DNA of 64,000 nucleotides from Tricharina praecox (Eukaryota), in assembly GCF_024521635.1 (NCBI RefSeq), contig NW_026250404.1:2356001-2420000 (forward strand). The letters are read 5' to 3'. Of the stretch, positions 1 through 64,000 are shown one piece after another; position 1 is the stretch's first letter, and each line of letters begins with the position of its first letter. The notes beneath the pieces are model-generated. The model did no database searches. It saw nothing but the letters and a program-made list of their open reading frames with translations, and was not told where the DNA came from. The position numbers and the translations under genes are program-made.

Positions 1-850
1 GTACCTGACGGAAGAGGAGCGCCAATTCTGCATCAAGCGCCTGGGCCGCGAGGCCGAAGCCACCGCGAGCGCCCGCCAATTCCACTGGACCGACGTCAGG
101 AAGTGCTTCACCGACTGGAAAACGTACTTCTTCGCCGCGGCCCTGTTCGGCATGGACACGATGCTCTACGGCTACTCCACCTTCCTCCCAACCATCATCA
201 AGAGCATCGGCGGCACCGCCTGGAGCAACGCGCAAGTGCAAGCGCTGACCATCCCCTGCTACGCCCTGGGCGCAATCACCTACCTGATCGTCGCGCGGCT
301 TTCCGACCGCCACCAAAAGCGCGGGCTATACACCATCATCTTCGCGGCAGTTTCCATGATCGGCTACGGCGTCCTCCTCGCCGACGCCTCCGCCGGCGTC
401 CACTACTTCGGCTGCTTCCTCGTCGCCATGGGGCTGTACGTAGCTGTCGGCCTGCCGCTCGCCTGGCTGCCGAACAACTCCCCACGGTACGGAAAGCGTA
501 CGGCCGCCACGGGGTTCCAGCTCACGTGCGGCAACGCCGCCGGCGTCATGGCCCCGTTCCTATATCCGAATACCGACGGCCCAAGATTCACAAAGGGCCA
601 CGCGGTGAGCCTGGCCATGGTCGGGTTCGCCGCAGTCATGTATTCCATCCTATGGGCGGCGCTCGCGAAGTTGAATCGTGACCGCGAACAAGGGAAGGAG
701 GACTGGAAGCTCGAGGGGAAGACGTGGGAGGAGGTCGCGGAGATGGGTGATGAGTCGTACGTCTACCTGCTCGCTGTCTATCGAGATCTGGGGAGGATCC
801 AGAGTGCTAATGGGTTGATGTCTAGGCCGAGATATAAATACACCGTCTGA
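1..850 (+). CDS. MFS transporter, allantoate/nicotinate (ACS, Dal5/Tna1-like) family; 5'-truncated by window
   Basis: Hydrophobic TM segments with family motifs (YGYSTFLPTII, QALTIPCY, LSDRHQKRG, AWLPNN..RYGKRTAA); intron 757-825 (GTACGT..GCTAAT..TAG) gives the family-typical end GDESPRYKYTV*. Confidence 0.9.
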   Translation, partial: YLTEEERQFCIKRLGREAEATASARQFHWTDVRKCFTDWKTYFFAAALFGMDTMLYGYSTFLPTIIKSIGGTAWSNAQVQALTIPCYALGAITYLIVARLSDRHQKRGLYTIIFAAVSMIGYGVLLADASAGVHYFGCFLVAMGLYVAVGLPLAWLPNNSPRYGKRTAATGFQLTCGNAAGVMAPFLYPNTDGPRFTKGHAVSLAMVGFAAVMYSILWAALAKLNRDREQGKEDWKLEGKTWEEVAEMGDESYVYLLAVYRDLGRIQSANGLMSRPRYKYTV

Positions 851-1331
851 ATATGTAGAGAATGATAGGTTATGAGGTTATGTTTTCATTGTGGAGGCTG
901 TACGATTACGGTGGTCTTTTCTTCGCTGTACCATGGTTATATAGGAAGGTATCATGTGAGAGTGCAAATACTATAGATTGTCACTGGCAACTGGTTACTG
1001 CACATCTGCGACTTCTGGAATCACGGCCGGAAGCTTTGACAATAGTACCGGTAGTTATTGTCACTACTGCGCTTTCGCATGTACCCCCAAACAGCCGCGA
1101 CAACTACCTACCTCCTGCTGCTCCGGCTGCTCCTCGCCTATCTAGATTCTATCGATGTTGCTTCCCGGCCCTTGCGTCCCATAACCACTCCACATCCAAG
1201 CAGAGTATTTACCGTCAATATACCCGCCGTCCGATCCCATCCCACCCCATCCCATCTACGCCTCAATACTACGTAATGGCCCCTCTCCCCCGGTTATCCT
1301 CACCGGACCCGTCATCCAAACTTCCCATCCC

Positions 1332-4300
1332 ATGACGCGAAAGGCAGACAAGCAACACAAAAGCCTTCTTCGCACCCTGCCCAGTGCCCCGCATCCCTGC
1401 CGACCCTGCATGACGCCCGCTCACCACTCCCCAAAAACCGTAACGATATGCATGCCGCGCCGCGCCGCGCCGCGCCTTCAGGGTTCGTGAGGCTCACGTT
1501 GATGGTTGCCTACCTATGCTATCCGCGGACGGAGAGGCACAGCAGTAGTCGTAGAAGTAATACATAGAAGTAGTCGCGTGCGTGACCGAGAGAGAACGCA
1601 GGACAAAACCCGCACCCCCTCCGAGTCTCCGTCCATCCTCATCCGTCGGTCGCAACCCACGCACACAGACGCACACGCACACGACGACGTTGACTCCTGT
1701 TGTTCCGGACACGATACACGATGCACACCCGCACCAGCACCGGCAACACGCTCGACGGCCCCGGCGGCGCCGGCGGAGGCGGACTGTCGCGCACCAGCTC
1801 CTTCGCGACTCGCAGCACTGTCGGTATGGCTCACCGAGCTAAACCCCCCAGATCCCCCGAATCTAGGTGAGCTGCACCGCTGACAGCAGGCAGATATGGG
1901 CGGCGTCAAGCCAAGGCTGTCGTTACCGACGAAACGTGGGTCTCCCTCCCCCGATGTGTGGCTGCGGTGTGGGCTGGGCTAAATAATGGGGTGTAGTCGG
2001 ACGCGATCGCAGTCCAGGGCTCCAGTGGCATAGAGAGTACACGCCTGCAACGTGTAAGGGGCCGCGATGCTTGATGGTTGATTACGTGCGGAAAGGTACG
2101 TTGTTGCGGCGTGCGTATGTGTGCGTGTGTGGATTGCCAAGGGGGGTGGCTGATGGCTGGCAACAGAGGCGGGGGGCAGGACGCGGAAGGTCATCGCGGA
2201 AGAGATCCAGGACATGGCGGCACTGAAGGGGGTGTATTCGCGGGTAAGTTACTCTGGTCCGGCAGCCGAGGGGGATGTGGGGTTGGCGTTGAGCGGAAAC
2301 AGCAGGGCGGCAGAAACGAGGAGACGGACCTGCGGCTATTCCACGTGCAGAACTGGCCGCAGGCCGCACAATTCATGATCCGCAAGTTCCGGCTCGACGA
2401 CGACGAGGCGCTGACAGGCCAGCCGGGCCTGGCCGAGTGGATCCTGCAGAAGAAGCCGCGACGGCGCGCGGGAAAGCCGCTGCTCGCGGCCAAGGCCTGG
2501 AAGGTCTCGAGTGATCCGTGGAGACGCGTCACGAAATGCGCGGCGGGCCTGGACATCATGAAGCGGTATCCGTGCGGGGATCTCGACAACCCGCAGATGG
2601 AGACGGAGAAGCCGACGTGCGTGACGGGGCTGATGGGGTTCGACGCCGAGGACCAGCCCGTGCTGCACTCGAACGTGTTCGCGCAGCGCACCGCCATCTA
2701 CGTGCAGTACTCGCACACGATCCTGCAGACCCCCGGCCCGGAACTGGTTAGTCCCTATGGCCCCAACATCCCCGAGCGCTTCGACAACGGCAACACCATC
2801 ATCATCTTCGACAACTCGGACTCGCACAGCATCTACGACACGCTGATCGCCGCGCGCGGGGAGTGGGAGTCGCGGTGGCGCCGCCTGCCGTTCTACATCA
2901 ACACGCTCCTCCCGGACCCCGAGCAGTCCGAGGAGCAGATGACCGGCGACTGCATGCGCACCATCACCCAGGACTTCTTCAAGGCCGTCGCGGAGAACTG
3001 GGACGAGCTGCTGGACGCCAGCTGGGATCACGTGAGCATCCTCGAGGACAAGATCTACGAGAACCCGGCGGACGAGTCGCGGGCCGGCGAGCTGTGGAAG
3101 AATGCGGCAAAGTGGCGTGCGTGGCTTTCTGTCCGAATTTTCGAGACGACTGCTGACGGCTGGTAGTGGTGTACGAAAAACTCATGTATGGCCACCAGGA
3201 CGTCGTCAACGACATGAGGAAATACCTCGCCGAGCTCGACGGCGATACTGGCGATGAAGGACAGTGGCTTAAGGATACGCCCGTCGACTTTGTCAGGTTG
3301 GGCGCACTCATCGATGATGATCTGGCTAAACGCACCAACAACCTATCCGAGCTCGTATGTACTCCCATCGTTCCCTATGGCGATTATTCCACTCACTAAC
3401 CCGTATATAGATGTATAAATCCGTAGGCATCCGCGACTCAAGGGAATCACTGCGACTAGGCGCAAGCATGTGGCGATGTGAGTATCCACAGCAAGCCCAT
3501 TCGCCCACTCGGATTTGCTAACCCCATCTTCTAGTGTCGTGGATCACCTTCATCTTCCTCCCACTGTACGTCCGTCCCTTTCCCCCCCCTAGAAAGAACC
3601 ACCACTAACAACCGCAGCACCTTCCTCGTCTCCTTCTTCGGCATGAACGTGGACACCTTCGCCTCAAACCCCAGCATAGCATGGTACTTCATCACGGCGG
3701 TCCCCTTCATGATCCTCGTATTGATCCTCTGGTACGCACTAAAACACTGGTTCGCCAAATCTCGACAACAGCCCTTACAACGCGGGGCTTACGAGGCGCT
3801 ATTTACGTCGCTGCAATCCCGCCGCCCCGACATCTGGACGCGGCAGGGCCCACGGGAGTACATCCTCCCGCGCGGCCGCGCGAGCCGCTGGAAGTGGGCG
3901 CTCATAAAGCGGTGGACGACGGGCGACGCGATTCCGCGCGCTGCGGGCGCTGATACGGCTGACGACCAGCCGATCGGCCAGTGGAATCGCTGCAAGAGAT
4001 ATCTGATCGAGAAGTGGACCAGCGAGATTAGGATCGAGCCGCGCGGGAAGCTGGGGGAGGTGGAGGCGCCAGATACGCAGATCGTCGAGGCCCTTCTGCC
4101 ACAGGCTAGGGTCGCGGCTGCCCCCGCCCTGCCGGTTATGACCGTCCATGAGGATGAGGAGGAGGCGCAGAGTGTCGACGCGGATCCGAATAGGAACTCC
4201 GGGGTGTTGGTTGAGGAAAGGGTTGATGGCACTGGGTGGGTGGGGACGGGGGAGGAGGAGGGGAGATTGGGCGTTAAGGGCGTGGACTGGGCGGGGAAGA

Positions 4301-4347
4301 GGGGGCGGAGCAGTGAGGAGGAGGGGGAGAGGCGGGGGGAGGAGTGA
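1332..4347 (+). CDS. CorA-like Mg2+/divalent-cation transporter family protein, multi-exon; start codon uncertain
   Basis: Spliced C-terminus LSWITFIFLPLTFLVSFFGMNV (CorA GMN signature) followed by second TM (WYFITAVPFMILVLILW); frame-consistent GT-AG introns link ORF pieces 1506-1823, 1890-1935, 1998-2096, 2306-3116 and onward. Confidence 0.7.
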
Positions 4348-7300
4348 GGAGTGAGGAGAATTTAGTGGTGGTGGTGGGAGTGGAACAGCCCGGGGATTTG
4401 GAGATGTAGTGACATTTGTTTGGGGATATCATGCATCGGTGACTGAGAATGGCACTTCTTTGGTTACATGGCGCTCAGAATAATGGCGACGTTCGGTCTC
4501 GGCGAGGATATACCATAGTATAGAGTGATAGATTAATCGATCGATGAGAGAGTAACAAGGCAGGATGGGTGACGGAGTAGACTCAGTAGATCATTAACGA
4601 CGAAGCCGTAAGCCTTCGTGAAAAGTGAAAAGAAATGCAAGTTCTTGGGGAGGAGGAGGAGCCCAGCGAGCGAGTGATCGCACTGAATGCCAATAACTAC
4701 ATCGTCCGGAAGGGGAAGGGGCACTCGCAAGATGTATCGAATATGGATTGAAGGAGGACCACGCTATCCATAGTAGATTCACGGAGAACCTATCCATAGC
4801 ACTAGGTAGTAGGTATAATAATACCTCCACGCCATGCCGAATCGTACAGTCGAGGACGAAAGCTCCGGTCCGGGGAACTACGCGGTCTCCGGTCTCCGAA
4901 TCGCTGCATCGCTGAATCGCTGGCCGTTGCCCAGCCGCATTACCTTGCATGCATACTCCCCAACCCTCGTCTTTTGCCATCCGTCGCCTTTTCTCGCCTT
5001 TTCTTGCCATGCGCTGCTATGCGCGGTCAGCATAGACGGTGTAGTCGGTGTAGACGGCGTGGTTCAGTGTGTGGTTCAGTATGGTTCAGCGTAGTTCAGT
5101 GTGGTTCAACATGGTCAGTGTGGTTCGGTGTGGGGGCGGGAGTGGGGCGGGAGTTCTGGGGAGTGGGGCGCCGAGGGGGTGCAAGCGCAGTCTGTCTGCC
5201 CGCTTGCCTGCTGGTGGCGGCGGTGAAGAAAGTCTGGCAAAAGTCTGGCATGTGGCTTTGCGTGGTTGCCGCCCTTGTGGGAGTGGGGGAGTGTTCTAGG
5301 TATGTAGGTCCTAGGTCCTGGGTCCTTCGTCGGGCAGGCGTACTCACTGGTTTGTACGTCTCGGGTCCTCTCTCGGCGGGTGGGCGGGGCGAACTGAACA
5401 GTGGGTACAACTATCTGCACTGACTGCATTGGGGAGCTTGAGAGTCCGGACTCGGAATATCTAGTACGAGTGCGTGCGCATGAGGCACCGAAGGGGAAGT
5501 GGGGGCTTTCGCTGGTGGCCAATTCGGGATGAGAGGTCCCCCGATGTGGAGTGCCTAGATACTAGGTATATACCTATATGCCCACTTTAGAGGATGGCAG
5601 AGACGGGCTCTATGAAGTCTCAGTTGTCGAGTCCAGGGTAAAGTTATGCATACTTATGTTCACCTATGTATAGTTAGTAGGTAGCCTTCGATCGAACACT
5701 TCCGCGGTAGTTGATGTTCGAATGCGGGATTTAAGACCTCGAGCTTGCCGTCCCCCTATTTCCAAATATTAGCCCTGTAACTACCCAAGCGTACGGTAGG
5801 TAGATACTAGTAGAAGTGGCGATCTCCTCTCCCACGGGATGTCCACACACCCCGAGACAGCCCAAGACAGCCCGAGCCCGCCCGCTGGTCAAACATTTCA
5901 GACCTTTCAGACATTCCAGACATTTCCATCCGGCCGCAAGCGGTGTCGGGTCGGTAAAGTTCTCCGAGACGGATGGAAACGGCCTACCGTGTATTGTACA
6001 TTGGACTGTACACCATTCACTGTGCACTGTCTACCGTGTAAAGTGTACCTCGCAGTGAGCACATCGGACTATTCACTGTGTACCGTCAACCTAGCATATC
6101 GGGCACTGCATCGGTACCTATTAGCCATCCGCTGGTAGGCAAGGCGGACATGAGTTTGACTTGACTGGACGCTTCGATACAAGCTTTTAATACTGCCGCT
6201 ACTTATGCTGCCGATTATGATGCTGGCGGGTGATGATGATGCTGACCAGACCCTCGTGTCCCAAACACGATGCACACACATGGTGGTGGTGGGGGTGGTG
6301 GTGGTGGTGGCGATGTTGTCGTGCAAAATCCTCAAACATGACCACTCGCCGGCCGCGGTGGTAGGCAGATACATGTTTATTAAACACTGCGGCGAGCGTA
6401 CAAAGAGGGGGTTGCTGCGGGGTTTATTGTGCCGGAGCGTCTCCTCTACCCCATAAGATAGATCTGGACTTCATTTCGTGCCTGCTGCGGGACTGCACGA
6501 TCCAATTCGTACGGTTGGTTGGTTGATCTCACATTTCACAACTCACAATTTGTAGAGCACATATGGCCGAGCGGGGAAACATGCTGCAGTTGCGGTTGCG
6601 GGAGGATATGTAGGATGTTTCGGAACCTCCGACAGATGCTCCGCTGGAGCAGAGTGACGTCGGCGTGCAGGATGTTCGTCCGGTCCTTTGAGTCCTCCAC
6701 GGCCGCCAGGGTGGGCGGACTGTTCCGAAGAGAAGAGAAGAGAAGATGCGGTCTCGAACCATTTCTGGAAAACACGACGGACTGGCAGCTAGTAGGCAGG
6801 CAGTCTCCAACTTGTGGTATGATATGTTCTCCTCCAGCTGGTCAGTCAGTAGTCGGCCACACCTCTACGGCAGATCCCGTCAAAGTTCCAGTTGGACAAT
6901 CAGACCGTGACAATGCCGGCCATTCCGACTGGCAGCGGTGGTCTTCGTTCGTTCCTCCCGGCCCGTGCTAGGGCTGTAAAGTCGTAGGTTTGTATTCGCT
7001 TTCGGTAGGTACACGCCCGATCTGCTGATGTTTCTTGGTATAGACAAAATGCCCGTAGGCCGTAGCATACCTAGTATCGCAATAGTAGAGTACAGGAGCA
7101 TTTCCACGGAAGTTTTTTCTCTTGGTCGAGCGCGGTGTGTTGGACGGCCTACGCATATAGTAGTAGGTAGGTGGAGTGCTAGTTACCGTAGTAGTTACAG
7201 GGCTTGCTTGGGACGCCAGCACGGAAGCGTGCTACGATAAGGAACTTTATCCTCACATCACGTCCTCCGCATGGTTAGTTAAGCCGGGCCGAACCTGCGC

Positions 7301-7417
7301 TCTCGGCGATCGCAATCGTTTTCTCCGCAGCAGCAGCAGCAGCTGAAGTGAAGTCGATCCGCATCGGTAATTATTCTGCGGCATGCAGCAAGTGCACCAC
7401 TCGATCAACTAAAGTGC

Positions 7418-7510
7418 AAACCGCAAACCGCAAACCGCAAACCACAATGGCAATTGCAAACCGCAAACCGCAAATCGCACACCGCACACCGTAAATTGCA
7501 ACCCGCAAAT
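7418..7510. repeat. Degenerate heptamer tandem repeat (AAACCGC)n
   Basis: caaaccgcaaaccgcaaaccgcaaaccac...caaaccgcaaaccgcaaatcgcacaccgcacaccg visible directly. Confidence 0.85.
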
Positions 7511-9975
7511 CGGCAGGATCCGACGTGCGAAGTGAAGCATCATCGGCGCAGAGTGAAGTGTCTCCGCGAGTGCCGGTGCTGATCGCCCGACCATGCTTTT
7601 TCTTAACCACTCCCTCCCTTGGCGGCTCCCGCCAGCAACAACATGGCCATCCATCCTTGCAGCAGCTCCGCTTAGTTAGGCGGGTTGGCTCGCAAGTGCG
7701 GACGACGGACGAGACGAACCCAAAGTCTGACGAAAGCGGTGGTGGTGGAGACGCATCATGCAGGTGCTCCTCCCCCCCCCCCCCGAAATCCACGAGGAGC
7801 TTGGGAAGTGTCTATCGCCTCCCCCCTCTCCCTCCTTCAAACGAACCATACTCTGTCTCTCGCTGCACAGACACGCCCACCCACGAGCTTGCTTCCCCCC
7901 CCCGCCCATCGACTGACGAGTCTCATTCACCATCCCGGAAAAGAAAGGAAAAGAAAAGAAAATACAGCTCTCGCCGTCAAGGTCTTGGAACCCGCCTCCA
8001 CTTGCTTGTCGAGAACTACCGACGATCTCTCGACACGTGCTGCGAAATCGGCGGGGCGGGCGTGGGCTGAAAGACAGGTCAGATCAGTAACCACTTCACA
8101 TCACGGATTTCTCCGTTCGGGACACTTCTTTACGGGTATCAAACTCACGCGCAGAGAAATCATCAGAGCTCTCCGTCATTCTCCCTCCCGATACTCGGAA
8201 CTACAACGAATATACCCCGCCCCCGAATGACCCATCGAGACCAAATAGGTACTCTACTATAGGTAGGGTCATCTACGAACCGAGTCCTCACAGTTACCAC
8301 ATAACATTACCGCAACTGACTGCTCCATAGTACAGACCGGCAAGAAGGAGCCGTAATTACCACCCAAGTATCCATTCACCTACGTTGCTAGAGTAGTTCG
8401 CATTCTCGATCCTACCTGACGACGTCACGCCGGGCGCCCGCATAACGTATCCACCGCCCTACTTTTGCCTTCGAGACTTTTCCGATTTCTGGAATCTGTT
8501 GAGGACTTCATCGGTGCGCATGCCCTAGTAAAGAAAGTAGGTACACATAGGTCGTTTTTCTTTTTTCTTGCTTCTTTTTCGAGCACTCTCATTCCTTTTT
8601 CCTCCCTTTCCCTACCCATTGCTTCCTCGGCCCGCAGCAATTGTCGCACAGGAGAGAGACGGTTCAGACTGTTATTCTTGTTGCTGTCTCGGATTATCAA
8701 GCGGTACCGCAAGGATCGCCATGGTGAATACAGCTGTTTTTTTCTTTCTTTTCTTTCTTTCCTTTTTCACCGCTTCTTTTCGGCTCACAGATGCCTGCCT
8801 GTCTTCGTACGTCGGCTGTTTGGCCTCGTTGTGAGGCGAGTATCTTGAGCGCCGTGCATCCATCCCCGTGCTAGGCCGAACCCGTGGGTGAGAACCCGAT
8901 GATTTGTTGGATATATATGTCTCGGGTGTGATTGTGACTTCGAGTCGAGTGGGACATCCTAGAGCCGAGAAGCCCACTCGACAATGGCTGGTCCACTCGA
9001 CTCCACCACCACCTAGAGTACATACACTACCTACCACGCAGCAGCTGCGTGGCCTGACATATGCACTCTGTCCCTAGGCCTTCAAACAAACCCGCAGTAC
9101 CTATCTGCGAGCAGGACGCAACTTGCAGTAGCAAGAAAGTTAAAACACATTCTGGTCAATCTGACGGCACTGACAGTGGTCTATCTGCAGATCTGGACTA
9201 TCAGCGATATCGGATCCGAGTACCGGTGCCTTGCAACTTGGGGTAACTAATACCTACGTGGAAAGAGAAAAAAAAAAGTCCCGACAAAAGCCACCGGGAG
9301 AGCAAAGCAAAGCAGAAGGCACGCACGCACGCACGCACTCATCCCCCGCACAGAAGATCCCCCCCGCGCCACGCCGTACACGCAGCGTACACACTCGTAT
9401 CTCCACTTGAACCCCACCTGTACATACCTCAGCCTTCCCTTCGAGGTCGGATGCAAACGGACTCGTTGACTGTGGGACTAGACTGTACGAATCAATTGGC
9501 CCCAGGCAGCAACAACAGTCGACTTGCAGGGGAGAAGTCTATCAGCGGCAGCTACTCTGCTCAAGAGTCGGGTTTCCCAGAGAAGTGCTGGTGCGTTCTT
9601 TGAGTGCACAGGCGGTACAAACATATCGGGTCCAGATCTGCTTGCCTGCTTGCCCGCCGGACACCGTACCGTACCGTAGGCTTGGTTGTAGGTTCCACTG
9701 TTCCCTTTTCTCGAGGAGCATCCATGGGGGCCTCTGTGTTGGACACTCCGGGTCTTTGGACCTTATTCATATGGATTCTGCCATTATGTGGTCCATCCTT
9801 ATATATTCCACCCTTCCGTCCTCCTCCGCTCGCCTTCCCTACTTAGCCAGCCAGCCAGCCAGCCATATCTTCTCCCCCATACCTCCCCGGCTTGACCTGA
9901 AGGGCCTCATTCTCCTCGCAATTGACTGCCCCGCCTTGCATTGCCTCGCAATAGATCCAGTTACAACCGACTAAC

Positions 9976-12260
9976 ATGGCAATCTCAAGATTACCCCAGC
10001 GTCCAGAGAAGGCAGTATCACCACCCTCGCCCTCCTCAGAAGTATTCCCAGCAGACTTTGAAGCAAAAACACTCGGCACATCGATCGCCGAGCGGCGGTT
10101 ACGAAGGATGGCAACCATCCAAGATGACGACGAGCGGATGCTCATGCGTATCGGCTACAAGCAGGTAAGCCAGCCACTCCCTCCCTTCGTAATCCCGGGT
10201 CCTGGTGTTGACGCTTGATAGGAATTGCGCCGCGAGTTCACTCGGTGGTCAACGGTTTCGTACGCCATCTCGATCCTGGGCGTGTTGGGCTCAGTCCCTG
10301 CCACCTTCAATGTTCCGATTGCTTCTGGAGGCCCGGCTACAGCCGTTTGGTGCTGGTTCTTTGGTAGTTGCATGGCTATGTGTATAGCAGCTTCAGGTTC
10401 GCATCCACCATCACTACTACTGCCGCCGACGAAGCTCTATTCTAACCAGGTGGGATGGCAGTTTCCGAGTTGGTCTCGGCGTATCCTACTGCTGGTGGGA
10501 TGTATTTTGTCACCAAGCAAGTGGTACCGGAACGGCACGTCCCGATATGGTCGTGGATCGTGGGCTGGTGCAATTTTCTCGGACAGGCGGCTGGTGGTAA
10601 GGCTTCAATATCTATCCCGGACAGAGGTCGGATGCTGAGGGATGCCCAGTTTCGTCATTGGCATACTCGATCTCGCAGATGCTTTTGGCTATGATCAGCA
10701 TGCACTCTCAGTTCGATGGCGACAAATATGCCTTCTCTCCGTGCGTCTCCCCCTCCTACATATCAGTCATCGGTATTGACCCTCTTTCAGGACGGCACTG
10801 CAGACCGTGCTCCTAGCCCTCGCGCTTCTCTGCGCCATGGGCTGCGTTTGCTCGCTCACCACCCGCAGCTTACACAAAATCGTGATATGGTTCGCGCCAA
10901 TTAATGGTTCGTGACTCGTCGTGTGTTGTGCTCTGCTCTCCCAACAGCGCTTGTTTTTATGCGCGGGGTCTGACGCGCATTACATTAGTGCTCGCTTCGA
11001 TTGGGATTTGCATCACGCTGCTGGTCATGACACCCAATAAGCACGATGCCAAGTGGGTCTTCACTCGTATGTTGGCACCACCCAGATTCGTCCGCTGTTG
11101 CTGTTGCTGTTGCTGTTGCTGACGTGGAGGTCGGCGGATAGATACGACTGATGGCTCGGGCTGGGGTAGTAAGGCCTTCTCGTTTCTACTCGGGTATGGG
11201 ATGCATCGAGATGGATTAGGGATGCCGCGAGACTGGATGCTGATGCCAATGTGAATGCAGATTCCTGTCGGTTGCCTGGACCATGACGGACTACGACGGG
11301 ACCACGCAGTAAGTCGTCCTCTCCACTCATTCGCGACACTTCATTAACGCCGCCCAGCATGTCGGAGGAAACGCACGACGCCGCGATCCGCGGCCCCGTC
11401 GCGATCAACACCGCCGTCGTAACCAGCGGGCTGATCGGCTGGATGCTGACGATAACCTTCTGCTTCTGCCTGGGGGACCTGGAGTCGACGATCGCTTCGC
11501 CCACTGGTATGCCAGTGGCGCAGATCTTCCTGAACGCGGCGGGCGTGCGCGGGGCCACTATCATGTGGTCGTTCGTAATCCTGATCCAATTCTTCACCGG
11601 CATTTCCGCGATGCTGGCATGCACACGGATGGCATATGCGTTCTCGCGGGACGGCGCATTCCCGTTCTCCTCGTTCTGGTCGCGCATCAACGCAAAAACG
11701 CACACGCCCATCAACAGCGTGTGGCTCGTCGTGGGCTGCTGCGTGTGTCTCGACCTGATCGGACTGGGCAGCACGCAGACGATTGTGGGGATCTTTAACA
11801 TCACCGCCCCTGCGCTGGACCTCTCCTACGTCGCCGTCATCTTTGCCCGCATTTGGTACTCGGACGAGATTAAATTCATTGATGGGCCGTTTACCCTCGG
11901 TAAGTACGGCCGCGCACTCAATTGGACCGCGATTACTTGGGTCTGCTTCATCAGCGTCGTACTGTTCTTCCCGCCTAGGAAGCCCGTCACACCAGAGAAT
12001 ATGAACTATGCCATTTGTGTAGCCGCGTTCATGGTCGTGTTTGCGGTCGGATGGTGGTGGGCCGGCGCGAGAGAGTATGTTTCCACATCCGGCGTGTTCT
12101 TGGGATCTCTTACTGACGGTGTGGGTGTGGTAGCGTATATACCGGCCCGAGGACGAAGGATGTTATGGACCTGGTGCCGAGCGAGGATACGGAGGAGGAG
12201 GAGGAGGAGGAGGAGGAGACGACAATGGGCTATGGGACCATGGTTAATGATCGGGTGTAG
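9976..12260 (+). CDS. APC-family amino acid/GABA/choline permease (Uga4/Hnm1/Tpo5-like), multi-exon; true start may lie upstream
   Basis: Motifs GYKQELRREF, GGPATAVW, SELVSAYPTAGGMYF, WTMTDYDGTTHMSEET, RMAYAFSRDGAFP, GPFTLG, NMNYA, YTGP; spliced stop at 12258-12260. ATG 9976 sits inside a branch/acceptor-like CTAAC...AAG, so the start is uncertain. Confidence 0.9.
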
Positions 12261-12450
12261 TCGGGTTCGAGGTTCGGGGTGAGTTGGGAGTTTCCTTTTC
12301 TTTTCTGATTTCTTGGGGTGTTATTTGTTTTGTTTTGGAACCTATATGGTATGATACCTACAGCTTGTGTACATGTTATGTTTTTGTTTTGGATATGCCT
12401 GCGGTTTGGATTTTTGGATTTTTTCTGTATTTTTCTGTGGATTTTGGATT

Positions 12451-12506
12451 TTGGATTTACATATGGTCTTGAATTTACATATGGTCTTGGATTTACATAT
12501 GGTCTT
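12451..12506. repeat. 18-bp tandem repeat x3 (GGATTTACATATGGTCTT) downstream of the permease
   Basis: Three near-identical copies read directly. Confidence 0.85.
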
Positions 12507-12985
12507 AGTTCGGTCTTTTTTGGTTGCCCTTTTGGCTGTTGCTGTTGTTTTGTTTTGTTTCGCCGTATATATGGTACCTACTGCATTCAACCGTTGCCGA
12601 GCTTGGTGAAGCTTGAAGACTATCCATCACACCTCTTCCAGTGGCCAGTCTTGCAAATATAGACATGGCATGGATACCCGACGACTTTCTCGGCTCAATC
12701 ACCTTTGTCCTCGACGGCGGCATTCTAGTCAGTGAGAAACCACAAAAGGCAGAAGTATTCCGGGTTCCTCCGTATATACAATTTCCTTATTGTGGATTTG
12801 GTAACCTAAATCATTTCGGTGCTCAGTAGCGAGCTACCTACTAGCTAGTATCTGGATCTAGTTACTCTGGATCTACTGCGTATTCACCAGTAGATACATC
12901 CAAAGTGTAACGACCTCCCATTGCCATTCACATTCATATTCACATTGCCATTGCCATTGCCATTCACATTATTCCTATTCTATCT

Positions 12986-13018
12986 CCCCCCTCCACCCCC
13001 CCCCCCCCCCCCCCCCCC
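12986..13018. repeat. Poly-C tract (C23 core at 12996-13018)
   Basis: Direct homopolymer run between convergent permease and Ariadne genes. Confidence 0.9.
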
Positions 13019-13501
13019 TAACCGTTGCGAGTGCTCCACTATGGTACTGTAGGTTACTGCAGTAGGTATTTCCGTCAACCACAACCGCCGATAGAACCAC
13101 AACCACAATCACCTCACAATCACACAATCACATAATCTCATTCGCCTCCCCACGACTCCCGAGTCCTCAACCTAACTCGATTAAACTCCAAATTCGCAAT
13201 AAATCCATATGGATGACTAGACAAACATGACAAGACAATTCAACAATTCAACAAGCACAATTCACAAAGACAATTCGACAAACGCAATTCACCAATTCCA
13301 CCCTCTATATGCCATAGAAGCAACCACCATCCTACATCCTCGAAAAACAACAACCTCGAAAAACAATAATCCCCCACCATCCTACATCCTCGAAAACAAT
13401 ACCCCCCACCAAACTAACCCCACCCCGCAAGCAACGCAACGCAACGCAAGCAATGCAAACCCCCAGTCTCTCACTACGAATACCAAGTTCAAAACCACAT
13501 G

Positions 13502-13555
13502 AAATGCACACACGAAAGACAAATGCACACACGAAAGACAAATGCACACACGTAA
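13502..13555. repeat. 19-bp tandem repeat x~3 (AAATGCACACACGAAAGAC)
   Basis: Copies read directly. Confidence 0.8.
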
Positions 13556-14081
13556 AAAACAAATAACAAATCAGACCCCCAAGTAAAACTAAACATAAAG
13601 AAAAGAAAAAGTAAGCGCAACACGCATGCTAAACAAGAGTAGTAGTCCAGTAGTCCATATAGCGCTCCAACGGGGGTAATAGGTAGTAAAGTAGGTAGGT
13701 GAGTAGGTAAGGTAGGTAGAGTAGTAAAGTGGTAGCAGTATAGGTAGTATAGAATTCACCGTCAATCCCCCTGTCCGTGTCCAATCCCCGATGTCCAATC
13801 CCCCGTGTCCAATCCCCCACTTCGCCGTCCCCGCCGTCCCGTCTTCCCACGCTAGAAATAGGAAAGAGAAAAAGAATATAGAAAAAAGCAAAAAAGCAAG
13901 AAAAGAGAAAACATCCATCCAGCACCAAACCGAGCCAATCGAGAAAAAAAACTAAAGACAAAAGCTAAAATAGGTTCGTAGACTGAGAAATAAATAAAAC
14001 AACCAATGTCTACACATCCTATTATCCGGCAGAATGAACCGAGTAAAAACGCACTGCAGAGTTAGCTAGGTTGACCTCCAT

Positions 14082-15999
14082 CTACACGTCGACCGTGAAC
14101 GCCCATCTGGTTTGGTGTTAGTATGTTTGGTAAACGGGGAGGGTGCGAGGAACAGAGAGTGCATACCGTTCATTCTTGAGACCCTGCGCCGTATCCTCCA
14201 GCAGGATCCGGCGACGATTGTTGACGTATGCGGTACGATCCATCATCTCCTTCTTGCTCTCGCGGAGCTGATCCGGGGGTTTCTCAAAGAGCTCACTAAG
14301 CTGTTCAACCGCCATCTCTAGATCCTTCTGGTTGTCTTCGAAGATGTACGTGTTGTTGTTTCTCTCGAGGTAAAACGCAAAGGCATACGTCCACTTGAGG
14401 GTTTGGCGGCACTGCTGTAAGACCGACGACGCCTGAGCGAGGTACTGCACTTCGATCCAGGACATCCCCGACGCGGATTGCAGCATCGTCATCTTCTTCT
14501 CCGTCTTGATGAAGAGATCCTTGTCGAGCTTTGCCGAGTGGTCGTGGTTGGCATAACGGTTATAGTAATGGAGATAACGCTCCAGAGATGCCCGAGACTT
14601 TGCCTGGTTGTCCCGTGCTTCCGACCCACTCTTCTCCTCGTATCGGTTGCAGTTGTACCAGCTCGTGCCATGCTCGTTCCAAGGCCCCATACACACCCAA
14701 CAGAATTCGTGCTTACACTTCCGACTATTCAAACCAGGGTCAGCATATGCTTCTTCGGGCCACGCGAGGTTGCACGTGACTTACCAAGTCATGTGGTTAC
14801 AGCCACCATTCTTCTCGATCGTCGACACGCACTTCGGGCACTCTTTGGTGTGTGCTGATATCCAGTTCGACGTTTCCGAATCGTCCTCACACTTCTTGAG
14901 CCACTTCTTGATCAGTGAGCACGGACACGGCTGGTGGTCACTCTGTCCACACCCGAAGCAGAACCGGTTCCCGCAGTTGCATGTGACCGTAGGTACTATC
15001 TTGTGGAGTTCTGTTGACCGCACAGGACAGTCTATAGCAAACTCGCATTCGGGCGCAGGGCACCACCGGAGGTTCTGTTTGTCGTCGACATATGTTCGGT
15101 TCAAGAGCTCCTCGTAGCTACCACCGGATCATAAGAATCAAGTAACCCGCATAGTCCGATCGATGTGACTCACCGTTTGTAGACCTCGGGCGCAATCAGA
15201 AGCTTCGTCGTCTTCGAATCCACGATCCGCGTGCACCCTTCCGACGGACATTGTATGCGTGCAGCTTCCCCCTCATCCTTGATCTTCGATTCCAGGTATT
15301 GCCGGTAGCAGTTTGCACAATACCGGTGATCACACTTCATCGAGTAGGTCAACAGCCTCCGGCCCTCATCGCAGCAGATATCGCACGAAAACCCGGGGAT
15401 CTTCTCGAGCACCGGGGTGATTGCGTACTCCGAGCCGAGCCCAGCCTCCTCCAGGACCCGCTCCATGTTGTCCATGTATCGCTCGATCAACCGTTCCTTC
15501 TGCCATTTGAAATGGCGCAGGAGGATCCCACACTGCTCCGACGACAACCCGAAGAGGTCCGATAGTTCTGTGACTTGCGAGACCTGTTCCGCCCGCACCT
15601 CGCCCGACGATAACGTTTTGAAATCAACTTCGTACGCCTTCTTCTGCGGTTTCTCGTCCTTCACGTCGTCGAGGAACTGATCGTTATCGTCATCATCGAA
15701 CTCCGAGTCTGTCCGCACAGTCAGTGTCTGGTGTGGTGGGTAGCACACGGGGAGTAAATCGTAGGCATCGTGGAGGGTATGAGCACGCGACAAGCTTAGT
15801 TTAGCCTTGAGGGAGGGGCGCGCGGGGAAACTTAGGTCCTAGAAAGAGCGTGGGGAACGTTCCGAGAGCACCAAACAAGATGGTAGAGGAAGCGAAGCGG
15901 GGAAGATGGGGAAACTGCATGCATACCTAGCTCGCCCAAGCTATCGTTGTCGTAGTCGTCCTCCGACATGCGGTCGGACATGTCTTCATCGCTGGACAT
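14082..15999 (-). CDS. Ariadne-family RBR E3 ubiquitin ligase (Hel1/Dbl4/ARIH1-like)
   Basis: Acidic N-terminus, LLRHFKWQKERLIE, RING1 (CDICC..CDHRYCANC..IQCP), IBR (WCPAPEC..CNCGNRFCFGC..HQPCPC), RING2 (KECPKC..IEKNGGCNHMTC..CKHEFCWVC), Ariadne domain (LERYLHYYNRYANH, RQTLKWTY); spliced end WAFTVDV*. Confidence 0.93.
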
Positions 16000-18295
16000 G
16001 GCCGTGGTGACGGAGGGAGTAGTTTCGTCGACGGCGGGAGAGGTGGCAACACGCTTGGCTGCCGGGTCGTCGTCGGACGGGTCTTGAACCTTTCGTTTTC
16101 TGCTGGAGGAGACCGTGTTGAAGGCTATCGAGGTGGCTGCGTTGCTTGGATCGCTACCAAACAACGGAGGGCCGGCGTGGTGGAGAGGGAGGAGGAGAAC
16201 CTATATGTAGTCGGTGGGGATGTCGAAGAGTAACAGGACGATCAAGGGGGGCGGGTCGAGTTAGACAAGAGAACGAATGTTGTCGACAGCAAAGTCGAAG
16301 CGGGAGGAAGAAGAGAACAAGAGGGCGAAGCAGTGGGGGACAAGGTTAGAAGCGTTGCTGGGTTAGAACTGGCGATGAATGTGCTGGAATAGGTGTAGAA
16401 GCGAGAGATCGAAGGCAAGCGGCAAGCACCTCGAGCAAGTGAGCGCATAGAGTGGTTTCCGACTTAAATTCCCAATCGGGGAAAAAGAGAGCACTTGCTC
16501 ACTGAGCACCGACTGTAAATATTATTCCCGGGCTTGGCATCGCGCGCTGTCATGTGCTGACTCACAGGCTACTTGCATGACTCAGAAATGACTGCAACTC
16601 GAGTTCTCGGTGAGCATTTGAACCTACATGTGGCAGCACTGCCTCGCCCAGCGGCCAGCCAAGCGGTGATGCCTTATGTACCTAAACACTCACACATATT
16701 TACTTTGATACTCCACCGACCATGTAAAACTCAAAGTAAAGTTACTCGCTTCCATCTACGCGGGATGAACCTTCGCGGCTACTGGTAGTTCTATGGAGTA
16801 AGTACCAGTAACTATGACCTAATGTGCTTATCGCCGTCACCCCCGGCAATGCAACATTCTGTGCATAATCTCATCCGAATTCCACAGTTCCAAAGTGTGC
16901 AATATGGATATACCCGTAAACCTACACCCTTGGGACGATATGCAGAATATACAGGCGCAGCCTTCCCTAGGACCTATCCCCCTAGAATCAGTGGCCTGAA
17001 AGAGAGCACATCAATCTATTCTTTTTTTTGTTCATTCATTGATTGCGTGCGACCTATCTAGATCATGGTAATATCTACCCGTTCGCCCCCCGTTTCCCGC
17101 CACTGTCCAACCCAACTTTCATCAGGCGGCCCGATGTGGCTTTCCCTGCCCTCGCCGTGGCCTGTCCCAACGATGTATGACCAAAGAAATGACACTGGGA
17201 AAAGACAACTTCCACTCCCTCGACTCGTCCTTGCCTCACCGCAAGTCACTAGTCCTTGTCGCCGCCTCCTGCCTCTTCATCAGGAGATGCCATGAAGGAA
17301 GGTGTAGGAAGAAATAGCGGGCGTGGCCCCGGCTTCTCAACCTCAGCACCCTCCTCCTCCTCCTCTCGCCTCATGTCCGCCTCCCTTTCCTCCCGCTCCC
17401 TGAGCTCCCACTCGGATACCTCACTCGCTGCATCTTCCTCCGTGACCTGTAGAATCCATCTGCCCACATCAATGGAATAGAGGAACTCTAGGGTATCAGT
17501 GCCCTGAATCCCGCGCATTTCTCCGTCAGAATCCCACAGGCCGAGTGATCTCACATGCAGGGACATCGGCATCCACTCACCACATCCACCACATTCACCA
17601 CATCTAGCACAAACAGCGCAGTACGATGATTAAGTAACCCTCAATACAATGCATCCCATTGCAACAGACGCTCCTTTGTTACCGACAACAACAACAATAG
17701 AACATCCACTCGCCCCCCCTAAACCCCTAAACCAAACAAACAAGATAAGTTGAGTTGGGCGGATAGGCGAACATGGAGGCATGTGCCATATCGAAGTACA
17801 GCAGAAAAAAACGTCAAACTCGTACATTTTTTCTCGGTGCAAGACACACACATAATTCAGAGAATTCAGAGGAAACCGTTTTGCCCGCCCACTTCACTGC
17901 ATAAACGGGGAAAGGTTGGTTTGTTAAAAAAAAAAAACCAGGTGAGAGAAATTTGGTAAAAAATTGGTTGATCGCCCCAAATTCCAAAAAAGGAAGAAAA
18001 AAATAATGAAAAGGAAAAAGGAAAAGGAAAAGGAAAGAAAAGCCAAGAATGACCCATAGCACGCCGCGTTTTGCCTCCTCAATAAAACAGACGAAGCGAC
18101 GAAGAAAAACCTAGAGAGACCCCACACGCGTGACCCGAATGAAAGATCAACACTAAAAAAGAACCAAAATTCACATTTAGAGGGGATAGAAAAGAAACCC
18201 CCATTAAACCCAGAAGGAAATATGATAAACATGGAATGAAAACTCGAGACGGCGGGATTGTGCGCCAAAAACCGGTTCATGAGAACGAAGAATCT

Positions 18296-20869
18296 TTAGT
18301 ACCGCTGCTGCTTCTTGATGGGACCATACATGTCATCCTCCGCAAGTCTTCTTTGCCCTTGGGCAGGACTCTGATACGAATGTCCATGCGCTGACGCATC
18401 GTCGGGCATGTAACCTCCCATCATCCCCATGTATCCTCCTCCGGGCTCCTCCATGCCCCCCTGCGGTTGCACTTGTTGCGGAACATCTTCGGCCATATCT
18501 GTCGGGCTTCGACCGGTGCTGTACATTCCGGCAGTTCCGGGGCTCTTTGACGGCGCAGGAGAGACCGAGTACTTCAAGCCGTTGCCAGTGTTGGGGGGAT
18601 CCGCTAGCTGGTCGTGGTGCATGCCGTGCTGAGGATTATTGAAGTTGAGCTGCGTAGGTATGGATCCCTGCGACATCTGGCCATGCGACGGCTGCTGCTG
18701 CTGGGGTTGTTGCTGAGGTTGTTGCCCTCCCTTCGGCCGAGTGAGGTGCACGAGTTGGTGCTCAAGCATCTGCAGAAGACCTTCTTTGGTGAAGGGTTTA
18801 GGTAATACGTCATTCATGCCTATTTTTATCAGGCAACATCCCCAGAACAACAAACAACGAAGGGAAAGTAGCCCTTACCATTATTAAAGTAATTGTTTAT
18901 ATCGTCGCGGCGAATGTTTGACGTCATGGCAATGATGGGCGTATCGGTGTTGAACTGTCGTATAAGAGCGGCGGCAGAGCAACCATCCAGGTTGGGCATC
19001 ATGATATCCATAAGCACGAGGTCATATGTTTTCCGACCCATCTTGTTGACGGCGATCAAACCATCGTCCTAAAAAACACCTTCATCAGCGCCAAATACAA
19101 GCACCACCGTACGGACGGTACTAACCGCAACATCAACCATACACTGTGCACTCGTTAGAAACTTGCTTCCGATTCGCCGACAAGTAGGATCATCCTCGAC
19201 GAGCAACACTCTTGGCGGCGACCTCCAGTGTGGCGTTTGGGGCGTGCTTCTCTTTCGATTCGGCGTGGGTCGGCCAGAGTTGCCACCGACCACACTACCG
19301 GAGCTGCCTTGCGGAGGAGGAGGAGTCTCTTGATGTGGATGTTGCCATGGCAGTTGACCTGGAGGATGGCCATTATTGTTGAACGGGTGATTGATCCCCG
19401 GGAACATATGCTCCCCGGATTGTTCCGTTCCGTTCACGACATTCATCATCTGACCATTCTGGTAACCCCCGCCATACCCTCCATCGTGTTGATCCTGGTG
19501 GGCCATTGGGAACTGGTCGATGCCGGCCTGTATGCTAGGTCTTTGGAGGTTTCGGTATCCTTCCATGAGACGCTGTGCTTGCTGCAACGGCGATCCATTA
19601 CTGCCGGGCGCCTGCTGGTGGTTGGCCGGGGATGTAGCCGAGGAACCCATACCGCCAGTCTGACCGGGCGACACCGGGTCATCGTGGAGAATCTCTTGGC
19701 CGTGACTATTGTTCCTGCCATAATCCTGCTTCAACGACCGGACTTGGGCGCTGAGATCCGACAGTACCGAGAGTAACCTCTTGATTATCTCCTCGTGCTG
19801 GTGTATGTATACCGCCTGCGAGCTGATGGCTAGTTGCATATCCTGGTACGCATTTCCCGTCTGTTCGTGGAACTTTTGCATCCGCTCGTTGAGGACCTGC
19901 TGCGACTCCCTGACTTGTCGGAATTCTCCTTGGAGTTGCTCTATCTGCTGCGAGCCCGATTCATCGAACTGCGTTTGTTGTTTCCGCGAAGCCGGAGCTT
20001 TCCGACGGATGTTGTCGAGGTTGTCCTTGCTATCCTTGGTGAATTCGGGATGCTTGAACTGCCAACCCTACACGGACGGTCAGTGCCCATCGCGTCCGGC
20101 ACGTCCGAGAAGTAAGGTGCCCACCTCTCCACTGCCCGCACCCTCGTCCGTGTTTTTTATCTTGTGGAAATCATATCTGGCACCGAGTCAGCCGTTGTTC
20201 CAGAATGTCAGAACGTGTAGAATCGGACTTGTTAAGTTGGCGGACGAAGCTCGCAAAGTTGCTATGTTTGAAGTGCTGCGGTAGGATGTTCTTGGTGAAG
20301 TCGTTGGTCTAAAGAGTGTGAAAGTTAGCCTTTCGCGCGCGCGACACGAGGGCGGTATGTAGCTCTGCCAAAGGGGTTTCGAGAATTAAGCATCCGCATC
20401 ACTAAACGTACATCCACCACAATGAAACTGTCTCCTGAGTGACTCCACCGAACAACGTTGCTGTGTGTAGGATCCTCGAGCATTCTGCGTTTTCGGGCAA
20501 CATCCTGTCAGAGCGAGCTTTCATTCGCGGAGGTCGGGTAGAGGCAGGAGAGGTAAAGAACGAGGAAGAAGAGAAGAGAAGAGAAGAAGAGGAGGAAGAA
20601 GAGGAAGAAGAAGCAAATTGAGGCGTGAATCGCGGCAGTGAGAGTGAACGTACTTATAAAGCTTGCGAACCTAGAGATGTCAACGCGCGCGCACGCACAC
20701 GCCGTTAGAATGGTCATTCCACAGAAATTGACGACTGCCGGATCAAACAGCACCTCGGCGGCGCGCTCGAGCAAGGGGAGCGGGAAAGGAAGGCAAAACT
20801 CACGAAGTCGCTACTGCTCTGACTACCACCTCCAGCTCCCCCACCGCCTGCAGAGCTACTCGGTTCCAT
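18296..20869 (-). CDS. SKN7: Skn7/SrrA/Prr1 response regulator transcription factor (HSF DNA-binding plus receiver domain)
   Basis: SSDFVRKLYKMLED, ILPQHFKHSNFASFVRQLNKYDFHK, WQFKHP..IRRKAP (HSF domain); VLLVEDD..YDLVLMDIMMPNLDG..PIIAMTSN..GMNDVLPKPF (receiver, phospho-Asp intact); 17-nt microexon 20654-20670. Confidence 0.95.
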
Positions 20870-21969
20870 ATCCAGCCACAAGGAGACGGGGGGAGGCGGG
20901 GAGGCGGGGAGGGGATCTCGAGAACGGGACGTCGTTCTAGTCGAACAGACGACGATTCGGTTCGTATAGTGAATTGAGGTTCGCGACACGAACAGGGGTT
21001 CCACCAGCCGCCGACGGGAATCGGAAGTGTCGCTTATTCAGTCGGTAGAAGTGGTTGGTGATCTAGATTCGTGGACTCGTGGGGTATCGACAGATGATGT
21101 TGTACCCAGCAGAGCGAGTCGCAATGGATCCCTGCATCCGGTTTTGGGAGTGTAGGAGCGGGAGTGCGTGCGTTTTTCTCGATCGCACCAGACAGCGCGG
21201 AGCGGGGGGCGCGGTGGCGGACGGGCTCTGGGTATGTCTCGCTATCGATATCGGGGGAAGGGGTGGCGGAGGAAGGGCTGTCGCCGAGTACAGAGCCTCT
21301 TCTGGTCTTCTTCGTCGTCGTCGGTGGTGTCGGTGTCGTTGTTGTCGTCGTCGCAGTTCGGTGGTCGATCAGAGATCATCCAATAGAGTAGCAGCTCTGG
21401 CCCCCCCTAGTCTATCTTTGGAAGTCGCGAAAGCCCGCGGACTCGGATTATGACTGGCTGACTGGCGACGGCGAAAGGTGAACCTGGCAGGCAGATGGGG
21501 CGGAACGAACGGACGGACGGAGTGGACGGAGGGGGGAGGAGGGACGGGGACGGTCAAAAAGGGAGGGAGGAGAACGTCGATGTTTTCTGCGGCGGACGGT
21601 CGTCGGAGGAGAGGGCAGGATAAGACTAGTTAGCGGGATTGGCACAGGTGAAGCGGGAGACAACGAGGGTGGTGGTGGTGGTGGTGGTGGTGGCGATTTT
21701 AGCTGCGGCGCGATCGCGGGAGGCCAGGAGGCTGGGTACTTGACCGTAAAGTAGATGAGACCTTCTATGAAGAAAAGTGAGAGAGCGACGCAGAACAACG
21801 GTGCATACACATACCTAACGTAAGTAGCGATAGTGAAGACGGGAAGGAGAAGAAAGAGGAGGAGGAGGGGCAGAAGCGGATGAGGAGGAGGAGAAGCAGC
21901 AGGCTGGAGAGGAACGGGGCCCACAAGGATAGTAGCCGTACAATGCTGGCTAGATACTGATCAGTCAGT

Positions 21970-22045
21970 TTCTCCTTCTTCTCCTTCTTCTTCTCCTTCT
22001 TCTTCTTCTCGTCCTTTTTCTTGCTCTTGTTCCTCTTCTTCTTCC
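21970..22045. repeat. (CTT/CTC)n pyrimidine microsatellite upstream of SKN7
   Basis: ttctccttcttctccttcttcttctccttcttcttcttctc read directly. Confidence 0.8.
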
Positions 22046-22559
22046 CTTATCCCACACGCTCTCACACCCACTGTCTCACACTCTCACATTCACAGTGAAT
22101 ACCCACACTCACTATCAGTATCTATCACTCTCAATATGGCTCACGTCACTCGTGGAGAGATCGTGGGCTTCGACACGTCCAACGGGACGGCGGACGAGTT
22201 TTTCGAGGCGGGTGGTCCGTGCCTGTCTTTTGTATCAACGTTCCTAGGGTCGGATCGTCAGTCTACCTTTGATATGAGTATCGTCGAACGGCAACAATGG
22301 CCGTACGCTCTCCAATATGGCAGAATGCGCGTCAGGGCTGGCTTACTGGTTGCGAGAGAGCACTGGCTGGCGATGGCCGCCTTCTCCCGCCCGGAAGAAA
22401 CGCATTATCTGGGGGACTGAAAGACCAGGGGATCCGTTGGTTGTGATATGTTATGTATCACCACCACTATCTCCATCACCACCATCACCTACCGTCTTTC
22501 TCTATGGTCTTCGGTTTTTTTTCCCTGGGCCGGGATAAATTAATCGACGGGCCGGACAG

Positions 22560-22670
22560 ACGGAACGAAAAGGTTCTGGACGAAAAGATGTTAGACAAAA
22601 AGGACAAAAAGATGTTGAACAAAAAGATGCCGTACAAAAAGATGCTGGACGGAAAGATGCCGGACGAAAT
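22560..22670. repeat. Degenerate ~15-bp tandem repeat (AAAAAGATGYYGGAC)
   Basis: gaaaagatgttagac / aaaaagatgttgaac / aaaaagatgccgtac / aaaaagatgctggac / ggaaagatgccggac. Confidence 0.75.
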
Positions 22671-23412
22671 ACGCAGACGTGACTCTGTTGAGGCCCGAGG
22701 ATAGTTAGAGCTGCGATGTCCAGCCATTGGGCCGAATACTTGTACACCGACATCGGACAATAGCAGCCAGAATGATTAACTCCATTGAAGCCTGTGGGAA
22801 CCCTTGGGGAACCCCCTCTGGCCGAGTGTAAATAAAATTTCGGTCCCGTCAACTCTAAAACTTTGAGGCTATGTATGATGAAATTCCCCTTCATGCTCAG
22901 CCTCGGACCTCGTGAGTGAGCTAGAGTTTAACGGTAATATAGTACCACATTCGTAGACGCCGCAGCCGTATAATGGTGGCCCGTCGATTAGCGCTCACGG
23001 CTGGACGATCCGAGTCTCGGTCACTCGGCATCCATAGATGCCGTGGATGTAATCTAGACGCGGAAATCGTGTCTGCAATGCCATCAGGACATGTATGCAT
23101 CCTATGCATCCACACGATGGTATGTATGTAAGTCTGTATTTACTGGAAGACCAAGTCCCCAAGTACCTATCTCCAAACTCCAGACCTCGCTCGGAGCCCA
23201 GCCCGGTCTGACTTCGCAGCACGCAGAGGGAGGCGTATGTATGAATGTGTGTATGCAAGTATGCCGCCAGCCTGCCAGTCACCAGTTGCTAGAGTAACCA
23301 CTAGCATGAAGAGTCTCTAGTCGTTGTTTCGCTGCACAGCAGCACCCACACTGGCCCGTTCTGGGTGGCTGCCGTGCATGTGTGTGTCGATCGTTCTGCA
23401 CGACGCAGTTGA

Positions 23413-23452
23413 ACTTGCAGTACTTGCAGTACTTGCAGTAGATACTTGCAGT
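23413..23452. repeat. 9-bp tandem repeat (ACTTGCAGT) x4
   Basis: Read directly. Confidence 0.8.
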
Positions 23453-25155
23453 GCAGCCCACCGGACCAGACGACAGATCCGAACACACCGCGGACAGCTA
23501 GGCAGGAGTGGGGGAGATTCGACTCGTATCGTATGTAGAATACCTGCTGGAGCAGAGTGGGTAAATCATTTCCAGGAGGTATGTACCGTGTGTGTATAGT
23601 GAATACTTTACTGGCAGACTACCTATTCGGTCAGTTTGTATGTATGATAGGTATATGTGGGCAGTATGAATAATATCAATCACGAGAACGAAGAAGGGAA
23701 AGAGGACTCACCCAACTTACCAAGTACTCCAAAAGAAACTTGGCACAGCTTCCTGCGGAATATGCATGTTGCACATACCGTACGAACTCAATGGGAACGA
23801 ACTTCATTGGAGGAATAAACATCGTGAAGTTCACGGACACCATCGACCCGAGTGAATGGAGCGAACAGGATGCTAACTGTCAAGCGGAGAAGGAAGTCAT
23901 TTGTAAGTTTGTATGTAACTTTTGCAAGTTTGAATGAAAGCAAGCACCTCCGTCACCAGCCATCAGCCATCGGCCTTAGATAATATTTCGAAGTCAATTC
24001 GGACAGGCTTTTGCCCTTTGCCTTTGCGAGTCGACACGCCCGCGCCCGCGCCCGTCCTCGTCTTAACAAATAAATTCAAATGGTCATGTCGCGAAGACTA
24101 TCGCCGTTGGTAGAGCTTCCTTACTTAAGTACCGTACTAGGGCTGATAGAATGCGATCAATTAATGTTAACTAATTCACGTCGTGACGGTACCTATCCAT
24201 CTCACTCTCTCTCGCAATCTCTCAATCTATCTCGCCCTCTCTCAATCTCTCCCACTCTCATGATGGCGGTATAAGGTAAGCACTGCTATGGATCGCGAGA
24301 CCAGCCCAATAGCGCGCACATGAGAATCGGCCTCATGTGCGCGCCTCACCGCTGACGATACATACGGCTCCGCTCCGTTTCGTTCTGGCCGGAGCACCGT
24401 ATTCAACCATGCCTACGCATAAAAAAAAGCAAACTCGACGAACCCCCGCGTGCGCGGAAGGGAGAGACGGGGACGGGGACGGAGATACCTATCCAATCAT
24501 CTTATCTCCATACATAAAAAGTAGGTACCTGGTACTGACCCCACGGTACCTACGATACACCATCAACCAGCAGCGGTGGTGGACTTGCGTGTGTACAACG
24601 TCAACACGGCTGGCGGATATCCATCAGAATAATAATTACTCGATGTGATTCTGCCTCTGCACCAGCTAGAGTGGGTATCCGAATATATGTCCGAATAGGT
24701 ATACTCTCGCAAACCTCGAGAGCTCAACGGGAAGGAACCGGTGCCATTTGCAGCCTCTTCCGTTCAATTCTTTCTACTGTATAGTACCGTAACGGTAGCA
24801 ACCTGATCGATTAACGCTGTCATTGGGTCATACGTTATGCCAGCGGCCATCCGCGACATCTCTCCACCACCACCATCACACCGTTGATGTCATGCGTGTG
24901 GGGAATTGGAGGGGAGGGGGAGCGGGAGGGGAGGGGAGGGAAGGGAAAGAATGGAAGGAATGGAACTTGTTACGGTTGATATATCCCGAGTACCTACTAT
25001 GATAGAGCAGTGGTAGCATGGCCATGAGCCTTTTCCGATGTACCACAAATTCCTACTCAGCCGTAACTAACACCACAAGCAGGCAAAAAAGACACCGTCC
25101 ACAACCACCACCACCTCCTCCACCACCTCCATCACCACCACCACCACCCATCACA

Positions 25156-25948
25156 ATGTTACACCGTATCTCGCCCCTCCTCCGTACGGCCATCACCGCC
25201 AATGCCAAGCGCTCGTTCCACCGCTCCAGCATCCTCTCTGTCAAAGCCGGCGACGCGTTTCCCGACGTCGAGCTGATGGAGGACAGGCACGTACCCGCTC
25301 GCAACCCCGGACGCTGTCTGCCACCCGTCGTGCACGCAACGCAACTCGACTGACATTTGGAATTGACGATTGAAGCCCTGGAAACAAGGTGTCCCTCGCA
25401 CAGCTACTGAACAAGCACGGCAAGGCTCTCGTCATTGGCGTTCCCGCTGGTATAGCCCGAGCTCCAATAATCTCGACGTGATAATCGGTTCGATTTGCTG
25501 AACTCGCATCCGTAGCGTTCTCCCCTGCTTGCTCGGCCACCCACATTCCCGGCTATGTCAGCGCGAAATCCGGCGTGCCGACCTACGTCGTTTCCGTCAA
25601 CGACCCGTTCGTGATGAAGGTTCCTCTCCTCTCCCTTCCTTTCCCTTCCTTCCTCTCCGTCTAGCACGTCGTATGTAGAGTGCTGACCGCATGATGGCAC
25701 AGGCGTGGAAGGACACCCTCGTCAAGGACTCCACTCCGGGCGAATTCCGATTCCTTGCCGACTCCGACGGCTCGCTCACCGCCGCTCTCGGGATGGAATT
25801 CGACAGCGAGAAGATCTTCGGAAACAAGAGGTCCAAGAGGTACGCAATGTACGTGGAGAACGGCACGGTCAAGAAGGTATTCCCCGAGCCGGACAATACG
25901 GGAGTCGATGTGAGCGCGGCGGAGAAGGTTCTCGCTGCTATCGCTTGA
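25156..25948 (+). CDS. Peroxiredoxin, Prx5/Pmp20/Ahp1 type, with mitochondrial targeting peptide
   Basis: MTS-like MLHRISPLLRTAITANAKRSFHRSS; GVPAAFSPACSATHIPGY (peroxidatic Cys), SVNDPFVMKAW, FLAD, RSKRYAMYVENG; three introns, first is GC-AG. Confidence 0.92.
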
Positions 25949-26245
25949 GCGACTCTCTGTGGAGGATTCTGACCCAAGGCGAGCAAATTCAATTTCACTC
26001 GGCCAAAGCTGAGATGTTTCTTCCTTATCCTCTCCTTCCGTTGGTGCAAGATACTCTGCATACTCCGCATACCTATCAATCAACTCGCCCCGGACACCCG
26101 TGTGGCCACTACCCCCACCCCCGCCATGCCCCCGCCCCCCCTCCCCCCTCAATATCTTGGGGGCTGGCTTGGGGCTTAAACTATTAGAGTTGGCGCCACA
26201 CTTTATGCAGTCCCCTCCCCAGGCCCAACTGTCAACCCTCGGCCC

Positions 26246-26254
26246 ATCTGATAA
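26246..26254 (+). promoter_or_regulatory. SreA-type GATA element ATCTGATAA upstream of mitoferrin
   Basis: Exact match to ATCWGATAA; second GATA (TTATCT) at 26273-26278. Confidence 0.5.
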
Positions 26255-27516
26255 AAATTGCCGGGAAAATGATTATCTCAAGAATCAGATGCCCACCCCC
26301 ACCACCCACCCCCTCTGCCAGAAAAGTTCGACCGCCGCGGACTTGCAATACTTTCCTCACTCCTGGCCCGGAGATAGCTGACCTCCCAGCCGCGGAGAAG
26401 GTCGAGAGAGAGGAGTTCGTTACCTCCGATCTGATGTGAGCCACCACCGTGATGATCCAGGTAGTCCGGGTCCACCTGTGCAGATTTCCAGGCCCACGAT
26501 TCCCTAGGCTCCCAGCATATCTACATAGATCACGATCGCGAAGGGCAGTCGTGGGTTGGCTGTGGCGATGTGATAAATGGCCGTGAAGCCTCGTAAATGG
26601 TAACCTTTTGTAATGTTTCTGAGTTTCGGGGAAGATCACCGTGGGAATCTCGTCCACTCGGACTCAATTCGACCGCTCTCGAATGGACATTTCCACGTCC
26701 AACCATCGTCACGTAACACACTGCCCCCATGGCCGCACGGAGGCTGGTTCGATTGTCCGTCCCCTACCTTCCCCACCCCTGCACCCACAAGCAAACACTA
26801 ACTCCGTCACCATCGACGGTCTCTTCAAATACGCGGGACCGGGATTTGTTGCTGCAAAACCACCGGGCATTGGACTTTTTGGCTGGACTCCCCATCCTCA
26901 TCAATCACCACTTGTTCCCCTCCCCGACAGCTCATCAACCTGCCTTGTGGCTCCCGGCCCCGTACCCACTCGTTAGTATTGCTGTTCCTAATCATCTACT
27001 TAAGAATGCTGCCGAGACCATTGCTCACATGTGCGCATACCGACGTCTTCTAGCCACCGCCGCCGTCCTGTAACGTACGCTTCAACACTTCTTCCGCCGT
27101 GTTCTCCTGCGCTGTTGTCGACGAGAAATCTTTGATCCGTCGAGACACAAAGAGCCTCGCAATACGACAAGTCACCCCGCCTCGTTCTTGCCCGCCCTTC
27201 CTTCTAGCCCGCCCTTCCTTCTAGCCCGCCCTTCTTTCTCGGCCGCCCTTCCCACCCTTCCCCTCTGTGTCCCCTCCGTCCCCTCCCTCCTCTCTCCGCT
27301 TCTTTCACTCTGCACTCCTCTCCCCCCATTCCTCCCCCGCAACACCAGAGATAGCCATACCTCCGGTGTCGCACCCAATTCCCCGCCCCCCCACGACAAG
27401 CGACCGACAGCGACCGAAGCTTCCGGCTTCCTCCCAAACAAACGTACACACACCGCCCACTTGGCGGTACTCAAGAAACAACCACGGCGTCACCCCAGAT
27501 CCCGGGCTTCCCCAGA

Positions 27517-28814
27517 ATGCCGGAACACATACCAGCGGTTGAGTTGGACGAAATCGACTACGAGAGTCTCGGAGGAGGCAGTCTCGTGTCGAACCTGTTG
27601 GCTGGAGCCTTCGCGGGCATCATGGTATGCGGCATGCAGCTCGGCGCACTTGGATGTTGTTGTCGGTGTTGTTGGCTGACGCTGTGAGTAGGAACATACG
27701 GTTATGTACCCGATTGACGCTATCAAGGTATGTGCTTCCGTTCTTCCCTGGCGCTCAATCGAGTCGGAGTTGTGGATTGAGTGTGTGGTGGGTTGTGAGT
27801 TGTGAGTTCGTGATGGATGGTTGACATCGTTTGTGTGCAGACCAGGATGCAAATCATGAACCCGTCACCGAGCGCGATGTACAACGGCATCGCCCACGCT
27901 GCGGGAAAGATCTCGGCGACCGAGGGAGTGAGATCGTTGTGGCGCGGCATCGCAAGTGTTGCGGTCGGTGCGGGTAAGTCTTGATGCTTCCCTGCTTCCC
28001 CGTCCCTCGTCCCCGCCCCCGCCTCAAGATCGGCGATTAGAGACTCCCGCTTTATCAGATGGATCGACTAATCTAATGTTTCTGCCGCAGGTCCCGCCCA
28101 CGCAATCTACTTCGCTACTTACGAGAGCGTCAAGCATAACTTGGGAGGCAACATCGGAAATGAGCATCACCCCTTCGTCGCTGGTTTTGCCGGCGCTTGC
28201 GCTACTACCGCGAGCGATGCCCTCATGAATCCGTTCGACGTCGTGAAGCAGCGGATGCAGGTCCACGGATCTACATACAAGTCTATCGGTGATTGTGCCA
28301 AGACGGTGTACCGCCTCGAGGGACTGAAAGCCTTTTACATTTCGTATCCGACAACGCTTGCTATGACCATCCCATTCACCGCGATACAATTTGCGGCATA
28401 TGACTCCCTCAGCAAGTTCTTCAACCCCCGCAGGGGATACGATCCCATGTCTCACTGTCTTTCCGGAGGACTCGCTGGCGCTGTCGCTGCATCCGTCACG
28501 ACTCCCTTGGATGTCATCAAGACCCTCCTGCAGACCCGCGGGACTGCTAGGGACGAGCGCATCCGGAACTGTAAAGGACTCTTTGACGCCGCCAAAATCA
28601 TCCATGAACGCGAGGGGATGCGTGGCTTCATGAGGGGACTTCAGCCTCGCATCGTCACTACTATGCCGTCCACTGCGATCTGCTGGTGAGTTTTTTGTTT
28701 CTCCCCGGGTGACGAGTGACGTGGGGAAATGCTCATTGTGAATACAGGACTGCCTACGAGATGGCGAAGTTCTACCTGATACGGAACAGCGCGGAGTCTT
28801 CCAGAGCCTCCTAG
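27517..28814 (+). CDS. MRS3: Mitochondrial iron carrier Mrs3/Mrs4 (mitoferrin, MrsA)
   Basis: DYESL..[110 protein letters not shown]; three carrier repeats. Confidence 0.95.
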
Positions 28815-29839
28815 ATGACGATACGATACCATTGCTAACCACCTTTCCCCTGTGAGCACTTACTACAACTTCAGCTTTCTAGATCAGCATCATTACAAGC
28901 GTACCTTTCTTCTCCCTTGGTTCCTGCGACGAGAATTGGTATCTGTTATGGGAGGCTTTGGTTTTGTCTGTTTGTGTGTTTTTACTAGTTGGGCCGAGGG
29001 GTGGGGGGATTGGCTTTCTTTCTTTCTTCAGTCCTGTCCTCTCTTGTTCAAGCAAAAAGTTCCATTTTCCTTGCATGTGTGTACAAAAGCCCATCATCAT
29101 TGTCTCTCTTCCCTACCTATATTACTACCTGCTTGGTTTCATCTTTGTCTACTACTATCGCAATTCGGGGTTTTCAGGGGGGTCTGGGTCTGCGTTTTTC
29201 CCTCTTTTCCTCTTTTCCTCGTTTTTTACTGCGGTTTTGTTTTTCGTTCGGCTTAGCGGGGCGTGGGCGTGGCGAATACGGGGAATAAGGGGAATACGGG
29301 CGGTTATAGATACTTGAAGTTTCCTTTGCGGGCGTGATGTGTTCTGTCTGGTGTCGGGGAGGGGGAGGGGGCGGTCATGATTCATGAGTCGGAGTGGGAG
29401 AGGTTCCTTTTGGACGGACGAGGGGAGTGGTGGTGTCTTAGAGGTATATAGATTTGGCAGGGGCAGGCACAATGGGTGGCTGACGGTAGGACGGTGGGAC
29501 GGTGGGACGGTGGGATAATCATGTAGACCGCGGGACGGACGGAAGAATCTTCACGATTTCAATCACCGCCTTATGTCTGGCCTCAAAGTCCACTCACGAC
29601 CCATCCAACCCGAGCCAGAAACCGTGACCCTCGCTCCCTCCCTGTGCGCCCCTCATAGCGGGGTTGAGTGTACTTACCCGGCCCCCGCACGGCCGGCCAC
29701 CCACCCATCCATCCACACCACACACCCACGCGCGCCTCCCGCAACCGACCGAAAATTGTATCTCCCTCCTCCGGCCCCGACCTCCGAACTCGAGCTTTCC
29801 CGTTGTACACCCCCCACCACCAGCACATCCGGCGCCGCA

Positions 29840-30407
29840 ATGTCAAAACCGGCACAAGCCATCTCCACGGCCATGGGCGTCGTCACCGCCGCCCATAAGT
29901 GCATGTCGACCGTCAAAGTCCGCGTCGCAAAACAAGTGTGGAACGCGCACCTGCGGAAGGTGTGTCCTTCCTCCCCCTGCCCCTCCTCCCCCCACCCCAC
30001 CCACTAACACGCACGAGTAGAACTACACACGCCATACCTCCTACCTTTGCGACGACCACGCGCTCGCGTGCGTACCGGGGGACATCGTCACGATCGCCAG
30101 CGGCCTGCGCACGAGCAAGAGCAAGCGCCACGTGGTGGACGCGTTCGTGTCGGCTGTGCGCACGGGCGAGGAGCGAAAGCTGCCCGAGGGCGTAGATGGA
30201 TGGGTTAAGCGCAGGGAGATGATGAAGCAGGAGAGTAAGAGGGTCGAGAGGAGGGCCGCCAGGGCGGAGCTTGCGGAGGCCGCGGCGAAGGTGAAGGACG
30301 CGGGGAAGGTGAAGGGCGCGGTGAAGGTGGAGGGCGCGGTGAAGGACGTGGCGGGCAAGCAGAAGGGCATGGCGGGCAAGCAGAAGGTGCCGGTGGCGCA
30401 GAAATAA
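29840..30407 (+). CDS. MRPS17: Mitochondrial ribosomal protein uS17m
   Basis: GVVTAAHKCMSTVKVRVAKQVWNAHLRK|NYTRHTSYLCDD..CVPGDIVTI..RTSKSKRHVV (S17 OB-fold pattern); one intron. Confidence 0.85.
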
Positions 30408-30978
30408 ATGAATGGTTGGATGGATGGGGCTGGTGTACAATATTCAATGGATACTGGGTCAAGGCACTTCTGTTGCGGGCGGATGTGATAGCGTCACTGG
30501 GTGGCACTCGGTCATGTCGATCATTGGGATACAAATTCAAGGCAAAGACGAGTACATCGGCCTATGGACGGATAACCGGTGGCTAGCACTAGACATCAGG
30601 GTGGCATGCCCGGAATCTGAGTGTCTAGGCGGCGGTACCGGGTGGGATACCTACTCCCTGGGCTTGGGGAACGGGAGTGGGGCATCTGGTACCGTATATC
30701 ACAATCGAGCTGGTCGGGATTAACGGGGGTAGATAATGGACATCGCTCCAACCGACGGTGTTCAGCTGCGGGAAATGGGTAATATAGGTAATAGTGATGA
30801 CGGCGGCGGAACGCTTGACTCCGCCGAACATGAGCCGCTTGACTTCGACGATTCGATTGGTATACACCCGCTCTCTATATAGCAGGAAGTAGTTGCTCGA
30901 GCGTATGCTCCAAACCCACCCCCACCACCCACCATTCCCCAGTATTCCCACCCCACCCCCCTTCCCACCCCCCCTCCC

Positions 30979-31328
30979 CTACTCTTGAGTAGCCTTCACC
31001 TTCTCCACCTCCTTCTCCCACTCCGCCCCCGTGTACAACTTCTGACTCCACGCGTGCACGGTGGCAATCTCCTCCTTGAGCGCCGTATTCGCGATGCGAT
31101 GGCGCATCAGGCGTGTCTTCCCCAGGAAATGGTCCGAAACTATCACCGCCTCGAACATTTGGCCGCAGCCGCCTTTTTCGCCATCGCATCGCGTCAGCAC
31201 ATGGATTCCCGGCGACGGGGGAGGGGATGGGAAAGACCAGAGACGTCGACGACTTCGATGTGGCTTGCGTCGAGCTTGGTGCGGATTGCGGATTCGAGGT
31301 CGGACAGGGTGAGGCCGGCGGTGGTCAT
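30979..31328 (-). CDS. BolA-family Fe-S trafficking/iron-sensing protein (Bol2/Fra2 type)
   Basis: Spliced IEVVDVSGGCGQMFEAVIVSDHFLGKTRLMRHRIANTALKEEIATVHAWSQK with conserved Cys (GGCG) and His (HAW) ligands. Confidence 0.9.
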
Positions 31329-31381
31329 TGTGGATTGTGGACGGAAGGGTGCGGAACGTGGAAGAAGAGTGCTGATGGTGG

Positions 31382-31390
31382 TTATCTGAT
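31382..31390 (-). promoter_or_regulatory. SreA-type GATA element ATCAGATAA upstream of BolA gene
   Basis: TTATCTGAT on + strand, about 55 nt upstream of the BolA ATG. Confidence 0.5.
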
Positions 31391-31710
31391 GTGGCGATTA
31401 TGCGGGTGTGTGCACTGTCGAGAGCAGGTCGTGGTGTGGTGGTGGTGGTAAGGCTGAGTTAACGTTCGAGGATCGGGGGGTGGGGGGCGGTGACGTGATT
31501 AACTAGCGGGGCTAACTAGTAGTGGGGTATAGTGTCCCTCTAGCGCGGGCCTGGGCAGAGTCCGACGCCCGTGATGCAGACAGACACCAATCTATTCTCA
31601 ATTACACCCATATTCGCATGTATGTATCGCACGTAATCGCAAACTCGGGAAATACAGTAGACAAGTAAGCAAAGCAAGCAGGCAAGCAACGCTCTCATCC
31701 ATCCATCCGA

Positions 31711-34350
31711 CTAAAAGAGGCCCAAGATATCCTGATTGGTCTTCTTACTCCCCAGCTGTTGTGATGGCGAGGCTGTCCCGCCGATATCCAAGCCCTCGAA
31801 TCCGTTCGACAGTCCAGCGCCTCCTCCTCCACCCCCACCCATCCCGAGACCAAAGAGATCATCCATATTACTACCACCGCCCACAACCGGACTCTGCACC
31901 TCAGGGGAGCCCATCAGATCCGCGAGGCCACCTGGCGGCGGCGGCGTAGCGGCCGATGGCGTCGCAGGCGACGCGCCGTCAAAGTCGATATCCAGCAAGT
32001 TCTCGATATTGTTCTTCTGGCCGGTGGCGGCGGTGATGGGATTTTCCGCGGCGTTCTCGCGTTGCTCCTCGATGGCGCGCTTCATGAGGATTCCGAGCCC
32101 CTTGCCTCGGCGCGCTTCCATGAATGCCGATGGAGGCTTGTGGTATACGCTGGCCAGAGTGGAAAGCTCCGCGAGAAGCTGCTCGAGGAGCCCCTGCGGA
32201 AGGTTTTGGATGGTCGAGGTGATGGCGGGCTTGTCCGCCAGGACTACTTCCCGCGCGATTTCGTTGTCCGGGTTGATGGAGAGAAGTCGCCAGTAGATGT
32301 ATGCGCGGTCGCGGATGTCGGGGTTGTCGCATTCCGATGTGGCGTTCTTGAGAACAGTCTGCAGAAGTTGCTGTGCCTCGTCGCGTTTGGCGGGGGTTTG
32401 CGATGTCTTGAGGAAGAGTTTGACGACCGCAGTGATGATTTGAAGTTGGACCTGCAGTCAACTATTAATAGCTGTAAAACAATCGTCAAGACGGCCAATA
32501 TACCTGGGTGGATTCATCCTGGAAACTCTCTACGAAAGACCCCAAAATCTCGCCTGCGTCGTTGATCTTCTCTGCATACTCTCCCACAATCCAGATCAGC
32601 GCGCCTCGTGCGTTGGGTTCGTCAATCTCGTCGATGTTCTGGCACAGCTTCGGAATGATTCCCTCGTATCCTGGGTACTTCCTGAAGATGTCCTACCAAC
32701 CATCAGCCTCCTGTGCATCGTAGAAAACAGCTTATAAAACCTACCTTAACCACTACAATGGCCTCCTGCACCACGTAGTTAACCTTGGTATTGATAAGAT
32801 CCAACAGCACGGTAACACATCGTTCCGCAGCAGAATCAATCTTGATAGCGCACTGCCCAATAGCCTTGACTGCGCGCTTGACAAAGTCCATATCAACCTC
32901 CAGTGCATACTCCTTGAGCTCCATCAGGAGCTGGTCGATGTTCTTCTCGTTCGCTATCCGGATCATGATGTCCAGCTTCTCGAGCTTGACGTATGGCGGG
33001 TCGTTGTATTTACAGAAGAAGACGCGGATCTCTTTTGTCAGGATGTCGGGCTGCGCCTGAAGAAGGAGGTTTATGTTCCGCAGGGCCACGTACTGCACCT
33101 CTGGCTGAGAAGATATGAGTGTCACTATAGTAGATGAGCATCGCGCACCATCTCCGAGACGGCTGGGGACAGACCTAGCGGCGGCGCCATCTTTCGTAGA
33201 TACTGCTTCATCATGTCCGGTCCGATGCCCTGCATGTGCAAGAACACCACCTTCACGGCTGCCAAAACCACACTAGGGTTTACGTGCTGGAACTGGGGTA
33301 CCACTCGCTCGCAGATGTGCTCCCTCTCTTTCACGTCCTCCGTTCTGTAGTCCGAGAGTGTAGTAAGAATCGTGACTCGCCCCCACCTGTTCGCCATCAG
33401 CCCTTCATCACCAGCCAGCCGCAACAACATGCAGAGACCCACTCAGTACACTCATTCAGCGCCATCAACAGCTTCTTTAGCGTCGCCGGCGTAACAGTGA
33501 GAGCATTAGTGTCGGGATCACTCTCTCCAATCTCCGACAACGCCTGCACCGAATTCGCCACGACCATCGGATTTGAGTCACCGATCATCTCCTGGAGGAT
33601 TTCTAGGAACCCGTTCTCGATGCACACCTTCGGGTTCAGATCGAAAAACTTCGCTACACAGATCGCCGCCGTCTTCCGGACATACGGTGACTCATCGCGC
33701 AGTGTCTTCCGCAGCGGCTCCTCCATGTAGTCCACGATCTTGTCGACGCGGATGCAGCCCATGGTTCGGATCGCCAGCGCACGGATGAGCGGGTTGGGAT
33801 CTTCCGAGTCCTGTGGAGGTCAGTACGAGGCGACTGCCGAATGTGGGATGGACGTACCTGAACGAAGGTGTTGACGGCGAGGATACATAGGTCGGGGTGG
33901 GTCTTTGCATAGTTCCTATATCCACCCCGTATCAGCACACACACACCAACCAACCCCGACGGCAGCAATGGAGTTTCTCACATGAGGTATAGATACACCA
34001 ACTTCTTCTGGTCCAGATCACTCGTTGCCTACCGCCGCCACCACAGAGCATCAGCCAGCGGCTCCCTCCCCAGCACCATCACCAAGGTAGCTATACCATA
34101 TTCTTGATGATATCCGGAAACAGGGCGGATACGTCCTTCCCCAGCGTCATGGACGCGATAGTACTCCGAATGGCTTCTTTCCTGCGCACCCCACCACAAC
34201 CACATCAGCTCCATCCACGCGCACCCCCGAGATCGATCCCCCCACCTACCTCTCGTGTGAATACTGCGAGTTCAGCCCGTTCCGTAGCTCGAAGGTTTCG
34301 CCCTTCCGCGGCGCGGTGGGGAACATGCTGCGTATTCTGTTGGCGGCCAT
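31711..34350 (-). CDS. APL2: AP-1 clathrin adaptor complex beta subunit (beta-adaptin)
   Basis: [105 protein letters not shown] clathrin box, ends DILGLF*. Confidence 0.93.
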
Positions 34351-35055
34351 TGTGTTTGTCGACGTTTTTGGCGGTTGGTTGACGTGGTGGTGGTGAGGGT
34401 GCTGGTGAGCGAGAGAGCCTGGAGCTGTGGTTGCCAGGTGCAGTTGGCTGGCTTGGCAGTACCTTACTTTCACACATACATACCCGACGACTTGCAGGTA
34501 AGTTACTCTGCACGCGAACGCTGAACCATCGCGAGGAAGTGGAAATGGTATGTCTCGATCTCTCTCGTCTCTCGCTCTCTACAGCTGGAGTACAATCTGA
34601 CGTGGCCAAAGGCGAAGTTTGAAATCCCCAACCTACGAAACCTCTTTGCCGCCTCGAGGACGGAGGAGGAGGAGAGGACGTACAGCCGGACAGCTGTGAG
34701 AGAGCCCCACCTTCCTTGTTGGTATATCGACACTCAGCTAACGGACATCTACAGTTCTACAATCTACTGCTGTTTGCCACTTCAATCGCCGCATATAGTT
34801 TCGTCGCGCAGCATTTGGGAAAGAGTCGGCAGCTAAAGTGACGGGAAAGCAGAGAGAGTAATAGCTCTATTATCCCATTATTCGGTGATGGAAATATTAA
34901 CATTCACATCTCCTCAGTGACCCGGCAAGCAAAATGACAGACCTAAAGCAAACCATGCAGAGGTATCGTACAAGAGGGTGGTAGGTAGGATAGAAAGTGG
35001 GGGGAGCGCCCGAGGGGTATATTAAAGGTGTACAGCGAGGTGTCGGCGGTGGTAA

Positions 35056-36666
35056 TCAGTCGGAGTCGCTCTGACCATCCAGAAATTCGAGACCCTCCAA
35101 TCCGCGCGATCGCTGTACCTGTTGTTTGTCAGATCCAGTGTCCACATGTAACTCAGCAGTCAGGAGGATAACTCACCAGTCTTCGCCCAGTACTCGGAGA
35201 GCTGATGGAGGTTCTTCCGGACCGGGTGGTAACCATGCCGTCGTTGGTATTGTTCCAATCTGAGACGCCCGCTTGAACTCCGGCAACCTCGTCCTCCAGT
35301 TCGCGTCTCGCCTTGATCTTGGTCGCTTTCGCGAGGGAGTAGTGGCCCGACATTCCTGCGTCTGATAACATCTGCCTCAGGTGCTGGATCTTCTCCTTGG
35401 GTGTGTCGCATTTTGCTAGTTCTCGGGACCACATCTTGCGGATCTGGGGATTGTCAGCAACTTTTGAAGGTCAGTGCGTGATAGCGGGGCACATACACCA
35501 CACTTGACGAGCCAGCCTTGCAATGTCTTGATCTGTTCCTCGTCGGGAGAGGATTCCTTGCCCTGTCGTATGTTAGCCCCATGCTACGGTTGATCGATGC
35601 GACGACGAGGACGACATACCGAAGCCTTCGCCTTAGCCTTAGTGGCCTTTTTGGGCTTCGCAGCCGCAGCCTTTCCTTTCTTCTTTGTGTCACCACTAGC
35701 GGCAACAGCTTTACGGCCACGAGCTTTCTTCTTTGGCGTCTCATCTAGCACAACCGACATCTCACTCTCGTCCCCGGACTCCCCTCCTGCGGATTCCCCA
35801 TTCTGCTCCGCCTTCAATGCAGATGCCTCCTCGTTCTCACTGTCGACTATTTCCGCTTTCGCAGCCTTTGCAGCCTTCGGGCTCGCCTTGGTCGCCTTGC
35901 TCGATGGACTCTGCACGATGCTTTTCTTGAGCTTCTTCTTCGGTGGTTCCGGCTCGTCGAGGAAGTCGTCGGGCAGGTCTGACAGCACGCTGTCGTCATC
36001 TTCATCCTTTGGTTCCACATTCGGCGTCGAGTGTCTCTCCGTCACCTCTACTTCCTTCTCCTTCTCCTCCTCCTTTTCCTCGTCCTCCCCCTTTACCACC
36101 TTCTTCACCCTTGCCCTCGACTTAGCGACCGGCTTCTTCTCTGCAGCAGTCTTGGTGGGTCGGCCTCGTTTGCGCGGTTTCGGCGCGATGTCCTCTTCGT
36201 CCTCGTCCTCGTCCTCGGCACCGCCCACGTCTGGCTCGGGCTCCGAGATATCCTCCTTCTTCGGCGCAGGCTTCTTCGCCGTAACCTTCTTTGCCGTAGC
36301 CTTCTTCGCCGCGGGGGCCTTTGCGACGCGTTTCTTCTTTTCGGGCGACGTCTTCGGCGGAGGAGCCTCCATGTTGGCATTTTGAATATCCTACGACACG
36401 CGGACGCGTCAGCGCACAAAACGCGTGAACCCGCTCTCAATCGATGCCACACTACATACCCCCTCCTGCAGGACAATCTCCTTCGACTTATCCTTCCAGT
36501 ACGGGTCCGATTTAAAGAAGCCTTCTCCAAGTTTCAATTCCTCGGCGACCTCATTGCGGACCGTCCGCAGCGTTACCGATTCAGGGTCTTTACGGAATGC
36601 GTCGGCTACAGCCTTGCGCAGGGCGCCGGCGATCTGGGCGTCGCGGGACTCGTCGCGATCATTCAT
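35056..36666 (-). CDS. HIRIP3-like histone chaperone (N-terminal DEK-C-like domain, charged linker, C-terminal HIRIP3-type domain)
   Basis: VTLRTVRNEVAEELKLGEGFFK..WKDKSK; C-terminal QIKTLQGWLVKCGIRKMWSREL..KIQHLRQMLSDAGMSGHYSLAKATKIKARREL; ends GQSDSD*. Confidence 0.7.
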
Positions 36667-37800
36667 CGTATAGTGTGAAGGGGTAAGTATCGAGGTGACT
36701 TGGCGCGCGTGTTGTGGTGGAGGTGGAGGTGGAGGGTGGCAGTGGTGGTTGGGGTGGTGTGGTGTGGTTGATGTGAAGACGGAAGGGCCGAGCTAGCGGT
36801 CCAGGGTTGTTTGCATTGGGCGGGTCTTGGGTCCGGCGTGTTTGAGATCACAAAAGGGCTGAAAATTGACTCTGGCGGTTTTTACATACTCGACGCGGCG
36901 ATTTTGGCTCAACTGCCTGCCCCATACGGAGATTTACTCTATCATAGTAGCAGCGATCAGGTCCGCGCGGACTGGTGGCTGGGTATAGTATAGGTATACG
37001 GCTCCATCTGTACTTGGAGCGGATTCCGCAGCGAGTGGATAGCGGAACAGGACTTCATATCGAGATGGGTTCTTCATGCTGTCATTCAGCCTGCAGTGTG
37101 GTCTATCTTCCAGGCACATCTCCATTCGTGCAGAGTTTGATATGTAAAACGGACGCAGCTGCGTTCCCCTCTGCCGACTGGCTCTATGTATACATAGTAT
37201 CCTGGGCATCTGTCCCGCAGTCCGGGCGAGCAGAGCGCGAATATAGAAGATATGGACGATCTACTATCGTCCGTAGAGTGTTTACCTCTCCAGCCTATTG
37301 CGTGTTGGCATGGAGGGGCATTTCGTTGGGTTATTCCCTCCCGTTACCAAGGATGACGTAGTGGGGCTTTTCCGAATGGCACTCAGTGCCCAAGTGATCT
37401 TCTTCTTCCCCTCCTCTGCCTCTTGTCTTCCCTTCGTCTGCGCCTTATCTAGAGATACCCTCCCCCCACCCCCACCTCCACCAGCAACTGCTTCTGCCCT
37501 CTTCAACTAGCCTTCTGTTCTTCTCTCCCGTCTTAAAAACTCCCCTTTCTCCCTTTGCGAACTGTCGCCGCTCACACATCAAACTATCTCGCTTCCACTC
37601 CCGTCCCCATCTGTACCGCCATTAGCCATCACCCGCTTCGTGTCTCACTCTCGATCGGCGGTCCCCGTCCCCCGCACTCATCACTCGCTCCATCATCTCC
37701 AGCGAATACCTTCCACCAAGTCCCGATCTCACAGCCACCACCCCCGCCGGAACGGTCCCCCTTCCATCTCCCCGTCTAAACACACCTACCTACCGCAGCC

Positions 37801-39635
37801 ATGGCGGCCAAAAAGCAAGAACACAACCTGATCATGGTCAGCAACCGACTGCCCATCACCATCAAGAAGAAGGACAGCGGCAACTACAACTACAGCATGT
37901 CGTCCGGCGGACTCGTCAGCGGCCTGTCGGGAATGACCAAGACGACCACCTTCAGCTGGTTCGGGTGGCCAGGGCTGGAGCTGCCCGAGGAGGACATCGG
38001 AAGGGTCGAGGCGGAGCTTAAGGAGCAATACAACGCTGTGCCCATATGGTTGCCCGATGAGATGGCCGATAGGCATTGTGAGTACTCTACTCTTCATACG
38101 AACGGATGTTGCGCATGTTGCGCATGCCCCGCGCCGAGAGCGGGGTTGGAGGCATGGTTGGACTAACGAGTGTCACCCCTGGGCAGATAACGGTTTTTCG
38201 AGTAAGAAAACATCACCCCGACGTCATGACCTCATATGTATAAGTGGGCTTGGGCGCTAATGCAAGCATCTGTGGTGCGGCAGACTCAATCCTGTGGCCG
38301 CTGTTCCATTACCACCCGGGCGAGATCAGCTTTGACGAGAGTGCGTGGGTCGCCTACCGCGACGCAAACAGGATCTTTGCCAGAGAGGTCGCGAAATCCG
38401 TCAAGGATAACGACCTGATCTGGGTCCATGATTATCACCTCATGCTCATGCCTGCCATGCTCAGGGAAGAGCTGGGTGATCGAGTCAAGAACGTCAAGAT
38501 TGGCTTCTTCCTTCACACCCCCTTCCCTAGCAGTGAAATTTACAGGATTTTGCCAGTGCGAGAGGAGATTTTGAGGGGTGTGCTGCATTGCGATCTCCTG
38601 GGATTTCACACCTTTGACTATGCGAGACACTTCTTGAGTTGTTGCTCGAGGATATTGTATGTTCCCCCGTCGTCAAGGCGCTGGGTGGAAAGGAATGCTC
38701 ACTGGTTCATTCAGAGGCCTCACGACCACCCCCAACGGCGTCGAATACGAAGGTAAGCTGCGCACCGTTGGTGCCTTCCCAATCGGAATCGACCCGGAGA
38801 AGTTCGCCGAGGGACTGCAAAAGCCCTCGGTCCAAGAGCGAATCGCGCAGCTGGAGAAGAAGTTCCAAGGCGTCAAGCTCATCGTCGGAGTCGACCGTCT
38901 GGACTACATCAAGGGCGTCCCGCAGAAGCTGCACGCCCTCGAAGTGTTCTTGAATGAGCACCCGGAGTGGATCGGGAAAGTTGTGCTCGTCCAGGTCGCT
39001 GTGCCGAGTCGTGGCGATGTGGAGGAGTACCAGAATCTTAGGCAGGTGGTAAACGAGCTGGTTGGACGTATAAACGGAAGCTTCGGTACGTTCGGTCGTC
39101 CCATTCTCGAGAACGTTGATATTGACGGCGATGATAGGCTCGGTCGAGTTCATGCCGATACATTTCATGCACAAATCCGTTGCTTTCGAGGAACTGATCG
39201 CCCTCTACGCCGTCTCCGATGTCTGCCTCGTCAGCTCTACCCGTGACGGGATGAACTTGGTATCGTACGAGTACATCGCCACGCAGCAGAAGCGACACGG
39301 AGTGATGATCCTCTCCGAGTTCACTGGAGCAGCCCAGAGTCTTAACGGCAGCATCGTCGTCAACCCGTGGAACACTGAGGAGCTCGCCAATGCCATCCAC
39401 GAGGCTATCACCCTCCCCGCGGACCTCAGGAAGGCGAACCATGAAAAGCTATATGCTTACGTTACGAAATATACAAGGTATGAACTCACCGACTTCTCGC
39501 TCGGGTTATAGCTAATGAGGATTGTTCAGTGCGTTCTGGGGCCAATCGTTTGTCGGGCAGTTGACGTCGATTGCGGATCAGGCCAGGAAGAAGGAAGATA
39601 CGGAAGCGAAGGAAGCAGCCGCCGCGAGCTCATAG
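37801..39635 (+). CDS. TPS1: Trehalose-6-phosphate synthase (GT20)
   Basis: VSNRLP, SSGGLVSGL, WFGWPG, HYNGFSNSILWPLFHY, WVHDYHLM, GFFLHTPFPSSE, GVDRLDYIKG, RDGMNLVSYEY, LSEFTGAAQSL; 15-nt microexon 38187-38201. Confidence 0.97.
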
Positions 39636-40395
39636 GAGATTGGCGTTGATTCGGGGGTGGAGTGGTGGGCGCTTAAAGCCATATCGAATATCGTGGCAGC
39701 GGCCCAGGGAAGCCGGAATGAACTTTATCTCTATTTTCTCTTTTTCTTTCTCTTCTTTTTCTGCGGAGGTATTGTGCTGGCCGGATTTCGTCTTTAGGAC
39801 AACGATAGTTAGACTTGTATTCGCTTGCGAGGTAGAATGATTCTCTACCATGTGGTGCAAAGATATTCTTCAGCGTCGTGAAGTCAGCGGTTAGCTAGAT
39901 ATATCGATAATTGTACGTACCATGCCATAGCGTAAAACCGGGAGTGTTTGAGATGCAGCGCTTTCGCTAGCGCTCGGCCGGCGTGTCGTCGTAGAGGAAC
40001 AGTGCCAGGGGGGCAAAAAATAGAGCGATGAACGCGTGCGCCGTGCCTTGCCGTACGATCATCCCGGCCCATCTCATCATCCCCGCTATCTGATCGTCCC
40101 CCGCCAATGGGCTTAAACTACATTCCGCCGCCTCCGCCGAGATGGCGAAGCACAGCTATCTTCCCCCCATTTCCCTTCCCTTCTCTTCAACTACTCTTCT
40201 CTCTCTGCTAGTTACAACTAGACGGGACCTGCGAGCAACACTACGACGACCATATGCATCATACAAGCTCTCCAAGCCCGGCCAACTAGCATAGACGAGG
40301 ACGAAGCCCACTGACATCATCACCACCACCACCTCAACCTTCCCACCCACCCGCCGCCACCCGGCTCACAACCTCGACCTCGCACGCACCACACT

Positions 40396-42536
40396 ATGAA
40401 ATCCCCAACGCCCACAAGCCTGCAGAAATCCCTCGACGCCGCGTACCTCAGCTCCTCCACCGCGATCTACTACGAATCCCAGCGCCAGTTCTCTCTCGCA
40501 CTAGAGCACTGGCAGCGGGTACTCTCCCTGCTCCCGCCGCCTTCTGCCGTCCCGCACCACCGCCGCCCCCGCAGCGACGCAGAGGCCCAGCTCCTCGAGT
40601 CGCTGAAGCGCCTGCGCGCGCAGGCGGAGGACCAGCTGCGCATGCTGGGGGCGCTGCTGCTGAGTGCGCGCGAGGCGGGCGGCGTGGATGTTGGCGCGAT
40701 GGCGCCGACGGTGTTGCTGCCGGAAAGGTCGTCCGGCGTGTCCGGCGTGGCCGCCGCGAGGAGGGATAGTCCCGAGCCGGAACGGAAGTTGCGCACCACC
40801 CTGAGGTCGGGAAAGAAAGATCGGAGAAGAGATTCCTCCCCCTCGGCGCTGGAGACGCTGAGGGATGTGCGCGGCCCCAGGGCGGCTACCCAGGCGGCGA
40901 CGCTGGCGTGGAGTAGTATCAGGGCGGCGGGCGAGAAGAGGGTCGCGTTGGAGAGGGCGGTGAGTGCGGAGCCTGAGGTCTTTCCTGGGGTTAAGGCTAG
41001 GCCGGAGAAGAGGATTGGCGGGAGGTCGCGGAGTTCGCTACCGCCGCTGCCGAATGGGGAGAAACTGAGGGAGCAGTCGATGCCGACGCCACCACCGCTG
41101 CCCGAGAGGAGGGGAGCGGGAAGGAGGGGACAGAGACCGGTGTTGCCGTGGGACGATGAGGGGGAGATACCGTTGCCACCACCGCCACCACCACCACCAC
41201 ATAGAGTGCCTGTTGTGAGCAGGAAACCACTACCGAGGAACAGGAGCTATCAGGATGATGAGGGGTATGGAATGGGGATGGATGGAGCTCTGCCGCCGCC
41301 GTTGCCGCCGAAGGTGCCCATGGACAGACTCGAGAGGCCGAAGGTGCCGGTGGAGAGACCCGAGAGGCTGAGGAGGATTCACACCGATGGGACTGCAACT
41401 ACTAGGACGCGGAATACCTCCGCCGCCGAAAGTGACTCCTCCCTCTCAGAAGACTACTCACCCCTCGACACGCCCACGGATGATGCTGGCGAAGACCCCT
41501 CGGATCGCGAATGGAATGCGCGCGTCGAGGCTGCAATCAAATCGATCGGCGGTCGGGCTGACGCAGGGGCGCTGCGGCAGGTGGCATCTGAGATTGTGGT
41601 GAAGGGCGATGAAGTGCACTGGGACGATGTGGCGGGGCTTGAGGGCGCGAAGTCGGCGTTGATGGAGGCGGTGGTCTACCCGTTCCTAAGGCCGGATCTG
41701 TTTTCGGGATTGAGAGAACCAGCAAAGGGGATGTTACTTTTTGGGCCTCCGGGAACGGGCAAGACGATGCTGGCTAGGGCCGTCGCGACGGAGAGCAAGT
41801 GTACGTTCTTCAGCATCTCGGCGAGTAGTCTCACGAGCAAATATGTCGGTCCCTCTCTCCCGCACTCTCTTTTCCCCCGCTGACCTCGCAACAACAGCTC
41901 GGCGAAAGCGAAAAACTCGTCCGCGCGCTCTTCTCCCTCGCCAAAAAGCTCTCGCCGAGCATAATCTTCGTCGACGAGATCGACTCGCTCCTATCGTCGC
42001 GCAGCTCTGGCGAAAACGAAGCGACCCGCCGCATCAAAACCGAGTTCCTAATCCAATGGAGCGACCTCGCGCGCGCCGCGGCGGGCAGCAAAGACCCGAC
42101 ACCCACCGCGCTCGGCGACCCCAGCCGCGTCCTTGTCCTCGCCGCCACAAACCTCCCGTGGGAAATCGACGAGGCGGCGCGCCGCCGCTTCGCCCGCCGC
42201 CAGTACATCCCCCTCCCGGAGCCCGCCACGCGCAGGAAACACATGCAGAACCTGCTCGCCCGGCAACGGCACGGCCTTGGCGAGATGGAAATGGACACGC
42301 TCGTAGACCTGACCGAGGGGTTCTCCGGCAGCGATATCACCGCGCTCGCGAAAGATGCCGCGATGGGACCGCTCAGGAAATTGGGGAGTAAGCTGCTCAG
42401 CGTGCCGGTGGAGGAGATTGCCGAGATTGGGCTGGCGGATTTCAAAGAGAGCTTGAAGGCTGTTAGGCCGAGTGTAGGTACCGAGGGGCTGAGGAAGTTT
42501 GAGCTGTGGGCGGAGAAATATGGAGAGCGGGTTTAG
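40396..42536 (+). CDS. Meiotic-clade AAA+ ATPase (spastin/fidgetin, Sap1/Yta6-like) with N-terminal MIT-like helices
   Basis: [23 protein letters not shown] (Walker A), [11 protein letters not shown] (Walker B), [18 protein letters not shown] (SRH), [23 protein letters not shown]; one intron. Confidence 0.92.
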
Positions 42537-42959
42537 AGAGTTGAGATTGCGGGGGGTGGAGCGGGGTGGGGTGTATAATAGTTTTTTTTTGAGAGGGGGG
42601 CGAGGAAAGGTGTTGAACTTGTGTTGTATTTGTATGCGGCTTTGGTTTGGTTTGTATGCATAGCATAGCATTTGGTTTTTTAGGATTGTACTCTGTTGAT
42701 TGGGTTTTATAGATGGAGTAGAAGTATGTACTTACTTGGTAGGTTTATGGGGGTGTTGTGGGTATGCAATGGGCTGTTGAAGAAGTACTGAGGTATGGCT
42801 TTGGGGTAGGAAGTAGGTATGATAGCTACGAAGGAGGTACAGAAGTATATGGCTTATGAGTACATTGTATCAATTCACACTATTGTACATCATCCCCATG
42901 ATCACCGGAATTTCCGTAGAGCAGAACTAAATGCCGTCTCCAAAGATCCAGCGACAAGT

Positions 42960-44350
42960 AAGTCCACCGAAAGACATCTCCACCAGCTTGTGGTTTCACA
43001 ACTTTTGATTGGGCACCTACCTACGTTTTATTCTCGCTGGATGATACTCGCATTCCACCAATCTATGTAGACCATAACAGCGTACGTCTTGTCCCTCCAT
43101 TTCCTATCCGATTAGGCATTTGGAGAGTCCATCTTAATTGCCCGAACCAGTAGACCCAGCGATGAGTAGATAAGTTCACCGAAGGACATCTCCACCAGCT
43201 TGATATTTCGCTGTTCACAACCTTTTGATTGGGTAGTGGGCACCTACCTACATACGTCTTGTTCTTGCTGGATGATACTCTATGATACTCTACTCACATT
43301 CAACCGAATAATGTCACGTTTCCCCCCTTTGTTTCCTATTGAACTGGGTATTCGGACAGTCCATTTTAATCGCCCAACCATCGTCCGGTAATCGCAGGAA
43401 CCCTTAATCGCCCGGACCATCTTAATCGCACGTACGAACCATCTCAATCTCCCAAACCATCTTAATCTCACGAATCACAATGCTCCAGTGACTGAGTGAC
43501 CGAGTGATCGAGTGATAGCGTGTGTATTCGTGCGCGTGTGAGTCTTCGCAAGGCCGATTACCATGTCTGCGAAGCTGGACGATTACCATATGATATCGAG
43601 TAGGTACCTTATTCGCACGAAGAACAGTGATCGAGTGATGGCGCGTGTGTGCGTGTGTTCACAAGGCCGATTATGGACCGATTATGTCGACGAAGCTGGA
43701 CGATCATCGTACGGTATAGAGAGAGAGAACATCAATTTATTGTCGCATGTAGCCTTACTAGACTAAATCGCACGAATAATAGTGATCGAGTGATGGTGTG
43801 TGTGCGTCTGTGTCTTCACAAGGCCGATTACCATGTCCACGAAGCTGGACGATTACCGCACGGTACAGAGTAGGTAGTAGGTTTAAGTGTCCATGAACCG
43901 AGTGCGCGAGTAGAGAAGAGTACCACAGCCTTCCTTCCTTCCTTCCATCCTGTACGTAGAAAAACAAGTATCTATAGATGATACTCGCATTCAGCCCACC
44001 TAAGTATCTACCTATCTACCTAATGTACCTAGACTATGTTACAACGGCACTTTCCCCTCCGTTTCCAGTTCGACTGGGTATTTGAAGAGCCATATTATTC
44101 GCACGAATAACAATGAACGAGTGAATGAGTGATCAAGTGATGGCATGTGTGTGTGTGTGTGTTTGTGTGAGTCTGGCTTGGACAGTCCGGCCCGTTGAGA
44201 ATGGCCGATTGTAGCGGCGGAGTTGGGCGATTACCGTACACATCACCGCGTAGATAGTACAAGTGACCATGAGTTGAGCCGAGTGCGTGAGTAAAGCACC
44301 ACAGCCTGCCTTACTATATGTCTGTATGTAGAAAAACGAGTATCTACCTA
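42960..44350. repeat. Degenerate nested direct-repeat array (~150-370 bp units plus ~18-bp subrepeats)
   Basis: acatctccaccagcttg..gatgatactc at ~42974 and ~43186; gagtgat..gtgtgt..aaggccgatta..gaagctggacgat at ~43502, ~43627, ~43781, ~44120; accatcttaatcgc subrepeats 43360-43475. Confidence 0.8.
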
Positions 44351-44854
44351 AGTGCCCAGGTATTGTATCCGCAGCCCCCATATTCCGTAGCCCGTATGTA
44401 GTTATTCCGCGTGTGTAAATCTATGTTCGCCATCATCCCAATCATCCACATCGTCCCCGCAAAACCCAACATCACTCCGGAAAAAAAAGAAGAAAAAAGA
44501 ACTGAAATTCGTTGCAGTAAGAACGAGAAAAGAAGAAAACGAAATTTATGCTATTTTACAGACGCTTTGTATTCACCCTTGCGCATCATCTTCCCCAACC
44601 CCGAGAGAAGAAACAGAAAGAAAGAAACGAAACAATTCTAGTAGAAAACAGAACCAGAAAACAGAACCAGAAAACAGAAACAGCAACAAATGGTAATGGT
44701 AGTAAGGTTGGTATGTAGGCAGGCAGTTCAGCGCTGTAGGGTAGTAATGGTGACAATTATGAAAAGAGCAAGAAAAAAAGCCCAGACAACCAACCAACAA
44801 AACAAAACAAGACAATGGTGTAAAGGTAGTACGGAAGCAGTAGTAGTACGCTTT

Positions 44855-47294
44855 CTAAACTGCCGGATTCATCATTAACTCGAAGTAATCCGCAATCTTT
44901 CGAATCTTGTCCACAAGCGGCATGAAGTCCTCCTTCTTGACAGGAGCAGCAGGAACAGCAGGAGCATTTGCAGGAGCACCGCCCTTCGTCGGCGAGACAT
45001 TGACGCTGGAAAGGAACTGCCTCGCAGGGGTGGCGTTTTTCGGGGAGACGGGGACGCTGGGGCCTGGAGTAGGCGGGTGGTTCTGGGTCGCTTGCTCGTA
45101 GATTGCAGAGTCGCCCTTGTATTTGATCCAATCGGCGAGCTGGCGGATGTCGCAAGGCTCACTAACAGCGTACCACACGCGCTCGCGAATAGCCTCTTCG
45201 TCATATTCCTCGGGCTCTTCTTGGTCTTCATCGTGGTCTTCCTCGTGGTCCGCGCCGGGGTCACTGGCGATGCTGGGTGGAGGCGGGAGGACGCCGGTTG
45301 GGTGAGGAAGATTCTTTCCTTTCTCGACAACGACCCAGGAACCCCAATCTTCCTCCATTGGGTCCCGCTGCGTAAAAAGGTGGTACAGATTACCAAGCGT
45401 ATCAATACCAAGTGGTGTGATGCGAGAAGCCGTCTTGCGGTTCGCCGCCCATTCCTTCATCTCGGCCGAGCGAATCAGGGTCTTCGAGGCGTTCTGCGCA
45501 GCATTGTATCGGACCTCGAAGTCGGCCTTGTGTGCGGCGGGAAGCGTGAGCCGCTCCTTCTGAAGAACTTGCCGCTGCTCCTCCCATTCTGTTGGCGTGT
45601 TAGCGTTGTTTGTTCATGAGGTATGAGGTGGTCCCGGGGGAAACTTACCTGTCTTCAGCTTCTTGACCTCGTCGACACAGGCCTGTCTGTGCTTCTTCTC
45701 GACAGAAGCACCAGCATCCACCCACTCGTGGTAAGTGTGAGTGTTGAGCACCAAGTTGATCATCTTGCAGATTAGACGAAGTCGGAATTCGTCGTCTTCA
45801 CTGTCAACGTCCTCTTCCGGCTGAGCCGACGGAGCCGGGCTATCGCGCCTGAGGGGCCTGCCATCGTGCCACACCTCGATTAGGGCCCTAGTGATGGCCC
45901 AGATTTCTGGGCTATCGGCCGGCAGAGTAGTCAATGCACGGGCAGACTCGTGCAAAATAGTGGGATCGATCCCCATTTTCTTCTCCGCCGGGGTCTTCTC
46001 GTCATAACGCAAGACGTTGACCATCATGTTGATCAAGTTCTTGTACGTCAAATCCGTCCAGTCGCTATTCGGATCGTTGATGAGGCGTGCGTACTTTACT
46101 AACACCTTCGAGTGCTTCTCGAAGCGCAAGTAAAACTCGCGGATTTGGCTGAGAACATTAGCTCATGCAGTAAACACAGTACCAAGGGTTGACTTACAGT
46201 CTAAGCGCAATCACCGGGAGCGGATGCGAGATTGCCAGAAACTCGAAATTGGGATCCTCGACATGTTTCGGCTTCTTGACAGCCGGAGGCATTGGACCAC
46301 TTATAGTAACGAGCTTGAGAGTTGAGCTCGACTGGGCCTCTTCTTTAGCCTTATCTTTCTTCAGCGGAGCCTTTTTCAGCCCTTTGGCCTCAGCCTTAGC
46401 CTTAGCCTCAGCCTCAGCCTTTGGCTTCTTGGCCGATTCCGACTTGGGGATTGCCTTCTCCTTCCCCTTGTCGGTCTTTTTCTTGGCAGATTCTGGCCTG
46501 ACGACTACCTTCTCCTTCCCCTTGACAACCTCCTTCCCCTTCCCCCTGTTCCTTGTAGGCGTATCATTCATCATGCCTTCTATTTCTGCGGGGTCAACAC
46601 CCGCCTCTTTCGCGAACATAGCGAGATGGGCTGCGCTCTTGGCGGCCGTGTTCGAGTCTGAAGCCGCCTCCTCCGGGGGTCGGTGGAGGTAGCATTGGCA
46701 CTTCTTCTCGCAGACCGGACAGCGGAAGAGATAAGCCTCGCTAGCATCGTGGCCGAGGGTTGTGAGGTTGTGAGGTTTGCCAGCGCCGTGAATCTCCTCG
46801 ATGCTGTTATCATAATTCCGTCGAAGGCACTTGTCGCTGCGAACCAGTCAGCGAATGTCCAACGTGTGTGGCGATGATACATTGGGGGGGGGAGGAGGGA
46901 TATACCAGAATGCGATCCGGCACCGCTTCGTCTTCTTTCCGATGGTCTTCATGAGTGTGCACACGATAACACCCGTGCCCCTGTGACAGTGATGACAGTA
47001 ACCAGCCTTGGGACTTGTAGCAGTCGCGGGAGTAACAGGCATCGCCACAACTATCTTCGTACTCGTGCTTGGAGTCGCGGTACCCAGGCCTGTAGTCGCA
47101 GGTGCATCGCCGTCGTCATTCGCGGTCTTCGTCTTCGTCTTCTTGGATTTATTGTCGGAGCCGGCGGCGGCGGCCGACTTGCGCCTTTTCTTGGAGGGCT
47201 CACTGGTAGAGACGGGGGGAACGGCCGGCGGGTTCATGTTGACTGAGGTTTGGGAGCTGGGGGAGAGAATTGTGGAGGGAGTATCGTTGGCCAT
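44855..47294 (-). CDS. zf-4CXXC_R1 (CDCA7-like) zinc finger plus WHIM/WSD-domain chromatin protein, probable ISWI partner
   Basis: Spliced CHHCH..VC..RCRIAFCDKCLRRNY..FRCPVCEKKCQCYLH; C-terminal RITPLGIDTLGNLYHLF and WYAVSEPCDIRQLADWI resemble WSD (WHIM2/3) motifs; RLRLICKMINLVL is WHIM1-like. Confidence 0.7.
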
Positions 47295-47904
47295 TGGAGT
47301 AGCTGCGAGCGAAGACGAATGAAATTGGTGCAACGCGTCGGGTCTTCGTGGTTCTCGGATGGTAGATGGGGGAGGTGGGGAAGTAGAGATGTGGGGAGGT
47401 AGAGTGGTAGGAAGGGAGAAAGGTGGGGAGGTGGTGGGGGGAAAGGAAGGTGTAGTGTGGGACGTGGAGGACGGTTTTGTGGGGTGTGAACGAGAAGTGT
47501 AGTCTGTGTTGTCGTTGTTACGTCGGTTGGTGGGAGGGAGAGAAGACGACAAGAGAAGAAAGCGAAGGACTCGGTGACGGCGCGTACACTGCGATGGCCA
47601 GCCCACGAAGGCAAGCGAAAGCGCGTTGAATGCAACCCAACGGTTAGACCCCCCCTTGGCACACGTCGCGCACAACCTAACGCCATCGGGACTCGCACCC
47701 ACGTGCTAGTTTTGCTAGCTTTGATGGAAACGTGTTTGACAGGAATTGAATGGCTTTCATCCGAAACGGATGGCGAAGAACGAAAGTAAAGTTTCGCCGA
47801 TGTGTGTGTCCACAACGGGGAGGACCGATCATGCCGTAGGTAGCGGATCTGGTCTGGTAAAACCGTGCACCTGGTTTCCCAGAGATTCTCGGAACCATAT
47901 CTTG

Positions 47905-49110
47905 TGATGGATACTCCCCTACAGATACCGAGGCTACATGTACCCACCTTCTATATCCCCCCAGAATATGGGAAACCACATTGATGGAAGTATGAGTAAT
48001 TTTGACCGAGTAAATACCAGCGACCTGTTCGCGTGGAAATACTTGTGACCGATTACGCAGGACCACCAACTAGCAACCTTTTGATGCTGAAAAGAGCTGG
48101 CTTTGTTCACACGACTCGGTGGTGGATTCGCCATGAAGTTCTACACTCCTCTACAGATACCTAGGTTACACCCACCTTCTATATCTCCCCAGAAGACAGC
48201 AAACCACGTTGATGGAGGTATACGGTACAATAAGAAGCCCTGTATAGCTCCCTCCGTGTCCTCTGAATGACCGAGTAATTTTGACCGAATACATACTACG
48301 CAGGACCTGTTCGTGCGGGAATACGTTTGGCCGATCAACAGGTCCGAAGCTCAGGCTTCCGCACTGACCGAATGACTGATTAACAGGTCCTCATCGTAGG
48401 TATCCAAGCTGACTGAATGACCGAATGACCGATTAACAGGTCCGAGTACATGCTACGTAGGTCTTGTTCGTACGGGAATACGTTTGGCCGATTACCAGGT
48501 CCTCATCCTGAGCTTCCACGCTGACCGAATACCGAATGACCGAGTAACTTCGACCGAATACCCAACTACTAGATACTACGAAGGACCTGTTCGCGTGGAA
48601 ATGCGTTTGACCGATTAACCGGACCAAATCGTAGCTTTACACTTCCCGCGGGCCGCATCGCATGATCCGTACGTGTATGATATCTCCGGTAGGTATTGGT
48701 GTTTGCGGGGCGGTGGAACTATCTACATAGGCAGATATGTCAGTGAGTATGTGGATATTCTGTCTGCATTTTGTGCACTTCTGATGGTTGCATGGCTCGT
48801 CGAAGGAAGCAGGAGAGCCCAGGACTAGTAATTGGCAACCTAGGTACCTTTGGTGCCGACAAGAGGTGGTTTTATTCACACAACCCGAGGCTCGATGGTG
48901 GATTCGCCATGAAGTTCTACAGTGCTATGCTCTTCCACCAGATGGAGAGCGTTGCCAGAGTGATACAATAGTTACCGGTATTGGGTCACTTGCAGTAGTA
49001 GACTCCGCCGGAGTACTGGGCTCTTCCACCAGGCGGAGACCGTTGCCAGGGTGATACCAATACCGGTATCGGGTCTTTTGCAGCATTATAGTAGACTCCG
49101 CCGGAGTAGA
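47905..49110. repeat. Degenerate direct-repeat array upstream of the zinc-finger gene
   Basis: tacagatacc..cccaccttctatatc at ~47920 and ~48152; gacctgttcgcgtggaaat/gtgcgggaata..ccgatt x4; ggtggattcgccatgaagttctac at 48121 and 48897; gttgccag..gtagactccgccggagta x2 at 48951-49108. Confidence 0.8.
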
Positions 49111-49343
49111 GTACGGTAGTCTCTAATCCCGAACCGGGAGATCCCACATTTCCTCGGCACGAAGCTTCACGGTCGTTCATGATCATTACACTGACAGGCT
49201 GACAGGCTGACAGCGCCCCTCCGCTGCTACACGCACAAAGAAACCAGTCTAAGCAAAAGCAAAAGCAAAAGCAAAACCTCGTGCAGTCGTGCAGTCGTGC
49301 ATCACAACTCCCCCGCGTCTTCCCCGCCCTGCCCCATTCCCGC

Positions 49344-51450
49344 CTATGACTCCTGCGCACAGCACCCATTCCCATTCTTGACCTCTAGCTCATGTTCCTT
49401 ATTCACCACCGCGCCTTCACCAGCACCCTGCGCATGCTTCGCACTTAGTAGAACGCTCTGGTTGAACTGCTGCGTGCTTGGGGGCACGTCTAGCCCCGGG
49501 TTCTTATCGAAGAAGTTAACCGGCTTAAACGAGACCTTCAAGATCTCACATGGCATGACAGGGAAGTCCTCTATCCTCGGGATGTGGTTAATCCCGAACT
49601 GAACGAACACGACTGGCTCGCCATCGATTTCTTCTTTGCGGGCCGCCCACCCGCGCACGCCCTCGCCGCCACGCGACTGATTCGTCCACTTCCCGGCAGA
49701 GAACAGCTCGCCCTCGCGGTACTTGGTGACATAGACGGCGTTGTCGCCGAACTCGGCGCGCTTGAAGTGGAAGCTGTTCTTGTCGGCGAGGAGCTTTTGG
49801 AACGGCGGGACCGCGATCTTGTAGCCCGTGGATTTGTTGTTGATCGGGTTGCGCGCGCGAGTCGATTGGATCTTGAATGTGCGGTTGAGCGCTGTGGCCG
49901 TGTCGTGTCCGCCTGGTACGGTGATCTCGGTTTCCCGCGTGATGTAGCCTACTCCGTAGGGATTGGTGTCTGGGTGCACCGGGAGTGCGACCGCTTCTTC
50001 GACGACGACTTTGTTGCCTTGCCCGTCGATCGCGGGGTCCAGGCGCAGGGAGAAGATGTGTTGGTGGTGGGCGGCGAGGACCCCGGGGTGGACGACGGTT
50101 CCCCACGGCACCTCGAGGCCGTGCTCGATCGGCGAGGTGGAGAGGATGCCGGTGGCACGAACTTCGTAGTGGAATTCCCCGCTCTGGCCGAAGATGAACG
50201 CCAGGATGTACTCGTAGTTGCTGACCGTGATGATGCTTTGGATTACCAGCTCGCGGGAGCGGGTAACGACCGCCCGGCCCGTGCGGTAGTTTATGTGCTT
50301 GAAGCCGATGCCCGCGTCCTGCTCGTGGATGCACATCACGTTTGGCATTTCCAAGACCTCGCCGGTTTCTATCGAGAGGTTCGAGGAGAGATAGTGGATC
50401 GAGCCGAGGCAGTCGCAGCCGAGTTTGAGGTTGTTCGCCATTACGCCGGCACCCTGCAGCTAGTTAGTCGAGTCATGAAGCGTGCACGGCAGATGTACTC
50501 ACCGCATCTCCCAGGTCAAACGCCTGTTTCTTGTGGTAGGGGGAGCGCGGGTCGGCATACGGAATCGACATGTCGCTGAGCGCAATCCTCCATACGATAT
50601 CTCGGCCATCGTACGAGATGTTGTACAACACCATGCCTTCGCGGTGGTTGAATCCCGTCCTCAGCTTCCACTTCTGCCACTCGATCACGGCGCTACCACT
50701 GTCTCGGATCTCTTCCGTGACGGTGAAACTCGCTCCTTCCGGCTGCACCACGTGCAGAGGCTTCAGATCTGTGCGCAGGTTCTGGTGCTCGGGGGTGTAC
50801 TCGGACGGAGGCGGAACCCGATACGGCTTCGGCAGAGTAGGCGTGTGATCAGTGCCGGTTGGCAGGTTTTCGATCCTGACCACCTTCATAGTCTCGACGT
50901 CCACGACGGGACTGATCGAAAGGGGAAACGCGTAGTGATTCGAGTCGGGATCATTCTCGCCGTGCGGCGACTGCAGGTAGAGATAGCACTGAAACTGCCG
51001 CCTCGAGTCGTTAACGCCGTCGGAGCCATAGATCCATGGGTCGGACACCACGACACTTCCTTCGGGCAAACGCAGTTTCTTGAGCTCCTCCTGCACGCCA
51101 GGATCCGCAAGCGCCACCTTCTCCATCGCCACGATCTCGGGGCCATCTGCGGGGCCATGGAACCCGTCCTTGACGCGCGAGTTGCTCGTGAGCCGCGACT
51201 TCCCAAGATCCACGATCGCCTCGTAGAGCTTGTCCGTGTTGCGGATGTAGTAGCAGAGGTAACCCTCACGGGCGGGCAGCGGCCCGGGACCGGCGCCTTC
51301 GTTCCATGCCAGTAGACTGGCTTTTATGGGCTCTCGAAGGGCGATGGCTTTGAACTGGAACTCGTTGCCTGCGGGCAGTGGGAAGCCGGCTTTTAGGATC
51401 GCGCAGCAGGCAGTGATCTCATTTGGTAGGAGGGGCGTAAGCGGATGCAT
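49344..51450 (-). CDS. Copper-containing (TPQ) amine oxidase
   Basis: TVSNYEY topaquinone consensus, HHQH and GINH copper ligands, PYADPRSPYHKKQAFDLGD, LKLGCDCLG, EDFPVMP; one intron. Confidence 0.96.
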
Positions 51451-54400
51451 TGTGGCGTCGGCGGTGGTCTATATTTGTCGGCGTGCTTAGTGACTTTTTT
51501 GTTTGGGGCCTTTCCGTATGAGACCGGGGGAAGCACTTTTATATACGATTCCCTTCCTTCCCCGAGCAACTGGAAGTAGCAACTTTTTCCGGCAAGCGTC
51601 AAGTGCAAATACGACGGCGGCTATCCCCGGCGACCGAAGAGTGTATTTCCCCACGAGAAGGAGAGAAGGAAGGCCGACGGAGGAGTTCTCGATGCAATAG
51701 GAAGTTCAATCGAAGGGAGGTTCGTTCCGAGGAGCCAGGTGACCCCGGATTTTCGAGTGATACGGATCTGATCTGGTCTGGGATTTCTACGAAGGCAGGT
51801 AGGCAACTCAATTAAGTCGGGATTTTTTTTCTCGAGATTCGGGAGGATGGTAGATAAGCAAGTGGGGGGAGGGTGACGCAGGCCAGGGCCGACCGTGAGA
51901 TCGGACGAAAGCTCTGGATTCTGGCTGTCCTATGTACAGACAGGAGGACGAAGGATACAGCACCGAACAGCGGAGGGTCCCAGATCTCTGTTTTTGCGGG
52001 GGCGGGGGAGGGGATCTGATGCTGAGGGTTCGGCGGGCGAGCTAGTGGAGGGGAACCAAGGCGGATGATCCTTTCGGATTAACGGCGGGTGGTAGCGTCG
52101 GATCGCGGAGGTGGGAGGAGCTAAGGAAACAGTCTTGTTTTGGGCCCTTTCGTCGCTCGGTTGCTCAATCGAGATACCGTGTAGGGCAGTGGTGGAAGAG
52201 GTCAGTTATATGTCGGTAGCTGTAGGATATTAATATGGGTAAATATCGATCCTTCCGACTTCGTGGTCTCGCCTGAGTCGCCTGGGTCCGCACTCCGCAG
52301 TTCCCAGAATAAACCCGCACGTCGGAATAGCAATGGCTGAGAAAAAGCAACGTTCGAACGACACGAAAGGGTATCGGAAACTGGGGGGCGTCGGTGGGAC
52401 GAGAATCGAGTCTTTCCGTCAGTGCCGAACGCGCGAGAAGAGGGGGATGGGGTATGTACTGGAGTCTGGACTGGAGAAGCACTCACGGTTAGAGAAGTCA
52501 GATGGAAAGGTGGTAGGGGACGGGATGGAGGGTTCTTGATATCTCCCAGGGTCTTGAATCTTGAGGCTTCAGCAGGGAACGTATGTATAATACAGGCAGT
52601 ATAGTGCACTACGCATTTCTCGGATGTAGTTGCGTCAACAGCGGAAAAGAGGAATCTGGTGAGTACATACCCCGAAGCCCACGATGCCCCATCCAACACT
52701 GTGGGGAACCCTGAGCATTCGAAAGCTGTGAGGGGGGGTTGGCGGCATGCCGTAGGCATCAGCACGCAGTAACTAAGGTACGGGTCTGTACAAGTCGATA
52801 CTTGTTTTCTGCAATGCACGTGGACGGGGGATCACGGGCATCGGTGCCCTTGCTTCGGGAATGCAGGATGGATGAGGACTGTAGTTGGTGATGGGGATGA
52901 GATGAATGCCGCCGGACGTAGTAAGGATTGTAGAGTATGATGTATGTTCCGGCATCCGCGAAACCGGAACCGTAAAGAGCTCTTCCTCGTCCTTGACCTC
53001 GTCGTCATCGTTCTCTTGCTCTTGCTCTTGCTCGTGCTCGTCCTTTCCCTCTCCCTCTTCCTCTTCCTCTTCCTCTCCTCGTCCTCTCCCTCCTCTTCCT
53101 CCCCATCCACCACCACCACCACCTCCCCCCCTTCTCATTTGCTCATCGCGGCGATGACATCGTTGTCCGCAAAGTGGTGATCGTTTCGGCAGCCGAGAAG
53201 GCCTACAAGTGAGTATTGCGCATGGGCATCGCATTGCCGCATTTACCCCCAAGCGAGCCTTGGGAATGCTGGAACGTTTCATGGGCATGATTGTGTGGGG
53301 AATAGGTACGTATGGAGTCGAAGAATCCCCAATCCGTATGCATAGCACAGTCAGATAGTTTCGTCAACGGGGCCGAGATGAGCAGTCAATCCATTCGATC
53401 GAACGGACTCGACGTCCATACGGCACCTACCGTCGATACAGCTAGGTACTCTACATACGGTACGGTTCACAGCTCGCCCCCGAGCGACACTTTATGCGCG
53501 CAAACCCTCGGCGCTGCAGTGCAGACACTGAGCTCGCCTTCGGTTCGCTCGGAGAAATAATTCGCGATGTGACTCGTCGGTTGGCTGGTTGGCTGTCGGG
53601 TGGCTGGCTGTTGGGCGTCGCAATCGTTTGGTCGTCGAACGCCTCGCTGCCGACCTTCTGCATTTGGCCGTCGGTGCCCGGCCGGGAGCTACCGTAGCCA
53701 TGCTTTCTTCTTTCTGCCCCTCCGCACCTCGAGCCCGTGATTCCCGGAACTCTCTCTGAATTCTTGCCTGTTTCAGCACGACAACCCGTCAACTTGCCTT
53801 GCTCTATGACAGCGTGACGTGGACTTATTTCGAGATAGGTACCTCAGTAAGTAAGAAGGTATATACATTCAAAGTACATGCTGGCCAGTAGTTTTATGAC
53901 GGGCCGGCTGATCAAGTGCGGGGTCGCGAGTTCAAGTGGCCAACCAGGTACATACCTGGAATAGGTACCTGCACGTGCATAGTTCCCGGCGCTCTGCCGC
54001 CCAAACAAACCCCGATTCTTTTCTTCAGGTTCTAGCACGTACATACCGTAAATACATACCGATACCTACTCGCGCGACCGAACGGGTGCCACTGTCACTT
54101 CCACAGGCCGTCGGGGTTCGGAGTGTGCACTGTGCAAGTGATCCCAGCCCATTGCCGTGTGTAATCCCCCACAGCCAAGCCGTCCAGCTTAGATACCAGT
54201 ATGTACCTATTCGCGAACGGGATTCATGGCCGCAATCGGTCACATGTAGGATTCTTGGCCTTATGCACCCATTGGGACATGCCCGGAACTGCATTCCACA
54301 TATGTCCGAACGGCCTGCATGGACGTGCGTTCAATGTTCATGCCTTGGTGGCTGTCCGTGGGCAGACATCTACCATGTATACCTACTCTGAAGTCTGCAT

Positions 54401-54906
54401 GCCGTGAGGCGTGAGGCGTGCCAATCGGACGACTCCCCAGGTATCTACATACCAGTAGTTACTTCCAGTACTCTCAAGCACACAAATGAATCGCCTAACT
54501 ACCAACCGCCTGTGCAGCACGACGAACCGGAGCCGAGGAGTTGCTGCGATCATGAAACATGCTCTGCATACATATAGCACCTAGAGGCCGAGCCCCATCT
54601 GGCATCTACTCCAGTCTCCAGGAAGCCCCCTGAGGGGAAACAAGCCACAGACCTGCTTTTCGACCGCTGCACTGGGAATCACTCGGCGGTAGATGGTGGG
54701 CTTCGAATTACCTACGTCCGTACTATTTCCATACCTTAGTATCGGCGTGCATGATCATGTTTTAACCAGAGACCAGTACGTATCGCAATTGCAAGTGCAA
54801 ATCCGGCCCATTGCTAACATTGTGTACCTCTAATAACTACTAAACGCTTCATATCCACAATCTTCCCGAAATGTGACCGGTCCCGCTTGCCTACATGACG
54901 TATGTA

Positions 54907-57900
54907 CTAATCTCCTCCGCCTACCTCCGACACCGCGGACGACTGGTAGTCCTTAGCATCAAAGAAGTCCGTATCTTCGCTGCTACTCTCGTAGACCTTC
55001 AGTCCGCCCTTCCGTCCCTTCCGGTTCTTGAGTAATACATCCGCCGATCGTAATACCATCCGAGAGCGGGTTTCGTGTACCTCGAATTCAGCGGGCGAGT
55101 CGAGACCATCTTCCGGCGCGTCTGTGAATTCTTCTTCCTCTCCCTCCTCATCGTCGTTGTCATCTTCGTGAAGTTCCTCGTCCACCTCCACTTCCTCCTT
55201 CTGTTTCATCTTCACTTCTTCCTCTTCCTGCTTCCTCTTCTCTTGCTCCTCCTCCTCCAGCTTCCTCCTCCTCTCTTCCTCCTCCTCTGCCTTCTTCTTA
55301 GCGATCCTCTCCTTCTCTTTCTCCCCAAACATCTCAATCCCCGCACGCGCCGCCTTCGTCCTAGCATGCTGCCTACTCGCGCACCTCTCAACCTTGGTCC
55401 ACACCGCCGCGTCGACAGTGAGCTCACACGAATACAATCCGCCGTCCTCCTGTTCGCAGTGATACTTAACGACACCCATCCTGCCCCCTTCCGCCACCAT
55501 GATCCCAAACCTACTCAGCGGATGATTAACTGTGACCCTGTCCCTAACCAATCGTCTAAGGACCTTCATAACGCCAATGCGCTCCAGAAACGCCTCGACC
55601 GCCGCAAACGAGCCATTCGAGTCGACCCAGATCGCGCCGACAATGCTCTCGATGATGTCAGAGAGATGTTTTGGCGCGTCGAGCTCCTGCAGGTCCGTCC
55701 AGGGGTACTCGGGCGACGACTCCAGCTGCTGCGCAATGGTGTCCTTCCACTTCCTATACCTGCGCGCGCAGGCGTCCTGTGCGTGCCGCAGCTCTGGGTT
55801 GTTGTGGCGCAGGAAGCGGTGGAGCGGCAGCTCGACTTTTCGGCGGGTGGGCGCAGAGTGCGCGTTGGTTTCTGTGCGCTCGATTGTCGTGGTTGCGCCG
55901 AGGCAGAGGAACGCGAGGAAGTGCGCGTTCACGCAGCAGGATTTTAGGTGGTGCATGTTGATGTGCGTCAGAGGCGTGGATAGCCCGTGGAAGTGGTACA
56001 AAGTGTTGACTACTACGGTGTCGATCACGGCGTCGCCTAGGAACTCGAGGCGCTGGTAGGACGTGGTGTTGGTTGCGTCGCCGGCGCCGCCGGCGCCGTA
56101 CGAGAGGTGCGTCGTCGCCTCGATGAGCAGGAGCGGGTTGTCGAAGGAGTACCCGAGGAGCTGCTGGAGCTCGGTGAAGTGCTGTGGGTAGGTGCGTGCA
56201 CCTTGTTTGCTGGCGTTGGAGAGGGCGTTGGCGCGGAGGCGGGATGCGCGGGTGGTGAGCGGGTGCCATGGCCAGTCGACACCGAGGTTGAAGGTTGCGC
56301 AGCATTGCGTTGCAAGGTCGTAGCCGCCGGTGAGGTACGAGACGCCGATGATGGACTCGACGACGTCCGCGAGGATCTTGGTCGAGAGCATCTTGCTGTC
56401 CGGGGGTGTCACGTTGGAGTCGGCGTATCTGGGCTTCCATTTGAGCGCCGTGAAGGGCGCGAGGTTGATCCATCGGCTGAGACGCTTCTCCGCCGCGGAT
56501 TTGGAAGATGTGCCGTTGGACACCACGTGGTCCTTTGCGGCCGTGAGGTATCCCTCCGGCCAGAGTGGAAACTCGTCCATGAGCGCGACCGAGGCGAGGA
56601 CTTTGAGCACTGAATCGCCCAGGAATTCGAGGCGCTGATAGTCCACTGGGTCCCGGGTAGCTGATGCAGTGGTGGCGTGTACAAGAAGTTGGTTGGGCAC
56701 ATCGAGCTGTAGGGTCTTCTTCAGGTCTGCGGCGAGGAGTGCTTTCTCAACCCGGTTGATGAGAGCTGGTAGGAACAGTGCCAACATGGCGTATTTCAAT
56801 GGTAGAGGCTCGACCGTCAGGAACTCTGGAAGCAGCAGCAATGTCTTGCAAGGCTTGTGAAAACCCTCGCGGTGTAGAAAGTCTCGTCGTTTGGGGAGTT
56901 CGTTGACTTCGATCAATGGCTGATCCGCCCTCACTTTATCGCGGTTCCGAGGAGACTTGGCCTTGAAATCGTCGGCGTTACCGATATCCACGTCCGTTAC
57001 CAGCCGTCTGAATATATACGCCATTTGGTTTGAGGTTTTCCGCAATAGCCCTATGTTAGACAAATCGCCATTCCTTTCGTTGATCAACTCAAGGGCGTTT
57101 TGGTGTACGTCGGGAATCATGTCCCAAGACTCGCCGCCGTCGCTAGGGAGGAAGAGGTAGATGAAATCGTCGCGCATGGCATCCATCCTGGAATTAAACA
57201 CAGTCATCATCAGCCGGCGGGTTGCCTTCCTGCCGCGCTCCACCATCATCGGATCGTAGTCGATACGACGACTACGGCCAAATCTCGCATTCGCCGTATC
57301 GCTGAGCGGCCAGAACAGCTCGAATTCCTCAACATAAGGGACCTCAACCGGCAATACCATATCAACACTAACCGTTCTGCCGGTGTCGAAGTCCAACGTC
57401 AAAGTCATGATATACAGCGACTCCGCGTTCTCCCACTTCTTGCCGACCTCGGCCCATATATCCATCCGCTGATCGACCTCGACTCTCGGCGCCCTCTTCT
57501 GCACTTCCTGTTCGTTCTGGAACTCGCCCTTAACCAGCGGCATCAAGTAGTCGTCCACAAGCTGTAGCTTGATCAGTTTCAGGAACGCCTCGAAGGCGGC
57601 GTCGCGTTTCGCCGCACGTTCCGTCTTCCAGGCTCGTGTCCCGGAGGACCGCCGGATAGCCTGATCGATGGCATTAGGTAGGATCACCTCGGCCGTCCAC
57701 TCGCGACCGCCTCCCGGAGGTGGAAGGATTTTACATTCTGTTCGGAATTCGGGGCGCGAGTCTACGAAGTCTCCCATGGGCAGGCAGTCACAGAAGTGGT
57801 AGAGATGGGGCAGGACGTTTGCAAACATCAATAGAGCCCTGGGTGGTCTGGTCAGCGGGGGTGTGAGGGTGATTTGGATGGCGGTAGCTCACTGTGTTTT

Positions 57901-60507
57901 GTTCATTCTCATGACCCGATCCTCTCCTTCCTCGCACTCGTCATCCTCAACTTGCTCGAGTTCTCGGTTCGGGTCGGAGTACATTTTGATCATCTCCTTC
58001 TCCATTTCCTGGAAAGCAATAACACCACTGGTGTCGCGGCTGCCTAGCATGATGACGTACGAGCTGGATTCGCGACGGGCTCTTCCTCGGCGCTGGACGA
58101 AGCTCTTCAAATTGGTAGGCAGGTCGAAGCACACCACCAGATGGCAGTCCTGGATATCGATTCCTTCCTCGATGGCCGAAGTGGCTATAAGTAGGTTCAA
58201 CTTTCCGGCACGGAAATCCCTGAGGGTACCTTCCTGCTTCTTGCCGCCCACCAATACATCGTGCAGGAATCTTTGATTCCTCTGGGCGCTGGTCGAGGTG
58301 CCGACCATAGTGCCGACCCGGAAAAGGTCTCGCGTCTTCGGATGCTGGGAGATGATCTGGGCGATAACAGCCACAGCAGCCCGCTGCGTCACGAACACCA
58401 GTCCGGAGAAATCACTGTGCTCTGCCGAGTACTCCTCCAGCAGCACCTCGATGAGTGTATCCACCTTTGCCGAAACATGGTCTTCGATCGGACCTAACGT
58501 GCTCGGTAGCACGACCTCCTGCAGAATGCGGCGCACATAGCGTGCTTCATCACCGGTGCTGAAGAATGCTCTGAAATCGTCTCCGACCCGGTCGTCTTTA
58601 TCGGCATCATCATCTCCCAGCGCCTCATCCATCTCCGTATCAAAGTTATTCTGCCGGTGTAAAAATTTGTGCACGACTCCGGTGATGAACCAATCGGTAG
58701 CCCACACACCGCATTCGGACATGATATGGCACGCCTTGTTGACAAAGGTCTTCATGTGCTCCTGCGAGTACGTTTTCTCGCTCATGATGGCCATTTGGAG
58801 ATCACGTTCGGCTCTGTTGTCAAGACGTCTCTGTAGCATGATGATGTACGGATCTTCCATTATATCCATGCATTCGTAGGCCTCCAGGAGCGATGCGAGA
58901 GAGTTGGGCACTCCCGCGTAGAAGGAACTGGATTCAGATGCTGGAGCTGTTGACACGACACCGGATGGAAAACGTTCACCGATGTACGGGTCGACGGGCT
59001 CTGTTTCGTACCCTTCCGATCCATGTGATGTATGGACGGCCGGGAAAGACTTTCTTCGCTTCGGAGAGATGGCCTTGCCTACTGTGGCAGATACCAGCTC
59101 GCCGGTTAGGGGATCGATGTCGTCGAATTCATCGTCCCCATCTTCCACCTCGGAAGAAAGTTGAGAATACTGCCTGGTTCGGATGGGAGCACGCGCTGGC
59201 TTCTCCGCCACCTCGCCGGTGATGGGGTCTATGGTCTCGAATTCGGAATCGGAATCGTAGGGCGACGATGGCTTCGCCCCCATCTCGTCCATCTCTGCAT
59301 CGTCCGATACTGTCTCATCCACCTCCTCAGCCTCCTCAACCACCCTCTCCATATCGCCCGTCTCCATAACCTCCTCATCCTCCTCATCCTTTTGCTGCAT
59401 TCTCCCTGCCTGCTGCTGTCCCAAAGCGAGAAGATCCGCCCGCGAAGATGTAGTAGCAATTTGCTCATTCGCCTGCGGCCTAGTGGAGTTGCCATACCTC
59501 ACCAACTTAAGCTTCGGCGGCCTAACATTCTCCAGCAGCTCTTTGCGGTGCTTCAATGGCGTCCGGGCAATAGCATTGAGGTTGGACTCGATTATTTTCA
59601 GCTGTGCGGGATTCGATTTCATGATGGGGCTTGCCGTGAGCCCCAAGATGTCCGGCACCGGGAGTCCGTCCCGTACTCGCTCGTGGTAGAAGTGCCGCAT
59701 TATCATGTTCGCGGGGTGGTTTTGTATACAATGATGGGCTGCGTCGAGGTCAGTGGGGGGAAGGGGTGGGGGGCATTGACTCGGAGCGGAGGGTGTGCAT
59801 ACCCTCATCGAAGATTAACAAGCCGATACGCTCCATCTGTACGAAGCCATGGGTGAGAGCATCTAGGAGCACCTGTAGTCGGTCAGAACATGTAGCCATA
59901 CATCTCACAGCAGCGGAGAGGACAGTGGACCTGATGAGTACTGATAACCACCGGCGCCTGAAGCAACTCGTCCCAGATCTCTTTATTGCTCCATTTGTCG
60001 ACACCAGAGGATCCCATGAGGAGTGCGATCCCGACGGGCGGAAGCGCACTCATGAGCACTTGGTGCTGCTGCTTTGCCAACTCAACTCCTGGGATCAGGA
60101 ACCATGATAACTGGAGATGTTAGCCGTAGCTCAGGGACGGGAGGGACGGAATACAGACCTTACCGTCGCCACGATCTAGCTGATGGCAGATACGCATGAT
60201 GGCGCTGATTGCCGTCTCATTAAAATTCCATGACGTCGCCAAGATGTGGTGGAGAAGGAAGGGTTTACATATGAGTTTTCCCAGACCCAGTGTCCATCTT
60301 TTCATCACCCATCAGTCTCCAAGTCTACTGCATCTCTGGCCAGGGTCAACACACAGCTACGATGATATTCCGTCGCAAGCTCTCCTCGAGCATCTCCGCC
60401 TGATAGTTGCGCGTCCTCGGCAAGTAGACCTTCTTTTCCGCCGGTGTAGACAGGACGATGGGCTCTTCATCGGAGGTGGAGCCATAGCTTCCACTTTTCG
60501 AATCCAT
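54907..60507 (-). CDS. dcl2: Dicer-like protein 2 (DExH helicase, dimerisation domain, 2x RNase III, dsRBD)
   Basis: [103 protein letters not shown]. Confidence 0.95.
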
Positions 60508-63341
60508 CGGGCCCGGTTTCGGTTGGATATCGATAAGTGTGAGATGGGGCGGTCGTGGGGGAGGTTTGGCTGTGAGGGGAAGTTTAGCGGGGTTGAGCAC
60601 GCCTCTATATGTAGCCTCCGATAAGATGGGCCTGCTCTGCTGCCTAGTTGGCCGGTCCCCGATACAGTCGCTGCCGATCCATTCGACGAGGTCCGTAGGA
60701 TGTCACGAGTACGCGAGCCGACAGGAGGAGCGAATGGGCGGTCGAAGAGACGAATATCTCGTTTATCGGCAGATGCGGACGCGGGGTCATTGGACAACTT
60801 GCATTCTCGGAAACGTGCTGGGCGGCGGCGGCTCTTCGCATTTAATGTTTCAACGCGCCATTCGAAGAGGAGCGAAACTCTGTGACTCAGATAGACAGAA
60901 ACCTTCTTTGCCTGCGCACCGCGTCCAGACCCACATGCGCGCGTTCAAGGTCGCGACCCACGAGTATATAAGGCAAACAAAGAGGGAACATGGTCTGGCC
61001 ATGTTAGCGTCCCCTCCCGTGCTCAATCGGCCTCCCGGGCGCCAGGGACGCTAACCGGTATGTACTCGCGGTACATACACAGGCATAAAGTTTTGGAGTA
61101 TGCATGTACACAGAGTACATACGATATGGGGCTGGACTTAAAAGAAAGTATGAGTGAAAAGGCTGTTCCTCTACATACGGTCTGAACGGACCTTATCAAA
61201 CTCACGTGACGTAGCGCACAACTACACTGATCCGAACAGACTTGTCGGTGGGTCGGCTTCAGCCACCAAACCTATCACTCGCCTCTCACGTGCTTCTCTA
61301 CATAGCCTCCTTTCGTGCCAATCATATTCCATCACGTGATTATCACGTGCCGAGTCCTTCCTCATGATCGCGCTCTCTCTTTGTACCACAAGAGTAAGGG
61401 CCGTTTGGATGACCTCAGTTCTCAGTTCCAGTTTTAGAACCAAAGTCAGTTCCCCGCCTGGACACCGAATACCGTTCAGTTTCAGTTTCCGGAAAACTTT
61501 GAGGTGAACAGAGTGTTTGGCCATTCTCAGTATACTCAGCCATAAGTCTGAATAATAGGCTTTACTAGAACTTTAATAGTAGACACATTGTACCAGGAAC
61601 AGCCAATAGGTCGTGCCTCACCACCATTACGAATCATAAGCGCAAGGTGAGGCACCACTGGTTATTTCACTTGGTTGCCTGGCGTTCCAGAAATCTCAGA
61701 GAGATCCTGCCATCGCTACGGTATCTAAAGTATGTACTGGTGGGAGAGAATTCATTCTCGCCGCTATATCTAGATTTAGATGAGCTTTGCACTCATCTAG
61801 GATTTGGTAAATAGGCCTATGATTCGCATAATATACCGTGCTTTACCGATTACGAAGAGACGTGAGTAGGTATATAGTACTCGGGTGATTATGAAACGGC
61901 ACGATCACAACCGATCACTAACTACACCTGACCTCGACCTTATCGGCGAACGTCACGTGAGCACAAATGGGATTTCCACCATCGTCCATCGTGGAATCGT
62001 AGTGGGACGTAAGAGAAAACAAGGCGACCCCGAGTGTATATCGTACGATCCATTGGGAGGCAGATAGGTGCTGTTTTATGGAAAGCTAGGTAGGGGATTC
62101 TCGGAAACACGAGTGATGCTCCACGGAACCATTCCGACACTCGGAATAGCTTCATACGTAACCACATGCATCCGAGACACAACAGAAATATGCATGCATG
62201 TCCCATGAATGATCAAAGATACAATGGGAATGTAATTCAAATAATTCATTTGAAGCTTCGGCATCTTCAGTCAGGATCATATTGAAGTTGCTGTGTTTTG
62301 TGGAACCCGGGTGGGACTTTTTGTGGGGACTTTTTGTGGGTACCCGGGTGAGGACTTGGATGAGTGTCTTCGCCCATCACCCTTCAGTTTCTCCCACACC
62401 ATATCAACTAGATCAACCTCATCATGCCGCAGCAGGTACATAAAGTTATACTCTCGTGCTTGAATTTGAAGAGCGAACTCGATCCCCACGATTTGTTATC
62501 CTTTACCGGAAGGCGAAGTGGTAGCTTTTTTTTCTGCCCTTGTTCTCGAGTCTCTGGCCGGTCTTTTCATCCCTTACCATCAATACTTGAATCAAGTCAG
62601 CAGAGTCCAGCCGACATCGAAACTGCTTTGACTGAACTTAGTGTACTTCACTGGCAGTGGAGACGCGCATAGGAGTGAGCTGTGCCTCTCTTGCTCTCAT
62701 ACTATACCGCATTCATCTGCTACTATATTCCTACTGACTCGAGATAATGGGATCCTTCGATCCCGACACTCCGTGAACATCCATCGGTTTTCCACGAGCA
62801 AGGCTCAATTATGGGTCCAAACCCATATCTACGATGGCAACATTAGCCGTCGCGGTTGGACGGTGCGGGTGGCGGCGCCGTATCTACTACTCCATGGTAG
62901 GGGCATGATCGGATCTAGAAGATAAACCAACCGTATATGGTTGAAACCTTGAGTTACTGAGGCACCAAGAAGTCTCCAATGTGAGCATGCCCCATTGCGG
63001 GCCAACATCGCATATGAGAAACAAAGTTTTCTATCGGAGGAATTGAAAGGTATATTGCATGGATCCCCTTCTCTCATAGTGGTTCGGAATAAGCCAGAAA
63101 GACGAAGGTTAAGCTACAAAACCATTTTAATGACTGGAATCTCCGCCGTCTTTCAAGTTGAAGTTCCCCGATGAGCTCGAGCTACAAAAAGCCACGTCTT
63201 CTTGCGGTTGTTCTTGCTTCTGTTCCTCATCATGCCTCGCTAACAGCTTCTCTCCTACGACTTCTGAAGATTACGAGATAAATTCCAAACCTCCACCCGA
63301 TTTTACCGATACAACCCCCGCGATACAACCCTCACGATAAG

Positions 63342-64000
63342 ATGGCCGACGATATCCATACGCTGGCGATGCAGCTGTGGATGGAGGATATAGACGTATT
63401 GGATACAGTGCACGGCTACGAGGCCGGCCCTTCGACAGCTGGGGCCCCCGATCACGATCGGCCACCACCCCGCGGCGACAAAACCGACACGGAATCCAGT
63501 ATTCCAGATTTCGTCATGGCATTCGGAGGAGGCGAACCTCACTGGCTGCAACATCAGCAGGCCGAGATGGCATTCCTCCAAAGGCAAAACGCCGGGAGAC
63601 AGCGTGCTGCCGGTCGTCATGACCCTGTTGCACGTCCTCGGCCTCAACCGGGACCTGCACGCCAGCTAGAGCATTGGCCTCAACCAGGACCGGCACGCCG
63701 ACCAGAGCCTTGGCAGGAACCCCAGGGTAAAGGGAAAGGCAGAGCCACGGGCGTCGATTGCACCGCGTGCAGTGACGAGATTGTGGGGGAGCTCCACGAG
63801 CTGAAGTGCGAGCACCGGTACTGCATCGACTGTCTCACCCAGATGGTCTCAAAGGCCCTGGGTGGAGAATCGGACACGAACTTTCCTCCGAAATGTTGCA
63901 CGGATCCGATACCGACGGATGCCGTGAAAACGGTACTCTCAGCCGCCGATTTCAAGAAATACGAAGAACGTCTCGACGATCGCAAACAGGCTGTGCAGCT
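63342..64000 (+). CDS. RBR/IBR-family RING E3 ligase, 3'-truncated by window
   Basis: Open frame from ATG 63342 to window end: CTACSD..LKCEHRYCIDCL..FPPKCC (fungal RING1 signature); not in the ORF track because it has no stop in the window. Confidence 0.8.
   Translation, partial: MADDIHTLAMQLWMEDIDVLDTVHGYEAGPSTAGAPDHDRPPPRGDKTDTESSIPDFVMAFGGGEPHWLQHQQAEMAFLQRQNAGRQRAAGRHDPVARPRPQPGPARQLEHWPQPGPARRPEPWQEPQGKGKGRATGVDCTACSDEIVGELHELKCEHRYCIDCLTQMVSKALGGESDTNFPPKCCTDPIPTDAVKTVLSAADFKKYEERLDDRKQAVQ

What the first reader, a model, noticed from the sequence alone, without database searches (positions are those of the whole stretch)
54907..55330. Dicer with two FFAT-type motifs on a long charged tail: candidate ER/nuclear-envelope-tethered RNAi
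Seen: after the dsRBD a ~140-aa tail has an E/K/R-rich single-helix-like spacer, then EEGEEEEFTDAPE (core 55111-55131) and ESSSEDTDFFDAKD (core 54949-54969), each preceded by acidic or phosphorylatable residues. Established: FFAT (EFFDAxE after an acidic tract) binds the MSP domain of VAP/Scs2; VAP dimers favour tandem motifs. I know of no FFAT-tethered Dicer. Inference: this DCL2 is anchored at ER or perinuclear membranes, where viral replication compartments or exported aberrant RNA occur.
Basis: partly seen in the sequence, partly recalled or inferred. Interest (0 to 1): 0.75.

Follow-up and report, generated by a model that had tools for sequence, protein, structure and literature searches.

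The report
ER-docking motif on fungal Dicer tails
The RNA-silencing enzyme Dicer-2 of this cup fungus, and of a scattered set of other sac fungi, ends in a floppy acidic tail carrying a short tag of the kind that docks proteins on the endoplasmic reticulum, which suggests, but does not yet show, that these fungi anchor their Dicer to that membrane.

Summary
Observation confirmed. An intact DCL2 gene (- strand, 60507-54907; identical over the searched part to a Tricharina praecox protein) ends in a 137-aa in-frame tail: a charged helix, then EFTDAPE (FFAT score 1) and DFFDAKD (score 0, ideal). The motif is a family trait: 31 of 250 DCL2 tails score <=2.5 against 3.4 expected from shuffles; 12 of 145 against 1.3 in a set found without the tail in the query. 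29 of 31 lie within 16 residues of the stop. Acidic stretches elsewhere in DCL2 (6 of 178, 4.9 expected), in other Dicers and in this genome show no excess. Carriers fall in Pezizomycetes, Dothideomycetes and Lecanoromycetes; most DCL2s lack it. The genome encodes an Scs2/VAP with the binding-pocket residues kept. The tandem arrangement is not conserved: motif 1 is decayed in both close orthologues. Binding, localisation, splicing and purpose (viral, perinuclear) were not tested. No paper on an FFAT-bearing Dicer turned up in the searches made; ER-associated RNAi by other anchors is known. The scan had not noted this on other DNA (only FFAT tails on a fungal RNF213).

The parts
54907..60507 (-). 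DCL2-type Dicer gene, my model 7 exons (60507-60355, 60297-60269, 60204-60159, 60110-59931, 59872-59803, 59738-57893, 57838-54907), 1751 aa; GSGKT, DEAH, SAIEEGID, QRRGRAR and both RNase III signatures present
   Evidence: all introns GT..AG, one stop; Pfam; homologues named Dicer-like protein 2. The public annotation P0001 is partial (1471 aa) and omits residues 239-429 and 514-528 of my model
58072..58458 (-). Helicase C-terminal domain (PF00271)
   Evidence: E 1.1e-17
57529..57813 (-). Dicer dimerisation domain (PF03368)
   Evidence: E 3.5e-23
56323..56637 (-). RNase IIIa domain (PF00636)
   Evidence: E 2e-35 for the protein, 2 stretches
55630..56058 (-). RNase IIIb domain (YQRLEFLGD ... 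DIIESIVG), limits approximate
55327..55536 (-). C-terminal dsRBD-like domain (HPLSRF ... TKAARAG)
   Evidence: aligned to the family HMM; 45 of 70 positions identical in three orthologues
55174..55323 (-). E/K/R-rich helical spacer continuing the last dsRBD helix
   Evidence: 38 of 50 residues E/K/R; helix in model; composition kept in P0002-P0005, P0008 but not in P0011-P0014
55111..55149 (-). FFAT-like motif 1, EEGEEE-EFTDAPE (core 55131-55111), score 1; not conserved as a motif in the two closest orthologues
55009..55029 (-). Basic patch KNRKGRK between the two motifs; only partly kept in orthologues, role unknown
54976..54996 (-). VYESSSE, weak phospho-FFAT-like score 3, overlapping the serine-rich flank of motif 2
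54949..54987 (-). FFAT motif 2, SSSEDT-DFFDAKD (core 54969-54949), score 0; EFFDAK in both close orthologues; 13 residues from the stop

Best explanation
The tail is a flexible tether ending in a functional FFAT motif. Shown: an intact DCL2 carries it in frame; the motif is kept or re-made by selection at the C-terminal end of DCL2 in a minority of ascomycete lineages; the genome encodes an Scs2/VAP with the pocket residues. Inferred from known VAP chemistry: the acidic flank meets the basic MSP surface, Phe2 and Ala5 enter their pockets, and part of the DCL2 pool is held on the cytosolic face of the ER (nuclear envelope and contact sites included), about 120 residues from the catalytic core. 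Inferred further: docking raises the local Dicer concentration near membrane-bound double-stranded RNA (RdRP products on ER-bound messages, or virus replication intermediates at VAP-organised contact sites). In 13 of 31 carriers the best site has Ser/Thr at position 4, so docking would there depend on phosphorylation. I put binding to Scs2 at about 0.75 and 'docked in order to work there' at about 0.55.
For: Shuffle tests: 31 of 250 tails vs 3.4; tails >=60 aa 19 of 38 vs 2.5; 12 of 145 vs 1.3 among 50%-identity representatives found with a tail-free query; after collapsing relatives 17 of 157 clusters vs 3.1 at 60% and 12 of 114 vs 2.7 at 55% core identity. Matrix-free test: Ala/Cys three residues after an aromatic that follows acidic residues in 32 of 89 anchors (12 of 31 in representatives), at no other offset to that degree, and 10 of 187 and 10 of 166 in control stretches. 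Position: 29 of 31 within 16 aa of the stop vs 10 if uniform. Controls at score <=2.5: upstream acidic stretches of the same proteins 6 of 178 (4.9 expected), other long Dicers 5 of 223 (7.6), acidic stretches in long open frames of about 254 kb of this genome 3 of 67 (2.5). Scs2 gene at G000:C83, 262 aa with C-terminal hydrophobic anchor; V38 K39 T40 T41, V48, N51, K83 F84, K119 match by motif and spacing the VAP-A pocket residues V51-T54, V61, N64, K94, F95, K125 listed in PMC7610837, with Leu for M96. Precedents: RNAi at rough ER (PMC3630355), AGO2 loading at ER contact sites where viruses replicate (PMC11862194), tombusvirus use of Scs2 to build RNAi-resistant compartments (PMC5552349).
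Against: 219 of 250 DCL2 tails have no site <=2.5, so the tether is dispensable for Dicer function in general; even in this gene's own clade 6 of 16 lack it (Ascodesmis, Wilcoxina, P0004, P0005, P0008, P0013), as do 0-hit Tuber/Choiromyces despite 100-aa acidic tails. The matrix alone is permissive (2,079 of 20,373 human proteins score <3; PMC7705450) and the conventional variant is my adaptation. Fusarium graminearum DCL2-eGFP is spread through the cytoplasm (PMC12667476), though the named Sordariomycete DCL2s sampled here lack the motif. Nothing here bears on which RNA the docked enzyme would meet. Many homologues are last-exon open frames from metagenome gene calls, so some C-termini may be wrong.
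Confidence: 0.55

Rival explanations
1. The motif binds Scs2, but as a parking or disposal signal: DCL2 is held inactive on the ER and released on a signal (as the yeast repressor Opi1 is; recalled), or is handed to ER-linked autophagy, rather than dicing there.
For: Same sequence evidence as the best explanation. 13 of 31 best sites are phospho-type, as expected for a switch. A basic patch lies between the motifs here. Autophagic turnover of DCL2 is reported in F. graminearum (PMC12667476, passages).
Against: The basic patch is only partly kept in orthologues. The long spacer suits an enzyme that works while tethered (inference). The Fusarium turnover concerns a lineage in which the sampled DCL2s have no motif.
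Confidence: 0.2
2. The motif is selected but its partner is not VAP: another reader of acidic-aromatic peptides (an Atg8-family protein, a PH domain, a histone-chaperone-type site; all recalled), or the tail folds back on the enzyme's own basic RNA-binding surface.
For: Selection is shown but no partner was tested. Several sites lack the second aromatic (YMTADE, YATAGE) or end at the stop. Acidic clusters that damp RNA binding are described (PMC10127258, search listing only).
Against: The enriched letters are those the VAP pockets read: Ala at position 5 (29 of 89), Asp/Thr/Ser at position 4, Glu at 7 (39 of 87), whereas an Atg8-type site would need L/I/V at that offset. Both conventional and phospho forms occur, the two classes known for MSP domains.
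Confidence: 0.13
3. Chance: acidic low-complexity tails drift, and an F-x-D-A pattern appears without function.
For: Patchy distribution (at least 19 state changes on the tree). Motif 1 of this very gene is decayed in both close orthologues, so this reading may hold for motif 1.
Against: Nine-fold excess over composition-matched shuffles, 15 of 71 vs 0.4 at score <=1.5; no excess in four control sets; clustering at the stop; motif 2 is better kept (10 of 13) than the dsRBD (45 of 70) among three orthologues.
Confidence: 0.08
4. The tail is not in the protein (spliced out or an early stop in the real transcript).
Against: No CTRAY branch point in the region; the annotation includes the tail; the two orthologues keep an open frame to the same ending, AVSE.GG.
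Confidence: 0.04

Closest known systems
Fungal Dicer-like protein 2 (DCL2; antiviral in Fusarium graminearum, PMC12667476)
   Same: DEAH helicase, Dicer dimerisation domain, two RNase III domains, C-terminal dsRBD-like domain; nearest named homologues are called Dicer-like protein 2; the DCL1 paralogue lies elsewhere in the genome (L003).
   Different: 137-aa tail with FFAT; most sampled DCL2s have tails under 30 aa (146 of 250) and no motif. F. graminearum DCL2-eGFP is cytoplasmic.
FFAT and phospho-FFAT clients of VAP/Scs2 (OSBP, STARD3, yeast Num1; PMC7705450, PMC7610837, PMC11116812)
   Same: E/D-F-F-D-A-x-E/D core after an acidic or Ser/Thr tract in a disordered cytosolic tail; Ser/Thr-4 variants in relatives.
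   Different: The clients named in the passages read are lipid-transfer, tether and signalling proteins; none is a Dicer. Binding is untested here.
ER-associated RNA silencing in animals and plants (TRBP/PACT anchoring of RISC, PMC3630355; CLIMP-63 with human Dicer, PMC3526294; RH3-AGO2 at ER-chloroplast contact sites, PMC11862194)
   Same: Silencing machinery placed on ER membranes, in the plant case at contact sites that serve viral replication.
   Different: Those use partner proteins; here the Dicer itself would carry a short motif for the general ER adaptor. 'FFAT' does not occur in the main text of PMC11862194.
Tombusvirus co-option of Scs2/VAP (PMC5552349, PMC4199759)
   Same: Shows that viral dsRNA compartments are built at Scs2-dependent contact sites in a fungal cell and that these shield dsRNA from Dicer.
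   Different: Surrogate yeast host and plant virus; no host Dicer tethered to Scs2 is described in the passages read.

Membership tests
Fungal DCL2 | DEAH helicase + Dicer dimerisation domain + two RNase III domains + dsRBD | tested here: met
Fungal DCL2 | Closer to DCL2 than DCL1; a separate DCL1 (C-terminal CxC) in the genome | tested here: met
   top hits named Dicer-like protein 2; paralogue L003 aligns to Lachnellula DCL1 at 37% and ends CSC
Fungal DCL2 | Cuts dsRNA into siRNA | not testable with these tools
   catalytic signatures present in sequence only
FFAT motif (VAP/Scs2 ligand) | Core E/D-F/Y-F/Y-D/E-A/C-x-E/D, matrix score below 3 | tested here: met
   scores 0 and 1 with Table EV4 of PMC7705450, position 4 adapted by me
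FFAT motif (VAP/Scs2 ligand) | Acidic or phosphorylatable upstream tract | tested here: met
   SSSEDT and EEGEEE
FFAT motif (VAP/Scs2 ligand) | Lies in an unstructured region | tested here: met
   coil, pLDDT <50, but in a single-sequence model of low overall confidence; composition agrees
FFAT motif (VAP/Scs2 ligand) | Conserved across species: motif 2 | tested here: met
   EFFDAK in P0002, P0003; 10 of 16 in the clade; family-wide excess
FFAT motif (VAP/Scs2 ligand) | Conserved across species: motif 1 / tandem arrangement | tested here: not met
   ESTDAME and EYTNAEM in orthologues, neither scoring <=3.5
FFAT motif (VAP/Scs2 ligand) | A VAP/Scs2 with intact pocket in the organism | tested here: met
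   L004
FFAT motif (VAP/Scs2 ligand) | Cytosolic protein; direct binding to the MSP domain; ER targeting | not testable with these tools
   no binding, model of the complex or localisation data obtained
Single alpha-helix (SAH) spacer | E/K/R-rich continuous helix, stable alone | tested here: inconclusive
   38 of 50 E/K/R and predicted helix; stability untested; absent in several motif-bearing relatives

The most novel reading that the evidence does not exclude
Several ascomycete lineages have independently, or by repeated loss from an ancestor, wired their antiviral Dicer straight to the ER adaptor VAP, some through a phosphorylation switch, so that it waits at the very contact sites that RNA viruses co-opt for replication; with the FFAT-like sites seen in two RdRPs of this genome, this would mark an Scs2-organised RNAi compartment on the fungal ER.
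Probability: 0.2. Interest if true: 0.85.

Novelty: new variant of a known kind. Interest (0 to 1): 0.62.

Why it matters
Where fungal quelling and antiviral dicing take place is poorly known, and DCL2 is usually treated as a diffuse cytoplasmic enzyme. A seven-residue motif that can be removed by one substitution turns that into a direct test. If it binds Scs2, it is a Dicer with a built-in ER anchor, links RNAi to membrane contact sites, and offers a natural comparison: sister lineages with and without the tag. It also warns that C-terminal GFP tags on such DCL2s sit next to the motif.

Tried and rejected
Pfam on the tail: only a sub-threshold FAM60A composition hit. ESM Atlas: no usable hit for the tail. 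Pfam PF00635 over the own genome found no candidate because the gene is split into short exons; a degenerate DNA pattern found it. Sequencing runs: two small runs hold over 90% of the words but may be DNA, the RNA runs hold small shares; none was laid, so they are no evidence. No model of the tail-Scs2 complex was obtained; as a textbook pair a pass would have added little. DCL1 control: 22 metagenome loci, last exon recovered in 18, plus the own paralogue and P0170/P0182; none shows an FFAT, but the 18 were read by eye, tails are 5-40 aa and several are near duplicates, so this control is weak. Tandem-motif argument rejected as a family trait (5 of 250 tails have two sites <=3.5, the second at 3.5 except here). 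Atg8-type reading rejected on the letter at the fourth position after the aromatic. Slee and Levine 2019, with the conventional matrix and proteome-wide tables, is not held; XopM paper has no matrix. Human phospho-FFAT table EV1 has no entry for DICER, Argonaute or TARBP2 by those words. Earlier scan notes: nothing for Dicer plus FFAT, for this sequence or this genome.

Full report
The gene. The finding lies at the 3' end of a Dicer gene on the - strand. My model has seven exons from 60507 to 54907, all introns GT..AG, 1751 aa with one stop. Helicase motifs GSGKT, DEAH, SAIEEGID and QRRGRAR, a Dicer dimerisation domain and two RNase III domains are present. The searched part (residues 380-975 of the last exon) is 100% identical to P0001, which its source labels Tricharina praecox; named homologues further down are called Dicer-like protein 2. 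The only other Dicer match in the genome, L003, aligns to DCL1 proteins and ends in a short acidic tail without an aromatic residue.

The observation. EFTDAPE is at 55131-55111 and DFFDAKD at 54969-54949, as stated, 54 residues apart, in the frame that runs from the dsRBD to the stop. There is no CTRAY branch point between 55420 and 54700, the annotation includes the tail, and the two closest orthologues (77% and 69% identical) keep an open tail with the same ending. Read-level proof of splicing or expression was not obtained. A single-sequence AlphaFold model of the last 209 residues is poor for the dsRBD but gives one long confident helix over the E/K/R stretch and coil beyond it.

Scoring. 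I took the matrix from Table EV4 of PMC7705450 (supplement read). It is written for phospho-FFATs; for conventional motifs I set D/E to zero penalty at position 4 and used the upstream tract only. That adaptation is mine, because the paper with the conventional matrix is not held. Motif 2 scores 0, motif 1 scores 1; the only other site <=3 in P0001 is VYESSSE, in the flank of motif 2. In 20000 shuffles of the 137-aa tail a score of 0 arose once.

The family. I pooled 259 DCL2 candidates; 9 were dropped because an HMM could not place the end of the dsRBD. Of 250 tails (this protein included) 31 score <=2.5, against 3.4 from 300 shuffles each; for tails of 60 aa or more 19 of 38 against 2.5. One search's query included the tail and could favour such hits; one search's did not, and its representatives give 12 of 145 against 1.3, a count never reached in 200000 draws. 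Collapsing relatives by core identity leaves 23 of 194 (70%), 17 of 157 (60%) and 12 of 114 (55%) clusters, against 3.3, 3.1 and 2.7. 29 of 31 sites end within 16 residues of the stop, 10 expected if placed evenly. A test without the matrix agrees: among aromatics that follow acidic residues in the tails, Ala/Cys stands three residues on (FFAT position 5) in 32 of 89 cases against a 7.7% background, with 4 to 11 at the other five offsets. Two of the dropped rows (Phyllosticta, P0123, P0124) also carry such sites, P0123 two of them (EYESAVE, EFFDAAD); they are not in the counts.

Controls. Acidic segments were cut out by one rule and shuffled 100 times each. At score <=2.5: DCL2 tails 24 of 71 (2.7 expected); upstream parts of the same proteins 6 of 178 (4.9); 82 other long Dicers 5 of 223 (7.6) and their last 100 residues 1 of 82 (1.0); long open frames in 54 kb of the window plus 200 kb of the contig 3 of 67 (2.5). 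At <=1.5: 15 of 71 (0.4) against 1, 1, 1 and 0. DCL1 tails show none in 21 cases, but they are short, partly duplicated and mostly read by eye.

Distribution. On a FastTree of the tail-free core the state changes at least 19 times. Read off that drawing: 10 of 16 in the clade around this gene, 0 of 19 in the block with Tuber, Choiromyces and Peziza, 0 of 26 in the block with the named Agaricomycetes, none in the 12 named Sordario-, Leotio- and Eurotiomycete proteins. Named carriers elsewhere are Byssothecium and Mytilinidion (Dothideomycetes) and Puttea and Stictis (Lecanoromycetes) (class names recalled). The tree cannot tell gain from loss. 18 best sites are conventional and 13 have Ser/Thr at position 4.

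The tandem is not a conserved feature: among the three close orthologues motif 2 with its flank shares 10 of 13 positions, motif 1 only 3 of 13 (ESTDAME, EYTNAEM), the helix 10 of 50, the dsRBD 45 of 70. The residues after motif 2 are also well kept (9 of 13), so the conserved unit may be longer than the core. Six of the 16 clade members lack any site, and the helical spacer is missing in several carriers. 219 of 250 tails have no site.

The partner. A degenerate pattern found one Scs2/VAP gene at G000:C83: seven exons, 262 aa, C-terminal hydrophobic anchor; its relatives carry PF00635. By motif and spacing its V38, K39, T40, T41, V48, N51, K83, F84 and K119 correspond to the VAP-A residues that PMC7610837 lists for the Phe2 and Ala5 pockets (passages), with Leu for M96. 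No model of the complex was obtained.

Mechanism. Shown: intact enzyme, in-frame tail, selected motif with the letters that the MSP pockets read, partner present. Inferred: binding (about 0.75), which would hold part of the DCL2 pool on the cytosolic face of the ER at the end of a spacer of about 120 residues. Inferred more weakly: that it dices there (0.55) rather than being parked or turned over (0.2). Which RNA it meets, viral, ER-bound or freshly exported, is open; nothing here favours the nuclear envelope.

Literature. Searches of the held library: FFAT + Dicer gave 9 papers (4 listed), FFAT + Argonaute 9; Scs2/VAP/RNAi/Dicer, DCL2 + ER + fungal, Neurospora DCL-2 + perinuclear, Dicer-like + acidic tail, and mycovirus + VAP + Dicer were also run. 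No listed title or abstract start describes an FFAT in a Dicer. Subscription papers and the proteome-wide FFAT tables of Slee and Levine 2019 could not be seen and may list one. Seen: PMC7705450 (passages, Table EV4, word search of Table EV1), PMC7610837, PMC8306308, PMC11116812, PMC5552349, PMC12667476, PMC11862194 and bioRxiv 2020.12.04.412379 (passages; its supplements are closed), PMC3630355 (abstract and outline), PMC3526294, PMC4199759, PMC10127258 (listings only). They show ER-associated silencing through TRBP/PACT in mammals, AGO2 loading at ER-chloroplast contact sites used by viruses, Scs2-dependent protection of tombusvirus dsRNA from RNAi in yeast, a matrix-predicted fungal FFAT later confirmed in Num1, and a cytoplasm-wide DCL2-eGFP in Fusarium. 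The matrix is permissive on its own: 2,079 of 20,373 human proteins score below 3; the case here rests on the excess, position and letter pattern, not on a single score.

Verdict. A real and selected FFAT-type motif on the C-terminus of a minority of ascomycete DCL2s, of which this gene has an ideal copy plus a second, unconserved one. Known motif, known enzyme, a combination not found in the searches made; function untested. New variant of a known kind, interest 0.62.

Noticed in passing
window 59229, 59115, 58992 (- strand, D of each DP): The acidic insertion in the DCL2 helicase holds three copies of acidic-[FY]-x-x-[IV]-D-P-[ILY]-[TI]-G-E. The same motif occurs in P0008, Tuber brumale, Wilcoxina and three times in Choiromyces. 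The annotation P0001 omits this stretch, so it may be an in-frame intron or a mis-annotation. Partner unknown.
   Followed up: partly
L063 about 3042, - strand (G000:C40 RdRP): An RdRP ends in a long acidic tail with EEYDDAPE (score 1.5; shuffle frequency 0.049), very like DCL2 motif 1. Conservation not tested.
   Followed up: partly
L064 about 1058, + strand (G000:C83 RdRP locus): Long N-terminal open frame ahead of an RdRP has SESANSFLSAEE, phospho-FFAT score 1.5 (shuffle frequency 0.004, uncorrected for the several genes looked at).
   Followed up: partly
L061 about 5920, - strand (G000:C45 Argonaute): An Argonaute has a very long acidic N-terminal stretch with EFTSGVE (score 2; shuffle frequency 0.19, so likely chance). 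The genome has at least four Piwi loci and three RdRP loci.
   Followed up: partly
window 55033-55065 (- strand): SRMVLRSADVLLK between the two motifs is kept as VLRS.xVL.K in both close orthologues while its surroundings drift; unexplained.
   Followed up: no
P0016, P0019, P0021, P0022, P0122: Tuber and Choiromyces DCL2 tails lack an FFAT but share a well-kept C-terminal block (RRKVFEDEASHVDLKIGDLDTVL..C), possibly another docking motif.
   Followed up: no
window 49344-51468 (- strand): Neighbouring gene looks like a copper amine oxidase (SNYEY motif in the open frame, label recalled).
   Followed up: no
window 63282-63998 (+ strand): Open frame with a C-x2-C ... C-x-H-x2-C-x2-C pattern, RING/RBR-like by eye, running off the window.
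   Followed up: no
L004 2510-2900: A gene with a UBA-like start (MVQTDYDALLEMGF) lies head to head with the Scs2 gene (label recalled).
   Followed up: no
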